NCBI GenBank assembly: GCA_963802945.1
Contig: CAWDKY010000014.1
Location: 155,855-219,854, forward strand
Source of the DNA: an uncultured delta proteobacterium
Lineage (GTDB): Bacteria; Desulfobacterota; RBG-13-43-22
Direction of reading: 5' to 3'
Length of the DNA: 64,000 bases
Shown: positions 1 through 64,000 of the stretch, piece after piece
How positions within the stretch are numbered: the stretch's first letter is position 1
How the letters are laid out: each line of letters opens with the position of its first letter
Program-made: the position numbers and the translations under genes
Notes under the pieces: generated by a model
The model's input: only the letters and a program-made list of their open reading frames with translations
The model's database searches: none
What the model was told of the DNA's origin: nothing

Positions 1-1
1 G

Positions 2-730
2 TCCGTTAATCAATCCTTTATGAGGAAGCTGGAAAGATACGGAGATTTCCTGAGGGGGATAAAAGGGGACAGCCCCCATGGTCAACGGACGGGCGCTGAT
101 GCCGCTTTCCCTGGGCAGGATCGCCCCTTCGGGGATAAAGGCCACCAGCCCTTTTTCGTCAAGGGCCGATCTCAACCACTCCTGGTCCTCATAGGCATCA
201 ACAAAGTGCTTTACCTTAAGTCCCATATTGGGAAACTGAAAGACCCCTTGCTGAATAACCTTGGGCAGGTCTTCAAAAAAGATGGAAACTGCCTCCATGC
301 CCTGAATGTTTCGCCCGGCAGACGGCAGGCCGACAGTCAGGCGCAGTTCCAGGGTTTCTCCGTCAATGATTACAGCCGATCGTTCCAGGATTTCCGGGCC
401 GCCGGATTCGATAAACAAATGACCTCTACTCCCTGTGTCCCGGTGTTTGGAAGAAAGGTTCTGTATGGCTTGCTGGACCTGCCGACCGATAAAATCGCAA
501 AAGCCGATCCGGCGGGTCTTGTTTTCCCACAGATCCGAAAATATCTTCCATTTTTTCAAGGAAAGGATTACCCGAAACCGGGACGGCGGGGCAAAAGGAT
601 CGGGTTGGACGCGATCGATAGACAGTTCATATTGGGAAAAAAGATAAAGGCCTTCGATATCCTGATAGGCCTTGTAGCCTTTATCATGAATACGGAACAG
701 GGTCTTTTTCAAATCATCGGCTGATTTCAT
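2..730 (-). CDS. ABC-ATPase domain-containing protein, N-terminal part (runs off window start)
   Basis: Manual translation from ATG at 730: MKSADDLKKTLFRIHDKGYKAYQDIEGLY...IDRVQPDPFAPPSRFRV...GLVAFIPEGAILPRESGIS; matches the N-terminus of the predicted ABC-class ATPase family; absent from the ORF track because no stop falls in the window. Confidence 0.8.
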   Translation of the reverse strand, partial: MKSADDLKKTLFRIHDKGYKAYQDIEGLYLFSQYELSIDRVQPDPFAPPSRFRVILSLKKWKIFSDLWENKTRRIGFCDFIGRQVQQAIQNLSSKHRDTGSRGHLFIESGGPEILERSAVIIDGETLELRLTVGLPSAGRNIQGMEAVSIFFEDLPKVIQQGVFQFPNMGLKVKHFVDAYEDQEWLRSALDEKGLVAFIPEGAILPRESGISARPLTMGAVPFYPPQEISVSFQLPHKGLING

Positions 731-873
731 GCCTTCGCTCCTAACGATTTTTTAAGATTAATATCAAAATCCGTAGAGGGTGTCATTAAAGAAATGACCC
801 AGTCCCTTTTTTCTCCTTGAACTTCCCCTTAGCATCTTTTATGCTCTTTTCAACTCAAAGGAATTTTTACTTT

Positions 874-1197
874 ATGAAGCCAACGCAAAGTATGGTACTT
901 GATTCTTATAAAGAACACTTCAAGGAAGCCTTAAATAATTACGAGAGTATTTTGGGCATCTTAGATCAATTTGAACTTGAGCTTCCCTATGACGACAATG
1001 AGTCTTTCCCGGAAGATTGGCCGGAAGATCCCACGGCCCTTTTGGGACAATATCTTGAAATCTTGGAATTTAGTGAAATAGAGGAAGATGAGTTCCGATG
1101 CAGTGTGAATGATTTGGTTGAGAGCAACGGTGCGGAATGGTTTTGGGGCAACAGGATGAGGCTGGCAGCGGAGATTGAATTTATACGCAGGTTGTAG
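874..1197 (+). CDS. hypothetical acidic protein
   Basis: ORF 817..1197, likely ATG at 874; D/E-rich, no recognised motif. Confidence 0.6.
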   Translation: MKPTQSMVLDSYKEHFKEALNNYESILGILDQFELELPYDDNESFPEDWPEDPTALLGQYLEILEFSEIEEDEFRCSVNDLVESNGAEWFWGNRMRLAAEIEFIRRL

Positions 1198-1405
1198 CCT
1201 AACAGTAAGCAAAAAATAAAAGAGGACATCCGTCCCCCCCGTATTTTATCAAGCCGTAGACTTTGATTTTTAATGCCCCGTGTGCCAGCATAGGATTCTT
1301 TACTAATTTATATTATTAATAAATAATATAATAATTATTAATTGGACAAATGCTAATTGTTTCTTTATTCTTGCCGAAAAAATATTGATTATATGAACAA
1401 AGCCC

Positions 1406-2305
1406 TTGGGAAAAATTGCCTCCATTGATATCGGTTCCAATACGTTACGATTATTAATCGCCGAAAAAACAAGGGATGGGATTCGTGCTTTTTCCCGGGA
1501 TCGGGAGATTGTCAGGTTAGGGAGAAGTTTTTATCCTAACCTGCTCCTGGCTTCCCAGGCGATGGAAGCCGCAATAACGGTCTTGAGTCGATTTAAGATC
1601 AGGACCAAGCAGGAAGGGGTGAGGAAAATCATTGCTGCCGGTACCGGGGTCCTTCGAGAGGCTAAAAATAGTTCTGATTTTCTGGAAAGGGTTAAAAGGG
1701 AAACCGGGGTATCGGTTAAGATTCTTAAAGGGACTGAGGAAGCCCGGATTATGGCTAAGGGGGTGCTTTCCGTTTTTCCTTCAACCTTTGGGAGAACTGT
1801 TATTTTTGATGTGGGCGGCGGGAGCACCGAATTTGTTGTTGTGACCGATGCGCAGATAGGCCGAAGGACCAGTTTGCCCCTTGGGGTTGTGGAATTAACC
1901 GAAAGGTTTTTAATGTCCGATCCACCGAAAAAGAAAGAAGCGGATTCTCTGAAGGTTCATTGCCAAAATATTTTAAGGAAAAATTTGCCAAAGGATGATA
2001 AAATAAATTGCTTAATTGGAACGGCAGGGACTATTACCACTTTAGCTGCAATGGTCAAAAAGCTTTCCAACTATGACCCGGAGAAGATCAATGAGACGGT
2101 ACTGACCAAAGAAAATCTTATTGAATTATCAAAAAAGATCTTAGCCCTTTCTTGTCATCAAAGGGCCGAATTGACAGGTCTGGAAACTGAAAGGGCCGAT
2201 ATCATCGGAGCCGGGATTCTGCTGGTTCTGGAGGTTATGGATTATTTTTCCAAAGAGTCCCTGCTGGTCAGTGATGCCGGGCTGTTGGAAGGATTGATTT
2301 TATAG
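1406..2305 (+). CDS. ppx: Ppx/GppA family phosphatase (short form, no HD domain)
   Basis: IDIGSNTLR, DVGGGSTE, GTAGT, RADII and GLLEG motifs. Confidence 0.9.
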   Translation: MGKIASIDIGSNTLRLLIAEKTRDGIRAFSRDREIVRLGRSFYPNLLLASQAMEAAITVLSRFKIRTKQEGVRKIIAAGTGVLREAKNSSDFLERVKRETGVSVKILKGTEEARIMAKGVLSVFPSTFGRTVIFDVGGGSTEFVVVTDAQIGRRTSLPLGVVELTERFLMSDPPKKKEADSLKVHCQNILRKNLPKDDKINCLIGTAGTITTLAAMVKKLSNYDPEKINETVLTKENLIELSKKILALSCHQRAELTGLETERADIIGAGILLVLEVMDYFSKESLLVSDAGLLEGLIL

Positions 2306-2306
2306 A

Positions 2307-3927
<1,621 letters not shown>

Positions 3928-3932
3928 ATAGA

Positions 3933-4402
3933 GGTTCACGGTTCATGGTTTAAGGTTCAAGGTATAAATCTTAGGTGCATGAGAGACAGAATAAGTGGGG
4001 AATTTTATCGAACTAAAAGTCTGGCAACGATCTAAGGATTTATCCGTATTTATTTATCAGTTGACCAACCAAGGCTTTTTTCTAAAGATTTTGGTTTGAG
4101 AGATCAGATTCGCCGTGCCGCGGTATCCGTTCCGAGCAATATCGCCGAAGGGGATGAATTAAGAACAAACAAACAATCTGTTCAATACTTTTTTATGGCC
4201 AAAGGTTCTTTAGCTGAACTTTTAACCCAAGCATTTATTTCTTTTGAGATAGGGTATATAAGCCAAGAAAAGTTCTACTATATAAAGAATGAATGCCAGG
4301 CCATTTCAAGCATGTTGACAAAGTTGATTCATGCTAGATCTAAGGCATTATCCATTGATTCTTAATCTTTAACCGTAGACCTTAAACCTTGAACCGTAAG
4401 CC
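3933..4402. repeat. Five-unit heptamer inverted arms (3933-3967 and 4368-4402) enclosing the four-helix-bundle gene
   Basis: Left ggttcac ggttcat ggtttaa ggttcaa ggtataa; reverse complement of right arm ggcttac ggttcaa ggtttaa ggtctac ggttaaa. Confidence 0.9.
3995..4365 (+). CDS. Four helix bundle protein (23S rRNA IVP/bAvd-like family), one frameshift in a T run near 4080
   Basis: GTG 3995 gives MGNFIELKVWQRSKDLSVFIYQLTNQGFF; one added T continues SKDFGLRDQIRRAAVSVPSNIAEG, the family signature. Confidence 0.88.
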
Positions 4403-4418
4403 AATTTTTTAGAAACCC

Positions 4419-5978
4419 ATGGACATTCACAGTCAAAAAGTCCTGATCCTTGATTTTGGTTCTCAAACGACCCAGCTTATTGCCCGTCGGGTCCGGGAGG
4501 CCAGGGTGTATTGCGAAATCCATCCCTTTAACTGGCCTCTGGGAAAAATTAAGGCCTTTGATCCCAAAGGGATCATCCTTTCCGGAAGTCCGGCCAGTGT
4601 GTATGATCCCAAGGCCCCTTTTCCGGATCCCGGCATTCTGGAATTGGGCGTTCCAGTATTGGGGATTTGCTATGGTATGCAATGGATCACCCAGCAACTA
4701 AAAGGCCGGGTGGGCCGATCGGCCCACCGGGAATACGGCCGGGTGGAACTTACCTTTCTGGATTTTCAGGATCTCTTTTTCGGGCTCGACAAAGGAATAA
4801 AAACCCAAAGCCGGATCGTCTGGATGAGCCATGGGGACCGAATTGAACGTCTCCCCAAAGGTTTTTCGGTTATTGCCCGAAGTCAAAATGCCCCGATAGC
4901 GGCCATGTGCAATCAGAAAAGGTCCATCTTCGGGGTTCAATTTCACCCCGAGGTGGTTCATACCCCGGCCGGGCATCGCATACTGAAAAATTTTCTTTTT
5001 AGGGTCTGCCGCTTGAAACCACTTTGGACTTCCAGTTCTTTTATTAAGCACACCATCTCTCAAGTCCGGCAACAGGTGGGGGAGGACAAAGTCATCTGCG
5101 CCCTTTCCGGCGGGGTGGATTCCTCAGTGGTGGCCGTTCTGCTGCGTCAGGCCATTGGAAAACAGTTGACCTGTGTTTTTGTCAACAACGGCGTGCTTAG
5201 GAGTGGAGAGGCCGAAAAAGTAGTCCGGATCTTTCGGGGCCATTACCACATTCCCCTGGTTTATGTTGATGCCTCCCGGTCTTTTCTTTTAAAACTTAAA
5301 GGTATTATCGACCCGGAAAAAAAGCGGACCATTATCGGCCATGAATTTATCCGCATCTTTGAAGCCGAAGCCAAAAAGATCGGTTCGGTTCGTTTCCTGG
5401 CCCAGGGGACCCTCTATCCGGACGTGATCGAATCGGTCTCCTTTAAAGGCCCTTCAGCCACTATCAAGACCCATCATAATGTGGGCGGACTTCCGGCGCG
5501 CATGAAATTGAAGCTGATCGAACCCCTAAGGGAATTATTTAAAGATGAAGTCCGAGAAGTGGGCCGCAATCTGGGTATGCCTGAAGAAATAGTCAGCCGG
5601 CAGCCATTCCCAGGTCCCGGGTTGGCGATACGTATTCTGGGAGAGGTGACCGAGGCCCGTTTGAAAATCCTTCGCCAGGCTGATACCATTGTTTGGGAGG
5701 AGATGCGAAAGGCCGATCTTTATACCAAGGTCTGGCAGTCTTTCGCTGTTTTGCTGCCCGTTAAGACCGTAGGCGTCATGGGGGACGAACGGACTTACGA
5801 AAATGTCATTGCCCTGCGTATCGTTGACAGCCTGGATGCCATGACCGCCGATTGGAGCCGCATCCCTTACGGTTTATTAGGTCAGGTGTCCAATCGGATC
5901 ATCAATGAAGTCAAAGGAGTCAATCGTGTTGTCTTTGATGTCTCTTCCAAACCTCCCAGCACGATCGAATGGGAGTAA
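4419..5978 (+). CDS. guaA: GMP synthase (glutamine-hydrolysing)
   Basis: ILDFGSQ, GICYGMQ, QFHPE, LSGGVDS, C-terminal KPPSTIEWE. Confidence 0.97.
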
Positions 5979-5980
5979 TC

Positions 5981-6150
5981 AGTTCGGAGTTTTGAGTTCG
6001 GAGTAAAAACCAGCAATTCAAAAAAAGTAATATGAATGATTGGCAGTTGACTCCGAACTCTGAACTCCAAACTCAATTCGTCAAAGGACGAACGTTTTTC
6101 ATTGAACTTTGAATCTTGTACCTAGAACCGTAAACCGTAAACCTTACACC
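5981..6150. repeat. AGTTCGG-type heptamer hairpin followed by a lone TTGAACC-type arm
   Basis: agttcgg agttttg agttcgg ... actccga actctga actccaa; then attgaac tttgaat cttgtac ctagaac cgtaaac cgtaaac. Confidence 0.8.
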
Positions 6151-6161
6151 GGGATTTAATT

Positions 6162-9100
6162 ATGCCGCACGCCCCTTTTGTTCATCTCCATCTCCATACC
6201 CAGTACAGTCTGCTGGATGGAGAGATCCGACTGAAAGGGTTGTTTGAAAAGGCCAAGGCCTTCAAGTTGCCGGCCATTGCCATGACCGATCACGGCAACC
6301 TCTTCGGCACGGTGGATTTTTATAAACAGGCCCAAAACCACGGATTAAAACCCATCATCGGCTGCGAAGTCTATGTGGCCCCGGGAAGCCGTCTGCAAAA
6401 AGAAACCCAACCCCATCAGGAAAATGCCTTTCATCTGGTTCTGCTTTGCAAGAATGAAAAAGGATATCACAACCTGATCCAATTAGTAAGCCGGGCCTAT
6501 TTTGAAGGTTTTTACTACAGACCCCGGATTGATCGGGAACTGCTGAAGGAATATCATAAAGGATTGATTGCCATGACGGCCTGCCTTCATGGGGAGATCC
6601 CTTATTATCTCCTCCAAGGAGACTTCGACCGGGCCTTGAGCCATGCCCGGGAATTGGCCGAAATATTCGATCAGGATCGGTTTTATCTGGAACTTCAAAA
6701 AAACGATATTCCGGATCAGGAGATCGTCAACAAAGGTCTGCTGGAAATCCACCATCAACTGGGTATCCCCATCGTAGCCACCAATGATTGCCATTACTTG
6801 ACCCAGGAAGAGGCCAAGGCCCACGATGTCTTGCTCTGTATCCAGACCGGCAAGACCGTAGACGATCCCAACCGGCTGCGATTTTCCAGTAATCAACTCT
6901 ACTTCAAATCCCCGGAAGAGATGGCAGTTCTCTTTGCCGACCTGCCGGAGGCCGTACAAAATACATTGCATATTGCCGATCGATGCAATCTGGAATTGAC
7001 CTTCGGTCATTCGCATCTTCCTCGCTATCCTTTGCCGCAAGGAGAGACCATGGATAGTCGTCTCAAAAAGGATGCCCGCTTAGGTCTGGAAGAACGGCTG
7101 GCCGTGAAGGAACAACTGGATCCAACCTTCTCCCCGTCCCGTTCTCAAGAATATCAGGATCGTCTGGAAAAAGAACTGTCGGTAATCACTTCCACAGGGT
7201 TTTCCGGATATTTTCTGGTGGTGTCCGATTATGTGCGTTTTGCCAAAGATAAAAAGATTCCAGTTGGGCCGGGCCGGGGTTCCGGGGCCGGGAGCCTGGT
7301 GGCCTACGCCTTAAAGATCACCGATATCGACCCTCTGGATTATGGCTTGATTTTCGAGCGGTTCCTGAATATGGAACGGAAAGAGTTGCCGGATATCGAT
7401 GTGGATTTTTGTGTGGAACGAAGAGATGAGGTTCTTAAATACATCGCCGAGAAATACGGCCAGGAGCATGTGGCCCAGATCATCACCTTTGGTAAGATGC
7501 AGGCCCGGGCCGTCATTCGGGATGTGGGCCGGGCCTTGAATATCCCTTATGGCGAGGTGGATAAAATCGCCAAATTGATTCCCTCCGTATTGAACATCAC
7601 CTTAAGCGAAGCCTTGGAGATGGAGCCGCGACTGAAGGAACTCAAGGAATCCGACCCGACCATCAAAGAACTGCTGACTATTGCCGAGGCCCTGGAAGGC
7701 TTGCCCCGTCATGCCTCCACCCATGCCGCCGGGGTGGTTATTTCTCCTCATCCGATTACCGAAACCGTTCCCTTGTATAAAGGGCCCAAGGGAGAAACCC
7801 TGACCCAGTATGAAATGAAATCGGTCCAAGATATGGGGCTGATCAAATTCGATCTCCTGGGATTGAACAACCTGACCATCATCGAATATGCCTTGAGGAC
7901 CATAAAGCGAACACACGATCAACCCATCGATCTGTCTCGTATCCCTCTGGATGATCCGGCCACCTATGAGCTATTGGGACGGGGGGATACTACCGGGGTG
8001 TTTCAATTGGAAAGCTCGGGCATGAAAGACTTGCTGGTCAGGAGTAAACCACAAACTTTTGAAGACCTCATTGCCCTCAATGCCCTTTACCGTCCCGGGC
8101 CTTTAAAAAGCGGTATGGTTGCTGATTATGTGAAGAGAAAACACGGGGAAGTGCCTATCGAATATCCCCATCCGCTTTTGGAAGGGGTTTTGAAAGAAAC
8201 CATGGGCATCATTGTTTATCAGGAACAGGTTATGCAAATCGCCGCCCTGCTGGCTGACTATTCCCTGGGAGAGGCCGATACTTTACGGAAGGCCATGGGT
8301 AAAAAAATATTTGAAGTCATGGCTCAACAGCGAACCCGCTTTCTGGAAGGAACCAAAAAGAAACGGATCGATCAGAAAAAGGCCGGCGAAATTTTTGACA
8401 AAATGGAAACCTTCGGCGGGTATGGGTTCAATAAATCCCACAGTGCCGCCTATGCCTTGATCACTTACCAAACCGCTTATCTGAAGGCCCATTATCCTTT
8501 GGATTTCATGGTCGCCCTGATGACCAGCAAGATGGGTAATTCCTCGGAAGTGACCAAGTGTATTGCCGAATGCCGGGAAAAAGGGATTGTGGTCCTGCCG
8601 CCGGATGTCAATCTGAGCCACTTGGATTTCACAGTCGTGGGAGACAATATTCGTTTTGGGCTGGCCGCAGTCAAAAATGTGGGGGCCGGGGCGATAGAGT
8701 CCATCCTGGAAGCCAGGAACAAAGGGGGAGAGTTTAAATCCTTGATCGATTTTTGCCGGAGAGTGGATCTTCGCCGGGTGAACCGGAGGGTGGCGGAGAG
8801 TCTGATCAAGTGCGGGGCCTTTGATTCCCTGGGGGTGGCCCGGTCCAGGCTGATGGCTTTTTTGCCTGAAGCCTTGGATATAGGACAACAACGGCAAAAA
8901 GAAGAGACTGAAAACCAGTTCAGCCTTTTTGCCATGGCCGGAGATACGGGTTTGACCCACCCGGATATCGAACCCCCTATGGTTGAAGAGTGGAGAGAAA
9001 GCCAGAAACTCTCCTATGAAAAGGAAATCCTGGGGTTTTATATTACCGGTCATCCCTTGACCCGCTATACCGAGACCCTGCAAGATTTGAAAACAGTGGA

Positions 9101-9710
9101 CATCCAAAACTTGTCCGAACTGGAAGATAAAGAAAATGTGCGTCTGGCCGGAATGGTTGCGGCCTTAAAAGAGATCAACAGCAAAAAAGGGGAGCGGATG
9201 GCTTTCGCCACGATTGAAGACCTGACCGGTTCCTGTGAAGTCATCATTTTTTCGGACATCTTTCGAAAATGTTCACAGGTGTTGAAAGATGAAGGACCTT
9301 TATGGGTCAGCGGTATCACGACCAAAGATGAAAAAGGGATTAAGGTGATTGCTAATGATGTACTCCCGCTGGCCGATGCTGAAGAAAAAATGGCGCAACA
9401 AGCGGTTCTTAAGATTGCGGTTGACGGTCTGACCCGGGATCAGATTTTATTGTTAAATGATTTTTTAAAAGATCATCCCGGTTCCTGTCCGGTCCAGATT
9501 TGCGCCTGCCTGCCTGATCAAAGTCAGATTCTTCTGAATCTTCCTGAAACCCGAACGATCCGGCCCTCAGTTCGATTAAGACGGGAGTTGAAGGGACTTG
9601 CCTGCAATCCTATTCTGGAAGTGGTGTATTCCTATGAATCTATATCCACCAGCGGTGTATCTTCCGGTCGCTCCAGATATAATAAAAGAAATGGTGAGGG
9701 TTTGACATAA
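6162..9710 (+). CDS. dnaE: DNA polymerase III alpha subunit
   Basis: PHP domain HLHLHTQYSLLDG, GPGRGSGAGS, PDIDVDF, GFNKSH, C-terminal OB fold. Confidence 0.97.
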   Translation: MPHAPFVHLHLHTQYSLLDGEIRLKGLFEKAKAFKLPAIAMTDHGNLFGTVDFYKQAQNHGLKPIIGCEVYVAPGSRLQKETQPHQENAFHLVLLCKNEKGYHNLIQLVSRAYFEGFYYRPRIDRELLKEYHKGLIAMTACLHGEIPYYLLQGDFDRALSHARELAEIFDQDRFYLELQKNDIPDQEIVNKGLLEIHHQLGIPIVATNDCHYLTQEEAKAHDVLLCIQTGKTVDDPNRLRFSSNQLYFKSPEEMAVLFADLPEAVQNTLHIADRCNLELTFGHSHLPRYPLPQGETMDSRLKKDARLGLEERLAVKEQLDPTFSPSRSQEYQDRLEKELSVITSTGFSGYFLVVSDYVRFAKDKKIPVGPGRGSGAGSLVAYALKITDIDPLDYGLIFERFLNMERKELPDIDVDFCVERRDEVLKYIAEKYGQEHVAQIITFGKMQARAVIRDVGRALNIPYGEVDKIAKLIPSVLNITLSEALEMEPRLKELKESDPTIKELLTIAEALEGLPRHASTHAAGVVISPHPITETVPLYKGPKGETLTQYEMKSVQDMGLIKFDLLGLNNLTIIEYALRTIKRTHDQPIDLSRIPLDDPATYELLGRGDTTGVFQLESSGMKDLLVRSKPQTFEDLIALNALYRPGPLKSGMVADYVKRKHGEVPIEYPHPLLEGVLKETMGIIVYQEQVMQIAALLADYSLGEADTLRKAMGKKIFEVMAQQRTRFLEGTKKKRIDQKKAGEIFDKMETFGGYGFNKSHSAAYALITYQTAYLKAHYPLDFMVALMTSKMGNSSEVTKCIAECREKGIVVLPPDVNLSHLDFTVVGDNIRFGLAAVKNVGAGAIESILEARNKGGEFKSLIDFCRRVDLRRVNRRVAESLIKCGAFDSLGVARSRLMAFLPEALDIGQQRQKEETENQFSLFAMAGDTGLTHPDIEPPMVEEWRESQKLSYEKEILGFYITGHPLTRYTETLQDLKTVDIQNLSELEDKENVRLAGMVAALKEINSKKGERMAFATIEDLTGSCEVIIFSDIFRKCSQVLKDEGPLWVSGITTKDEKGIKVIANDVLPLADAEEKMAQQAVLKIAVDGLTRDQILLLNDFLKDHPGSCPVQICACLPDQSQILLNLPETRTIRPSVRLRRELKGLACNPILEVVYSYESISTSGVSSGRSRYNKRNGEGLT

Positions 9711-9713
9711 GTA

Positions 9714-9900
9714 TTGAAGGATTCAAGGGGTCAGTACTATGTTCGGAGTTATTAGTTCGGAGTAAAACCAACCCCTTTTAACTCTAAAGGATAATGCTGG
9801 ACAATAAATAGTTTACACCAAACGCCAAACGCTTTATTCTTAAAGTTTGGCGAAAACCGAACCTTGTACCTTGGTCCTTAAACCGTATACCGTCCACCTT
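9714..9900. repeat. Mixed 8-bp and 7-bp tandem repeat arms
   Basis: attgaagg attcaagg; gttcgga gttatta gttcgga; ccttgta ccttggt ccttaaa ccgtata ccgtcca. Confidence 0.7.
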
Positions 9901-9905
9901 ATTTT

Positions 9906-10635
9906 ATGCCCAACTATCAAGAGCGGTTCTATCGCAGCAAAATCAGTTCTCCGGATTGGATTTCTTTTACTATCCAGGTGAAAGAAAGCGACCTGTGGGT
10001 GCGGGCCAGGAAAGATCTTTCGGCCGAGGGGTATGAACGGGTTTTTCAATACCGTCATGCCCTGGAAACCTATATCCACCAAAACCCCGATTTTAAGGAT
10101 TCGCTTGCGCCCTTAGCTCTGGATCCTCTGGCCCCCTCCATTGTACAAGCCATGCTTCAATCCGGGCAAAGTGGCCGGGGTCGGCCCCATGGCCGCAGTA
10201 GCCGGAGCCATCGCCGAGTTTGTCGGCAAGGATCTACTGGCCTTTTCCCCGGACGTTATTATAGAAAATGGAGGGGATTTATTTATCGTCTGCAACGAAT
10301 CCTTGACGGTTGGGATCTATGCCGGGGAGTCTCCTTTAAGCGGACGGGTGGGAATTCAGTTGACCCCTTCCGACAGGCCGGTGGGATTATGCACTTCTTC
10401 CGGGACCGTTGGTCATTCCCTAAGCTTCGGCCGGGCCGATGCAGTGACTATTTTATCTCCATCGGCCGTGCTTTCCGATGCCGTAGCCACGGCGGTTGGG
10501 AACCGGGTTCGTACAAAAAATGATATTCAACCGGCCTTGGATTGGGCACAAACGATCCCGGAGATTGAAGGGGCCTTGATTATTTGTGGAGATCAGATGG
10601 GGGTTTGGGGAGATTTGGAATTGGTGACCCTATAG
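9906..10635 (+). CDS. UPF0280 / ApbE-superfamily protein, frameshift near 10168
   Basis: N-half YQERFYR...VKESDL joins GVGPMAAVAGAIAE, IENGGD, CTSSGTVGHSLSFGRADA in another frame. Confidence 0.85.
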
Positions 10636-10642
10636 AGTGTTT

Positions 10643-10723
10643 AGTTCGGAGTTGGAAGTTAGGAAGAAGCATTCTTTAATGGGGGATTTTTACTACGAAC
10701 TCTGAACCCTAAACTCCGAACTT
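10643..10723. repeat. AGTTCGG-type heptamer hairpin
   Basis: agttcgg agttgga agttagg ... ctacgaa ctctgaa ccctaaa ctccgaa. Confidence 0.8.
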
Positions 10724-10751
10724 TATTTTTTAGAAGCAGAGGATTACGAAT

Positions 10752-11621
10752 ATGAAAAATAGCAAGTTTTTATTCTTATCAATAATTATATTACTCGCCG
10801 CCCTTTGGGGCTGTGGGACGGTTCCCATAGGCAAAGAACGCAAGGGCCCTCCCAAGATCGCTCTCGTTTTAGGGGGCGGATCGTCCAGAGGATTTGCCCA
10901 TGTGGGGGTTATCCGGGTTCTGGAGCAGGAAAAGATACCTATCCACATGATCGTCGGGACCAGTGTGGGCAGTCTGATCGGGGCCTTGTATGCCTCTGAT
11001 CCCAATAGCCTCAATCTGGAATGGATTTCTTTCAGTATAGAAAAGGATGACATCTTTGATTATTCGGTGATTTATTCCAAGATGGGACCCGTTCAGGGGG
11101 AGCGGCTGGAAAAGTTCATCCAGACCAATGTCAGAGCCAAAACCCTGGAGCAGATGAAGATTCCTTTTTATGCCGTAGCCACGGATCTGAACGAAGGCAA
11201 CACCTGGGTCTTTGAAAAAGGATCAGTGGCCAAGGCCGTGCGGGCCAGTTGTTCCATCCCGGGTGTCTTCCAGCCGCTGGAATTGGGCGGGAAGATGTAT
11301 GTGGACGGCGGGGTGACCGACAATCTGCCGGTGGATGTGGCCCGGGCCAAAGGTGCCGATATCATCATCGCCGTCAATATTTCCAAAAATATCCGGAACC
11401 CTCAGATCAATAATTTAATCGATGTCATCATGCAATCCATCAGTATCATGGGCCGGGAATTGGTCACTTATAAATCCAGAGGATATGATGTGCTTATTGA
11501 ACCCAATGTGGGGGACGTGGGTATGACTGATTTCACCCAGAAAAAAAGATTGATGGATGCCGGGATTCAGGCGGCCAGACAAGCTATGCCGAAAATTCGG
11601 AAACTGATTGAAGAAAGATAG
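10752..11621 (+). CDS. Patatin-like phospholipase, probable lipoprotein
   Basis: Lipobox LWGC, GGGSSRG, GTSVG nucleophile elbow, DGG. Confidence 0.9.
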   Translation: MKNSKFLFLSIIILLAALWGCGTVPIGKERKGPPKIALVLGGGSSRGFAHVGVIRVLEQEKIPIHMIVGTSVGSLIGALYASDPNSLNLEWISFSIEKDDIFDYSVIYSKMGPVQGERLEKFIQTNVRAKTLEQMKIPFYAVATDLNEGNTWVFEKGSVAKAVRASCSIPGVFQPLELGGKMYVDGGVTDNLPVDVARAKGADIIIAVNISKNIRNPQINNLIDVIMQSISIMGRELVTYKSRGYDVLIEPNVGDVGMTDFTQKKRLMDAGIQAARQAMPKIRKLIEER

Positions 11622-11764
11622 TCACTTAAAAGGGTTCGAGGATTCCAGGATTCAAGAGGTCGAGAGTGGCAAATCTGAAGGTCTTTCATTTTAATCCATG
11701 CACCTTTGAATTCTAAAATTAATTTTTCTGCTTCGTGGTGCCCCAAAGTGGCATGAAGGTTTTT

Positions 11765-12679
11765 ATGAAAAAAGGTGTTCATCTCTGGATAGGTTTGGGT
11801 TGCCTGTTGCTTTTTCAGGCGGCCCTTTTCTTAAGAATCGAGTCGGTGACCACCTATTTTTATTCTCTGATCTGGTGGTCGTATATCGTTATGATCGATG
11901 GCATTATTTACCGGCTCCGAGGAAACTCGCTGATCGTCAACCGGACCCAGAAGTTTTTTCTTTTAATCCCTTGGTCGGTGGCGATCTGGCTTGTATTTGA
12001 AGGATTTAATCTGGTTTTGAAAAATTGGTATTATGTAGGGGTGCCGAAAGAAATTTTTTTACGCTGGCCCGGATATTTTGTGGCTTACGGCACGGTCCTG
12101 CCTGCCATCCTGGAAACCCGAGATCTTTTATTCACTTTGGGGATTTTTGCAAAAAGTCGTTTAACCCCCATTCCGGTTCAGGATTCCTGGTACAGACCTT
12201 TGATTATTACTGGGACCTTGTGCCTAATACTTCCCTTGTTTTTCCCGCGATATGGCTTTCCCTTGGTTTGGCTGGGTTTTATTTTTCTTCTGGAGCCTTT
12301 CAATCATCGCACCGGAAGACCTTCTTTGTTGACAGATCTTAAGGGGGGGGAAACCGGAAATTTGTCTCAACTCTTGCTTTCAGGGATGATTTGCGGTCTC
12401 CTTTGGGAATTCTGGAATTTTTGGGCCGAGGCCAAATGGGTTTACACCGTTCCCTGGGTTGAGGATATTAAGTTGTTTGAAATGCCGGCCCTGGGTTTTT
12501 TCGGTTTTCCTCCTTTTGCTGTAGAATGTTTTGTCCTGGTTCATTTTTTGAGGTTGTTTGAATCCCGACCGGCAGGGAAAAAGAAAATTTTCTGGCAGGC
12601 CGTTCCCTTATGGCTTCTTTTCTATGGGGTCATGTTTGCGGCTATAGATTCTTACACTGTTCATTCGTATGGTCAGTAA
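11765..12679 (+). CDS. Conserved multi-pass membrane protein of unknown function
   Basis: About nine hydrophobic segments, Trp-rich GLLWEFWNFWA and FEMPALGFFGFPPFAVE motifs; start 11753 or 11765. Confidence 0.7.
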   Translation: MKKGVHLWIGLGCLLLFQAALFLRIESVTTYFYSLIWWSYIVMIDGIIYRLRGNSLIVNRTQKFFLLIPWSVAIWLVFEGFNLVLKNWYYVGVPKEIFLRWPGYFVAYGTVLPAILETRDLLFTLGIFAKSRLTPIPVQDSWYRPLIITGTLCLILPLFFPRYGFPLVWLGFIFLLEPFNHRTGRPSLLTDLKGGETGNLSQLLLSGMICGLLWEFWNFWAEAKWVYTVPWVEDIKLFEMPALGFFGFPPFAVECFVLVHFLRLFESRPAGKKKIFWQAVPLWLLFYGVMFAAIDSYTVHSYGQ

Positions 12680-12707
12680 ACTGTCTTCTGGGGGGAACAC
12701 AGGAAAG

Positions 12708-14153
12708 ATGAAAAAGGGGTCAAGGATTCAAGGAGTCAAGGATTCAAGTGAAAGGCCTGGAAGAAACAAAAAGCAAACCCTTGAACCCTTGAATCCTCGA
12801 ATCCTCGAATCCTCATTTTTTAAGAAACTCTATTTCATCAGCTTGGGGTGTGTCAAGAATCAGGTGGACAGTGAGATGATGCTTCATCAACTGACAAACA
12901 ATGGTTTTTCTATCGCCCAGGAACCTGATGAGGCCGAAGTGGTGATCATCAATACCTGCAGTTTTATCGAGTCCGCTACCCAGGAAAGTATAGAAACCAT
13001 TTTGGAGGCAGCCCGTTTAAAGAAAGAGGGGGCTTGCCAAGTCTTGGTAGTCACCGGTTGTTTCCCTCAACGTTATAAAAAACAATTGATAAGTCAATTG
13101 CCGGAAGTGGACCTATTCCTGGGGACGGAATCTTTTTTAGGTTTGACCTGGCATCTACAAGAGTTGTTGGCCGGCAAAACAAAATCGAAAATGATTCTCA
13201 AACCCGATCCCGGACTCTGGGAAGAATCGCATCATCGTTTACTGACCACCTCCCCGGGAACGGCTTATTTAAAAATCGCCGAAGGCTGTTCCAATCACTG
13301 CGCCTACTGTACGATCCCTTCTATTCGAGGAAAATTCCGCAGTCGTGACCCAAAGGTGTTGATACAGGAAGCTCAAATCCTGGCCGTGCAGGGAACCAAA
13401 GAACTCATTTTGGTGGCCCAGGATACTACGGCCTATGGATATGATCTTCGTCAACCGGCTTCTTTGATTGGCCTGATTAAAAATATTTTAAAGATCAATT
13501 CTTTTCAGTGGCTGCGCCTGCTGTATTTGAGGCCGGAAAGGATTACGCAAGAACTCTTGGATTTGATAGCCCAGGAAGAAAGAATTTGTCCATATTTCGA
13601 CATCCCGATCCAGCATGTCAGCGACCGTATTCTAAAGTCCATGGGCCGGCCTTATGGGCAAAAGGCATTAAGGGATTTGATTAAAAAAATCTATAGCACA
13701 GTACCTGAGGCAGCCCTACGGACGACTTTAATGGTGGGCTTTCCGGGTGAAAGGGATGAAGATTTTCAAGAACTGCTTCAATTTGTTGCCGAGACAGCTT
13801 TTGATCATCTGGGGGTTTTCAGATATTCCCCTGAAGAAGGGACCCCGGCGGCCAGCTATCCCGATCAGGTCCCGGAAGAGATCGGTCAATGTCGGATGGA
13901 GTTGTTGATGTCCAGGCAGAAAGAAATCTCCTTAAAGAAAAATCAAAGTCGGATCAGTTCAGTGGAGCCGGTCCTGATATCCGGAATTAGTCCGGAAAGC
14001 GATTTATTGATCGAAGGTCGGACCCGTTTCCAGGCTCCGGAGGTGGACGGGGTAGTCTTTATTGCCGACGGGGAACCCAAAATAGGTGAGATGGTCAAAG
14101 TTAAAATCACCGAAGCCCATGCTTATGATCTGGTTGGGGTAGTGTTTGAATAA
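12708..14153 (+). CDS. rimO: Ribosomal protein S12 methylthiotransferase
   Basis: SLGCVKNQVDSE, INTCSFI, KIAEGCSNHCAYC radical SAM motif, APEVDG TRAM domain; ATG 12708 with aggaaag RBS. Confidence 0.93.
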   Translation: MKKGSRIQGVKDSSERPGRNKKQTLEPLNPRILESSFFKKLYFISLGCVKNQVDSEMMLHQLTNNGFSIAQEPDEAEVVIINTCSFIESATQESIETILEAARLKKEGACQVLVVTGCFPQRYKKQLISQLPEVDLFLGTESFLGLTWHLQELLAGKTKSKMILKPDPGLWEESHHRLLTTSPGTAYLKIAEGCSNHCAYCTIPSIRGKFRSRDPKVLIQEAQILAVQGTKELILVAQDTTAYGYDLRQPASLIGLIKNILKINSFQWLRLLYLRPERITQELLDLIAQEERICPYFDIPIQHVSDRILKSMGRPYGQKALRDLIKKIYSTVPEAALRTTLMVGFPGERDEDFQELLQFVAETAFDHLGVFRYSPEEGTPAASYPDQVPEEIGQCRMELLMSRQKEISLKKNQSRISSVEPVLISGISPESDLLIEGRTRFQAPEVDGVVFIADGEPKIGEMVKVKITEAHAYDLVGVVFE

Positions 14154-14349
14154 ATATTTTCCTATTAAGAGTGGAGGATCAAATCTCTCTGAACATCTTA
14201 AGGATAGATGCTCAGGCCGATCAGGTCCAGATCGAAATGTTTACTCAGAACGCCCACCCAATAAAGGCCTTATCATATACCGCAAGTGGATCTGTTGACC
14301 TGTTCGTTTAATGGTTTCAGCCACCGTCAAGAAAAGTGGTACATTAGAC

Positions 14350-15066
14350 TCATCGAGAGAGGAGAACGATCAGAAGAGATAAAAAAATCATGACATGAGC
14401 GGTGATAATACCCCATTTATGGCGATGGTAGAATTCGTTTGCCTTTTGAATCCGCTCGAGTCCACCACATAATCGCCTGAAACGCTCAAGAACCGGGTAT
14501 TTGTTATTGTCCGAGGCAAAATCTTTTTGAAACGCAAACATGGGACAAACGGCGTAGAGGTGATCAGTCAGCGGCCGAAACAGGGTATCGATGACAACCC
14601 CTTGCCAGGGCTGAGAAGCCACGGTTTCAGCGTAAGATCTGTTTAAGGCATAGGCATGGGCAAGGCTCTGGTAAACGACTTTTTGTATGAAGGGATTAGT
14701 CGTTCTCCGACTTGAGCGTATTAAGGCCCCCAAAAGCAGCACTTTCCAGTCCGGATGGTCTATGAGAAATTGAGTGCATTGCTTGAAGCGCTCTAGGTCA
14801 AAGCGGTCAAAAATGATGTCATCTTCGAAAACGACGATACTTTCTGCGCCGGCATCCAAGCCGTTACGCAGGCAGGTTATGTGAGATTCATACATCCCTT
14901 GTTCGACATTGAAGGGATGACGTTTGACAATGACGAATTCAACTTTTCCGGTCAGTCCTACCTTCGAGAACGAGGCTGCAGCCGACTGCCGCCGGTCTTC
15001 ACGCTCTTCCAAGGAGATGCAATAGATGCGATCAAAAAAATTCCAGCCATAAGTCTCTTTCTTCAC
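14350..15066 (-). CDS. Glycosyltransferase family 25-like protein
   Basis: IYCISLEEREDRR, GMYESH, VFEDD, AHAYAL; C-terminal TM; likely GTG start at 15066. Confidence 0.75.
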   Translation of the reverse strand: MKKETYGWNFFDRIYCISLEEREDRRQSAAASFSKVGLTGKVEFVIVKRHPFNVEQGMYESHITCLRNGLDAGAESIVVFEDDIIFDRFDLERFKQCTQFLIDHPDWKVLLLGALIRSSRRTTNPFIQKVVYQSLAHAYALNRSYAETVASQPWQGVVIDTLFRPLTDHLYAVCPMFAFQKDFASDNNKYPVLERFRRLCGGLERIQKANEFYHRHKWGIITAHVMIFLSLLIVLLSR

Positions 15067-15166
15067 GATGTCCTCGATCAAGAGCTTTTTTCTTTGACGA
15101 ACCAATATAATATGAGTATTGTGCCCTGTCAAGAGATGGCTGGAAGTGGACTTTCTGTGATTTTTT

Positions 15167-15207
15167 AGGTAAGCCTCCGGCTCTGCCGGAAGTCGAGTGA
15201 CTTACCT
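15167..15207. mobile_element. IS200/IS605-like subterminal hairpin remnant
   Basis: aggtaagcctccggctctgccggaagtcgagtgacttacct; no transposase nearby. Confidence 0.4.
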
Positions 15208-15220
15208 GGAATAAGGTCTT

Positions 15221-15571
15221 ATGATTCGAAGAAAAATTATCGAATACCTTACCGAGAGAAAATTTATCATCGAGATACTTGAGAATCCGACGGATCTCAG
15301 TGAATTCAAAGAACGTCCGACGGCGCGTTTGATCTTCGGATTGATCTTGATGGGGTTGAGTTATGTTATCGGATGGCCGGCAGTGGCCGTTTTGAGCCTT
15401 CTAGCGGCCTGGTTCAGGAAACCGATGATTGCCGTCATCGGCTGCCCAACGACCTACGGTCTCTCCTATGTGGTCTTTATTGTCGGCGCCTGGCTTGCCC
15501 GCGCACCCCACTATCTGGGGATTCTGGGGAAATACACCCTACAAAATTTCCTCAAAAAATTGCTCTCCTAA
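15221..15571 (+). CDS. hypothetical membrane protein
   Basis: 116 aa, two to three TM segments. Confidence 0.65.
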   Translation: MIRRKIIEYLTERKFIIEILENPTDLSEFKERPTARLIFGLILMGLSYVIGWPAVAVLSLLAAWFRKPMIAVIGCPTTYGLSYVVFIVGAWLARAPHYLGILGKYTLQNFLKKLLS

Positions 15572-15798
15572 TTGGATGGAGGAAGTTATGGCCGAAGGCA
15601 TCAAGAGGGGAAAAAGTGGAACCCCGCCATTCATGATGTCGAATAGGCAGGAGGTCCTTGCCAAGCTGAGCTTTACCCATCTTGGCATCTTCAGGCTGTC
15701 TCCGGAAAAGGTCCAATCGGCGCCGCTGATATAAAAATGGCAACCGAACCCCCTCCAAAGCCTTTCGAATGGATTGGGATAATTCTCCCATATCGATA

Positions 15799-16131
15799 TC
15801 AAGAGACAGGGGCGTCTCCCTTAGACACGGCCACGGCAAATTTACAAAATTGTTCCCAGGTACTGAAATCATACCACCACTTGAACCCCATATCCTCAAT
15901 CCCGCACTCTTTTAGTTCCTGAGTCAGTTCAGAAAGCATCATAAAGAGGGAGTTCTTTATAGGGGAATCGGGATAATCCGTCTTTTCAGGATCTTTCCCA
16001 AGACTGCCCTCCTGATAAACCGGGTGTCCCAAATTCCCTTTTAGAAAACCATATCCGGCTTTGCTCTCGATAAGTGCTTTAAGCCCCAAATAGAGAAACT
16101 GCTGTTGTGAGAAGGTCAGATGGCTAAACAT
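15799..16131 (-). CDS. hypothetical protein
   Basis: 110 aa ORF with aaggag RBS. Confidence 0.6.
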   Translation of the reverse strand: MFSHLTFSQQQFLYLGLKALIESKAGYGFLKGNLGHPVYQEGSLGKDPEKTDYPDSPIKNSLFMMLSELTQELKECGIEDMGFKWWYDFSTWEQFCKFAVAVSKGDAPVS

Positions 16132-16205
16132 ATCGATGCTCCTTGTTCTTTACCGAAAGGTTCTTTTATCCCGCAATCCGTAATCGGCAATTCGAAAATG
16201 AACGC

Positions 16206-17207
16206 CTATACCGCCTGCAATCGTTTCTTTCCATCCGTTGAAAAATAGATCAGCCCGTCCCTGAGTTCTCTTTGGACCAGACCCTTATTCTCCAGATAGA
16301 TCAAATGGGAGATGGCTTCAGCAGTGGCAAACCATTTTTGCATGACCGGAAAATCGTCCCAGGATTTGGCCACGATATCCCAGGTCATTTTCGAGGCCGT
16401 CCAGTAAGCGGTGAGGGTTTCCTCTTGCAGGATGGAAATCACTTCGTTGGCCCGGATACGATGATGTTCGAGCAATTCCAAAACCCGTTTTTTAAAGTCG
16501 GTAATAAAGCTCCGATGTCCGGGAAGACATAGCCGCACATCCATTTCATAGACTTTTTTCAGACTCTTGATATACAGGGCAAGAGGATCATGGTCATCGG
16601 ACCAGTTTTGTATATTGGGGGTGATGTCGCCCAGCACATGGTCCCCTGAGAAAAAGATCTTTTTATCCCGCTCATACAGACAGACATGACTTAAGGTATG
16701 TCCGGGTGTGGATACCACTTCCAAGGTATAATCCCCAACTTTGAAAATATCTCCAGCCCGGGTAACCTGATAATCCACCACGGATTCCGGTCCATACTTA
16801 AAACCGGGATGGTTCACCATGGCAGACTGGAGTTCCTCGTCGGGGAAGCCGCTCTTGGCGGCATAATCCCCCATGGGAGAACGTCGGGCATGGGGTGTAG
16901 TGCCCGCCTTTAATCGATAGGCATCGTCTTCTCCCATATAGGCCCTTGACCCATCTCTCATCAAACCGGCCACCATCCCCTGATGATCGGCGTGCAAATG
17001 GGTGATGAAAAAGTCGGTCTTTCCCAGATCCACACCGATCTCTTCAAGACCCGGCTCCAAGACCTGTTTGCAAGCAGGACGGTTCATACCCGTATCGATG
17101 ACCAGGTTCCGGTCGTCTGAGGTAAGGACATATGAGTTGATTTCTTTGAGGGGGTTCCCCGGCAAGGGAACGACAATTCGGTACAATTGAGGCAAAATCT
17201 CTTCCAT
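16206..17207 (-). CDS. MBL-fold metallo-hydrolase
   Basis: THLHADH, TPGHT, SGDH, LPGH motifs. Confidence 0.9.
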   Translation of the reverse strand: MEEILPQLYRIVVPLPGNPLKEINSYVLTSDDRNLVIDTGMNRPACKQVLEPGLEEIGVDLGKTDFFITHLHADHQGMVAGLMRDGSRAYMGEDDAYRLKAGTTPHARRSPMGDYAAKSGFPDEELQSAMVNHPGFKYGPESVVDYQVTRAGDIFKVGDYTLEVVSTPGHTLSHVCLYERDKKIFFSGDHVLGDITPNIQNWSDDHDPLALYIKSLKKVYEMDVRLCLPGHRSFITDFKKRVLELLEHHRIRANEVISILQEETLTAYWTASKMTWDIVAKSWDDFPVMQKWFATAEAISHLIYLENKGLVQRELRDGLIYFSTDGKKRLQAV

Positions 17208-17389
17208 AATCAAAAATCTCCTTTAATAGAATAGACAAATGGAATGTTAATAATCAGACCTGTTGAAACTTAGTGGGAAATGATGGCCAAAGATCGGGTT
17301 GTTGTGGGATCATTTATTTTCTCCTTGTAACACAGGTTCATGCTTTCTTTCAGGTTATGCCAGATTAAGGATTTAAGAAAGGATCTCCT

Positions 17390-17407
17390 TTGGCATGGAA
17401 AGAGCAT
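17390..17407 (+). promoter_or_regulatory. Possible sigma-54 promoter
   Basis: ttggcatggaaagagcat has GG-N10-GC spacing; -12 box imperfect. Confidence 0.3.
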
Positions 17408-17512
17408 AGAATAAGCTAATGGAAGGGTCAAGGATAAAAAATCGAGTCCCTTTTTCTCCTTGATCCCTTTTTCTCCTTGCCCTATACTCTTTCCATCTTA
17501 ATAAACTTTTTT

Positions 17513-18583
17513 ATGAGTATGCTGCAAGGTCGAATTGATATTCATCACCATGTTATCCCGCCTGCCTTTTTAGAGGCGATGGCCGACAAGGGGATTAGCC
17601 AGGTAGCAGGTGCCCCCCTGCCAAGGTGGACGCCCGAAGCCTCGATGGCGGTCATGGATATGAACGGGATTCAGACCGCAATGACCTCCATTTCTGCGCC
17701 GGGCGTGTATTTCGGAAGCGTACCGGATGCCTGTGATCTGGCACGTCGATGCAATGAATTCTCGGCGGATGTGAAGTCCCGATATCCGGGTCGCTTCGGT
17801 TCATTGGCCGTCTTACCCATGCCTTTTACTGAACAGGCCTGCAAGGAAGCCGTCTATGCCCTCGATACTCTGCTGGCAGACGGCATTGGACTGCTGGGCA
17901 GTACCGAAGGAAAGTTTCTCGGAGATCCCGCCTTTGAGGAGCTGATGGCCGAACTGGACCGACGCCAGGCCGCCGTCTTTGTGCATCCGAACCTTCATGC
18001 TACGAGCCAGGCTATCGGGTTGAATGTGCCGGGGTTTCTGATCGAGTTTCTCTGTGATACAACACGGGCTGCGCTCAATCTGATTGTTTCCGGAACCACA
18101 GAGAAGTATCCCAATATTCGATGGATACTTGCCCATGCCGGGGGGTTTTTGCCCTACGTGGCTTGGCGGGTTTCTCTGGGAAATCTCATGCCGGAGGTCA
18201 GCCAACATGCCCCCCAGGGGATGCTGGCCTATATTAAACGCTTTTATTTCGATACGGCCTTGTCTCCTTCTCCATACACAATGGCTGCTCTTAAGGAGCT
18301 TGTTGAGCCGTCCCACATCCTTTTCGGCAGTGATTTTCCTTTTGCCCCCGCAGCAATCTCTGCGCTTCAAGTGCAAACCTTGGATCGCTCTCCTATATGG
18401 GATGACAATACCAAATACGGGATCAACCGTGGTCATGCACTCAGTCTTTTTCCCGCCCATAAAAGGGTTGATGAGGTTGTCGCTCTACAGCCGGTCTATG
18501 GGCAGCAATCTTTCAGCGTCCGTATTATGCGGGTCTTGGTAAAACCATTGGTCGCTGTGGCTGACCGTTTAAGGAACAAGTAA
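17513..18583 (+). CDS. Amidohydrolase-2 family protein (aromatic acid decarboxylase-like)
   Basis: DIHHH, VHP, AHAGG, FDTA, FGSDFP motifs. Confidence 0.85.
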   Translation: MSMLQGRIDIHHHVIPPAFLEAMADKGISQVAGAPLPRWTPEASMAVMDMNGIQTAMTSISAPGVYFGSVPDACDLARRCNEFSADVKSRYPGRFGSLAVLPMPFTEQACKEAVYALDTLLADGIGLLGSTEGKFLGDPAFEELMAELDRRQAAVFVHPNLHATSQAIGLNVPGFLIEFLCDTTRAALNLIVSGTTEKYPNIRWILAHAGGFLPYVAWRVSLGNLMPEVSQHAPQGMLAYIKRFYFDTALSPSPYTMAALKELVEPSHILFGSDFPFAPAAISALQVQTLDRSPIWDDNTKYGINRGHALSLFPAHKRVDEVVALQPVYGQQSFSVRIMRVLVKPLVAVADRLRNK

Positions 18584-18883
18584 ATCGGCACTTATCATAG
18601 CGGACCGCTTATCCCGGTTAATTAAAGGGTCTTGATCCCATGAAACGTTTCTTCTTGATCGTTATGCTTGAACTCATACGGTATCAGAAACCTTCCGTAA
18701 TGAAAATGAGGTTCAAGGGCTTTGGTTTTGGATGGGGGTCTCTGTTTTTCCTGCCGTAAACCCAAATGACCTAAGATAGGTTTAGTGCTGCCGATTAGGC
18801 AAAAGACGAAGTAGAGACAAAGATGTTCATCCCTTACTTTTGGTAAAGGATGAAAAATAGGGAAGTAGCAGAATAGAGGCAAG

Positions 18884-19465
18884 TCATCTGAAAAACAGTC
18901 CAAGCGATAAGGTAACAGCATTTATGCCAATATTTTCGTGATTGAGTCCGGCATTGGAGACGTGATATAAACGGATGGCGGAGAACCACTTTGTATCTCC
19001 AATGTGATACTCGGTTCCAATACCAAGTTGAGGATTGAAGTTGATCCGCAATCCTTGACCTTCAACCTGAAAGTCGGTGTAGATAATGCCGATGCCTCCC
19101 TCTACATAGGGGTGGAAAAATTTAGTGTCGAGACACCTCAGATAGTATAGGTGGAATATATTGGCCGAGGTTATAAGGCGTGTGTACGGCCCTGACGTTA
19201 CGCCTGCTGTCAGTTCCACTTTGAATTTTAGTTGCTCCGGCGGTTTACGGCCCCACATCTTGGGGTGATTGAACAGGCCAATGCCCGAGAGAAGGGCAAA
19301 CTTGATGTCTCCCTCGGGAGTGTAAGTTGTGCCGCCTGTGATCGCGAAGCCATAGTGGCCCGGAACCGGCTGGGTCGTATTGTTGTCCTGTGCGAAACAT
19401 ATAGCGCACCCGAGAAACAGAAAGACAACAAGTATGACAAATGAAAGAAGGAGAATTCTATACAA
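18884..19465 (-). CDS. Acyloxyacyl hydrolase / PagL-like outer-membrane beta-barrel
   Basis: Signal peptide, PYVEGGIG, NFNPQLGIG, catalytic HVSNAGL, NIGIN. Confidence 0.8.
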   Translation of the reverse strand: MYRILLLSFVILVVFLFLGCAICFAQDNNTTQPVPGHYGFAITGGTTYTPEGDIKFALLSGIGLFNHPKMWGRKPPEQLKFKVELTAGVTSGPYTRLITSANIFHLYYLRCLDTKFFHPYVEGGIGIIYTDFQVEGQGLRINFNPQLGIGTEYHIGDTKWFSAIRLYHVSNAGLNHENIGINAVTLSLGLFFR

Positions 19466-19862
19466 AGTTGAAATCGTGCCTACCAGACTAAATTGGTAAG
19501 AAGTTACTTTTTGATGGAAAGAATATAAAGAATATAAGGAAAGAAAAAGGCATGGTCAAGAAAAAAAATAACTCTTAAGGCAAGTGGACAAAGGGTGTCT
19601 TCTGAAGAAAATGGAACAAGGCAGGGCTGGCCCTTAAGAATAGCCGTTAACGATTACCATTTAAATTCTTCTCTTTTTTCAAAAAGGGTATTGCTTGGGC
19701 TGTTCGTTCGGGTCGAGAGTTTACAAGGGCCTGCTTTTTCCGAAAGTCCCCTGCTCAAAGCAAACATCTCCGTCATGGGCGGACTATATTTTTCCTGGAT
19801 TTTTATGGAATCCAAAACCCTGGTCGAGGCCGACAAATAACCGCTCCTAACCATCTTATTAT

Positions 19863-20588
19863 CTAGGCACAGACCGGACATTCGGGATTTGGTTCAATCC
19901 GGACTTCTGAAAAGCGCATCTCCAACCCATTATAAACAAGAAGTCGGCCGGTAAGGAGTTTTCCAAAACCAACCAAATATTTAATGGCCTCATTGGCTTC
20001 GATCAGGCCGATAATTCCCGGGGTAGTCCCTAAGACTGGGAATTTCTGCGGCGGAGGGGCTTGAGGGAAAAGACATTTCAAACAAGGGGTCTGTCCGGGC
20101 TGGATCACGGTGATCATGCCCATCATACCAAGGATGCCTCCATAGATAAAAGGGATCCTCTGGCGTATTATCTGTTGGTTGATCAAATACCGGGTCGGAA
20201 AATTATCCAAGCCATCCAGGACCAAATCGCACCCGTTCAGCAATTCGGGCAGGGATTCCTCGTTAATCTCTTCTTTTCGGATCTCCAGGTCAATTCTTGG
20301 ATTTAGCTTGGATAGTTTTTCTTTGGCTGATTCCACTTTGGGCCTATTGATGTCCGGTTCCCAGTGGAGGATCTGCCGGTTTAAGTTGCTGAGATCCACC
20401 TGATCCTTGTCTACAATCCGCAAGGCGCCTAGGCCGGCGGCGGTTAAATAATAGGCGGCAGCCGAACCTAGGCCACCAAGGCCGGCAATCAAGATCCGGC
20501 TTTTTTTTAATTTTTCCTGCCCTTCTTCCCCAAAATGTTTAATCATGATTTGCCGATTATAGCGAAGGGCTTCCCGGTCATCGAGCAT
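19863..20588 (-). CDS. ThiF/MoeB/HesA family adenylyltransferase
   Basis: RYNRQ, GLGGLG, SNLNRQ, PCLKC and CPVC zinc motifs. Confidence 0.92.
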   Translation of the reverse strand: MLDDREALRYNRQIMIKHFGEEGQEKLKKSRILIAGLGGLGSAAAYYLTAAGLGALRIVDKDQVDLSNLNRQILHWEPDINRPKVESAKEKLSKLNPRIDLEIRKEEINEESLPELLNGCDLVLDGLDNFPTRYLINQQIIRQRIPFIYGGILGMMGMITVIQPGQTPCLKCLFPQAPPPQKFPVLGTTPGIIGLIEANEAIKYLVGFGKLLTGRLLVYNGLEMRFSEVRIEPNPECPVCA

Positions 20589-20929
20589 CTGGGACCTCCT
20601 TTGGGTTTTTCGTCAAGCCTATTATCTACCACTGGGAAAAATTCGGTCAATCTTTTTTATGTCTTTGTCCCAGAGGTCTTTTTCACGGCGTTCGGTCAAA
20701 AGAGATTAGTAAAAACTGTCTAACAGATTGTATTTTCTTTTGTTTTATACAATAGATCCTGACCTATTTTCTTGTTTAAAAAAATTGTTTGACCTTTGGA
20801 GAAAAATAATCTAAGCTCCCCACTTATTTGAAGGTCCAAAGCCTTTAATCCATCCAAGGATAATCCCAAAGACTTGCAACTCGTTGGTTTTTGGTAAAAA
20901 ATTATTTATCGAATAAGGAGGAAGAATCA

Positions 20930-21115
20930 ATGTTTCAAGTTACGGTTGACGCCGACAAATGTACAGGAGATTCCAACTGTGTGGATACCTGTCCGGTTAG
21001 TGTTTTTGAACTGCAGGATGAAAAGGCCGTACCCGTCAATATGGACGAATGCCTGGGCTGCGAAAGCTGTGTCGAAGTTTGTGAAAGCGGGGCTATTACA
21101 GTAAAAGAAGTATAG
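20930..21115 (+). CDS. Dicluster ferredoxin (CxxDxxC plus CxxCxxC)
   Basis: CTGDSNCVDTCP and CLGCESCVEVC; RBS aggagg. Confidence 0.92.
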   Translation: MFQVTVDADKCTGDSNCVDTCPVSVFELQDEKAVPVNMDECLGCESCVEVCESGAITVKEV

Positions 21116-21175
21116 CCTTTCCGATCATTTTTACGTTGGGAACAGGTCAGGGAATTCCCCGGCCTGTTCTTTTTT

Positions 21176-22921
21176 ATGGACCTTTCTTCCCTAACACCAT
21201 CACAAGAGCAGGCGGTCAGACATCGGGGAAGCCCCTTGATTGTTTTGGCTGGGCCCGGGACAGGGAAGACCAGAACCCTGACCCTTCGTATCGCCCACCT
21301 GATAGAATCTGGAATCACCCGCCCTGATCAAATACTGGCCATCACCTTTACCAATAAAGCCGCCGAGGAAATGAGGTCCCGGATAGAACAACTCTGTCGA
21401 TCGATCGAAAGTGCTTCCCTGCCCTGGATTTCCACTTTTCACGGCTTTTGTTTCCGCTTCCTTCGGGAGCATCTTTCTACCTCTTTTCAATTATTATCTG
21501 AAAATGAGTCCTTGGTTTTTCTCAAAGAAACCGTCCGAAAACAATTCCCCGACTTCCCGACCCAGTCTTTAAAGGACTTAGCCCGGCACATCTCCTGGGC
21601 CAAGAATGCCTTGATTCTACCAGATTTACCAGAAACACTCCCCCATTGGGATACCTATCCAAAGTGGCCTTCCTGCTATCAAGTCTTTCAGGAAAAGCTT
21701 GCTGATCACCAATTTTGGGATTTTGATGAACTCCTTATTCAAGCCGTTACCCTCATGGAAAGAAATCCCGACCTGAGGGCCGTGCTTCAAGCCCGATTCC
21801 CCCATGTATTCATTGATGAATTTCAGGATATCAACCCTTGCCAATATCGGCTCTTTCAACTATTGACCCAAAAAAATGGGGAATGGATGGTTATTGGCGA
21901 CCCCAATCAGGCTATCTACGGCTTCCGGGGGGCCAGCGCCGATTTTTTCTCCCGCCTCCGACAAGATTGTCCCTCTTCGACGGAAATTGTTCTTAGGGAG
22001 ACTTTTCGGCTGAACCGGACCGTCCTGGCAGCTTCGTCTCAGGTCATAAGGAGTTCGCCCCGGAACTTAATCTCAAACCGAAAAGGGGAGCCCTCATTTC
22101 CCGTGGTCAGTCTGTCCTCGGCCGAAGAAGAAGGGGAATACATCACCCGGATGATAGAAGAAGAAATGGGGGGGCTGAGCCTGTCAGCCGAAGGGCCGAA
22201 TTCTTTTTTTAGGCAGAACCAGCCCCGAAGTTTTGCCGATTTTGCTGTTCTTTACCGCCTTCACGCCCAAGGGGTACTGCTGGCCAAGGCCTTTTCAAAG
22301 AAGGGGATCCCCTTTAAAAAGATACAGGAAGTGCACTGGGTGGAAAGGGCGGAAATTCGCGCCTGCTTGACTTTGCTCAAGGCTTTACCCTCTTTAGAGG
22401 TTTCCCCGGCGGAAGCAATAGAAGAGGTTGTTTCGCATGAAAATCCAGAAGTTCATCCGACCACGGCCGAAGGAGCTGAAGCCTTGAAAAAGCTTCGTCT
22501 ATGGGCGGCCACGTTCAAAGGTCGTCTGGGAGAATTTATTGAGGTCCTTTCGATTCAAACCGGACTGGATACCTATGAACCGGATCAGGAAACCGTTAAA
22601 CTTTTGACCCTTCATGCAGCCAAAGGCTTAGAGTTTCCCATAGTCATCATTGCCGGTTGTGAGGCTAACCTTCTTCCCCTCTCTTTGCTTAAGGAATCGG
22701 ATCTGGAAGAAGAACGGCGTCTTTTTTACGTGGGCTTGACCCGAGCCAAAGAAAAAATTATTTTGACCTGGGCCAAAAAACGAACCTTATTCGGGCAGAA
22801 ACTGGTCCAATCCCCCTCTCCGTTTCTAGAAAATATTGAAGCCCTCCTAAAAGATCAGATTAATATTGAAGGGACTAAGCCATCGAAGAAACCGCTTAAA
22901 AAGCAGATGTCCCTGTTTTAA
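21176..22921 (+). CDS. UvrD/PcrA-family SF1 helicase
   Basis: AGPGTGKT, TFTNKAA, DEFQD, GDPNQAIYGFRGA, TLHAAKGLEF, EERRLFYVGLTRA. Confidence 0.92.
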   Translation: MDLSSLTPSQEQAVRHRGSPLIVLAGPGTGKTRTLTLRIAHLIESGITRPDQILAITFTNKAAEEMRSRIEQLCRSIESASLPWISTFHGFCFRFLREHLSTSFQLLSENESLVFLKETVRKQFPDFPTQSLKDLARHISWAKNALILPDLPETLPHWDTYPKWPSCYQVFQEKLADHQFWDFDELLIQAVTLMERNPDLRAVLQARFPHVFIDEFQDINPCQYRLFQLLTQKNGEWMVIGDPNQAIYGFRGASADFFSRLRQDCPSSTEIVLRETFRLNRTVLAASSQVIRSSPRNLISNRKGEPSFPVVSLSSAEEEGEYITRMIEEEMGGLSLSAEGPNSFFRQNQPRSFADFAVLYRLHAQGVLLAKAFSKKGIPFKKIQEVHWVERAEIRACLTLLKALPSLEVSPAEAIEEVVSHENPEVHPTTAEGAEALKKLRLWAATFKGRLGEFIEVLSIQTGLDTYEPDQETVKLLTLHAAKGLEFPIVIIAGCEANLLPLSLLKESDLEEERRLFYVGLTRAKEKIILTWAKKRTLFGQKLVQSPSPFLENIEALLKDQINIEGTKPSKKPLKKQMSLF

Positions 22922-22961
22922 TTGGGAGATCTCTTTTGGGTTTAAAATTTACCGGGTTATC

Positions 22962-23012
22962 TTGACAAGAATCCAGCAGATGATTATCTGTTAAATAAAA
23001 GCATGTTATTTA
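22962..23012 (+). promoter_or_regulatory. Sigma-70-like promoter of Hsp20 with downstream inverted repeat
   Basis: TTGACA at 22962, tatctg 17 nt later; TAAATAA-N7-TTATTTA at 22992-23012. Confidence 0.45.
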
Positions 23013-23051
23013 GTAATGCCGAAGATTAAAATATAAAAAGGGGGTGTTCCT

Positions 23052-23498
23052 ATGTTTGACCTTGTGCCATGGGAAAGAACAAAAACCTTATCCAAGTTAA
23101 GAAAAGAGATGGATGATTTGTGGGGCCGTTTTTTCGGGGATGCCGGTTTTCCGATCTTCTCAGAAGCGGCCTGGGCACCGGCTTTGGATGTCAAGGAGAC
23201 AAAAGAAAACATAGTGGTCACCGCTGAAATCCCGGGTTTAAATGCCAAAGAGGTGGAAGTGACCATCAGCGGTGATTTGCTGACCATCAAAGGGGAAAAG
23301 AAACAGGAAAAAGAAGAAAAGGACGAGTCCTATCACCTGATCGAACGACGTTACGGCTCTTTTTCCCGGAGTATCCGGCTGACCACCGATGTAGATGCAA
23401 AAAATATCAAGGCCTCTCATAAAGAGGGGATCCTGACTATTACCTTGCCTAAAAGCGAGAAGGCCAAAGAAAAACAGATCAAGATTAATGTAGAATAA
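23052..23498 (+). CDS. Hsp20/alpha-crystallin small heat shock protein
   Basis: PALDVKE, EIPG, LTIKGEK, ERRYGSFSRSIRL, GILTITLPK. Confidence 0.95.
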   Translation: MFDLVPWERTKTLSKLRKEMDDLWGRFFGDAGFPIFSEAAWAPALDVKETKENIVVTAEIPGLNAKEVEVTISGDLLTIKGEKKQEKEEKDESYHLIERRYGSFSRSIRLTTDVDAKNIKASHKEGILTITLPKSEKAKEKQIKINVE

Positions 23499-23515
23499 GA
23501 TCCGAACAATAACCG

Positions 23516-23557
23516 AAAAAGAAAAGGCCGTATCATCCGATACGGCCTTTTCTTTTT
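23516..23557 (+). terminator. Intrinsic (probably bidirectional) terminator
   Basis: aaaaagaaaaggccgtatc-atcc-gatacggccttttcttttt. Confidence 0.9.
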
Positions 23558-23672
23558 AAACCCTATTGCCCGTTTGGGGTGGGTACCACGAAACATGAAA
23601 ATTTTTATAAGGATTCAAGGGGTCAATGGATTGAAAGGTTCAATTTTAAACCTATCCTCATTGTTTTTTTTC

Positions 23673-23702
23673 TTGACAAAGGGGTACTTCTTCCATTAAA
23701 TT
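23673..23702 (+). promoter_or_regulatory. Sigma-70 promoter of the aro leader
   Basis: TTGACA 23673-23678, ttaaat/taaatt 17-18 nt later. Confidence 0.6.
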
Positions 23703-23735
23703 ATTTACTATTGAGAGGTAAGTAGGGCGAAATTG

Positions 23736-23822
23736 ATGGAAAAAAGACTTTATAGCTATAATTTTTGGTATTATTTTTATTATTACTTTCCACCGGTCTG
23801 CCCATCGCTTTGGAGGACTTAA
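23736..23822 (+). CDS. Attenuator leader peptide rich in Tyr/Phe/Trp (28 aa)
   Basis: MEKRLYSYNFWYYFYYYFPPVCPSLWRT*: 7 Tyr, 3 Phe, 2 Trp; directly upstream of the aromatic biosynthesis operon. Confidence 0.88.
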   Translation: MEKRLYSYNFWYYFYYYFPPVCPSLWRT

Positions 23823-23846
23823 AGAAACTTAAAAAGAAAATAAATC

Positions 23847-23898
23847 AAAAAAAGCCATGGGGAGACGGAAAGATGCTCCTCATGGCTTTTTTGTTTTT
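23847..23898 (+). terminator. Attenuator terminator hairpin
   Basis: agccatggggag / ctcctcatggct 12-bp stem (one G-U) followed by tttttgttttt; 5' arm can alternatively pair with 23786-23811. Confidence 0.88.
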
Positions 23899-23957
23899 AC
23901 AGCATAGGATAGCCGGGAGCAACAACGTCGACCCAGGTCGTTTGAAAGGAGTTAATC

Positions 23958-24986
23958 ATGGTGATCGTGATGAAAAAACATGCCACGGGAGAAGAAATTG
24001 AAAATGTTATTAAATGGATTGAATCCGTAGGATACCAGACCCATCCCTCTCGAGGTGTGGAACAAACCATTATCGGGGTGGTTGGAGACGACCGGGGTAA
24101 GGCCCAATTAAAATCCGTAGAGTATCTTCCCGGAGTGGAAAAGGTCGTTCCTATCTTGAAACCCTATAAACTCGCCAGCCGGGAGGGCAGACCGGGGGAT
24201 ACGATCGTTCAGGTCGGTAATGTTGAAATCGGCGGCCCGGAATTTATTGTCATGGCCGGCCCCTGCTCCATTGAAAGCGACGAACAACTGATGGAAAGCG
24301 CTTACATCATAAAAAAGGGTGGCGCCCACATCTTAAGAGGCGGGGCTTACAAGCCCAGGACCTCTCCCTATAGCTTCCAGGGGCTGGAAGAAGAGGGGCT
24401 TAAGATGTTGAAAAAGGTCCGCGATAAAATGAATATCCCGGTGATCACCGAGGTCATGAACACCACGGAGGTTGAGTTGGTTGAAGAAAACAGCGACATC
24501 CTGCAGATCGGGACCCGGAACGTCCAAAATTTTCCTCTCTTGAAAAAAGTCGGCCAATCCAGAAAGCCGGTCCTTTTAAAAAGAGGCATGATGACCACGA
24601 TTGAAGAGCTTCTGATGTCTGCTGAATATATTCTTGCCGCCGGGAACGATCAGGTCATCCTTTGCGAGCGAGGCATCCGAACCTTTGAAACCGCCACCCG
24701 TAACACCCTGGATTTGAGCGCCGTCCCGGTCTTAAAGGAACTGACCCACCTACCGGTTATCGTCGATCCCAGCCACGCCACCGGCCATTGGAAATACGTC
24801 CTTCCCTTATCCCGGGCCGCCTTGGCCGTGGGAGCCGATGGATTGCTCATCGAAGTCCATCCCCAGCCGGAAAAGGCCCTCTGTGACGGTCCGCAGTCCC
24901 TGAAACCGGAAAAATTTTATCAACTGATGGATGAATTAAGGATGTTGCAGGGGGTTTTAAGAAAAGGAACAGGTGCTTTGCAATGA
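23958..24986 (+). CDS. aroF: DAHP synthase, class I-beta with N-terminal regulatory domain
   Basis: [47 protein letters not shown]. Confidence 0.93.
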
Positions 24987-26079
24987 ATCAGATCAGGGTT
25001 AATTTAGACGCCCAAACCCCAACCCATTATAAAATCTATATTGGTCGGGATATTATAGATCGAATAGGGGTTATTTTAAATAAAGGGGACTGGATCAACC
25101 GTTATGTCATTATCACCGATTCCCAGGTGAAAACCATTCACGGGAAAAGGGTGTTGGATACCTTAAGAAAGATGGATCTCAATGTAGATATGATCGATTT
25201 TTCTGCCGGGGAGAGTTCAAAAAACATACAAACTTCCCTTCAGTTGGTGGACAGCCTGATCGCCCTGGGGGCGGACAGACATTCCGGCCCTGATCGCCTT
25301 GGGAGGAGGAGTGGTTGGGGATATAACCGGGTTCATTGCCTCTATCTTATATGAGGGGCCTTCCTTTTTTTCAGATGCCAACCACCCTTCTGGCCCAGGT
25401 GGACAGCAGTATCGGAGGCAAGACCGGGATTGACCTTCCGGTCGGAAAAAATCTCCTGGGGACTTTCTATCAGCCCCAGGCGGTTTTTATCGACCTGACC
25501 TTTCTCCAAACCCTGACGGACCTGGAATTCAATAACGGCCTTCCGGAAATCCTGAAATATGGGATTATTGAAGATCCAGAACTCTTACGGACCTTGGAGG
25601 ATAATACAGAAGCCATCAGGGCCCGGGATTTTTCTCTGATGGAAAGGATAATTTCCAAATCCTGCCGGATCAAAAAAAGGATCGTGGAAATGGATGAGAA
25701 AGAAGGCGGACTCCGCCGCATTCTTAACTTCGGCCATACTATCGGTCATGCCGTGGAAGCGGAATCGGGTTATTCCCTCTCTCACGGGCAAGCCGTGGCC
25801 ATCGGCATGGTCTGTGCCGCCTTCTTGTCTGAGAAATTAAACTATTTATCTTCCAAAGAACGGGAGCGGATCGAGTCCCTGGTCAAGGCCTTCGGTCTGC
25901 CTTACCGTATCCCCAAAGAACTGAAAACAAAAGCCCTGCTTGACAGGATGATGAGAGACAAGAAAAAAGAGGGGGCCATTCTCCCTTTTGTGCTGCTGAA
26001 AAAAATCGGACTCCCTTTTATCAATGGAGGGGTTTCCGAGAAAAAAATTCAGGAAACGATTGAGGCCCTGAAAGCATGA
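24983..26079 (+). CDS. aroB: 3-dehydroquinate synthase, frameshifts near 25285 and 25347
   Basis: GESSK, (ALGGGVVGD in intermediate frame), PTTLLAQVDSSIGGKTG, LNFGHTIGHA, HGQAV. Confidence 0.9.
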
Positions 26080-27155
26080 AAAAAAATTCGATAAAAAAAT
26101 TAAGAGACGACTTAAGAAAAAAAGATCAGGAAATTGTAACCCTCCTTAACGAACGAGCCGAACTGGCCCTTAAAGTGGGCCGAATTAAAAATGAGAACGG
26201 CCAGGAAATCTATGATCCTTCCCGGGAGAGCCTGGTTTATCAGCATTTATCTCAGATCAGCCAAGGGCCTCTACCCGTAAAGGCCCTGCAGGACATTTAC
26301 CGGGAGATTGTCTCGGCCTCCCGTGCCCTGCAAGGACCCATCACTGTGGATTATTTTGGTCCGGAAGCCTCTTTCACCCACTTGGCCGCTTTGGCCCATT
26401 TCGGCCGATCAGCGCAGCTTATACCGCAAACCACTATCCCCATGGTCTTTGAACAAGTCGAAAGGGGTAGGAGTTCTTACGGTGTGGTACCCATTGAGAA
26501 TTCCGGAGAGGGATCGGTTAAACCGACCCTTGATTGTTTGCTTACAACGCCGCTTTCCATCCGGGCCGAGGTTTTTTTAAGGATCTCCCATTATCTTCTG
26601 GCCTCCCCCAAAAAGATGAAAAACATCAAAAGAATTTATTCCCATCCCCAGGCCCTGGCTCAGTGCCAGGTCTGGTTGGAGAGGAACTTTCCTCGGCGGC
26701 CTTTATTAAAAGTGGAGAATACGGCCGAGGCGGCCAAAAAGGTTTTGGAGGACAGGGAGGGAGCGGCCATAGGCAGCCTGCAGGCCGCTGAGTTGTACGG
26801 ACTTCAAATCCTGGCCGACAGGATTGAGGATTACCCTTTAAACACCACCCGATTTCTTATTATAGGAAAAGGTCGAAGTGAACCTTCCGGAATTGATAAA
26901 ACTTCTATCCTCTTTGGAACCACCCACGTTCCGGGGGCTTTGCTTCACGCCCTAGAACCCTTTGCCCGGGAAGGACTGAATCTGCTCAGGATCGAGTCCT
27001 ATCCCTGGCCGAATCGGATGTGGGAATATTTATTCTTCGTGGATTTTGCCGGGCATCAAGAGGACGAGAATGTCCAACGCTGTTTGAAAGAGACCGGGAA
27101 GGTCACCAATTTTCTCAAGGTCATGGGGTCTTATCCCTGGGGAGAAACACCGTGA
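26076..27155 (+). CDS. pheA: Chorismate mutase / prephenate dehydratase (P-protein)
   Basis: N-terminal CM domain (LLNERA, YDPSRE), PIENS, SHPQALAQC, NTTRF, ACT domain. Confidence 0.93.
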   Translation: MKKNSIKKLRDDLRKKDQEIVTLLNERAELALKVGRIKNENGQEIYDPSRESLVYQHLSQISQGPLPVKALQDIYREIVSASRALQGPITVDYFGPEASFTHLAALAHFGRSAQLIPQTTIPMVFEQVERGRSSYGVVPIENSGEGSVKPTLDCLLTTPLSIRAEVFLRISHYLLASPKKMKNIKRIYSHPQALAQCQVWLERNFPRRPLLKVENTAEAAKKVLEDREGAAIGSLQAAELYGLQILADRIEDYPLNTTRFLIIGKGRSEPSGIDKTSILFGTTHVPGALLHALEPFAREGLNLLRIESYPWPNRMWEYLFFVDFAGHQEDENVQRCLKETGKVTNFLKVMGSYPWGETP

Positions 27156-27841
27156 GGATCTGCATTCCCATCACCGCTGCTACTACCCAGGAAGCCCTGA
27201 CCAAAATGAAAAAAGGGTTTGCTCTGGCCAAAATGTTGGAATTGAGAATTGATGGAATCCCAAAAGTTGATTTAAAGAAATTGTTGGCCGAAAAAAAGGG
27301 AGAAATTCTGATAACCAACCGGGTCAGGGAAGAGGGAGGGGCCTTTGTCGGCGGAGAACAAAAAAGGGTGGCCCTCTTAAAAAAGGCCGTGGCCTTGGGC
27401 TGCGATTATGTAGACCTGGAGATCAGGACAGAACAGGCCTTAATTCTTGAACTGAAGAAAAAAATCGCCGGCCATCGCAGGCGCACCCGGTTGATCCTTT
27501 CTTATCATAATCAGGAAAGGACCCCAGGGATGAATATCTTAAGAAAAAAAATAATTGAAGGGTATAAGTCCGGAGCAGATATCCTCAAGATCGTTACTTT
27601 TGCCAAAAAGATGGAGGACAATCTCAAGGTCCTTGGCCTCATTCCCTATGCTCAAAAAAAAGGTTTGAAGATCATAGCCTTCTGCCTGGGAGAAAAAGGA
27701 AAGATCAGCCGGATCATGGCTCCAATGCTGGGTTCTTATCTGACCTATGCCTCTTTGGAGAAAGGGGAAGAATCAGCTCCGGGACAAATGACGGTTGAAG
27801 AAATCAAGCGGGTATTAAGGATGTTGGGAGAAAAGAAATAG
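27152..27841 (+). CDS. aroD: Type I 3-dehydroquinate dehydratase
   Basis: GTG overlapping pheA stop; ELRID, EGG, LSYH, SRI, SAPGQ. Confidence 0.9.
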   Translation: MRICIPITAATTQEALTKMKKGFALAKMLELRIDGIPKVDLKKLLAEKKGEILITNRVREEGGAFVGGEQKRVALLKKAVALGCDYVDLEIRTEQALILELKKKIAGHRRRTRLILSYHNQERTPGMNILRKKIIEGYKSGADILKIVTFAKKMEDNLKVLGLIPYAQKKGLKIIAFCLGEKGKISRIMAPMLGSYLTYASLEKGEESAPGQMTVEEIKRVLRMLGEKK

Positions 27842-27956
27842 GCTTAATAAAATATTTGAAATAAAATTGTTACGGGTTGCAGGTTAGATAATCGTGTCTT
27901 TTGGCCGTCAACTAGAACCAATGCCATTAACTTAAGGGAAACTTTATATCCAAATC

Positions 27957-28170
27957 GTCACCCCGGCGAAAGCCGGGGTCCAGAAAAGCTAATAAAAGCT
28001 GGATTCCGGCTTCCGAGACTGTGTCGCAATTATATTTTTGTCATTCCGTGCAAGCGAAGCGCGACACGGAATCCAGTATTTTCATTAAGTTCTGGATGCC
28101 GGCTTTCGCCGGCATGACGGCTTTGACGGCTCTGTCCGCTATTACGACACAGTCTCTCCGCCGGAATGAC
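27957..28170. repeat. REP-like palindrome doublet interrupted by a MITE
   Basis: gtcaccccggcgaaagccggggtccag ... ctggattccggct[tcc MITE tcc]gccggaatgac. Confidence 0.85.
28015..28156. mobile_element. 142-bp MITE, copy 1
   Basis: TIRs gagactgtgtcgcaat / attacgacacagtctc; 3-bp duplication tcc; near-identical copy at 30418. Confidence 0.88.
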
Positions 28171-28263
28171 TCCAAGAGTTCCAAACCAGAGCAATAAAGT
28201 TTAAGTTAACAGTATTGACCCGTAACTCGTAACCCCAAACCCGTAACCAGAAATTTATAAGTC

Positions 28264-29082
28264 ATGCCGACATCGGACATAAAAATCTTTGCTGTTTTTG
28301 GAAACCCGGTCGCCCATAGCTTGTCACCGCTGATGCACCAGGCGGCTTTCAACCGGATGGGTCTCAAGGCCCAATATGTCCCATTTTGTGTGAAAGACAT
28401 AGGGAAGGCCGTGGATGGGATCCGGGGTCTGGATATTCAGGGGGTGAGTGTCACCCTGCCGTTTAAAACCGAAGTCATAGATTTTTTAGATGAGGTCGAA
28501 GAAGATGCCCGCCGGATCGGGGCGGTCAATACGATTAAAAATAGTCGGGGGAGACTTATAGGATACAACACCGACTGGAAAGGATTTGTCCTTTCATTGA
28601 AAGAAGGCCTGGAAATCAGGGGAAAACAATTTGCCGTCATTGGGGCCGGAGGTGCGGCCAGGGGGATTGTTTATGGCCTGATAAAGGAAGGTGGATATCC
28701 GATTATCCTGAACCGAACCCTTTCCAAAGCAAAGGCCCTGGGGAAGAAATTCGGGTGTCCTTTTCTGCCGTTTTCCGAAAAAGAAAAGATCAAGGCGGAC
28801 TGTCTGATCAATACCACCTCACTGGGGATGGTTCCAAACAAAGAGAAGTCACCTTTCCCCAAGAAGTTTCTTAAAAAATTTCCATGGGTCGTGGATATCA
28901 TTTATAATCCTTTAAAGACAAAACTCCTCAAGGGAGCCGAGGAAGCGGGATGCCGGACCATATCCGGTGTGGGAATGTTCGTGCATCAGGGAGCGGAACA
29001 AATAAAAATCTGGACCGGTCAGGAACCCCCCAGGGCCTATATGAAAAAAGTTGTTCTGGCTAAACTCGAAGAAAATGATTGA
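28264..29082 (+). CDS. aroE: Shikimate dehydrogenase
   Basis: GNPVAHSLSP, VTLPFK, GAVNT, NTD, GAGGAA, NRT, DIIYNP. Confidence 0.95.
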   Translation: MPTSDIKIFAVFGNPVAHSLSPLMHQAAFNRMGLKAQYVPFCVKDIGKAVDGIRGLDIQGVSVTLPFKTEVIDFLDEVEEDARRIGAVNTIKNSRGRLIGYNTDWKGFVLSLKEGLEIRGKQFAVIGAGGAARGIVYGLIKEGGYPIILNRTLSKAKALGKKFGCPFLPFSEKEKIKADCLINTTSLGMVPNKEKSPFPKKFLKKFPWVVDIIYNPLKTKLLKGAEEAGCRTISGVGMFVHQGAEQIKIWTGQEPPRAYMKKVVLAKLEEND

Positions 29083-30337
29083 GATAAAGCCCATAACTCA
29101 GCTCAATGCCCGGGTAACCATGCCTGGTTCAAAAAGCTACACCCAAAGGGCAATGATCATGGCCGCCCTGGCCGAAGGGGGCTCTTGTTTGCAAGGGCCG
29201 CTTTTTTCTGAAGATACCGGATATCTGACCGAAGCCCTCCGTCTGCTGGGCGCAGGGATTCAGGTCCATAATGGTGCAATGTTAGTGCAGGGAACAGCAG
29301 GATGGATCAGCAATCCCAAAAAAGAAATCTATCTGGGAAACAACGGCACAGCCATGCGCTTACTGACCACCGTGGTCTGCCTTGGGAAAGGGGAATTTTT
29401 TCTCACCGGCGCCCCCCGTCTTTTGGAAAGACCGGTTCAGCCTTTACTTACCGCCCTGAAAACTCTGGGGGTGGAGGCCCGAAGTGAAGGCAGGGAAGGG
29501 TTTCCGCCGGTTGTCATCCGGGCCGATGGTCTTCAGGGGGGGAAGATCCAACTCCGTAATATTGAAAGCAGTCAATATGTCTCCTCCCTTTTGATTTCCG
29601 CCCCATTGGCCAGAGAAGACTTTTCCCTTGAACTTCAGGGTTCAATACCTTCTATGCCTTATGTGGAAATGACAGCGGCTTTGATGAAACAATTTGGCGT
29701 GGAGGTCGAAAGACCCTCATCAGCCCGGTTTTTAATAAAAGCCCGGCAAAAATATCAGGGCATTACCTGCCGGATTGAAGGAGATGTTTCGGGCGCCTCT
29801 TACTTTTTTTTGGCTGCTGCTCTGTGCCAGGGGAGGGTAAGAGTGGAGCCGATCATTCCCAACACCCTCCAAGGCGACATTGGTTTTTTAAAGATTTTGG
29901 AGGAACTCGGCTGCGAGGTTATCCGAGGCGATCATTGGGTGGAGGTTACAGGAGGAAAACTGGTATCAGGAGAAATCATCTTTGACTTTGGTGATATGCC
30001 GGATGTGGTTCCAACCTTGGCTGTCCTGGCCGCCTGCCGTCCGGGTAGAACGATTATTAAAAATGTCGCCCATCTCAGAATAAAAGAAAGCAATCGTCTG
30101 GAAGCCCTGGTCAGGGAATTGACTAAGACCGGGATCAAGGCCGAAGAGACAGAAGACGGTCTCAGGATAGAAGGGGGCAGGCCTCATGGGGCGGAGATTG
30201 AAACCTATAACGATCACCGGATAGCCATGAGCTTTGCCATCCTGGGTTTGGCTGTGCCGGGCATTAAAATCAAAGATCCGGACTGTGTTAAAAAATCCTT
30301 TCCAGGATTTTGGGGAGAATTGAAAAAACTGTATTAA
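29075..30337 (+). CDS. aroA: EPSP synthase
   Basis: PGSKS, GNNGTAMR, SSQYVS, RIKESNR, DHRIAM, KSFP. Confidence 0.95.
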   Translation: MIEIKPITQLNARVTMPGSKSYTQRAMIMAALAEGGSCLQGPLFSEDTGYLTEALRLLGAGIQVHNGAMLVQGTAGWISNPKKEIYLGNNGTAMRLLTTVVCLGKGEFFLTGAPRLLERPVQPLLTALKTLGVEARSEGREGFPPVVIRADGLQGGKIQLRNIESSQYVSSLLISAPLAREDFSLELQGSIPSMPYVEMTAALMKQFGVEVERPSSARFLIKARQKYQGITCRIEGDVSGASYFFLAAALCQGRVRVEPIIPNTLQGDIGFLKILEELGCEVIRGDHWVEVTGGKLVSGEIIFDFGDMPDVVPTLAVLAACRPGRTIIKNVAHLRIKESNRLEALVRELTKTGIKAEETEDGLRIEGGRPHGAEIETYNDHRIAMSFAILGLAVPGIKIKDPDCVKKSFPGFWGELKKLY

Positions 30338-30403
30338 ATCCTCATGCCCGCTTTCGCTGGAGTCAATGGAAAATGAACATATTGATTTATCATGTAATAA
30401 GGT

Positions 30404-30624
30404 GTCATTCCGGCGAAGAGACTGTGTCGCAATTATATTTTTGTCATTCCGTGCAAGCGAAGCGCGACACGGAATCCAGTATTTTATTAAGTTCTGGATG
30501 CCGGCTTTCGCCGGCATGACGGCTTTGATGGCGCTGTCCGCTATTACGACACAGTCTCGAAAGCCGGAATCCAGGTAACTTATATCATCAAATGCCCTGG
30601 ATGCCGGATCAAGTCCGGCATGAC
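30404..30624. repeat. REP-like palindrome doublet interrupted by a MITE
   Basis: gtcattccggc[gaa MITE gaa]agccggaatccag ... ctggatgccggatcaagtccggcatgac. Confidence 0.85.
30418..30558. mobile_element. 141-bp MITE, copy 2
   Basis: Same TIRs; 3-bp duplication gaa; differs from copy 1 by one indel and two substitutions. Confidence 0.88.
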
Positions 30625-30677
30625 GTTGAAAAGACCACACCAAGGCATAGGTGGGTGCTATTATCGCAATAAAAACC

Positions 30678-31199
30678 ATGCATATTTTCTTAATAGGATA
30701 TCGCGGTAGCGGAAAAACCTCGGTGGGCAGGAAGCTGGCTGAAAAACTAAAGGCCCCTTTTTATGACACCGATCAAATGATCATAGACCGTATGGGTAAA
30801 ACGATCAAACAATGGGTGGAGGAAAAAGGATGGGAATCCTTTCGCCAGGAAGAAAAGGCCATCATCCAGGAGATCTCTTCTTTGGATTGCGCTGTAATTG
30901 CCCTGGGTGGGGGTGCGGTGATGGACCCTGAAAACAGGGAAGTATTAAAACAAAAGGGTCTGATCGTTTGGCTGAGCGCCGATGTCCAAACCATCATGGA
31001 AAGGATGAAATCCGACCCTGCGAATGAGGACAATCGTCCCGCCCTTTCCGCCAAGGATTGGGAGACTGAAATCCAAGAACTGCTGGCACAACGCATACCG
31101 GTTTATCAGCGATGGGCTGATTTTTCCGTAGACACGGATGGAAAGAATATTGAGGGGATTGCTGAAGAGATTTGTAATCATATCCAACAAGCCCAATGA
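30678..31199 (+). CDS. aroK: Shikimate kinase
   Basis: GYRGSGKT, DTD, GWESFR, LGGG, NRPAL. Confidence 0.92.
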   Translation: MHIFLIGYRGSGKTSVGRKLAEKLKAPFYDTDQMIIDRMGKTIKQWVEEKGWESFRQEEKAIIQEISSLDCAVIALGGGAVMDPENREVLKQKGLIVWLSADVQTIMERMKSDPANEDNRPALSAKDWETEIQELLAQRIPVYQRWADFSVDTDGKNIEGIAEEICNHIQQAQ

Positions 31200-31236
31200 A
31201 CCCAATGAACTCAATGAACCAAAAAAACCAAACAGA
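31192..31236 (+). repeat. 9-bp tandem repeat overlapping the aroK stop
   Basis: cccaatgaa cccaatgaa ctcaatgaa ccaaaaaaa ccaaacaga. Confidence 0.7.
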
Positions 31237-31250
31237 ACATTGGAGACGCT

Positions 31251-32306
31251 ATGTCCGGTAATTCAACAGGTGTTTTATTTAAAGTTACGACTTGGGGAGA
31301 ATCTCATGGACCGGCGACAGGTGCGGTCATAGAGGGCTGCCCGCCTTTGATCCCTTTGACTGAACAAGACATCCAGAAAGACTTAAGCAGAAGAAAACCC
31401 GGACGAATGGCAACCGCTTCTTCAAGGAAAGAGGAAGACCGGATAGAAATCCTTTCCGGTGTCTTCGAAGGCCGGACCACCGGGACCCCCATTGCCCTGC
31501 TCATCCGCAATAAAGATGCGGACAGCTCGGCCTATGATGCCCTTAAAGAGGTTTTTCGCCCAGGTCATGGGGATATTACTTATTTAAAAAAATACGGGAT
31601 CAGGGATCACCGGGGAGGCGGCCGCTCTTCAGGAAGGGAAACCGCAGCCCGCGTGGCCGCCGGGGCCGTTGCCAAAAAAGTGCTTGCCAGGGAAGGTATA
31701 AAGGTTATTGCCTATACCTTGGAATTGGGCGGCATCCGGGCCGAGGTCATTAACCTGGGTGCAATTTCCAAAAACAACCTCTTTTGTCCTGATCCTGAGG
31801 CGGCTTTAAAGATGGAAAAAAAGTTACGGGCGATTGCCGAGAAAGGGGATACCCTCGGAGGGATTGTGGAGATCATGGTCCGGGGATGTCCTGCGGGCCT
31901 AGGGGAGCCGGTCTTTGACAAGATGGATGCCGATCTGGCCAAGGCCTTGATGAGCATCGGATCAATCAAAGGGGTGGAAATCGGTGCCGGATTTGAAGCG
32001 GCCCGGATGACCGGTTCTGTTTGTAACGACGCCATAACACCTAAAGGGTTCTTGACCAATAATGCCGGCGGCATTCTGGCCGGTATCACCAACGGCGATG
32101 ACCTGATTATCCGGGCGGCCTGCAAGCCCATCTCTTCCATCAGGAAAGAACAAAAAACCGTCGATCTTTCGGGGAAGCCGGTTGCTTTATCGATCAAAGG
32201 CAGACATGATGCATCGGTCATCCCACGGATCATTCCGGTCTGTGAGGCCATGGTCAGCCTGGTCTTGGCCGATCATCTGTTAAGACAGAAGGCGATTTCT
32301 AAATGA
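31251..32306 (+). CDS. aroC: Chorismate synthase
   Basis: GESHG, RPGHGD, GGGRSSGRET, NNAGGILAGI, GRHD. Confidence 0.96.
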   Translation: MSGNSTGVLFKVTTWGESHGPATGAVIEGCPPLIPLTEQDIQKDLSRRKPGRMATASSRKEEDRIEILSGVFEGRTTGTPIALLIRNKDADSSAYDALKEVFRPGHGDITYLKKYGIRDHRGGGRSSGRETAARVAAGAVAKKVLAREGIKVIAYTLELGGIRAEVINLGAISKNNLFCPDPEAALKMEKKLRAIAEKGDTLGGIVEIMVRGCPAGLGEPVFDKMDADLAKALMSIGSIKGVEIGAGFEAARMTGSVCNDAITPKGFLTNNAGGILAGITNGDDLIIRAACKPISSIRKEQKTVDLSGKPVALSIKGRHDASVIPRIIPVCEAMVSLVLADHLLRQKAISK

Positions 32307-33076
32307 AAAAAATCAGGATCGGAATCATAGGAGGGACCGGTGGAATAGGCCGATGGTTTGGCCATTTTTTTCAAAAGGAAGGTTTTGAGGTTGTGATCTC
32401 CGGCAGGAAGGTTGGTCCGGATTTCCAAACGCTAGCCCGGCTATGTCCCGTGGTGGTGGTCAGTGTTCCGATCAAGGTGACCTGCCAGGTAATTGAACAA
32501 GTAGGGCCTTTTATGCCCAAGGAATCCCTTTTGGTGGACCTCACTTCTCTTAAAGAAGAACCGGTCAAGGCCATGCTCAAATCCTCTCGGTCCGAGATCA
32601 TCGGCCTTCATCCTTTGTTTGGACCCAAAATAAAGTCCATGGCCGGGCATAATATTGTCTTGTGTCCGGCCCGGACCCGTAAGTGGCTTCCCTGGATAAA
32701 AAATATTTTTCTTAAAAATAGGGCACGGCTAATCGAGACCACCCCCAGACATCATGACGAACTGATGGCCCTGGTCCAGGGATTAAACCATCTAAATACC
32801 ATCACCCTGGGTCTGACTTTGGGGCGTTCAGGCTTCGATTTTGAAGAGCTGAAACAAGTTGCCACCCCGAATCTTAAAGCCAAGCTGGATATTTTGAAAG
32901 ATGTTTTCAGCCAAAATCCAAGGCTGTATGCCGAAATCATTACCCAGAACCCATATCTTCCTAAGGTGGTGAAGGGATATGAGGAAAGCCTTTCCGAAAT
33001 GAAAAAATGGATCGAACGTAAGGACAGTGTGAATCTGCAAAAACGTATAGAGGGCACAAAACTTTTTTCTCAATAA
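32303..33076 (+). CDS. tyrA: Prephenate/arogenate dehydrogenase
   Basis: GGTGGIG, DLTSLK, HPLFGP, HDELMALVQGL. Confidence 0.88.
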   Translation: MKKIRIGIIGGTGGIGRWFGHFFQKEGFEVVISGRKVGPDFQTLARLCPVVVVSVPIKVTCQVIEQVGPFMPKESLLVDLTSLKEEPVKAMLKSSRSEIIGLHPLFGPKIKSMAGHNIVLCPARTRKWLPWIKNIFLKNRARLIETTPRHHDELMALVQGLNHLNTITLGLTLGRSGFDFEELKQVATPNLKAKLDILKDVFSQNPRLYAEIITQNPYLPKVVKGYEESLSEMKKWIERKDSVNLQKRIEGTKLFSQ

Positions 33077-33172
33077 ACTCTTTGGCCCGATGGATTTTAC
33101 CGTATCCTTCCTTAAAATCCATGCCCAAAAATGTAATTTAGAATTAACAGGATGAGGAAAAACATTTTTAAA

Positions 33173-33295
33173 AGGTTGCTCAAAAAGGTTTAGATACAAG
33201 GCGCCCGAAACCCCGAGGAATGAGTCGTACATAAAAGTACGTCGCAATGACGAGGGATGAGGGCAACAAAGTAGATAGACCTTTTTCAGCAACCT
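33173..33295. mobile_element. MITE-like palindromic element
   Basis: TIRs aggttgctcaaaaaggt / acctttttcagcaacct; core gaggaatgagtcgtac-N6-gtacgtcgcaat. Confidence 0.7.
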
Positions 33296-33313
33296 GTTAA
33301 AGGATAAAAAAAC

Positions 33314-34342
33314 ATGAGCTTCAAGTACATTAGAGCAATATCCACTCCCCAGGAGATTCTGGAGGCTATGCCGCTGTCACAGGACCTGGCTCGCATCAAG
33401 AAAAATCGGGATCAGGAGATCAAGACCGTCTTCACTAGGGAGAGCAACAGGTTCCTGCTCATCATCGGCCCTTGTTCGGCCCATGATGAAGATGCGGTCT
33501 GCGATTATATAGCTCGGTTGGCCCGGGTGCAGGCAGAGGTCAAGGATAAGATCATCCTGATTCCGAGAATCTATACCAACAAACCCCGCACCGACGGTAT
33601 GGGCTATAAGGGCATGGTCCACCAGCCGGACCCCCACCAAGAACCCAATATTGTCGAAGGAATCCAGGCCATCCGGAGGATGCACATCCGCGCCCTTCGG
33701 GAATCAAACCTTCCGGCTGCCGATGAAATGCTCTATCCCGGAAACTATCCTTACCTTGAGGATGTTTTAAGTTATGTGGCGGTGGGTGCCCGTTCGGTGG
33801 AGAATCAGGCCCATCGCCTGACCTGCAGCGGTCTTGAAGTACCTGTGGGTATGAAAAATCCGACTTCCGGAGAACTTGAAGTGGCCCTTAATTCTATTCA
33901 GGCTTCACAAGCTTCCCATGTTTTCAATTATAATGGCTGGGAAGTCAAGACCACCGGCAATCCCCTGACCCATGCCGTGCTTCGGGGAGCGGTGGATCAC
34001 TTCAAGCTGGCGGTTCCCAATTACCATTTCGAGGATCTGACCCTTTTTGCCAAGGCCTATCAGAAACGAGGGTTGGTCAACCCGACGATCATCGTGGACA
34101 CCAATCATGCCAACTCCAACAAGAAATTTGCCGAACAACCCCGTATCGCCAAAGAGGTTATGCACAGCCGTCGGCACTCCGGTCTGCTTACGGATATGGT
34201 TCGGGGCTTGATGATCGAAAGTTTTATCGAGGAAGGCTCCCAGCCCCCGACGGGTACGGTGTACGGGAAGTCGATCACCGACCCGTGTTTAAGCTGGAAA
34301 GACAGCGAAAGGCTGATTCGTGATCTGGCCGGGATGCTATAG
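33314..34342 (+). CDS. DAHP synthase, class I-alpha (AroG/AroH-like)
   Basis: IGPCSAH, KPRT, GYKG, VGARS, GMKNPTSG, HANS, IES, YGKSITDPC. Confidence 0.92.
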   Translation: MSFKYIRAISTPQEILEAMPLSQDLARIKKNRDQEIKTVFTRESNRFLLIIGPCSAHDEDAVCDYIARLARVQAEVKDKIILIPRIYTNKPRTDGMGYKGMVHQPDPHQEPNIVEGIQAIRRMHIRALRESNLPAADEMLYPGNYPYLEDVLSYVAVGARSVENQAHRLTCSGLEVPVGMKNPTSGELEVALNSIQASQASHVFNYNGWEVKTTGNPLTHAVLRGAVDHFKLAVPNYHFEDLTLFAKAYQKRGLVNPTIIVDTNHANSNKKFAEQPRIAKEVMHSRRHSGLLTDMVRGLMIESFIEEGSQPPTGTVYGKSITDPCLSWKDSERLIRDLAGML

Positions 34343-34460
34343 TATCACCTGATTTTCCCTCGCCCTGCCAGGTTATACAATCGGCCTTTCCCTTCCCCCC
34401 ATGTGGTTTGACATTACCCTTCAAACTTAGCCTTTGGCCCGACGCTTTTTGACACTTGTC

Positions 34461-35012
34461 CTAGTATTTCGCAACCCAAGCCGCGAAGGCTTCCATGAAC
34501 TTTACGAGAAATTCCCGAGTTGCTTCATTCTTAATAGTTCCATCCGCATCGAAGAGCTGCGCAGCACCGCCGATGTAGGCCTCAGGCTGCGGCATGGTGG
34601 GAATATCCAGGAATACGAGAGATTGCCGGAGATGATGATTGGCGCCAAAGCCGCCAATGGCACCCGGGGAAACGCTTATCACCGCACCAGGCTTTCCTCC
34701 CCAGACACTTTGGCCGAAGGGCCGCGATCCTACATCAAGAGCGTTCTTTAGCACGGCGGGAACGGATCGGTTGTATTCCGGTGTGATGAACAGCACGCCG
34801 TCAAAAGATTTCACCCGCTGCCGGAACTCTATCCAGGCCGAAGGCGGCTTTCCCTCATCATCATAGTCTTGATTGTAGAGTGCCAGCCCGCCGATTTCGA
34901 CAATTTCAAACATGAGTGATTCAGGCGCCAGTGCGATAAGCGCCTTGGCCATTTTCCGATTGAAGGATTCTTTGCGAAGGCTTCCTACAAAAACAGCAAT
35001 CTTTTTAGTCAT
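34461..35012 (-). CDS. NADPH-dependent FMN reductase (ChrR-like)
   Basis: GSLRKESFN, TPEYNRS, LKNALD, SPGAIGG. Confidence 0.92.
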   Translation of the reverse strand: MTKKIAVFVGSLRKESFNRKMAKALIALAPESLMFEIVEIGGLALYNQDYDDEGKPPSAWIEFRQRVKSFDGVLFITPEYNRSVPAVLKNALDVGSRPFGQSVWGGKPGAVISVSPGAIGGFGANHHLRQSLVFLDIPTMPQPEAYIGGAAQLFDADGTIKNEATREFLVKFMEAFAAWVAKY

Positions 35013-35105
35013 TCTTTATCCTCCCTCTTTATTGACTCTTTGGATGGTTATCCAATTCGTGGTGACCCAGGGGTCGGGCCTGAAACCCAAAAGTACGAAA
35101 AACGC

Positions 35106-35205
35106 CCTTTTTATCCCCCAAAAACTCATTATAGGCCCTTTTTAGAGGGCTCAGACGATAGTATTCCCTGCTAGATTAATCAGCTCCCGTGGGCCGACCC
35201 CATCC
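35106..35205. repeat. About 100-bp direct repeat, copy 1 (copy 2 at 36737-36836)
   Basis: aaaactcattataggccctttttaga..gctcaga.gatagtat...ccgacccc in both copies. Confidence 0.85.
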
Positions 35206-35213
35206 CTACTTGG

Positions 35214-36650
35214 TTAATCTCCCGATTCTTTCTTTCCCTTGCAACGATCCAGTTTTGGATCCATCCATGGGAGAATTTTTTCCGCAGGAATCTTATGTGT
35301 TGGACCAAAGTAAGAATAGTCTTTAGACCAATAATAAGGTGGGATGTTGAAAGAGACCTTCTGTTGCTCGGGGGGAACAAATTCGTTTATATGCATATCC
35401 TCGATAACTTTGTGGTCGCAGGCCCGCATTTTGAACACCTGCCCGTTTTCTTCTTGATAGGCATCTCCCTCCCAGACCTTGATGATCTTTTCTGCATCCG
35501 TACTGCCGGCCCTTTCGATTACACTCATTAGCCAATAAACCTCCATCGCTCCCCCAATATCGATTGTATAAGTCCCCTTGAAGGACATCTTAAATTTGCT
35601 GTTATACATTTTGTAGAATTTAATATTTTCTGGTGTTTTGAAGGTCGGATTATCACTCTGATACCCGACAAGCTGCACCAAACCTTTTGATCTCTCGACT
35701 CCGATGTCGCTAAGGGCATTGGGATCAGATAGGAAAATGTGGGCAAAAGGAAGCTTGACCCCCATTTGCCTGGTTTGTTTAAGGAGGTTGGCAGCGTCCG
35801 GAATCCAGTCACCCGTGAAAATCACTTCAGCACCAGAGGCCTTTATCTTCGTAACATAAGGGGCATAGTCAGTCAGATACAGCTTATGATAATCCTCACC
35901 GACGATCTGGGCTTCGGGATAATATTCTTTTAAGCCCTTTTTAAACGACTCGGCCAGGTCATGGCCGAACATGTAATCCTGACAGATAATATAAAACTTT
36001 TTTTCTTTTTTTCTTATTTGTCCATAATAATAGGCGAAGCCTTTGCCAACCTGTGAAGTCGAATACATGGTCATGAAGGCGTAGCGGGAAAAATTCGTGG
36101 CGTCCATGAGTTCGTCGGATAAGGAAGCCATGTTCTGTGAAATAATATGATATTTCTCGGCTGTCTCGTTCATAATTTTCACCAGGTTGCTGCCGTTGGT
36201 GCCCCACAAGACGTGGACCTTTTCCTGCAGGGCCATTTGCTCACAGATCTTCTTACACTGGTCAGGTCTGGACATATGATCGGCCTTGAAGACCTGCACC
36301 AGCTTCTTCTTCCCATCAACCAGGATGCCCCCCCTCTTGTTGTAATCGTGGGCCACCCACTGGACCATCGTAAAGTATTGTTCACCCAAGGCCGCGCCCG
36401 GACCGGAAAAAGATCCCACTACCGCTATTTTGATGGTGTCTCCGGTCGGGATCACCGGGTTGCTGGGATCGAAGTCGGACATATCGCCCATTTTGTTGAC
36501 ATCAAATCTGGCATTCGCTGCCGGCACTTTGGCTTTCCCCTCCGCTTTTTTGGCTCTTGCTCCCATGGCCTGGTTCGGACTCATGGCTGTTAAAAGGAAG
36601 AAAAAAGAAAAAACACAGAAAAGTATTAAAATCTCTTTACCCGTTTTCAT
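35214..36650 (-). CDS. ABC transporter substrate-binding protein, LivK/J-like, orphan
   Basis: Signal peptide, TIKIAVVGSFSGP, QDYMFG, DYAPYVTKIKASGA. Confidence 0.85.
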   Translation of the reverse strand: MKTGKEILILFCVFSFFFLLTAMSPNQAMGARAKKAEGKAKVPAANARFDVNKMGDMSDFDPSNPVIPTGDTIKIAVVGSFSGPGAALGEQYFTMVQWVAHDYNKRGGILVDGKKKLVQVFKADHMSRPDQCKKICEQMALQEKVHVLWGTNGSNLVKIMNETAEKYHIISQNMASLSDELMDATNFSRYAFMTMYSTSQVGKGFAYYYGQIRKKEKKFYIICQDYMFGHDLAESFKKGLKEYYPEAQIVGEDYHKLYLTDYAPYVTKIKASGAEVIFTGDWIPDAANLLKQTRQMGVKLPFAHIFLSDPNALSDIGVERSKGLVQLVGYQSDNPTFKTPENIKFYKMYNSKFKMSFKGTYTIDIGGAMEVYWLMSVIERAGSTDAEKIIKVWEGDAYQEENGQVFKMRACDHKVIEDMHINEFVPPEQQKVSFNIPPYYWSKDYSYFGPTHKIPAEKILPWMDPKLDRCKGKKESGD

Positions 36651-36736
36651 TTTAAACATCCTCCTTAATTAAAGATGATAAAAGCAAAGCATCTTTTTTT
36701 AAAACTACCTCATCTATTTTTTTCTGGAAAGACCCA

Positions 36737-36836
36737 CCTTTTTACCCCCCAAAACTCATTATAGGCCCTTTTTAGAAGGCTCAGATGATAGTATCTCTTG
36801 CCAGGTCATTCAGTTCCCGTGGCCCGACCCCCTTCC
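36737..36836. repeat. About 100-bp direct repeat, copy 2
   Basis: Aligned by eye with 35106-35205. Confidence 0.85.
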
Positions 36837-36848
36837 AAAACCCTCCCT

Positions 36849-37670
36849 TCAATTTCTTCGTTCCTCCCCCATTCCACGTCTTGGGAGCGGTTGTTGCGGG
36901 AACTGCCCGCCGTTGGCCACGGCGACCGCTGCAACGATGACCCACAGCGCTGCGGCCAATAAAAGGTAATAGATCATGAGGGATACCCCTTTCGCCGAAG
37001 GCGCGAGGATAAAGAGCGAGCTGGCTGTGAGACTCGCGTGCATGAGCATTGCCACGAGCAGGCTCTCACTACGGTCGTAGCCCACGAGCACCCTTAGGCC
37101 GGTAGTACCCCTACGTAGAAGAGGCACACAGGAGGAGGATAGACGCTCCGGAGGAATCGCCGCTTCCCGAAGGTCGGCAAGAAGTGCCACGCTCCCCACA
37201 GAAAGCCGACAGCCCGGTGGTAAAGACACCATAGTGCCGCCTCAGCCCTAGCACGGCGAACCCCGTCCAGCCTAGCTCCTCTAAGAAGCCTCCCCCTATA
37301 GGTCCAATCATAATACCGGACAGATAAGGCTAACCTTGTTAGCCGTAGTGAGATACCTGAGAAATACGGAGATTAGCGAAAGCCAAGGAGTGACGTCACC
37401 AGGACGGGCGGTCAGGAGCGCTACCGCGTACCAGCGAGTGCCCACCCGCCAGGCCGGAAGAGTTCGCGAAAGCCCGTCCTTCCATAGACGAGGCCCAAGA
37501 TCTTGCTATACTGGGGCGAGAAAAACAGCAGAAACACGAGGGCCATATTCTGGAATTGTTCGCTGGGGTCGGCATCCTTCCCCCAAGATGAGTACGCCGC
37601 CAAGGAGATAAGCGAACGTTGGACAGTTTCCGATTAAGGATTCTTTGAAGAAATCCTAAAAGGTCGTCAA
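36849..37670 (-). pseudogene. Degenerate CPBP (CAAX/Abi) intramembrane protease
   Basis: Fragments EELGWTGFA and LLVAMLMHAS in different frames, early in-frame stop, several frameshifts; TTG start after AGGAGG. Confidence 0.75.
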
Positions 37671-37796
37671 CGATTTCCTCCTTTTGCGGCCTAACAACTT
37701 ATTATAAAGTTTGCTGGTTATCAACTTTAAATCCAGGTAAAAAGAAAAGAGGGGCGACCTTAAATATTTAAATAAATCAAGCTTCCAATCTGATAT

Positions 37797-38435
37797 TTAC
37801 AGCCAGCTTACTGATTTTCCCAATGTAGGATATTCGACCGAAGGAGGTTGATATTTGTCTGCCGGATATCCCAGCGCGCATCCATCAAGCGCATATTCTC
37901 CAACGGGAATACTGAGAAGTCTGCAAAAATCCGGGTCACTATCCATTTGCATCGTCGCACTGATAAGTTGAAGACCAATACCGAGTGATGTTGCTTTCAG
38001 CCACATATTATCAAGGCAGTAGCTAAGGGATTGCGCGGCAACTGGAGGCATTCCTTTTCTTTCTGAGACAACAACAAAATATGGTGCGTTACCGACACCG
38101 GGTACGCCTTGTTGTCCGATTCGCTTCAGATTCTGCACAAAAGGAACCGGTCCCACCTTCTTTTCAAGTTCATCGGCCAGCTTTGCCATTCGGTTTTTGA
38201 GAATATTCGCTGCGGCCTCCATTGATGCTGACGAGTTTCGAATCACGAATACCTTTCGAAAATCAGGTTTCCCGGCAACGGCAAGTGCTCCAAATGGAGC
38301 TAATAGGCCCGCTTGGATTATTGCCTCAATAGCCTCTTGGCTTGGCGGGGTAGAGCTAAACGCTCTTACTGAGTGCCGAGCTCTTATGATTACATCAAGG
38401 GCTGCACTATGTTCGGGTGTGATGTTTTCAAACAT
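37797..38435 (-). CDS. Nitroreductase family protein
   Basis: RHSVRAF, AP motif, NMWLKATSLGIG, LGYP. Confidence 0.88.
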   Translation of the reverse strand: MFENITPEHSAALDVIIRARHSVRAFSSTPPSQEAIEAIIQAGLLAPFGALAVAGKPDFRKVFVIRNSSASMEAAANILKNRMAKLADELEKKVGPVPFVQNLKRIGQQGVPGVGNAPYFVVVSERKGMPPVAAQSLSYCLDNMWLKATSLGIGLQLISATMQMDSDPDFCRLLSIPVGEYALDGCALGYPADKYQPPSVEYPTLGKSVSWL

Positions 38436-38510
38436 CCTGCTCTCCTTTCATTTGTTGTATTTTCTGTTATACCGAAGTGGTTAAGAAATAAGTAAGATGT
38501 CCCCAGATTC
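38257..38510. repeat. 254-bp direct repeat, copy 1 (nitroreductase 5' end and upstream region)
   Basis: Near-identical to 40458-40711. Confidence 0.92.
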
Positions 38511-38620
38511 TCTACTAAATTGTTTCATAAAAAAGTTAAGGATTATGATTAGAAATGGTGATTACCTCTGCTGCACAGGCAAATAAAACACATTTCTGTT
38601 TCTTATTTTTTTTTCATGTT

Positions 38621-39071
38621 CTAGCCTTCTTGGATGGTTTCTGGTTCTCTGATACCCTTTCCCGTATCTCCTGGATTCTCTGTTTCAAGAAGCGATACCT
38701 TGATATTTGTACAAACATCATCAATATACGTAATTGTGAATTTGAATTTTATTATTTTATCAGCTTCATCTTTACTACCCGAAATTTTCCGAAGCAAGGT
38801 CAACAATCTCCTATGGAGTCCAATACACCCTGTCCAGCAATCGTATCCCCATCAACATAATAATTGCCCCATTCAACATAATAATAATAGACACAAATCT
38901 TGCTGTTTCCCTCCGTCTTGGTTTCTAATGCGTTTCCCAGTTGATTTTCTATTTCATATTGTTTTGCGCCCACTTTGACAACAGAAATATCACTCTTTTT
39001 TGTATCAGATCGCTATTAATTGCACATCCGGCCAGCAAACACGCTGCCATCACAATCATAAATTTCTTCAT
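38621..39071 (-). pseudogene. Frameshifted small lipoprotein
   Basis: RBS aaagggag, MKKFMIVMAACLLAGC lipobox, continues through frameshifts into ORF 38621..38806. Confidence 0.5.
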
Positions 39072-39543
39072 ACGATCTCCCTTTCAAATCTGTCCAAGAT
39101 TTATAATCGCTATGCTCACGCCATGAGCGCCGCCTGGTTATGAATCCCCCGAACCCTGCTTTCTCCTGTCCAGTCCCGTTCTATAAGATTTTCCCGTGCC
39201 CAGCTTATTCGCATCAGATAATTTCTCATCTTTCCTTTCTCATGCTATCCATTATTTCCATCATGACAGCAGAAATAAAAAACAGTATTAAGGGTATATG
39301 GAATATAAACGCCATTAGCCAAAATACGTTGACCCTCTCCCATGGAATTTGGCACCTTGGCAATGAAGATAAAGAGGCCAGGAATCAAAAACAGAAGAAA
39401 GACTATCAAAAGTCTTCCCATATGCTTACTCTCCTTGGTTCCTCTAAGGCCTGAAGGAATGTGGACGGTAGAAAGTTGTCGGCCTATCCAGTATTATCAG
39501 TTTTCATCTTTGTTTAGGGTCTAATTTATTGGCCCTTTTGAGA

Positions 39544-39807
39544 TTACCTGTTCTTTGAATATTTTGGTTCAAAATAAACTCCAGTATTGCTAAGCTTCAT
39601 CTGTGTGAAGGCATTAGGAGCATTAAATATCCTTTGTCCATCTTATATAAGCCTCATTTTCCTTTTTCGATCCATATCACTCGGATTATCACAAAGCCCA
39701 CATATAATAGAGGTCTCTGGAAATCCAATAGGTTTTAAATAGCCAATATATTTCCTAACTCGTCCATTCGGCCAGGCATGGTTCTCTAAACATTGGCACA
39801 AAGCCAT
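39544..39807 (-). pseudogene. Frameshifted small Cys-containing hypothetical protein
   Basis: MALCQCLENHAWP...KPIGFPETSIICGLCDNP then GQRIFNAPN in another frame. Confidence 0.4.
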
Positions 39808-39817
39808 ATCTATCCCC

Positions 39818-40365
39818 CTAATATCTGGCTTGATAGGTCTCGGAATGACCCTTATATTGGTTCCAGTTGTCCATGTATGGTTTGGCCAGTTCTTTAGACT
39901 TGACGATCAAGAGATTTTCAGCATTTCTCTTTTCTGCCGCCTCGTGAAATTAAAGGACCCGGTGATAACCGTCTCCCTGTCAATGACCATAATTTTATCG
40001 TGGGCGATGGCGTGGCGGTCATCAATATAGGTTGGAATACCCACATTAGCCATAAAGCTAGCGGAAGTGTACTTTTCAGACCTCTGGCTCTTATCCAGAA
40101 TAACCTGGACATTTATTCCTCGCTTGTGAGCAGAAAGAAGGGCGTTGGCTATTGGCTGAGAGGTGAAAGTATAGGCTTGGACCAGGATTTCTGTCTTGGC
40201 TTGATCGATCTCTTGAATAATGGCTTCGGCAGCTCCCCCATTAGGGCTGAAATAAACCTGGACCGACGTATTGTTTAGGATTAGGTTTAAGGGATAGGAT
40301 AAGGAAGGTATGAACAATAAAATAAAAACTGTAAAAAGGAAAAAAGGGCCAATGGATTTTTTCAT
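39818..40365 (-). CDS. Single-HKD phospholipase D family nuclease (Nuc-like), frameshift near 39942
   Basis: Signal peptide, VYFSPNGG, AYTFT, HDKIMVID (HxKxxxxD), TGSFNFT then AAEKRNAENLL in next frame. Confidence 0.85.
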
Positions 40366-40457
40366 TTTGATCTCCGCAATAAAGGGAAGATTAGCCCTTA
40401 TAGGTTCTGTTTGCAAGAAGTATGAAAAGAACTGATAGACCCTTTCCTGGTTGATGA

Positions 40458-40636
40458 CGAAAATCAGATTTCCCGGCAACGGCCAGTGCTCCAAATGGAG
40501 CTAATAGGCCCGCTTGGATTATTGCCTCAATAGCCTCTTGGCTTGGCGGGGTAGAGCTAAAAGCTCTTACTGAGTGCCGGGCTCTTATGATGACATCCAG
40601 GGCTGCACTATGTTCGGGTGTGATGTCTTCAAACAT
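40458..40636 (-). pseudogene. Truncated duplicate of the nitroreductase (first ~60 codons)
   Basis: MFEDITPEHSAALDVIIRARHSVRAF...GKSDFR then diverges. Confidence 0.9.
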
Positions 40637-40732
40637 CCTGCGTTCCTTTCATTTATTGTATCCTCTTTTATACCGAAGTGGTTAAGAAATAAGTAAGAGG
40701 TCCCCAGATTCACATTTTCCCTTGCAGGATGC

Positions 40733-42202
40733 CTAACCGGAAGAGGGTTTTTTCATACGTTGATTTTTTTCAACGAATTCTAAAGAATTTATAATATTAA
40801 CTAATTTCGAATAAGGGCGGACTAATTCCATGTAGACTCGAGAAAATAATCTGGCTCCGGATACTAATGACGTGCCATTCGAATTTTCATATTTTACAAA
40901 TCGTTTGTCTCTATATTCAAAAAGAGGCTTTGATGCCCCTGCCTCCTCAATTTGGTGAGCCTCTTTACCGGTAATAAAGCCCATCTTTATTCCGAGATCA
41001 GAAGCTATATTAAAAAATTTTTCATAATTAAATTGGGCAAAAATTTTAACTCTTTTCGTAATCAAGTCCATGATTACTTCTTTAGGATACCAGACGAATG
41101 GGGGCATAGCTATCGGAGTCATCATACATTGTTCAAAAAGATTTATTATTTTTGGCATTTTGAGAAGGTATTCTATATCACCGTCTTCGGCCCCGCAAAA
41201 CCTTCCGGTATTCATATGGTAAAACATACTGGCAAGTTTTAATTGTCTTCTGGGATCATTCTGATTATCTTCAGAAGTCGCAAATAGGTTAAGACATTTA
41301 TCCAATGATAGGCCGTATGATCTTTCCAGTTTTGCCCTTGATACCAAGGTATGGATTTGATCTCTATAATCATGTGAGGGAATCGAATCGTGAAAAATTA
41401 ATTTTGTGCCATTCACAGGATGAACACCTTCATTTTTTGAGATTATATTTTCAAAATTTTCCAACCGGGCTTTCTGGCGCAGAAATCTCCTTGCGTGCTG
41501 TTCCAAATGAGGATCGGTATTCGCGAGTTTTGATAGGGTGTCATCTATATTATCTTCGTTCGCGTGTTTTAGCAAATCACCCAAGAAGACGTTCTTAGTA
41601 CCAACTTTAAGTTCTGCAATGATTGAATTAACAACGTTTTTGCCAGGGTCCCATTTCAATATAATTAGATCGCCCAATTGTACAACGGTAGTAAGATCAC
41701 AAATTAAATTGAATGAACCATCCTTATTGTCTTTTTCTTCCAGTTTGAGAAGAGGTTCGATGGTTTTGATATCTATTCTTCTCGTGCCACCTTCTATTCG
41801 GTATCTCCGCAGAATCCACTTTTGTGGCCAGACCAAGGTCCATAACATGCTGTCCAATAATCTTCTAAATATTAATTGGCGATTTTCAATTACAAAACGC
41901 AGATTTCTGATGTCATTCGCTTCTTGAGGTTCTCTTTTAGAACGTAATTTTTTCTCTTTATCCTTTAAGGATCTAATTTGCTCTTCTAATTCGAGCACCT
42001 TCCATCCAATCGTAATTTGGGTTTTTTTAAAATCAGGAAAGCAGATGGCCTTAAACATTCTATGAGCATCCGTGTGCCAAATATCATATGGACTTAGCCC
42101 AACCAATTTCATTCCATCAAAACCTGTACGGTATGCGGAATCATATTGAGCTGAGATCATGTTTTCAATTGGCTCAAGGGAGGGATGTTCTAGTTCGAAC
42201 AT
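40733..42202 (-). CDS. AT-rich hypothetical protein, possible PD-(D/E)xK nuclease fold
   Basis: Intact 489-aa ORF; coiled coil then CDLTTVVQLGDLII...IIAELKVG. Confidence 0.7.
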   Translation of the reverse strand: MFELEHPSLEPIENMISAQYDSAYRTGFDGMKLVGLSPYDIWHTDAHRMFKAICFPDFKKTQITIGWKVLELEEQIRSLKDKEKKLRSKREPQEANDIRNLRFVIENRQLIFRRLLDSMLWTLVWPQKWILRRYRIEGGTRRIDIKTIEPLLKLEEKDNKDGSFNLICDLTTVVQLGDLIILKWDPGKNVVNSIIAELKVGTKNVFLGDLLKHANEDNIDDTLSKLANTDPHLEQHARRFLRQKARLENFENIISKNEGVHPVNGTKLIFHDSIPSHDYRDQIHTLVSRAKLERSYGLSLDKCLNLFATSEDNQNDPRRQLKLASMFYHMNTGRFCGAEDGDIEYLLKMPKIINLFEQCMMTPIAMPPFVWYPKEVIMDLITKRVKIFAQFNYEKFFNIASDLGIKMGFITGKEAHQIEEAGASKPLFEYRDKRFVKYENSNGTSLVSGARLFSRVYMELVRPYSKLVNIINSLEFVEKNQRMKKPSSG

Positions 42203-42346
42203 AATATAACCCGAATTGTATTTAAGGGTTCAAAAAATAAACAAAAGACAAAATCGAAAGTGGATAATCTGGTTGCCTTGCAACTTATTAAACCAACTGC
42301 AAATCTGGGGACATAATACTTATTTTTTGATCTGAGGTTGAGGGTT

Positions 42347-42473
42347 GAAAGAACCCCCTTTATGTTTATCAAGAAGCCCAAGAAGGGCAGGTGTTATTGG
42401 ATGGAAATATTTTTTTAAGTGAGACTGGCTGAAGTGTATAGTATAAGCGGTTAATTTGTCAATAGAATTATCA
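42347..42473 (-). repeat. 127-bp promoter-containing direct repeat, copy 1 (copy 2 at 43861-43987)
   Basis: tttatcaagaagcccaagaagggca..ttattggatgga shared; minus-strand TTGACA-N18-TACACT / TAAATT. Confidence 0.8.
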
Positions 42474-42475
42474 AG

Positions 42476-42514
42476 GGAAAAGGGGACCGAAAGGTTGAGG
42501 CCGTCCGGTCCCCT
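42476..42514 (-). terminator. Probable intrinsic terminator
   Basis: ggggaccg / cggtcccc stem with T run on the minus strand after the serine hydrolase. Confidence 0.5.
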
Positions 42515-42529
42515 CCAGATTTTACCAAA

Positions 42530-43781
42530 TTATTTTATCAAGGCCTGATAGACCAAATCCCGAATCAAGTAGCAATGATAAAGGCTGGGTCCGACGATCA
42601 TGTCGTTTATCATAAAGACAACGAACATATCCTCTTTCGGATCCACCCAAAAGGCCGAACCGGCGAACCCATCCAAGTAGTATTCACCTACGGAACCGGC
42701 CACAGAGGCGATTCCGGGGGTCATGCGTACCCCAAAGCCCAGCCCATAACTCATACCACGGGAACCAGAAACCGGGTATTGATCCCAAATGATCGGATGT
42801 CATGTAGGCAACGGTTTTGGGGCCAAGGATTCGAACCCCATCGAGGGGCCCGCCGTTCAAGAGCATTTGAGCAAACCGTGCATAATCCATGGTCGTTGCC
42901 ACCATTCCCTCACCGCCCGCGAGAAGTTTCGGGGGCTTGGTGACATCAAGCATGAATTTTCCCCTGGGCCAGCCCGATTCTGATTCTCAGGCTTTACCCA
43001 AAATCCGGAATCCTTCATGCCCAGAGGTTTGAATATTCTCTCTTCAAGATACTGGTCGAAGGTTTGGCCGGATATGACTTCGATAACCCGTCCAAGCAAG
43101 TCAGAAGATCGACTGTAGTTCCACTTGGTCCCCGGCTGAAAACGCAAGGGAAGCTTCGACAATTTAGTCGTAGCTTCGGCCAGGGTTTCATTTTCATCCC
43201 AGATTTTAGCATCTGCCCACTTCTGCTGGACCAGGCTTTTCCCGAAAAAGGGCGATTCGTAAATCATACCGGAGGTGTGTCGGAGAAGGTCCTGAATGGT
43301 CATCTCCCGGTTGCAGGGAACAAGTTCCAAGGTTGAATTCCCTGTTTGCGGGTCCTTTTTTTCCACGCCCACCTTAAGACCCTTGAGCTCAGGAAGAAAC
43401 TTCGAGACGGGATCCGAAAGGATAAATTTGCCTTCCTCCCACAACATCATAATACCGACAGCGGTGATGGGTTTACTCATCGAGTAAATACGGAAGATGG
43501 TGTCCTTTTTCATGGGCACCCCGTCTCCCTTATCCTGCATGCCGTAAGTTTTGAAGTAGGCGATCTTTCCATGGCGGCCAATAAGGATGGTCGCACCAGG
43601 AATGACCCCTTTTTCAATATGCGCCTGGAGTGCTTTATCAATTCTGAGTCAGTCGTTCGGAAGAAAAGCCAAGGGCCTCGGGGTTTTTGGCCAACTCCAG
43701 GGCTTTGCCCCAAACAGTGGCCGAACAGACAAAGAGAAAAATAATCGAAAAAATAAAAATAAAACGACGCTGTGTTTTCAT
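42530..43781 (-). pseudogene. Serine hydrolase (class C beta-lactamase-related), at least three frameshifts
   Basis: Signal peptide, FRIYSMSK (SxxK), LLRHTSG, WNYS, IFKPLGMKDS, DYARFAQMLLNGG, FWVDPK spread over frames. Confidence 0.85.
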
Positions 43782-43860
43782 TTTTCCTCCTTAAATTCAA
43801 TCAAGATTAGGGAAGTCGGGGGAACCTGGCCTATTTTTTCCAAGCTTTGTTCCAAGGGGT

Positions 43861-43987
43861 GAAAGAACCCCTATGTTATTTATCAAGAAGCCCAAGAAGG
43901 GCAAGAATTATTGGATGGAGCTGTTCATTTAAGTAAGATAGGTGGCAATTTAGAGTATATATAGCTAAATTGTCAAGAAAATTATCA
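43861..43987 (-). repeat. 127-bp promoter-containing direct repeat, copy 2
   Basis: Aligned by eye with 42347-42473. Confidence 0.8.
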
Positions 43988-44066
43988 GAAGTCAAAGTGA
44001 AGAGAAATCCCCCGGTCACGGGTCAGATTGGCATCCAATTTTGGCTGGAAAAAAGCTGAAGAGTTT

Positions 44067-44102
44067 CAAAGGTCCGCTCCGGCAAAAGGAAGCGGACCTT
44101 TG
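44067..44102 (-). terminator. Hairpin, probable terminator
   Basis: caaaggtccgct / agcggacctttg. Confidence 0.55.
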
Positions 44103-44157
44103 GTCTATTGAATTTAAAATAGGCTGGATAAAATTTTGCAGATTAAGATGTTTTTCC

Positions 44158-44787
44158 TCATTTCTTCTTCGGCAAAATGCGAACATCCACGATCCCTTCG
44201 AGTAATTCTTTTAAGGTCTTGGCATCCTCTTCCGATCCCACAATGGCCCCGTAGTGCATAGGTATGGCGATTTTCGGATTAAGCGCTTTTACCGCTTCCA
44301 CTGCTTCTTTGGCGGTCATCACATAGGTGCCGGAAACCGGTATAAGGGCGATATCGGCCTTGATCGATTTCATTTCCGGGATGAAATCCGCATCCCCGGC
44401 GTGATAGACACGGACCCCTTCCACGGTAATGATAAACCCCAGCCAGCCCTTGGCCTTGACATGAAAGTCCTTACTGATGTTATAAGAGGGAACCGCTTCA
44501 ATGGTTATTCCCTGGATGGTTTTGGTCTCGCCGGGCTTGATGACCTCGATCTTCCCGGAAAGCTTTTTAGCCGAATCGGCTTCGGTGACGATAACCGTAT
44601 CCTTGGTTTGAATTTTTTTGACATCATCCGGGGAGCAGTGATCAAAATGATCATGGCTGATCAGGATAATATCGGCCGGCGGCCCTCCTTCAATTTGAAA
44701 GGGATCAAAATAAATGGTTTTTTTATTCTGATACAAAAAACCGTCGTGTCCTAACCAGGAAAGCCTTTTAAATACCTCTTCTATCAT
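44158..44787 (-). CDS. MBL-fold metallo-hydrolase (UlaG-like)
   Basis: WLGH, SHDHFDH, YHAGD, PMHYG. Confidence 0.9.
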   Translation of the reverse strand: MIEEVFKRLSWLGHDGFLYQNKKTIYFDPFQIEGGPPADIILISHDHFDHCSPDDVKKIQTKDTVIVTEADSAKKLSGKIEVIKPGETKTIQGITIEAVPSYNISKDFHVKAKGWLGFIITVEGVRVYHAGDADFIPEMKSIKADIALIPVSGTYVMTAKEAVEAVKALNPKIAIPMHYGAIVGSEEDAKTLKELLEGIVDVRILPKKK

Positions 44788-44807
44788 AACGCTCCTCCTT
44801 TTTATGC

Positions 44808-44996
44808 TTACTTTTCTTCGAGTATTATTTTATGATTGACCAGTGATAATTGTTTGATCCTGGCGGCAAGGATTTTTTGTTCACCAAAGATATTGACCAG
44901 CCGGATATTGCCGTTATCCGGTTCTAGAAGATCCACACTTTCCAGAATCAGTTCTTCCTTTCCATCCCGAATCATAAAAGCCGCTGCTTCACACAT
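44808..44996 (-). CDS. CooT family nickel-binding protein
   Basis: MCEA start, NIFGEQK, LVNHKIIL. Confidence 0.85.
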   Translation of the reverse strand: MCEAAAFMIRDGKEELILESVDLLEPDNGNIRLVNIFGEQKILAARIKQLSLVNHKIILEEK

Positions 44997-45199
44997 GATT
45001 CATACACTCCTTTTTTTCGCCGAATTCTTCTCGTAACTTTTTGATGACGGCACTGCCGATCCCGCCGCCCTGACCATCCAAGACCCCTATTTTCATCATG
45101 GTGCTCTTCTATTGGCAAAAAATTTCCTTTTCGACAGGAAGAGTATAAAATAAGCTCCAATAAGGGGTCAAGGGAAAAAAACAGGACATCTCAATCTTC

Positions 45200-45229
45200 T
45201 TGACACCCAAGAAGGCCTTCACCTATACT
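45200..45229 (+). promoter_or_regulatory. Sigma-70 promoter (a divergent one at about 45142-45171)
   Basis: TTGACA-N18-TATACT on plus; TTGACC...TATACT on minus. Confidence 0.65.
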
Positions 45230-45408
45230 TTACAAATCCACGATTAGGTTCTTGTCAAAATCATCGCATCGCCTTCGGTGGAAAAGAGAATAAACACCAC
45301 ACTCTGGTTTGTGGAAACCCGCTAATCCACATTAATTTTGGAGTTCAATCCGGCGCGGTTTTGAAAAAAGGCGTTAACGGCCTTCACCGGCCAAAAGGAG
45401 AAAAGACT

Positions 45409-46867
45409 GTGAGTATCCATAAATTGGAACCGTTATTTAATGCCCGCTCGGTGACCTTTGTGGGCGCCTCCAATGACCCAGGCAAGTGGGGGTTCCTTAC
45501 GCTCAAACACCTGATGGATGGCGGTTTTCAGGGCAACATCTATCCTGTGAATCCCAGGGAAGCCGAGATACTCGGGCTGAAGGTTTACAGGAGCATCGCC
45601 GATCTACCGGAAACACCCGATTTGGCGGTCATCATCGTTCCACCCCCGGCTGTTCCTGCGGTGATCAAAGAATGCGTCTCCAAAGGTATTAAAGCCGGTA
45701 TCATCATAACCGCCGGCTTTGCCGAATTGGGCGGCGAAGGGGCCCGGCTTCAAGACGAGATCGTTGAAGCAGCCCGCAATGGAGGCATGGCCTTGGTAGG
45801 GCCGAACTGCAATGGTGTCATGAGTCCCTGGAACAAGCAGCACGTTCAGTTCCCTTCGTTCTTTGTGCCTCCCGGCGCCATAGGTGTCATCGCTCAGAGT
45901 GGAAACGTAGTGGATGCCCTGGCGCTCCAGATCCAGATGCACGGCTTCGGTTGCAGCGTATGCATCGCCAGCGGCAACGAGGCTGTGCTTCACTGCGAGG
46001 ACTACCTCGAATACCTGGCGGAAGACCCCCGCACAAAAGTTATCTTGTCCTATATTGAAGGATTCAAAAATGGAGAGCGCTTTTTGGCGGTTGCCCGTGA
46101 GGTCAGTAAAAAGAAGCCGATCATCATGCTTAAGGCCGGAAAAACACAGGCCGGGGCCAGGGCGGCTGCTTCGCACACCGCTGCCCTGGCCGGATCGGAT
46201 GCCGTCTTTGATGCTGTTTGCCAACAATCCGGCGTGATCAGGGCCAAGGGCCTGGATGAAATGCTGAATATCGGCTTGGCCTTCCTGCGGCAGCCCATTC
46301 CCAAAGGACGTGGATTAGGCATCGTTACGGCCGGAGGAGGCTGGGGCGTGCTGGCTGCAGATGCCTGTGCAGAACTCGGGTTTCGACCTAGTCCAATTGC
46401 CCGATGAAACGATAAATGAATTGGACAAAATTCTCCCTGCCTGGTGGAACCGGGGCAACCCGGTGGACCTGGTGGCCGGGGCAGAGGTTGATAACATTTA
46501 TAAAGCCGTCGAGCTGGTGATGCAGTGCCCGTCGGTTGATGCCATGATGTTCCTGAGCATAATGCCGGCGCTGAGGGCGGGAAGTTTCAATGCCCCCCAG
46601 GATGAAGCAGCCAGAGAACAATGGGGCAAGAGACTGATAGAATCGGTCGCTATGTCTATGGATGAGTTTAATGCCATGGCCGATAAATACAACAAGCCGA
46701 TTGTCATCGCTTCCGAACACATGTGGGCCACCAACTATGAGCAGGCCGGGATTACTTTTACCTTAGGGCAGCACAATGCCGTCTGCTACCGCATGCCCGG
46801 CGAAGCCGCCAGAGTGTTGGATGCCCTGGCAACCTACGGCGAGTACATTAGAAAATTTCAAAGATAA
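45409..46867 (+). CDS. ADP-forming acyl-CoA synthetase alpha-type subunit 1, frameshift near 46380
   Basis: VGAS, YPVNP, ITAGFAE, GPNC, QSG, SHTAALAG phospho-His, NPVD. Confidence 0.88.
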
Positions 46868-46876
46868 GGAAGACAA

Positions 46877-48289
46877 ATGGATGTTCAGATGAAGCAATCT
46901 TTAGATGCCATTTTCAGACCGGGTTCGGTAGCCGTTGTAGGCGCCAGCAATAATATTCAGTCCTGGGGTTACGGAATGCTGAACAGCTTAGTGGCCGGAA
47001 GATTTCGCAATACCATTTATCCGATCAATCCCAAGGAGAAAATCATCCAGGGCATTCCAGGTTATCCGAGCCTCAGAGAGGTTCCTGATGAGATTGATCT
47101 GGCGGTAATCGTAGTCAATGCCTCCTCAGTGGCCAAGGTGATCGAAGAATGCATTGCCAAAAAAGTGAAGGGCGGAATTGTCATCACAGCCGGTTTTGCT
47201 GAAATAAGTACCGATGGGGCTATGGTCCAAAAGAAGATTGCCGAAGCATCGCAAAAGGCCGGCTTTTATTTTCTGGGGCCGAATTGTCTGGGGGTCTGGA
47301 GTACCGAGGGGAACCTGAACACCTTTACCAATATGGTGAGGCGCCCTCATCGAGGACCGATTTCTTTCCTGTCCCAGAGCGGGACCCTCGGCAATTATTT
47401 GTATGATGCCTCACGAAAATACGGGTTCGGTGTAAGCAAGTTCATCAGCTTCGGGAATCAGGCCTCCATCAGCTACGTGAATCTTCTGGAATATCTGGGT
47501 GATGATCCCACCACGAAGGTCATCATTTCCTATGTTGAAGACATAGGGGACGGCCATCGGTTTTTGGAAGTGGCGAAAACGGTCACCCGGAAAAAACCCC
47601 TGCTGATATACAAGGCCGGTTCGTCAGAGGCGGCAGCCCGCGCGGCACGTTCCCATACAGCGGCTTTGGCAGGGAACGATGATCTTTTTGATGCCGTATG
47701 TCGTCAGGCCGGTGCCATTCGCTGGCACGATTTCATGGAAATGTTTTATATGGCCAATTGTCTCTGCTATCAACCTCTGCCCAAAGGAAACCGGGTGGCT
47801 ATCATTCACGGCGGCGGAGGTTTTTGCGTCACGGCCACAGAGGCCTGTACCCGGTTAGGCCTAAGTGTTCCTGAAATGACTCAACAGGCGCAGGAGGAGA
47901 TAAGGGATCAGATGCTGCCTTTTTCCCCTCCGCCGGTGAATCCCATAGACTGTATCGGGAGGAAAAACGAGAAAGCCTACTTGAATATCATCGAAATCGC
48001 CGCCAAACAGGACAATATCGACTGTCTGATCGTCATGCCGACTCGTGACAATTTTAACCGCTATACCAAATCATCCGAAATGATCGACACCCTGAAGATT
48101 ACGGAAGCGATCGCCGCCATTCCGACAAAATACCAAAAGCCGATTGTCGTAGCAGCCAACGAGGAACAGATTACAGGGCCGATAGATGAGATCTTCAAGC
48201 GATATCACATTCCGACTTTCTCCAGTCCCGTGGACTGCGCCAAGGCCCTGTGGGGGATGGTCAAATACAGTCAGGTGTTACAAAAATAA
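46877..48289 (+). CDS. ADP-forming acyl-CoA synthetase alpha-type subunit 2
   Basis: VGAS, ITAGFAE, GPNCLG, SQSG, SHTAALAG, NPID. Confidence 0.9.
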   Translation: MDVQMKQSLDAIFRPGSVAVVGASNNIQSWGYGMLNSLVAGRFRNTIYPINPKEKIIQGIPGYPSLREVPDEIDLAVIVVNASSVAKVIEECIAKKVKGGIVITAGFAEISTDGAMVQKKIAEASQKAGFYFLGPNCLGVWSTEGNLNTFTNMVRRPHRGPISFLSQSGTLGNYLYDASRKYGFGVSKFISFGNQASISYVNLLEYLGDDPTTKVIISYVEDIGDGHRFLEVAKTVTRKKPLLIYKAGSSEAAARAARSHTAALAGNDDLFDAVCRQAGAIRWHDFMEMFYMANCLCYQPLPKGNRVAIIHGGGGFCVTATEACTRLGLSVPEMTQQAQEEIRDQMLPFSPPPVNPIDCIGRKNEKAYLNIIEIAAKQDNIDCLIVMPTRDNFNRYTKSSEMIDTLKITEAIAAIPTKYQKPIVVAANEEQITGPIDEIFKRYHIPTFSSPVDCAKALWGMVKYSQVLQK

Positions 48290-48290
48290 A

Positions 48291-48345
48291 AGGATTCAAG
48301 GTCACAGTTCAAGGTTCAAGGTTCAAAGTTAAAGGTTTAGGGTTC
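48291..48345 (+). repeat. GGTTCAA-type heptamer arm
   Basis: gattcaa ggtcaca gttcaa ggttcaa ggttcaa agttaaa ggtttag ggttc. Confidence 0.8.
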
Positions 48346-48589
48346 TGTAACACAGCTTAACTGGGAATGTTGAGATTTTGCTATACAGACATTGTCAAGA
48401 TTAATGGTGACTCCTTGTTTTTGGCTTTTGTCCTATTTTGAACGATTTCTAACGCAAATCGCTGAAGGACTCTCCTATTTAATGGTTCAATTCCAAAAGG
48501 AAATCCCCCTATTTACTATTCCCAAAATCGTGTATAATGAGGTCCATTCATAAGCCAGATCAATAAAGTAACCTATCTTCCAGTTTCGC

Positions 48590-48858
48590 CACTTGCCCTG
48601 ACCCCTTTAAACTGAGCCAGGATATAAGTTATACACGGTACTCCGCATGAAGCTTTGAGCAACATATCGCCCAATGATGTCTATGCGGGAAGAAAGGAGG
48701 CCATCCTACAGAAGAGAAAAGAAAAAAAATAATTGACCATGCAGCGGAGAAAACAGTACATTTTGTACGGCAATGGTACTAACAATGATGGCTCAGTCCA
48801 GTATCAGAGTACAAACTCGCTATAACAACATCTGTCCAAAAAGGTCTGAAGATATACA
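48590..48858 (+). mobile_element. IS3/IS481-type transposase C-terminal remnant with probable right end
   Basis: PHEALSNISPNDVYAGRKEAILQKRKEKK*LTMQRRKQY; ends ctgtccaaaaaggtctgaagatataca; IS3-like end tgccctgacccctttaaactgagcca upstream. Confidence 0.65.
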
Positions 48859-48961
48859 CCGTTTGAAGCAAATTTGCAACTTAACACCTGAAACGGAACC
48901 GTCTCGCCTTGTGGCAGCAATCCGAAAAACAAACTGAATGTGATAACAACAGGAGTTTAAG

Positions 48962-50368
48962 ATGTCGGAAACAATAGTTGAACAGCTTGATCATATTTTC
49001 AAGCCGATCCGTAGCCATTATAGGGGCTAGCAGTACGATGGAAAAATGGGGCGGAAGATTGCTCCGCAGAGCGCTGCAGTCAAACTATAGGGGCAATATT
49101 TATCCCGTAAATCCAAAGGCGAAAGAACTCATGGGAGTTAAGGCTTATGCCGATGTTCGCGATTCCCGGCGAGGTGGAGCTGGCTGTTTTCACCGTCATG
49201 GCTGCCCAGGTGCCGGTAGTCATGACGGCCTGCGTTGAAAAAGGAGTCAAAGGGGGCGTTATCAATTCTGCCGATTTTGCCGAAACAGGAGAGACAGGGA
49301 AGAGGCTGGAAGAAGAAGCCGCAAAAATCGCCAGAGCGGGGAATTTGCGGTTTTTAGGTCCGAATTGCAACGGTATCTGGTGTTCCGCTTCAACCTTAAT
49401 ATAACCCCAATCGAAGATCGCATGTCCGGTCCGGTCGCTTTCATCAGTCAAAGCGGCAGTTTCGGCGGGATTGCAAACCGCCTCACCGGTGACAGAGGTT
49501 ATGGTCTCAGCAAATTTATAGCCATCGGCAATCAGGGGGATTTAACCGCAACTGATTTCCTGGAATACCTTAGCTACGACGACGATACAAAAGTCATCAC
49601 GATGTATATGGAAGGGTTTAAAGACGGCGCCAGATTTTTCGAAGTCGCGAGAGAAGTGGTGGCAAAAAAACCGATCTTGCTGATGAAAGTCGTCCGTTCC
49701 GACGTGGGCGCCCGTGCGACCATGTCTCATACCGCTTCGATAGCCGGATCGGACGATGTTTTAGACGCCATATGCAGGCAGGCGGGAATTATAAGAGTAA
49801 AGCAGCTAGAGCATCTTTTCATTATGGCGGAACCGCTTTTCAGCCAGCCCTTGCCGAAAGGGAAGAGAATAGGCATACTTGCAAACGGCGGGCAGGGCGT
49901 TGTTGCTTCGGATAATATAGTGGCTCTGGGTATGGAAGTTCCCCAATTTACAAAGGAGGATGCCGCAAGACTTAAGAGTATGTTGCCTCCGCATGCACCG
50001 AATCCAAGTAATCCTGTGGATTTTGCCGCCGGAAATTTTGACTCGGAACAGGAAATGCGGGTATTTGATGCGCTGGCGTCACTTGATTCGGTAGACGCAA
50101 TTTTGACCCTCGTACCCAGGGACAGGAGTTACAAGCCGACACATGCAGAACGCAGAAAACATATAATAGATGCCGTGGAAACGGGTGCCGAAGGATTCCA
50201 CAAAAATACGGCAAGCCTATGATTGCGTTATTTTGGCGACGCCTGCCATCTATCGACGACACTTTCAGGGAATATAATATACCTCAGTTCGACAATGTCG
50301 AACATGCCTCTCTCGCCTTGTCTGCTCTGGTGAAATACGGAGAAATCAAAAGAAGACTGTCGCAGTAA
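48962..50368 (+). pseudogene. ADP-forming acyl-CoA synthetase alpha-type subunit 3, several frameshifts
   Basis: IGAS, YPVNP, GPNCNG, SQSG, SHTASIAG, NPVD in successive frames. Confidence 0.82.
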
Positions 50369-50640
50369 TTTGCGGCTGAAAAGAAAGATGGTTAAAGATT
50401 GAACAGGGTTCAAGGAGACGCTGGTAAAAAAGTAAAAAAGTTTTTGAATCAACTTCCAGTGGTTCTCCTGGATGATCGCCCAACCTCTTTAAACCGGTAT
50501 CCGCCCCCACAATTATTTTCCACCGTAACAAAATAATGAGGTGGTCCCCAAAAATTGGAAATATTTTAAGCTCAGAGTTAGCCCAAAGGAAGGAGGTGGC
50601 TATGAACAAAGGAGCGATGACACCTCAAGTTCAAGGTCGG

Positions 50641-50678
50641 GGTAATCCAACTATTTCTCCCATATTTCCATCCGTAAT
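50641..50678. repeat. 38-bp direct repeat, copy 1 (copy 2 at 51432-51469)
   Basis: ggtaatccaactatttctcccatatttccatccgtaat vs ggtagtccaaccatttctcccatatttcaatccgtaat. Confidence 0.85.
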
Positions 50679-50847
50679 TAACGAAAAGTTAATTGAAATT
50701 TATTGACTTTTTGGCTATTAGAGGATAAAAAATTTAAGTAAAAAAGAAAGAGGAAGTAACAAAGGTATAGAAAGAAAGGTATTATAAAGCATAAGAATTG
50801 GTATCAAAAATTATTCATTGTCATGTTAGGTAAGAAGAGGTGAAAAC

Positions 50848-51208
50848 ATAATTAAAAATCAAAAAGGTTTTACCTTGATTGAGTTGATCATCGTCATCGT
50901 CATCATCGGCATTTTGGCGGCCATCGCCATTCCAAGGTACGTCGACATGGCCAACCAAGCCCCAGAGCGCAGCCAACGGACTGACCGGTGCCCTTAAAGC
51001 CGCGGCATCAATCTCCTATGCTGATTATGTCCTTAACAGCTCCGCCACAGCTAGTCTTAATGCTACCTCGATTCTTGCAACAACCTATATGTCGGATACG
51101 GGTGGGGCTGTGGCAACGGCGACCAACGTCATCACGGCCACAATCAGCGGGACGGCCTATACCTGGGCCTATACCAACCCGAATCAAGTTTCCACCCATA
51201 CCCCCTAA
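50848..51208 (+). pseudogene. Type IV pilin (MSHA-like), ATA in place of start codon and a frameshift near 50965
   Basis: RBS gaggtg; IIKNQKG|[24 protein letters not shown] prepilin motif; continues [18 protein letters not shown]...THTP* in another frame; missing from ORF track. Confidence 0.85.
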
Positions 51209-51228
51209 GCTTTTATGAAGGAGGATCA

Positions 51229-51263
51229 GAAAGGGCCGTATTTCTCGTCTGCGGCCCTTTTTT
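51229..51263 (+). terminator. Intrinsic terminator after pilin
   Basis: aaagggccgta / tgcggcccttttt. Confidence 0.7.
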
Positions 51264-51431
51264 ATGTCTAAGAGCAAAAGGGGATAGGCGCTTTTTTATT
51301 ATCAGGTTTCATGGGCTTAATCCTTCTCTATTTCTCGGAGGCCTTGACCCCGTCCAAGCTGATGGTCGATCGGGATCTGCCGATCTTTTTTCCCCTAATC
51401 TTAAGCTCTGGGTCGAGACCGTCCAGGCCGT
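51264..51431 (+). pseudogene. 5' fragment of a YfhO-like membrane glycosyltransferase
   Basis: TM helix then LMVDRDLPIFF-PNLKLWVETVQA, cut at the 38-bp repeat. Confidence 0.4.
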
Positions 51432-51705
51432 GGTAGTCCAACCATTTCTCCCATATTTCAATCCGTAATCGTTAATTTTCTGGACTGACTTCTTAAAACA
51501 TTAGTAGGGGTAATGTGCAAAGAGGTTTTTTTGACACCGACTGTCAACTTAAATGTCGGTTAGGACAGCTTAACTCATTTTCCCTGAAGCCTATTCTATA
51601 ATTTTCCCTAAACCCATAAAGCTTGTCTTGGCTTTAACTTTGTAATCAAGAAATAACAAGTCTCTATTCTGAATTCTGACTCCTGGATTCTGGGTTTTTG
51701 TTTTT

Positions 51706-52906
51706 TTAATATGCAAATTTCCCCTTTTCATAGATCACCAGCTTCTTCCCTGTGGTGAGATGGGCGGTGACGGTCTTGTCTTCCGTATTCACCAGGTCCC
51801 AATGAAGGGCGGAATCGTTAAACCCGAGCCTCTTTTTTAATTCCTTGGTCATCCTGGCCGGATTTCCATCAAAGGTGTCGGTATAGGATGCCCCGAGGGC
51901 GATATGGCAGTTCCCGTAAGCCCCGCCGTAATTTTCATCGAAAAGGGTGTCGGCCATAAAACGATTGATCCTGGAAAAACGTTTGTCCGTCAAAGAAAAC
52001 TCCCCAACCTTAGAAGCCCCATTATCCATGGCAGATTTGTTTTACAGTGAAGGCCTCACCGGACTTGGCTTCGGCCTTTTTTACCGTCCCTTTTTCAAAG
52101 GACAGCCGAACACCGTCAACATAGTTTCCGCTCCGGAATGAAGGCAGATTGGAATAATAAACCCCTTCGGTCCCTCGAAAGTCCGGCGAAAAAAAGACCT
52201 CAAAACTGGGGATATTATGACCGGAGACGCCTTTCCATATTCTTCGCTCTCCTGGTGTGATCTTTAAATCCACATTAGCCGATTCGATGTGAAGGGATTT
52301 TATCTTAAGGCTGTTGAGCCATTTTTTTATCTGCCGGGCATTCCTATGGATATGCTCCCATTCAGCCACCGGGTCTTCTTTGTCCAGATAACAGGCCCGG
52401 ACAATCTGGTCGGTGTATTTTCTGATGGTCGTTTTGGCCTGTCTGGCCAGCTCTTCGGTGGGAACCGTACAGAGGGTCCAGCTATAAAATCCCTTCTCCT
52501 CCCGCCGATCCAGTATCTCTCTTAACGGCTTTCTTGAAATCAGGACCTTTCCGATCCGGACCGGATCGATGTCTTTCAGATGGGTCAACGATTCAGGGGC
52601 CCTTAAAAAAAATCGGCCGTTGACCTTCTGAAATAATTCTTTATCTCCCGGAGTGATAAAGACCAGTTGATCGTTCTTTGATTTTTGAAAAAATTCATGC
52701 TCCATGACGTAAGTTACACCCATACGTTGAACCGGATACATTCCCCTGTCGAGTGTTTTGGCATATAAAATCTCAGCCAGTTTCAGGGCTGGAGGCTCAT
52801 ACTGGATTAAGATAATGTCCTTTTTCCTGAAAGGTTGCTTCCTGGCTGTGGTTAATCCCCAAAAAAGCACATCGGCGTATTTATTAAGTTGATTGTCGCT
52901 TAGCAT
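51706..52906 (-). CDS. Aminopeptidase, M29 thermophilic metalloprotease family, frameshift near 52033
   Basis: NIPSFEVF, GEFSL, LFDEN, HIALG, NDSALHWD. Confidence 0.88.
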
Positions 52907-53020
52907 CGTATCCCTCCTTGTTTTTTTCTAAATCATTTCGGTATTAATACAGAAGGAAAAAAGTGCCTTCACTGCCTCTCTAACCATCCCGTCTTGGAAG
53001 ATATTTCCATCAACAATTTT

Positions 53021-53112
53021 GTCATTCCGTGCAAGCGAAGCGGATACGGAGCCTGCCCCGGACACGAGCCGAGGGAATCCAGCTAATATATGAGCTGGTT
53101 CCCGGCTTTCGC
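53021..53112. repeat. Degenerate REP-like doublet related to the MITE interior
   Basis: gtcattccgtgcaagcgaagcg...cggctttcgccgcatgacgg; TIRs absent. Confidence 0.7.
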
Positions 53113-53205
53113 CGCATGACGGCCTTAATAGCGCATTCTGCTATCACTATTCCTCCTTTGAGGCCTGCGATGACTCAGTCGAGGTGGAAAGGACAGGATG
53201 GGGAT

Positions 53206-54303
53206 TCATCTAAGGTCCCGGATGAGGGATTGAATATTGGCGTCCTGTGATTCGATACTCTCGGTGAGCTTGAATTGGACCATGGCCCGGTTCAGATTTT
53301 GCTCCGCATGCTCGACCTTAAAGTAAATATTCCCTTCTAAATAGTCGGTGAAATAACGAAGCCCCAACTCAAAGGCGATTAAATGGATGGCCTCAAACAG
53401 ATATTCATACTCAGTCTCTTTAAGGAACTCCCCGGCAATGGACAAATACCCTTTCAGAACGGCCTGACAAAAATCAAGCTCGAAATGAACCGCCTCCCCA
53501 TGTTCGACATCTTCCCCAAGTGGGTTGCAGCAAGAACGAAGGCAGTCGCCGATATCATAATGAATCAGACCGGGTTTGACCGTATCCAGATCAACAAGGC
53601 CTACGGCTTGTCCGGTATGGATGTCTATCATGACGTTGTTGACCTTAGGATCGCCATGGATCGGGCGAAGAGGCAGCTTGCCATGTTCTTTGGCCTTTTC
53701 CAGGACATCGACCAAGGTTCTTCTCTGGTTAATAAACTGCAGGGCATAATCCATCTCAAGGGATTTCCTCGGCTTAGGATTAGCCAGGACCTCATCAAAG
53801 TGCCGGAGATAACGCGGTGTAATATGAAATCCTTCCAGGGTGTCGGCCAAGGCTTCAATGGGCAGGTCCTTGATGAGAAGGTGGAACATGGCCAGGGCAT
53901 AACCGACTTCCTGGGCATGCCCGATATTTTGGATGGTCTCAAAGGACTGCGCCCGGTCGATAAAACTGATCGCCCGCCAGAATGACCCATCGGGACCAAG
54001 CCAGTGGTCACGGCCGTTTTTGGTCAAGAAAATCTTAGGTACCTCCCAGCGACGGCCAAGGCCTAAAGCCCTTTGCTCCTGGTGACTTTGGATATGTTCG
54101 CTGAGGGTTCTTAAATTCTGCATGATAAGTTCTGGCCAATGGAAAACCCGGGTGTTGATGCGCTGAAGTATGAATTTATTGTCTTTTTGGCCGTCCAGGG
54201 TCACCAGGAAGGTGTCGTTCACATGACCTTTCCCGTAAGGCCGAATGCCTAAGCATTTGCCTAGTGGTTTGAATTGTTCGACTATGGCCAAAAGAGTATC
54301 CAA
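53206..54303 (-). CDS. Aminoglycoside phosphotransferase family kinase (N-acetylhexosamine kinase-like)
   Basis: GHVNDTF, LQRIN, HGDPKVNN, DLDTVKPG, YDIGD. Confidence 0.85.
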   Translation of the reverse strand: MDTLLAIVEQFKPLGKCLGIRPYGKGHVNDTFLVTLDGQKDNKFILQRINTRVFHWPELIMQNLRTLSEHIQSHQEQRALGLGRRWEVPKIFLTKNGRDHWLGPDGSFWRAISFIDRAQSFETIQNIGHAQEVGYALAMFHLLIKDLPIEALADTLEGFHITPRYLRHFDEVLANPKPRKSLEMDYALQFINQRRTLVDVLEKAKEHGKLPLRPIHGDPKVNNVMIDIHTGQAVGLVDLDTVKPGLIHYDIGDCLRSCCNPLGEDVEHGEAVHFELDFCQAVLKGYLSIAGEFLKETEYEYLFEAIHLIAFELGLRYFTDYLEGNIYFKVEHAEQNLNRAMVQFKLTESIESQDANIQSLIRDLR

Positions 54304-54468
54304 AATTTTTCCTCAACTTTTGAACATTTTCAATATCTACGGGGTCATGGAATTCCTTTAGGATATGCTAATTTCTAATAGCCCTTTTACCCAAAAGAGT
54401 CACTAAAAAAGGAGGTTACCGGGAAAAACTGGTAAACGATTGTCTCTTTCAAAAAGTTCTTAAAAAGC

Positions 54469-54497
54469 TTGAAATGGATGTAAAAATTTGATAATAT
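54469..54497 (+). promoter_or_regulatory. Sigma-70 promoter of the mre operon
   Basis: TTGAAA-N17-TAATAT. Confidence 0.5.
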
Positions 54498-54512
54498 TTA
54501 ACTTTAATATAA

Positions 54513-55565
<1,053 letters not shown>

Positions 55566-55649
55566 GAAACTATCCCCTTGAAAATATGAGGTAAGAGCAA
55601 CCCCATCCCGCCAGAATTGCGGGGAGCTTCAAAGTTACAGAAACAGCGA

Positions 55650-56498
55650 ATGGTTATTAATAAACTTCGGAATGTTCTCCTTTTTTGGTTTGCCCTGTTG
55701 GCCCTTCTGGCCTTATCCTCTTCCCTTTCTAGAAGTGATCGAGATTATTTTTCAGTGGAAAGTTCGCTGGTGGATGTGATCCTGCCGGTTTTTTCGATTT
55801 TTCATTCTATTAAAACGGGGGTCGGGTCTTGGTGGACCCATTATATGGCTTTGACCCATACCCAACAGGAAAATAAACTTCTCAAGGACCAATTGATCCA
55901 ACTGAAACAAGAAAATATTCGCTTAAGGGAAATGGCTTCAGCCAATGAGCGACTCAAAAATTTTCTGCAACTAAAGGCCGAAATTTCAGGTCCTTCCATA
56001 GTGGCCAAAGTGGTGGGAAGTGGTCCCAGCCCATTTTTGCAAACCTTTTATATTGACAAAGGCCGAAAAGACGGGCTGGTCCGTGGTATGCCCGTCCTCC
56101 GGCCAGAGGGGGTGGTTGGAAGGCTGGAAAAAACTTCCGGTCATTTTTCCCAAGTCATATTATTAAATGATCCAAGCTTTGCCGTGGATTGTCTTTCTCA
56201 ACGGACCAGAGCACGCGGGGTCTTGACTGGGATTCCCGGAGAAGAGAATTGCCAAGTGAAATATATTGCCCGAAACGAAGATATTCGTGCCGGAGATATC
56301 ATTGTCACCTCTGGTCTGGATCAACTCTTTCCCAAAGGGCTGATCCTGGGAAGAGTCCTGCGTGTGGTTTCGCAGATCAAAGGCAATTTTCTTTTTGTGG
56401 AGGTCGTTCCGGAATGCCAATTATCGCATATTGAAGAGGTCCTGATCTTTCAAAAAAGACCCCCCTTACCGGACCAGGAGGCATCTCGAGATGGTTAA
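55650..56498 (+). CDS. mreC: Rod shape-determining protein MreC
   Basis: TM, coiled coil ENERL-like, IDKG, VTSG, FPKG; synteny. Confidence 0.92.
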   Translation: MVINKLRNVLLFWFALLALLALSSSLSRSDRDYFSVESSLVDVILPVFSIFHSIKTGVGSWWTHYMALTHTQQENKLLKDQLIQLKQENIRLREMASANERLKNFLQLKAEISGPSIVAKVVGSGPSPFLQTFYIDKGRKDGLVRGMPVLRPEGVVGRLEKTSGHFSQVILLNDPSFAVDCLSQRTRARGVLTGIPGEENCQVKYIARNEDIRAGDIIVTSGLDQLFPKGLILGRVLRVVSQIKGNFLFVEVVPECQLSHIEEVLIFQKRPPLPDQEASRDG

Positions 56499-56985
56499 GA
56501 AGTTCCTCCTTTTTTTTATTCTGGGGCTGATCTTCCTAGTCCTCCAATCCACTTGGCTGTATGGGGAAATGATTAGTCCCTTTCGTATTGATCTGCTTTT
56601 TATTCTAATTATTTTTTTGGGCACTCTGGAAAGATTGCGCCTGGGGTTGCTCTTGGGTGTCCTTCTGGGCATGATAGTGGATGTCCTGTCCTGGGGTGGG
56701 ATGGGAAAGGCCATGATTTTATACCCGTTAGTTGTTTGGATATTCCATCTGGTTTGGACTCGAACCCTCATTCAATCCATATTTTTTATGGTTTTCTCAG
56801 TTCTGTTGCTGCAGCTCCTGTATGGTTTCTCTGTCTATTTTTTCCTAACCCTTTCCCAAGGTCTGGAATTCTCCCAATACCAGTCTTTCATGATTGTGGT
56901 TCAGGCCGTCATCACTATGCTTTTGAGTTTGCCGTTATTTTATCTTTTTAAGGCCTTTTTTGGTGAAAAGCCTTCTTTAAGTTAA
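56491..56985 (+). CDS. mreD: Rod shape-determining protein MreD
   Basis: Hydrophobic 164 aa between mreC and mrdA. Confidence 0.85.
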   Translation: MVKKFLLFFILGLIFLVLQSTWLYGEMISPFRIDLLFILIIFLGTLERLRLGLLLGVLLGMIVDVLSWGGMGKAMILYPLVVWIFHLVWTRTLIQSIFFMVFSVLLLQLLYGFSVYFFLTLSQGLEFSQYQSFMIVVQAVITMLLSLPLFYLFKAFFGEKPSLS

Positions 56986-58863
56986 TGTCCCGAATCTCAT
57001 TTTTCGAAAAAGAACCGACCGACCTTCCAAGACAATTCTCGATCACCACCATTATTATCCTGGCGATTTTTTTGGGGCTGTTAGGCCGCTTCTGGTATCT
57101 ACAAATGGTCAAGGCCACTTACTTTAAAAAATTGTCGGAAAATAATCGCATCCGGGTCTTTGATATTTCCCCGGCTCGAGGGATCATTTTAGATCGTCAT
57201 GGGACTCAACTGGTCAATTCCCGGTCTTCCTTTAATCTCTATGTTATTCCCGATGATGTTCAAAACTGGGATCTGCTTAAAGTGCAACTCTGCAAACTGC
57301 TCGACATGGACAAAGAGGAGGTGGAACAACGCCTGGCCCAAAAAAAGGCCAGCCCCATCCACCCCATTCCAATTAAATTAGATATTACCCAGGACGAACT
57401 GGGGAAAGTTGAGACCTTCAAATATCTCATGCCTGGAATCTATGTCGAAGTGAGTCCTCAACGGAGTTATCCCTTGGGTCCTGTGGCCCCCCATACTATC
57501 GGATATTTAGGAGAGATAACAGCCAAACAACTTAAAAGCAATCAGTATCCAGACAACCGGATAGGAGATTTTATCGGTCAATGGGGATTGGAAAAGGAAT
57601 GGCAGGCCGAATTAGGGGGGAAAAAAGGCGGACGATTCCTGGAAGTGGATGCCACTGGGCAAGAGATTCAGGTGTTGGGTGTCCGTGAATCAACCATGGG
57701 GAATAATCTGATAACCACTCTGGACTGGAATATTCAAAAAACAGCCCAGGAGGCCTTTAATGGGAAATCCGGGGCCGTGGTGGTCTTAAATCCGTCGAAC
57801 GGAGAGATCTTGGCCATGCACAGCTCTCCGTCCTTTGATCCTGCCTCATTCACCCGTAGGCTTTCGGCCAAAGAGTGGAATGCCCTTTTTTCAGACCCGC
57901 ATAAACCTTTTCAGAATAGGGCCATCCAGGGACAATATCCGCCGGGATCGACCTATAAAATGGTCACTGCTTTGGCCGGACTGGAAGAAAAGGTGATTAC
58001 GCCGGCGACCAGTCTTTTACTGTAACGGTTCCCTCCCTTTTGGAAACCGGGTCTTTCAGTGCTGGAGGAAAGGGGGACATGGGGCGGTCAATCTTCACAA
58101 GGCCATTGTCCAGTCCTGTGATGTCTATTTTTATAATGTGGGTATTCGCGTGGGGGTGGATCGCTTAGCCCGTTATGCGCGGCTCTTGGGAATGGGGCAG
58201 CCGACCGGCATCGCCTTATATCCGGAAAAAGGCGGTCTTATTCCTACTTCGTTGTGGAAACTCAAACGATATAAAGTCCCCTGGCAGCCTGGGGAAACCT
58301 TATCCCTGGCCATCGGGCAGGGCTATAATCTGACCACTCCTTTACAGATGGCCGTGGTTACGGCCACCATTGCCAATGGGGGCAGACTGTTTCGTCCTTT
58401 TTTGGTTAAAAAATTAGTTTCTCCTCAAGGGGAAGTGATCAAAGAATTTTTCCCCCAGTTGGTTGGGCAGGTCTCTATAAGCTCTGAAAATTTCAGAATA
58501 GTCCGCGAAGCCATGGCCGGTGTGATTAATGAACCGGGAGGAACAGGCGGGGCAGCCCGCCTTTGGAGCATTGTTGCCGCCGGAAAAACAGGAACGGCCC
58601 AGGTGGTCGGCCTGGGGAAACGGGGAGGCAGAGACCACGCCTGGTTTGTGGCCTTTGCTCCATTGGAATCTCCACAACTGGCTGTGGCCGTTCTTGTGGA
58701 ACACGGCGGACATGGCGGCGCCGCTGCCGCTCCAATAGCCCGGAAGATCTTTGAGGCCTATTTCCATCTGCCTCCCAGAGGAATGGGGACTCCATCTATC
58801 CAACCCCAATCCGAAACCGAATCCCAACCCGAACCCATTGCCGAGGATAGGAACCTTGATTGA
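56985..58863 (+). CDS. mrdA: Penicillin-binding protein 2, frameshift near 58015
   Basis: RGIILDR, PPGSTYK (SxxK), SCD, KTGTAQ, DHAWF. Confidence 0.93.
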
Positions 58864-59962
58864 TCGGCGATTTATCCAGAATTTTAATTGGTCACTTCTT
58901 TCCCTGGTTCTTTTTATGATCGCCATCGGGGTGATCAATCTCTTTTCGGCCACCTATCTGGCCGAAGGAGGCAAAGGGTCCCCCATTTATCTTAAACAGA
59001 TTTATTGGGCCGGGTTCGGTTTCATCTTTTTAATGATCATCCTTTTCTTTGATTACCATTTGTTGCTTTCCGTGGCCTATCCATTATATGGGATATCCAT
59101 CTTACTTTTGATAGGCGTCATGCTCTTTGGTCGCACGATTTCGGGGTCTCAGCGCTGGTTGACCTTAGCTTTTTTCTCCTTTCAACCGTCAGAGCTGGTA
59201 AAAATCTCGTTGATTCTGGCTTTGGCTAAATATTTTTTTAACAACGAACTCAGCCGCCGTTATGGTTTCCGAGATCTCTATCTTCCCCTGGGAATGGCCC
59301 TGTTACCGGCCTTGTTGATTATTAAACAACCGGATTTGGGAACGGCCCTTTTGCTTTTATTAGTCAGTCTCTCCATTTTCATTTTTTTAGGAATAGCCTG
59401 GAAGACCCTATTTGTTTCCCTAGGAGGTCTGATCCTGTCCCTGCCCTTATTATGGTTTTTTCTTAAAGATTATCAGAAGAAAAGGATCCTTATTTTTTTT
59501 CAACCGGAATCGGACCCTTTAGGGGCCGGCTATCATATCCTCCAGTCCAAGATCGCCGTTGGCTCAGGCGGTTTTTGGGGTAAGGGATTTCTGAAAGGGA
59601 CCCAAGGACAACTCCGCTTTTTACCCGAACAGCATACTGATTTTGCCTTTTCGGTTCTGGCCGAGGAATGGGGATTTATCGGTTCTCTGGTCGTGGTCAC
59701 CCTTTTCCTACTTTTGATCTTATGGGCCTTGAATATAGCCCGCCAATCCAAGGATCGTTTCGGCATGGTCATTGCTCTGGGGATATGTGCTGTCTTTTTT
59801 TGGCAAAGTTTAATCAATATAGGCATGGTCGTCGGCCTTGTCCCGGTAGTCGGGGTGCCCTTGCCTTTTATCAGTTATGGGGGATCTTCAATCATAGCCA
59901 CCCTGATCGGAATCGGACTGCTCCTAAACATCCAAATGAGGCGGTTTGTCATTCAATCATGA
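58856..59962 (+). CDS. rodA: SEDS peptidoglycan glycosyltransferase RodA
   Basis: QPSELVK, QPDLGT, LPEQHTDF, PFISYGGSS; TTG start. Confidence 0.95.
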   Translation: MIDRRFIQNFNWSLLSLVLFMIAIGVINLFSATYLAEGGKGSPIYLKQIYWAGFGFIFLMIILFFDYHLLLSVAYPLYGISILLLIGVMLFGRTISGSQRWLTLAFFSFQPSELVKISLILALAKYFFNNELSRRYGFRDLYLPLGMALLPALLIIKQPDLGTALLLLLVSLSIFIFLGIAWKTLFVSLGGLILSLPLLWFFLKDYQKKRILIFFQPESDPLGAGYHILQSKIAVGSGGFWGKGFLKGTQGQLRFLPEQHTDFAFSVLAEEWGFIGSLVVVTLFLLLILWALNIARQSKDRFGMVIALGICAVFFWQSLINIGMVVGLVPVVGVPLPFISYGGSSIIATLIGIGLLLNIQMRRFVIQS

Positions 59963-60128
59963 CGGCACAGTTAAAAGCTCACCTGTCCCGCGTTTCCCGG
60001 GATTGCGCTACGCCCTTCCCCGCCTTTCGGCGGGGCAGGCTTATTGCGACGTACTACAATGTACGCCTCATTCCTCAGGGCTTGCGCGTTAGTCCCGCCT
60101 TGGCGGGAAAGTTTTTAACTGCGCCGTC
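59961..60128. mobile_element. MITE-like element
   Basis: TIRs gacggcacagttaaaa / ttttaactgcgccgtc; core shared (inverted) with 33173-33295. Confidence 0.75.
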
Positions 60129-60198
60129 CTAATAGATTATCCAGGCAATTTAAACTTTCAATTCGGGATTTATTTTCACCGAGGAAAAAATCAGATCC

Positions 60199-62173
60199 AT
60201 GACTCCTCAAAACTCCACGGTTCCGTTAATTCTGGCACCGGCCGGCAACAAGGCCAGTTTCCTGGCCGCGCTGGCGGCCGGGGCAGATGTTATTTATTGC
60301 GGCTTGAAGCAGCTTTCCGCCCGCATGGAAGCCAAAAACTTTACCCTGGAAGAATTAGCTGGGCTTACTGATCTGGCACATAGCCAAGGGACACGGATCT
60401 ATGTCACTCTGAACACGCTGATAAAACCTGATGAACTGGATCAGGCCGGAAAACTTATGGATGATCTTAACCGCCGGGTGCATCCGGATGCCCTGATTAT
60501 TCAGGATTTGGCCGTGATAGAGCTGGCCCGGCAGACCGGTTTTCCTGGTGAGCTTCACCTCTCCACTCTGGCCAACTGCGGTTTTGGTGCCGCCTTTTCC
60601 CTAATCAGCCGTATCCCCGGCGTCAGCCGGGTTATTCTTCCTCGTGAGCTCAGCATCAATGAAATCAAACAAGTGGCCGAAGTATGCCCTGATCGTATCG
60701 GGCTGGAGGTTTTTGTTCATGGGGCGTTATGTTATGGGATATCTGGCAGATGTTACTGGAGTAGTTATTTAGGAGGGAAAAGTGGGCTGAGGGGAAGATG
60801 CGTCCAGCCCTGCAGGCGTCTCTATCGCCAGGAAGGGACATCCAAGCGGTATTTTTCCTGTCAGGATCTCAGCCTGGATGTGCTGATCAAAATCCTGCTG
60901 TCTGTTCCGGCCATAAAGGGATGGAAGATAGAGGGTCGTAAAAAAGGCCCTCATTATGTTTATTACACCGTCCGGGCCTATCAAATGTTACGCGATCATC
61001 CCCAGGATCTAGCGGTTAAAAAAGAGGCCCTAACCTTGCTGAGTCAGGCCATGGGCCGTCCCGGGACGCATTATCATTTTCTTCCCCAGCGACCTCAAAA
61101 CCCCATTCAGACTGAGGTGCAAACCGGTTCAGGGCGGTTATTGGGGAGGGTTTCAGGGGAAGGGGACAAACCCTATCTTCAGCTTAAGCAGGAACTCATA
61201 CCTGATGATGTCCTTAGAATCGGTTATGAAGATGAACCCTGGCATGCCACCTTAAAGGTCAGCCGTGGAATGTCTCGGGGTACACGATTTTATCTAACTC
61301 CCGGCGTCAAAAAAAGACCGCAACAAGGGGCCCCGGTTTTTTTAATCGACCGTCGGGAACCGGATTTGTCCGAAAAGATGGCTCAGCTTGAAGCGGAAAT
61401 GAAACCCTCCGATAATAGGGAAATGCCGTCTTCCCGGTTTCAAGCGGCCTTTCCTCGTAATCGGTTTACCAAGCAACCAGTTGTTGATCAAAAGGTTTTT
61501 CGACTGGCTCCCAGACGCCACCAGGGCAGAGAAAAAATCGGGCTTTGGCTATCCCCGGAGACTTTTCGGAACTGATGCGAACAACCGGGACATCTGGTGG
61601 TGGCTTCCCCCGGCAATCTGGCCCGAAGTTGAAGCCGGGTTCAATGCCCTGATTATTCAATTGTTGCAAAAGGGATGTGCCCGGTTTGTCCTAAATGCCC
61701 CCTGGCAGATTGCCTTTTTTCCACATCCCCAAAAACTCTCTCTGTGGGCCGGGCCTTTTTGCAACCTGAGCAATCCCCTGTCCATCCATCAGATCAAATC
61801 ATACGGTTTCTCCGGCGCCATAGTCAGTCCGGAACTGGGTCAGAAGGATTGCCTTTCCCTTCCCCGGCAAAGCCCCTTGCCCCTTGGTATTGTTCTTTCC
61901 GGCAACTGGCCTTTATGTATTTCCAGAATCCTTTCGGACCGGTTGAAAACAGGCAGGCCCTTTCAAAGCCCGAAAGGAGAAATTGCTTGGGTGAGTTTTC
62001 TTGATTCCAATTATTGGGTGTATCCCAACTGGGAGCTGGATTTGACCGCTTCTCATCAAGAGCTGGAACGGGCCGGCTACCAACATTTTGTGCATCTGAT
62101 TGAATTGGTTCCGCGGTTTATCAAAATGAAAGATCGACCGGGATATTGGAACTGGAAAATCAACCTCCCATAA
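60199..62173 (+). CDS. Peptidase U32 family protein (RNA hydroxylation, RlhA/TrhP-like), frameshift near 61565
   Basis: LAPAG, SAR, HLST, PRELS, EVFVHGALC..SGRC, RGRCVQPCR, KIEGR. Confidence 0.88.
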
Positions 62174-62334
62174 TCATCGAAGCTCAAAGCACAGATAGAC
62201 ATCTATTCGAATCTTGATCGGAGCAAGGGCTTTGCAAAACATCCCCTTTGGCTCAATCTCAAGGATTTGATTGCTAAGGTCCGTTGATCTCCATACCCAA
62301 GCCAACGGCTATATGTGGCCGAAAAACATTTACC

Positions 62335-62386
62335 TTGACTTCTCTATTTTTAGTGTGCTAAGAAACCAAAAGTGAACGAGCGCTCG
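62335..62386 (+). promoter_or_regulatory. Promoter and palindromic candidate TetR operator
   Basis: TTGACT at 62335; perfect palindrome cgagcgctcg 62377-62386 just before the start. Confidence 0.5.
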
Positions 62387-62395
62387 GAAGGAAAA

Positions 62396-63034
62396 ATGGT
62401 GGAAGTTCAAACCAACATAAAAAATAAAGATCTGGTGTCCAAGCGTCGAAAGCAGATCATTCAAGCGGCCTCCAAGCTCTTTTTTGAAAAAGGCTTTGAT
62501 CAAACGACCATGCGGGAGATCTCTCACGCCTCCGGTCTGACCATGGGCAGTTTATATGATTATGTCCGGAGCAAGGATGACATTTTGGTCCTGGTTTATA
62601 AAGATGTTGTGGAACGCTTCCGTTTAAGTCTGGTCGGAAACGAGAAAGAAGATCGGGAGCCCAATCCCGAAGACCTGGAAATCATCCTGCGTCGAATGTT
62701 GCGGCAGATGTACAAACTGACTAAAGCGGTCCAGCTCCTCTATCGGGAATCTTGGTCCAGACGCAAGGACGTCCATTTGCAAATGAGGGAGATCGACCGG
62801 CAATATGTTTCGGGTTTGGTTCAACTGCTCCAGAAAGGCCATCAAAAGAAATATTTCCAGTTAAAAAATCCGACAGTCACTGCCAATTTGATATTTTTAT
62901 TGACCTCCATTCCGGCCCTCAGAGAATGGAACCTATTGCACATTAACCAGGAAGAGGTTATCGACACGGTCGTCAAGTTTATTCTGCGGGGACTGTCGAC
63001 GGAAAGTCGAACCAAGGCTGCTTGGCGGACATAA
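62396..63034 (+). CDS. TetR/AcrR family regulator
   Basis: RRKQIIQAASKLFFEKGFDQTTMREI...GSLYDYVRSKDDIL HTH. Confidence 0.92.
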   Translation: MVEVQTNIKNKDLVSKRRKQIIQAASKLFFEKGFDQTTMREISHASGLTMGSLYDYVRSKDDILVLVYKDVVERFRLSLVGNEKEDREPNPEDLEIILRRMLRQMYKLTKAVQLLYRESWSRRKDVHLQMREIDRQYVSGLVQLLQKGHQKKYFQLKNPTVTANLIFLLTSIPALREWNLLHINQEEVIDTVVKFILRGLSTESRTKAAWRT

Positions 63035-63118
63035 CCTATTGACCGCGAAGAAATTTCACGATATAAACCCATCTTAAGAGTTCCCTGATACCCCCAAGTA
63101 CGAATCGAGATTAGATCT

Positions 63119-64000
63119 ATGCGCTTTCTATTAATCAATCCCTATTGTCCTGTTTCTGAGAATCCATCTCCTTCTCTGGCCTTGGCTTTTTTGGCTGGGG
63201 CCCTTGAGGAAGCCGGTATTGAGACCAAGGCGGTCGATTTTACCGTCTTTCCATACAGCCGAAAGAGGCTGGAATCAGTCCTTCGGGAATTTCGGCCCCA
63301 TATGGTGGGGGCAACTTCCGTAACCATGACTTACGACAGCGCTGCTCAAATGATTAAAGATGTCAAAATGATCGATAAGGACATCCTGACGGTCATGGGC
63401 GGTCCGCATGTAACCTTTTGGGCCGAAGAGGCGATGAGGAGCCTGCCTGAATTGGATCTCATCGTCCTTGGTGAAGGCGAACACACGGCCATCGATTTGG
63501 CCAGGGAAACTGAGAAGGATGGCCATTGGAGCAAGGTCAAAGGCATTGTTTATCGCCATGGGTCCGAAGTCCTCAGGACCGGCCCAAGGGAACAGATCGT
63601 CGATCTGGATTCCTTGCCCATGCCCGCTAGGCATTTGTTCCCTTTGGGCAGATACCGGGCCCTAGGAATGCCCATTACCATGACCACCAGCAGGGGCTGT
63701 CCCTTTCAGTGCATTTTTTGCGTGGGAAGAAAAATGGTGGGAGCTAGGGTACGTTACCGGAACCCCGAGAAAGTGGTAGATGAACTGGAATATCTTCGCG
63801 GATTAAATTTTCAACAGATCAACATCGTGGACGATCTTTTTACGGCCAGCCAGGATCACTGCCTGGCTGTTTGTGATGAAATAAGAAGGCGTGAACTTAA
63901 GGCCAGATGGACTTCTTTTTCCCGGGTCGACACCATCTCCAGGGAACTTTTGATGGAGATGAAGAAAGCCGGATGCTATGCCGTAAGCTTCGGGGTACTG
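63119..64000 (+). CDS. Cobalamin-binding radical SAM protein (runs off window end)
   Basis: Manual translation MRFLLINP..., GGPHVT, GEGE, TSRGCPFQCIFC, IVDDLFT. Confidence 0.88.
   Translation, partial: MRFLLINPYCPVSENPSPSLALAFLAGALEEAGIETKAVDFTVFPYSRKRLESVLREFRPHMVGATSVTMTYDSAAQMIKDVKMIDKDILTVMGGPHVTFWAEEAMRSLPELDLIVLGEGEHTAIDLARETEKDGHWSKVKGIVYRHGSEVLRTGPREQIVDLDSLPMPARHLFPLGRYRALGMPITMTTSRGCPFQCIFCVGRKMVGARVRYRNPEKVVDELEYLRGLNFQQINIVDDLFTASQDHCLAVCDEIRRRELKARWTSFSRVDTISRELLMEMKKAGCYAVSFGVL

Follow-up and report, generated by a model that had tools for sequence, protein, structure and literature searches.

A PF05635 gene between inverted heptamer arms at a guaB-guaA junction: a candidate gene-carrying member of a hairpin repeat family

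In an uncultured delta proteobacterium, the genes for IMP dehydrogenase (guaB) and GMP synthase (guaA) are held apart by 491 nt that contain a small gene of the PF05635 family, bracketed on both sides by tandem heptamers in inverted orientation. How did such a gene come to lie between two housekeeping genes, and what connects it with the repeats around it? We addressed these questions in the 64,000-nt stretch of contig CAWDKY010000014.1 that surrounds the insert (hereafter the window) and among homologs of the gene elsewhere.

The insert between guaB and guaA

The window carries ppx, guaB, the insert, guaA and dnaE, in this order, on the plus strand. Upstream of the insert lies guaB (2458..3927, +; TIGR01302, 633.7 bits), whose ATG at 2458 is preceded by AAGGAG, the mechanically called reading frame starting at 2434; downstream lies guaA (4419..5978, +; PRK00074, 808.1 bits). 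A preliminary description of this DNA had called the two genes normally adjacent, which is half true: among 80 guaA loci listed, guaB is found upstream in 41, and in 20 of these 41 the distance is at most 300 nt. Its statement that guaA has no clear Shine-Dalgarno sequence was borne out, as our scan gave no match before the guaA start. The G+C content of the insert is 37%, compared with 51-52% in guaB and guaA. The insert is located outside any rRNA gene (the whole window gave zero Rfam matches), no promoter- or terminator-like site was found within it, and its DNA had zero matches in the plasmid collection. Its four-helix-bundle gene is the only one in the 64-kb window.

As assembled, this gene is broken. 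An N-terminal piece (3995..4081, +), with a GTG start and a weak GAGAGA ribosome site, matches positions 2-24 of NF008912 (E 6e-4), and a C-terminal piece (4081..4365, +) represents TIGR02436/PF05635 (23S_rRNA_IVP). The two pieces are in different frames, split at a run of six T residues (4076..4081, +) where the frame is broken relative to intact homologs, and an intact reading frame of about 118 codons is absent. The family assignment made earlier nevertheless stands, the C-terminal piece alone reaching 90 bits with TIGR02436 (cutoff 24) and 89.1 bits with PF05635 (cutoff 33.8); what does not stand is the intact open reading frame. Homologs up to 88% identical to the insert gene have intact frames. 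When read through the break with an X, the gene aligns without gaps to three intact homologs of 118-124 residues, sharing 97-98 identical residues with them.

According to Pfam, at least three other genes of the window are split, each into two frames: aroB (24983-26076), the PBP2 gene (56985-58860) and, on the minus strand, the gene of an M29 peptidase (51709-52906). These suggest indel errors in the assembly and, for the same reason, the frameshift in the insert gene is probably a sequence or assembly error rather than a sign of decay. Programmed slippage at the T run was judged unlikely, because homologs vary at this codon and because six T residues count as a short run for such slippage. 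Two further places in the window may be recorded here. A gene at 9906-10635, which we take to be ApbE-like, is split into two frames, and a pilin-like ORF with what is presumably a type IV prepilin-like motif at its N-terminus (50850-51210) is apparently frameshifted and lies in a region with a repeated short segment.

The five 7-bp units described on each side of the gene, in inverted orientation, were found again. The 5´ arm (3932..3966, +) is G-rich and of NGGTTYA type; it begins 4 nt past the guaB stop codon and consists of the heptamers AGGTTCA CGGTTCA TGGTTTA AGGTTCA AGGTATA. The 3´ arm (4369..4403, +) is C-rich, consists of five inverted heptamers and ends 15 nt before the guaA ATG. TRF gives copy numbers of 4.6 and 4.7 for the two arms. 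The stem itself had been overestimated at 35 bp, actual pairing comprising 25 Watson-Crick pairs over 31 positions. The inverted-repeat score of the arms is 20, while the maximum among 300 dinucleotide shuffles was 13 and none reached 20. The fold of the whole insert has z = -2.75, with no equally stable shuffle among 100, and pair probabilities exceed 0.85 for 3933-3956/4379-4402 in both 720-nt and 1100-nt contexts. The arms are able to pair in single-stranded nucleic acid and thereby to loop the gene out. Along the folded stem the guaB stop codon lies 5 + 16 = 21 nt from the guaA ATG, matching the earlier estimate of about 20 nt, and the 16 nt preceding the ATG are computed to be mostly open.

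Could all this be low-complexity, AT-rich intergenic DNA flanking a decayed pseudogene? A frameshifted gene and a G+C content well below that of guaB and guaA are what such an origin would leave behind. However, the shuffles refute chance as a source of the arms, the gene is otherwise a close match to intact homologs of normal length, and the same build recurs, with different units, on plasmids of three phyla (see below). We regard this explanation as extremely improbable.

Gene-free arrays of the same repeat family

Nine other array sites, to which no strand was assigned, occur in the 64 kb; they are gene-free pairs, lone arms or degenerate arms. Three are clear gene-free hairpin pairs: one of the insert's own heptamer type between ppx and guaB, with a 53-nt loop (2303..2443), one behind the guaA stop codon with heptamers of a second type, AGTTCGG (5981..6080), and one made of octamers (12710..12825). 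Lone arms of the first type are a C-rich one just before the dnaE start (6102..6155) and a G-rich one of 8 units directly past a stop codon (48290..48348). A lone heptamer array of MTYCTGA type (51657..51698) equals the class 3 consensus of Geobacter metallireducens. The remaining sites are mixed degenerate arms between dnaE and the next gene, the last of them a C-rich arm of the first type (9715..9900), an octamer G-rich arm with a weak local partner (11629..11720), and degenerate heptamer arms before aroE with other palindromic repeats inside (27870..28253). The latter repeats, at 27955-28170, are GC-rich and non-heptameric.

The gene-free hairpins of the window had been taken for empty versions of the insert. 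They share its unit but not its loop sequence: none of five gene-free loops resembled the insert interior above the level of shuffles. Since the unit alone is common to both, the hairpins appear to be relatives of the insert, and the idea that they are deletion products of it is without support. Pairing of the arms is not element-specific either. The two cognate arms of the insert pair at -39.3 kcal/mol, compared with -44.1 and -48.7 kcal/mol for non-cognate arms of the window, and specific pairing is rejected because the non-cognate arms pair equally well or better. Both results weaken the earlier picture of a self-contained, stem-bounded element. The arms of the insert are instead interchangeable members of a genome-wide repeat family.

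Two other ORFs of the window are also enclosed by repeats. Between G-first octamer arms (11629-12825) lies a hydrophobic ORF of 314 aa (11735-12679) with no Pfam match; the distant arm pair is predicted at -54.8 kcal/mol and the local hairpin at -41.1 kcal/mol. On the minus strand, an ORF of 489 aa (40733-42202) without a Pfam or PADLOC match has a 38-nt inverted repeat on its flanks. It falls among unnamed ESM Atlas clusters of 470-505 aa (score 0.97-0.98) and is possibly another bracketed mobile gene.

Relatives of the site were sought by a contig search with guaA as query, the matches listed being 57-69% identical. The best GuaA (69%) and the best GuaB (72%) among them both come from a Desulfobacteraceae genome. 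Neither the narrow nor the broad profile detected a four-helix-bundle gene in any of the 80 guaA loci listed. Among the 20 directly adjacent guaB|guaA junctions, two from Nitrospira hold a heptamer hairpin, built of another unit and closing just short of the ATG, and heptamer-like arrays are found at one from Desulfobacteraceae. Comparison of the junctions listed, as had been proposed, brought to light hairpins at this junction but no second copy of the gene. Heptamer arrays are present in a minority of the 80 loci. Arrays of many unit types lie near guaA in loci L004, L013, L014, L019, L032, L034, L070 and L072, with no four-helix-bundle gene in the stretch analysed around each, and the hosts of heptamer or octamer arrays near guaA belong to Desulfobacteraceae, Nitrospirota, Bacteroidota, Omnitrophota, Myxococcales and Anaerolineae. 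As no close relative is among the matches listed and none of the 80 loci has the gene, mobility at the guaB|guaA site of the window is inferred from distant homologs, nearly all of them cyanobacterial.

Arms, genes and alleles among plasmid homologs

A tblastn search yielded homologs of the insert gene in 17 plasmid records, 16 of which were analysed, one near-duplicate being left out. An annotated neighbour and a site that blastn revealed later were added; with copies at the same site counted once, this makes 15 distinct sites. A gene was considered bracketed if inverted arms scoring at least 15 were present within 160 nt; script-called ORFs of the same loci served as controls. Bracketing was found at 13 of the 15 sites and in 7 of 230 control ORFs (Fisher p 6e-15), or in 2 of 101 controls matched by size (Fisher p 2e-13). 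Size-matched ORFs elsewhere were never bracketed (0/24 in the window, 0/290 in the guaA loci). Of the two misses, one is an ISL3-borne copy with the 3´ arm alone, and the other has its 5´ arm more than 160 nt away, outside the range tested. The seven positive controls comprise four annotated transposases, one ORF with shared transposase ends and two direct neighbours of cassettes. Three held-out sites from 13 further records, one of them in Gemmatimonadota, all passed, with scores of 29, 22 and 19. The hosts are cyanobacteria, Azospirillum and Gemmatirosa, a small sample that is mostly Nostocales. The enrichment of heptamer arms around four-helix-bundle genes that had been anticipated is therefore real, and the link between inverted heptamer arms and the PF05635 gene family is strong and general.

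The bracketed build recurs on plasmids in three phyla with differing units, among them GGGAAAA, GGGTGTA, GGGAGTA, GGTGACA, GTCGGAG, GACAGAG and TCAGGAG. From one element to another the unit differs, and both arms change in step; unit number ranges between about 3 and more than 15. At 14 of 14 scoring sites, the window's included, the 5´ arm contains more G than C. In a tree of 24 proteins, four well-supported clades unite proteins from non-homologous sites and different genera that have an identical unit or units differing by one base, and plasmid NC_010631 carries four unit types on a single molecule. We read this match between clade and unit as showing co-inheritance of gene and arms, not co-evolution between them.

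Several individual arrangements deserve mention. In three records (L082, L083 and L085, about 3900-4330) the 3´ arm alone has been kept, as if the four-helix-bundle gene had been captured as transposon cargo; an ISL3 transposase precedes the gene in L082 and L085, and the protein of L083 is identical to that of L082. Two cassettes are antisense to their hosts, one within nrdA|nrdB (L088:3816-4317) and one within an ABC-transporter|adaptor secretion pair (L095:3753-4300). Even so, in both host transcripts the G-rich arm precedes the C-rich one, since the arms are inverted. Eighteen PF05635-type genes have been reported in cas loci (PMC3936711). The presence of such genes inside cas, nrd, secretion and housekeeping operons would be explained by insertion and not by shared function.

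Presence and absence of the cassettes can be followed among closely similar plasmids. In 16 records of one Nostoc plasmid operon, a 506-nt cassette sits at the overlapping B|C stop/start in one record, and a different cassette at the A|B junction in five, with a length of 417 nt in three of these and a greater length in the other two. Seven records have a span that fits neither cassette, and two of these, read as sequence, have no hairpin at either junction. An integrase junction is filled in 3 of 45 records, the one empty record that was read being bare. A traM junction is filled in 2 of 35; of its alleles that were read, one is filled, two are hairpin-only and two are bare, and one hairpin-only allele shares the left junction of the filled one. 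The junctions at the L090, integrase and traM sites were read directly from sequence, pairwise alignments having split the gap. Comparison of 98.7% identical flanks at a cas6|cas4 locus revealed absence of the gene. Moreover, four-helix-bundle genes are themselves broken by gene-free hairpins, one of 182 nt and one of 188 nt, and the 182-nt hairpin has 111 matching places in 47 plasmid records.

On the plasmids, then, homologous cassettes come and go whole, the gene together with its two arms, and exactly at stop/start junctions. One operon has received different cassettes at different junctions, and gene-free hairpins are mobile in their own right. A mobile element with empty and filled alleles, as originally proposed, is a correct description of these plasmid elements; for the guaB|guaA site, the matches listed include no empty allele from a close relative. 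Target duplications of the homologous elements are ambiguous and apparently not constant, ranging from 0 to 5 nt overall: two cassette sites would allow 3-5 nt and two hairpin insertions 0-2 nt, and at other homologous insertions the adjacent sequence is replaced. The sequence GATAA stands 3´ of the right end in four insertions of three unit types (L102:772-953, L094:4184-4371, L091:4330-4345, L081:7175-7370), and AAGAAG-like sequence opens several left ends. In these few cases a target or end motif is possible.

On balance, we favour the view that the insert is a copy of a small mobile cassette and that, within the genome-wide family of heptamer/octamer hairpins located at gene junctions, such cassettes are the members with a gene. 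Such a cassette would consist of a G-rich heptamer arm, a PF05635 gene and a complementary C-rich arm. Folding would loop the gene out and make insertion nearly neutral for the operon; the cassette may be tolerated for this reason and because stop and start codons are spared.

Alternatively, hairpins might spread alone, by slippage and template switching or by means of an unrelated host or IS enzyme, and the PF05635 gene would have no part in this spread. It would travel as a passive passenger, hairpin loops offering it a safe harbour that it might reach, for instance, through recombination between arms of the same unit. The interchangeability of arms in the window, the ratio of one gene to nine other arrays, and the hairpin-only alleles at the traM junction with their one shared left junction would all follow from this. 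Paired arms can also hold other cargo, such as the ORF at 11735-12679 or, in G. metallireducens, IS110 and IS481 transposases (PMC2700814), and no catalytic partner was found among 36 longer homologs of the protein. Yet the A|B and B|C alleles that were read are either fully filled or bare, and the unit tracks the protein clade across genera and sites. The passenger would, besides, nearly always have to be PF05635, since size-matched control genes are almost never bracketed at the plasmid, window or guaA loci. We therefore hold a mere passenger role to be rather unlikely.

Reports of paired heptamer arrays come from several genomes, each on its own and with no origin given, and PF05635 has no assigned function. 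Their near-obligate pairing, along with filled, hairpin-only and bare alleles in culturable cyanobacteria, offers a direct test of both.

Possible roles of stem and protein, and comparison with known systems

Does the stem act in RNA or in DNA? Selection on the stem of the transcript would be expected to leave more G-U pairs than A-C mismatches on the host-sense strand. The two were compared in 29 stems, five stems of unknown strand being left out. No G-U excess was detected (51 vs 61, p 0.40; sign test 6 vs 13, p 0.17), and there is no sign of selection on RNA structure; a strand-symmetric inverted repeat would account for the stems just as well. A stem of some 25 bp is a suitable substrate for RNase III, which the host of the window presumably possesses. 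By analogy with 23S rRNA intervening sequences (IVSs) of the same build, the transcript stem of the insert may be cut by RNase III without religation, and we lean slightly towards this outcome. If the stems are RNase III sites, the elements would alter how the mRNAs of core operons are processed. In the Coxiella 23S rRNA IVS, a 28-bp terminal stem with tandem GACAGAT repeats encloses a PF05635 gene, RNase III cuts at the first repeat, and the protein is probably not made in vivo (PMC4990558).

Within the window, arms placed after stop codons are G-rich and those placed before start codons are C-rich, and three of five host starts behind a C-rich arm have no Shine-Dalgarno match. This arrangement could mean that the hairpins are mRNA processing or translation signals co-opted by the host and that the protein is an RNA-binding regulator, perhaps autoregulating through its own flanking sites as a five-subunit ring on five heptamers. 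There are parallels: TAACTGA repeats end near start codons without Shine-Dalgarno sequences, and a protein binding them has been sought (PMC4679880); the Avd fold binds RNA (bioRxiv 2023.10.23.563531); and the positions of Xanthomonas repeats are conserved between two species and not unstable (PMC4692102). Still, a host regulatory system seems improbable to us. Near-identical loci differ patchily in what their junctions contain, some cassettes are antisense to the host operon, hairpins interrupt the four-helix-bundle gene itself, and unit number is far from constant. Neither does the mRNA strand display the G-U bias (51 vs 61), and starts without a Shine-Dalgarno match also occur where there are no arms.

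What may the protein do? The model of a close intact homolog, P0015, is all-helical (pLDDT 95). Its best fold matches are 2GSC (Xcc0516; Z 19.8, rmsd 1.2, 112 aligned; Foldseek E 1e-7), 2RLD (BT_0352; Z 16.1) and bAvd (Z 14.6-14.8, rmsd 1.7-1.9 A, 9-10% identity), followed by a plant invertase-inhibitor bundle (Z 13.4). With the TIGR02436 and PF05635 cutoffs passed as well, both the family identity and the structural kinship to bAvd claimed at the outset are corroborated; a link of the PF05635 family to Avd is also made in the literature (PMC10053308, bioRxiv 2023.10.23.563531). The Avd profile NF033474 gives 16.9, below its cutoff of 80. The 2GSC structure is a homopentamer of five chains (PMC4990558), and by analogy the insert protein is likely a pentamer of the Avd fold. 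Full-length homologs (113 of 120 listed) have a median pI of 9.0 and a net charge of +3, and such mildly basic proteins would be compatible with nucleic-acid binding.

Searches for a catalytic function gave no candidate. None of 69 ORFs scanned in the window has a reverse transcriptase Pfam match, the insert's neighbours being guaB and guaA, and profile and fold searches with the insert gene found neither an HUH/tyrosine transposase nor any other transposase. No homolog of the protein was found in the phage collection, P0015 had no PADLOC match, and the ESM Atlas search returned the same family and nothing else. The family is very large, 7769 of 8000 scored candidates matching PF05635. Each of the 36 longer homologs is a one-off read-through fusion, the fused neighbour varying widely and no catalytic partner recurring; a GIY-YIG domain is present in one of them, and none has a reverse transcriptase, transposase or integrase Pfam domain, an absence that is weak evidence. 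In five fusions (P0121, P0122, P0130, P0131, P0133) 7-, 8- or 3-residue periodic or low-complexity peptides stand beside the four-helix domain, as expected for translated repeat arms. Periodic peptides beside the domain were seen in 7 of 38 flanks and 5 of 86 control windows (p 0.045), a weak enrichment and no more than a hint.

We tentatively propose that the protein, itself devoid of a transposase, integrase or reverse-transcriptase domain, attaches to the hairpin and brings in a host enzyme for copying it; its relation to the gene-free hairpins would then be that of RAYT to REPINs. Copying is the weakest step of this scheme: a reverse-transcriptase route is unlikely when taken singly, and a route through single-stranded-DNA recombination or repair is unlikely to the same degree. 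A broader reading is put forward with more reserve. According to it, PF05635 genes could be the autonomous partners of the unexplained heptamer hairpins that lie at gene junctions in many bacterial phyla. The pentamer would recognise the hairpin and, in the manner of Avd, enlist a host reverse transcriptase or single-stranded-DNA enzyme, by which hairpins with and without a gene would be copied into stop/start junctions; rRNA IVSs would have arisen where such a copy entered rRNA. If the protein does drive copying, this would be a new class of mobile elements without a catalytic domain of known kind, and one explanation would cover what PF05635 does, where IVSs with an ORF come from and why bacteria have an excess of heptameric repeats. 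Taken as a whole, the analysis points to an overlooked kind of small mobile DNA without a known transposase.

How does the insert compare with systems already described? The closest in build are the 23S rRNA IVSs of Coxiella and Leptospira (S23p), with which it shares the PF05635 family, a similar stem length, heptamers in the stem and terminal complementary arms around the S23p ORF. Unlike them, it is located within an operon of protein-coding genes, where a stop codon and a start codon meet, and has gene-free sister hairpins in its neighbourhood; cleavage by RNase III has been shown for the rRNA case only.

In Xanthomonas (GGGAATC), G. metallireducens (classes 1-4) and Beggiatoaceae (TAACTGA), inverted tandem arrays occupy operon junctions, with a few bases between them and the stop and start codons, as they do in the window. 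Tandem 7-8-nt units, an inverted pair and adjoining stop and start codons characterise the insert too. Cyanobacterial STRR repeats are a further known repeat type. Inverted GGGAATC pairs occur at junctions such as groES|groEL in Xanthomonas (PMC4692102), and one GGGAATC array, with no partner arm listed, is located 6 nt past the bccP stop codon, with XCC0516 following it directly (PMC4692102, S2 table A, row 15). The paired arrays of G. metallireducens have been called regulator sites, and IS110 and IS481 transposases are found at paired octamer sites (PMC2700814). In the portions of these papers covered here, the arrays are treated as G-quadruplexes or regulator sites and are not tied to PF05635. 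Nor are flanking repeats mentioned in the text covered of PMC8700078 and bioRxiv 2024.02.27.582315. A general link between heptamer arms and PF05635 was not found stated in the open-access literature; subscription journals and curators' notes, which were outside its scope, may hold it.

The bAvd protein of diversity-generating retroelements (DGRs), a pentamer that binds RNA and activates a reverse transcriptase (bioRxiv 2023.10.23.563531), has the same fold as the insert protein, from which it is set apart by 9-10% identity, an NF033474 score below cutoff and the absence of a reverse transcriptase near the insert. With MITEs and insertion sequences, the insert family has in common inverted ends, multicopy gene-free forms and presence/absence alleles. 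However, it has no transposase, its target duplications do not appear to be constant, and its ends are internally repetitive and differ between elements. REPIN/RAYT systems resemble it in having many gene-free inverted doublets with a spacer, of which the window has three clear hairpin-forming pairs, and a small gene flanked by its own repeats (PMC3337134). Here, though, the arms are head-to-tail heptamer arrays, not palindromic REPs, and the protein is an all-helical PF05635 member, not an HUH tyrosine transposase. The insert thus fails membership of the IVS, REPIN/RAYT and DGR classes, and yet it is IVS-like, within an mRNA, and REPIN/RAYT-like in its organisation.

Follow-up and report, generated by a model that had tools for sequence, protein, structure and literature searches.

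A probable ribosome-mediated attenuator ahead of the aroF gene cluster of an uncultured Thermodesulfobacteriota genome

The window, i.e., the whole 64,000-nucleotide stretch of DNA analyzed here, belongs to a genome of 4.37 Mb and harbors ten genes of aromatic amino acid biosynthesis, the first of which is aroF. Between a short upstream open reading frame (uORF) crowded with aromatic codons and this first structural gene sits an intrinsic terminator. The locus thereby raises the question of whether translation of the uORF decides if the polymerase reaches aroF. The leader before aroF is very probably a ribosome-mediated (leader-peptide) transcription attenuator. The support comprises sequence elements, conservation, RNA-level selection on two leader regions (regions 2 and 3), covariation in register and in silico footprint folding, and from these we infer the stalling, the response to each amino acid, the coupling of ribosome and polymerase and the extent of the transcript. 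Such a leader provides a regulatory annotation for the aromatic operon in the poorly studied, mostly uncultured syntroph-related Thermodesulfobacteriota.

The downstream genes, assigned by Pfam and NCBIfam matches, are organized as follows.

23958–34342, plus strand: downstream cluster of ten genes
from 23958, plus strand: aroF, DAHP synthase with a ferredoxin-like N-terminal domain
from 24983, plus strand: aroB, split over two ORFs
from 26076, plus strand: pheA, chorismate mutase-prephenate dehydratase
from about 27020, plus strand: aroD
from 28264, plus strand: aroE
from 29051, plus strand: aroA
from 30651, plus strand: aroK
from 31251, plus strand: aroC
from 32303, plus strand: tyrA
33314–34342, plus strand: second DAHP synthase, AroFGH-type

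Strand and gene order suggest that the ten genes form one transcript, and the leader would control all of them. Three larger intergenic gaps are present within the cluster, of 422 nt (27842–28263), 313 nt (30338–30650) and 237 nt (33077–33313), the first two of which contain copies of a dispersed repeat. Internal promoters are possible, and terminator prediction yielded no convincing plus-strand candidate within the cluster. Upstream lies an Hsp20 gene that has a bidirectional terminator of its own (23493–23586). Two sub-threshold matches to Thr_leader (38.7 and 34.8 bits) were located on this hsp20 terminator, not on the aromatic leader, and were set aside.

The leader itself is composed of the following elements.

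23664–23702, plus strand: promoter with a T-run, −35 hexamer TTGACA (23673–23678), 18-nt spacer and −10 hexamer TAAATT (23697–23702), matching the consensus at 10 of 12 positions
23736–23822, plus strand: leader ORF (uORF) of 28 codons plus TAA (23820–23822), peptide MEKRLYSYNFWYYFYYYFPPVCPSLWRT
23751–23789, plus strand: putative regulatory codons Tyr6–Phe18, 11 of 13 aromatic
23793–23811, plus strand: region 2, antiterminator 5′ strand, within the uORF (codons 20–26)
23812–23816, plus strand: GGAGG, Shine-Dalgarno-like, 4 nt ahead of the uORF stop codon
23823–23850, plus strand: A-rich spacer from the uORF stop codon to the terminator
23851–23869, plus strand: region 3, common to both structures as antiterminator 3′ strand and terminator 5′ arm (stem 23854–23864)
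23876–23898, plus strand: region 4, terminator 3′ arm (23876–23886) followed by a U-tract (23887–23898)

An earlier note on this DNA had claimed a TTGACA promoter, an aromatic uORF and a terminator behind it, and all of these were confirmed in full. The composition of the uORF is read directly from the sequence: 12 of its 28 residues are aromatic, and codons 10–18 (23763–23789) form nine unbroken aromatic codons, namely, one Trp, five Tyr and three Phe. The ATG at 23736 is positioned 58 nt 3′ of the −35 hexamer; transcription would start near 23709, about 27 nt 5′ of this ATG. The Shine-Dalgarno sequence of the uORF is weak (AGGG, 8 nt 5′ of the ATG). The terminator stem pairs GCCATGGGGAG (23854–23864) with CTCCTCATGGC (23876–23886) across an 11-nt loop, carries the tail TTTTTTGTTTTT and has a folding energy of −26.4 kcal/mol when folded alone; a terminator pattern scan with a loop limit of 8 overlooks it solely for its loop length. 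Region 2 is complementary to region 3 except for two 1×1 mismatches (G·G and C·C), and the resulting antiterminator stem-loop folds with −24.6 kcal/mol. Additional antiterminator pairing is possible between CTTTCC (23786–23791) and GGAAAG (23867–23872).

Chance could account for the aromatic run taken by itself: among the stop-to-stop frames of the whole genome, 176 contained at least seven aromatic residues in a 10-residue window and six contained at least nine. A leader-like layout was absent, as judged by eye, around all 10 of the other top aromatic frames inspected, and a covariance model of the leader (R2, described below) found a single copy in the window genome. The leader exceeds the chance expectation because of its context and its conservation.

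Conservation was evident within the genus. The promoter, the ATG, the aromatic run, region 2 and the terminator have been kept at every one of the 12 loci of the genus that carry an aroF ortholog (85–100% identity), the conservation of the start codon having been read by eye on the alignment. The promoter, TTTTTTTCTTGACA, and the block CCGGTCTGCCCATCGC were kept in 12 of 12, and the aromatic run follows the pattern ..F.F.FW[FY]YFYYY... Across the 12 same-genus species, region 2 was invariant at 15 of 16 bases as against 58 of the 341 third codon positions of aroF (17%). The terminator 5′ arm, i.e., the region 3 stem, was invariant at 11 of 11 positions and the 3′ arm at 7 of 11, with mostly C/T variation opposite G. 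The invariance of regions 2 and 3, compared with the third positions of aroF, indicates that the RNA, rather than the peptide tail, is under selection. Frozen strands under double constraint, together with a drifting 3′ arm under a single constraint, are the expectation for a terminator/antiterminator pair. A covariance model built from the 12 loci (R1) gave 14 matches at E ≤5e-25, in the window genome and in 12 of 13 congeners; the congener without a match (G010) is 85% complete and is without an orthologous aroF.

Two sister genera gave weaker full-length R1 matches, which represent leaders with other peptides, namely, MISLQSQQDFYYFYYWPGTRLLMD, MFTYQSVQDYYFFYYTWRGTGLPMD, MFAQQSRPDFYYFYYTRRGTGLPRD and MQVRQASFSFYYYFYYPWP. 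Each of these carries its own terminator, and its regions 2 and 3 are complementary with bases changed, the pairing having been checked by hand. Two genomes of one sister genus read the conserved GTCTGC..CATGG RNA in another frame (WPGTRLLMD; leader MISLQSQQDFYYFYYWPGTRLLMD), and in one of these sister-genus genomes the leader is placed upstream of aroK-aroC.

An aroF protein scan of species-representative genomes extended the comparison to 80 loci (74–96% identity), with MAG labels Thermodesulfobacteriota, Deltaproteobacteria, Pseudomonadota, Syntrophales, Syntrophaceae, Smithellaceae, Smithella and Syntrophus aciditrophicus. An aromatic uORF was present within 500 nt upstream in 78 of the 80, usually ending in ..VCPSLRR before the stop codon; a MAG labeled Syntrophus aciditrophicus (L085) is among the carriers. 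The two misses were L102, for which only 235 nt of upstream sequence is available, and L073, where a different Phe-rich frame was picked; at L073 a ATGATGGGCAGA start is visible further on in the upstream sequence. TTGACA preceded the leader stop codon by 60–260 nt in 75 of the 78 loci. In 73 loci, a first hairpin with a T-run followed the stop codon at a distance of no more than 40 nt, and in the remaining five the hairpin pattern caught only a second hairpin further downstream. The 2:3 duplex was evaluated by pairing the last 66 nt of the ORF with the terminator 5′ arm against 100 dinucleotide shuffles, and a z-score below −2 was obtained in 68 of 73 loci (mean z −3.3). The duplex always ended 6–18 nt short of the end of the stop codon. 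Of the features that the earlier note asked to look for in relatives, the uORF was present in 12 of 12 same-genus loci and 78 of 80 orthologs, and covariation of the stems, good though not conclusive, was seen in an alignment of 73 sequences.

Beyond these orthologs, a second covariance model (R2), built from the 73 distinct sequences, matched 19 of the 21 genomes of the window's family, which in the genome collection is also its whole order and class (the same 21 genomes). In an even sampling of the phylum, R2 matched 65 of 151 genomes, representing 44 of 110 genera. All 16 inspected loci outside the genus contained an aromatic uORF and a terminator hairpin, and the 2:3 duplex reached z ≤ −2.2 in 15 of them; hand reading of these duplexes revealed A:U to G:C exchanges at two positions. 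Six of the non-genus downstream genes were tested and proved to be three DAHP synthases and three 2-amino-3,7-dideoxy-D-threo-hept-6-ulosonate (ADH) synthases (TIGR01949). Wherever the downstream gene was identified, the leader immediately preceded same-strand genes of aromatic biosynthesis.

The peptide tails of the phylum-level leaders were unrelated, e.g., AYLRPLHLRS and GPGLPVGLEVETLE. This bears on the idea that the uORF encodes an arrest peptide, which would sense a free aromatic amino acid in the ribosomal tunnel in the manner of TnaC and stall on abundance, not on scarcity. The tail VCPSLRR does look conserved in Syntrophales-type leaders, as such a peptide would predict, but its conservation extends to synonymous sites, the two sister-genus genomes use a different frame of the same RNA, and a switch triggered by abundance is the wrong logic for a biosynthetic operon. 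Together with the unrelated tails, this makes an arrest peptide highly improbable.

The composition of 77 distinct leaders was analyzed further. The mean number of Tyr residues was 4.0 (minimum 2), of Phe 3.0 (minimum 0) and of Trp 1.1, and at least one Trp codon was located inside or adjoining the run in 70 of the 77. Both synonymous codons were used for Tyr (TAT 233, TAC 76) as well as Phe (TTT 178, TTC 55), and outside the aromatic run the peptide varied freely. That the aromatic run persists despite varying nucleotides and synonymous codons is a sign of selection on translation. A loosely defined Shine-Dalgarno-like word was present at −20 to −4 of the leader ATG in only 47 of the 77 leaders. 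Near the other end of the ORF, GGAG, GAGG or AGGA was found within the last seven sense codons in 58 of the 77, with differing encoded residues; as a matter of speculation, GGAGG before the stop codon may hold the terminating ribosome over region 2.

This codon content suggests that the leader senses all three aromatic amino acids. A possible but rather unlikely alternative is an attenuator of the same build that responds to only one or two of them, most likely Tyr and/or Phe. The predominance of Tyr and Phe in the leaders is in its favor, where no more than one or two Trp codons occur and a single one in the run would be a weak signal, and the cluster includes pheA and tyrA and no trp genes. 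Against it, the Trp codon has been retained more often than such a sensor would need. Moreover, chorismate, the product of this operon, is the precursor that also feeds Trp synthesis.

The weak Shine-Dalgarno sequence could also be taken to mean that the aromatic ORF is incidental and that a protein or tRNA factor, TRAP-like or T-box-like, picks the structure, and alternative structures would indeed serve any factor binding region 2. Such a factor is very unlikely. No Rfam 15 family reached its gathering score anywhere in the window; at the leader, Phe_leader (RF01859) scored 25.2 bits against a gathering score of 55, and His_leader, on the minus strand, 23.5 bits against 49. For the T-box in particular, no match was obtained at E up to 10 within 22500–25000, and none at the gathering score in the window. 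The retention of the aromatic run across the phylum argues against an incidental ORF, as does the constant location of region 2 inside it at a narrow distance from the stop codon.

The two structures of the proposed attenuator were examined for covariation in the alignment of 73 distinct sequences, many of which are close kin. The earlier note had claimed an exclusive antiterminator that uses the terminator 5′ arm, and the alignment favors the pairing of 23793–23811 with 23851–23869: 82.6% of cells were paired in this register, compared with 29–44% when it was slid by 1–3 columns. Eight of the 18 antiterminator pairs had changed on both sides. Double-change cells numbered 35 as against 13.9 ± 2.9 in shuffles, none of 500 shuffles reaching 35; this control ignores phylogeny, and most of the changes are one-sided (wobble). 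In the terminator, 93.1% of cells were paired and 7 of 14 pairs had changed on both sides. A C·C-type mismatch was present at one antiterminator position in 73 of 73 sequences. The covariation was rated as good but not conclusive, because the shuffles ignore relatedness and wobble exchanges predominate. It nevertheless weighs against one further reading, namely, that the uORF is the gene of a functional aromatic micropeptide which the hairpin simply terminates, no regulatory switch being involved. A conserved small ORF followed by a terminator would fit, but this reading does not account for the complementarity of the antiterminator strands or for their covariation, the peptide varies freely outside the run, and the leader precedes same-strand aromatic biosynthesis genes in every identified case, which renders a micropeptide extremely improbable.

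The ribosome-dependent attenuator proposed in the earlier note draws support from conservation, RNA-level constraint, covariation and folding with a masked ribosome footprint. The last of these, suggested as a check, discriminates only on transcripts truncated ahead of region 4. On these, the antiterminator formed without a ribosome or with the A site at codons 6–17 and was lost with the A site at codons 20–28. With the full-length leader, the terminator formed at a probability of ∼1.0 for every masked ribosome position. As the terminator always wins at equilibrium, the switch must be kinetic, as in classical attenuators, and folding cannot prove kinetics. A ribosome on the stop codon leaves the 5′ part of region 2 unmasked, and the predicted fold then retains part of the antiterminator.

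In the proposed mechanism, plentiful charged Tyr, Phe and Trp tRNAs would let the ribosome cross the aromatic codons and region 2 to the stop codon 9 nt beyond. Region 2 would then be buried during synthesis of regions 3 and 4, which would pair as the terminator, and transcription would stop at the U-tract, short of aroF. Under a shortage of an aromatic aminoacyl-tRNA, the ribosome would stall in the run (codons 6–17) and leave region 2 naked. Free region 2 would pair with the emerging region 3, no terminator would form and the polymerase would enter aroF and the genes behind it.

No conserved 1:2 anti-antiterminator, i.e., a partner for region 2, was found in the leader alignments. A helix between the U-rich run and the A-rich spacer was considered for this role and rejected, as the spacer is A-rich solely in the genus; the helix appeared in the full-length fold and is further disfavored by truncated folds, in which the antiterminator still wins. 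Since this pairing is not conserved outside the genus, no function is claimed for the spacer. A local hairpin around region 2 was likewise dropped for want of covariation. The leader appears to follow a three-region design in which the ribosome, while translating or terminating, itself occludes region 2, and, as no conserved anti-antiterminator was found, an untranslated leader is predicted to read through.

Several known leaders are comparable. The enterobacterial pheL-pheA and trpL-trp leaders (Phe_leader and Trp_leader in Rfam) each respond to one amino acid and are built of four regions, including a 1:2 pairing. They share with the window leader an ORF of end-product codons, a terminator and a competing antiterminator, whereas the window leader has no detected 1:2 pairing and its region 2 lies inside the ORF. 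In E. coli, thrL and ilvL each combine codons of more than one end product from a branched pathway; the window leader is similarly mixed in its codons, but thrL and ilvL sense other amino acids and the sequences are unrelated.

Attenuation at aroF is not a new idea, given a characterized example in Corynebacterium glutamicum and a predicted uORF in Acholeplasma. The earlier note knew of no characterized example, but according to PMC11802643, C. glutamicum aroR is a Phe-Tyr-Phe leader peptide before the aroF operon (PMC7356990 is similar; the work is that of Neshat et al., 2014). The same review describes relief of aroR attenuation under Phe limitation and no effect of Tyr availability. The likeness lies in a mixed-aromatic leader peptide directly upstream of an aroF-first operon, in which ribosome stalling raises transcription. 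The differences are that aroR has only the Phe-Tyr-Phe motif and is reported to respond only to Phe limitation, whereas the window leader has 11 of 13 aromatic codons including Trp, belongs to another phylum and precedes a far longer operon; the comparison is one of functional description and not of sequence. As Tyr supply is reported to be without effect despite the Tyr codon in aroR, the presence of a codon does not prove sensing, and the reported response of aroR to Phe limitation only is a further point in favor of a window leader tuned to Tyr and/or Phe.

The Acholeplasma candidate, uORFC-13-1, is described in PMC8632094 as a predicted Phe uORF with a terminator, exclusively before aroF; that paper also refers to an old proposal that E. 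coli aroF is attenuated. As described there, it resembles the window leader in being a predicted uORF with a promoter, an RBS, Phe codons and an adjacent intrinsic terminator, and differs in being a U-run coding for at least one Phe, with 24 representatives in Acholeplasma and environmental sequences only. The window family, compared with it, is Tyr/Phe/Trp-rich, belongs to the Thermodesulfobacteriota and has a defined antiterminator. A word search of Rodionov et al. (2004; PMC545781) returned no mention of aromatic leaders, and no description of a Thermodesulfobacteriota aromatic leader family was found in the open literature as covered by titles and abstract openings.

The mechanism is classical, with a characterized precedent at aroF, and known principles are unchanged. 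With moderate confidence, what the analysis adds is a large Thermodesulfobacteriota leader-RNA family (65/151 genomes, 44/110 genera), found neither in Rfam 15 nor in the open literature searched, which would gate aromatic biosynthesis by the DAHP or the archaeal-type ADH synthase route, read all three aromatic amino acids and work with three regions and no anti-antiterminator; its conserved C·C mismatch would weaken the antiterminator, and its Shine-Dalgarno-like motif may park the ribosome over region 2. A seed alignment and a covariance model are now at hand for this family, which Rfam 15 does not detect. The family offers a natural test case for whether three amino acids can act through one leader and whether an attenuator can operate without 1:2 pairing. 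In other families of the phylum, the position of the leader ahead of ADH synthase ties bacterial attenuation to the archaeal-type dehydroquinate route.

The aro cluster, ten genes on the (+) strand, opens with aroF, which codes for a Bacillus/Thermotoga-type DAHP synthase with a ferredoxin-like domain. Its last gene is of the AroFGH type (TIGR00034, 262.6 bits) and unrelated in subtype to aroF; the cluster therefore codes for two DAHP synthase subtypes. The features within the cluster are as follows.

24983-26079, (+) strand: aroB (3-dehydroquinate synthase), present as two overlapping ORFs, 24983-25354 and 25336-26079
27842-28263 and 30338-30650: intergenic gaps, each with one copy of a structured repeat of ~190 nt
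33314-34342, (+) strand: second DAHP synthase, AroFGH type

Comparison of aroB with that of the closest relative, L061, located two single-base insertions in the window, at ~25286 and ~25346, i.e., ~60 nt apart, and the gene was found to be a single intact ORF in all seven relatives checked. Either the assembly is wrong at this point or aroB is broken. The repeat of the two gaps reads GTCATTCCG...CGGAATCCAG...CTGGATGCCGGC...GCCGGCATGAC, and a search of the genome with it returned 59 matching segments, of which 18 measure 120 nt or more. The repeat resembles a miniature mobile element, and promoters or terminators could be located within it.

In the genome collection, the family of the window (21 genomes) constitutes the whole of its order and its class. 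Even so, the combination of aroF and the aromatic leader is common to the genus of the window and to MAGs labelled Syntrophales, at 74-80% protein identity. In the sister genera within the family, the operon has another gene arrangement (leader-aroK-aroC...), and the DAHP synthase lacks the N-terminal domain. This distribution may reflect transfer or differential loss. Homologous aromatic leaders were also observed at three loci from other families of the phylum (L150, L154, and L155), where the leader is followed, in place of a DAHP synthase gene, by the gene for 2-amino-3,7-dideoxy-D-threo-hept-6-ulosonate synthase (ADH synthase), the enzyme that opens the archaeal-type route to dehydroquinate.

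Many of the Syntrophales-type loci, among them L076, L086, L087, L093, L104, and L106, harbor a second strong hairpin, GGCCATGG...CCATGGCC, immediately 3' of the leader terminator. Its arms are similar to those of the first hairpin because CCATGG is self-complementary, and it may act as a tandem terminator or provide an additional alternative pairing.

Two features lie upstream of the leader.

23493-23586: hsp20 terminator, a bidirectional 19-bp hairpin between A and T runs
23679-23696: spacer of the -35/-10 hexamers, an imperfect purine/pyrimidine palindrome, AAGGGGTAC TTCTTCC

The spacer of relatives has a different sequence but retains its palindrome-like character (e.g., AAGGAGGACCTCTT and AAGAAGGCCTTTT). 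It is a candidate operator for a repressor that would act in addition to attenuation. The hsp20 terminator matched the Rfam model Thr_leader below threshold on both strands; these sub-threshold matches were rejected as false positives, arising because that model includes a terminator part.
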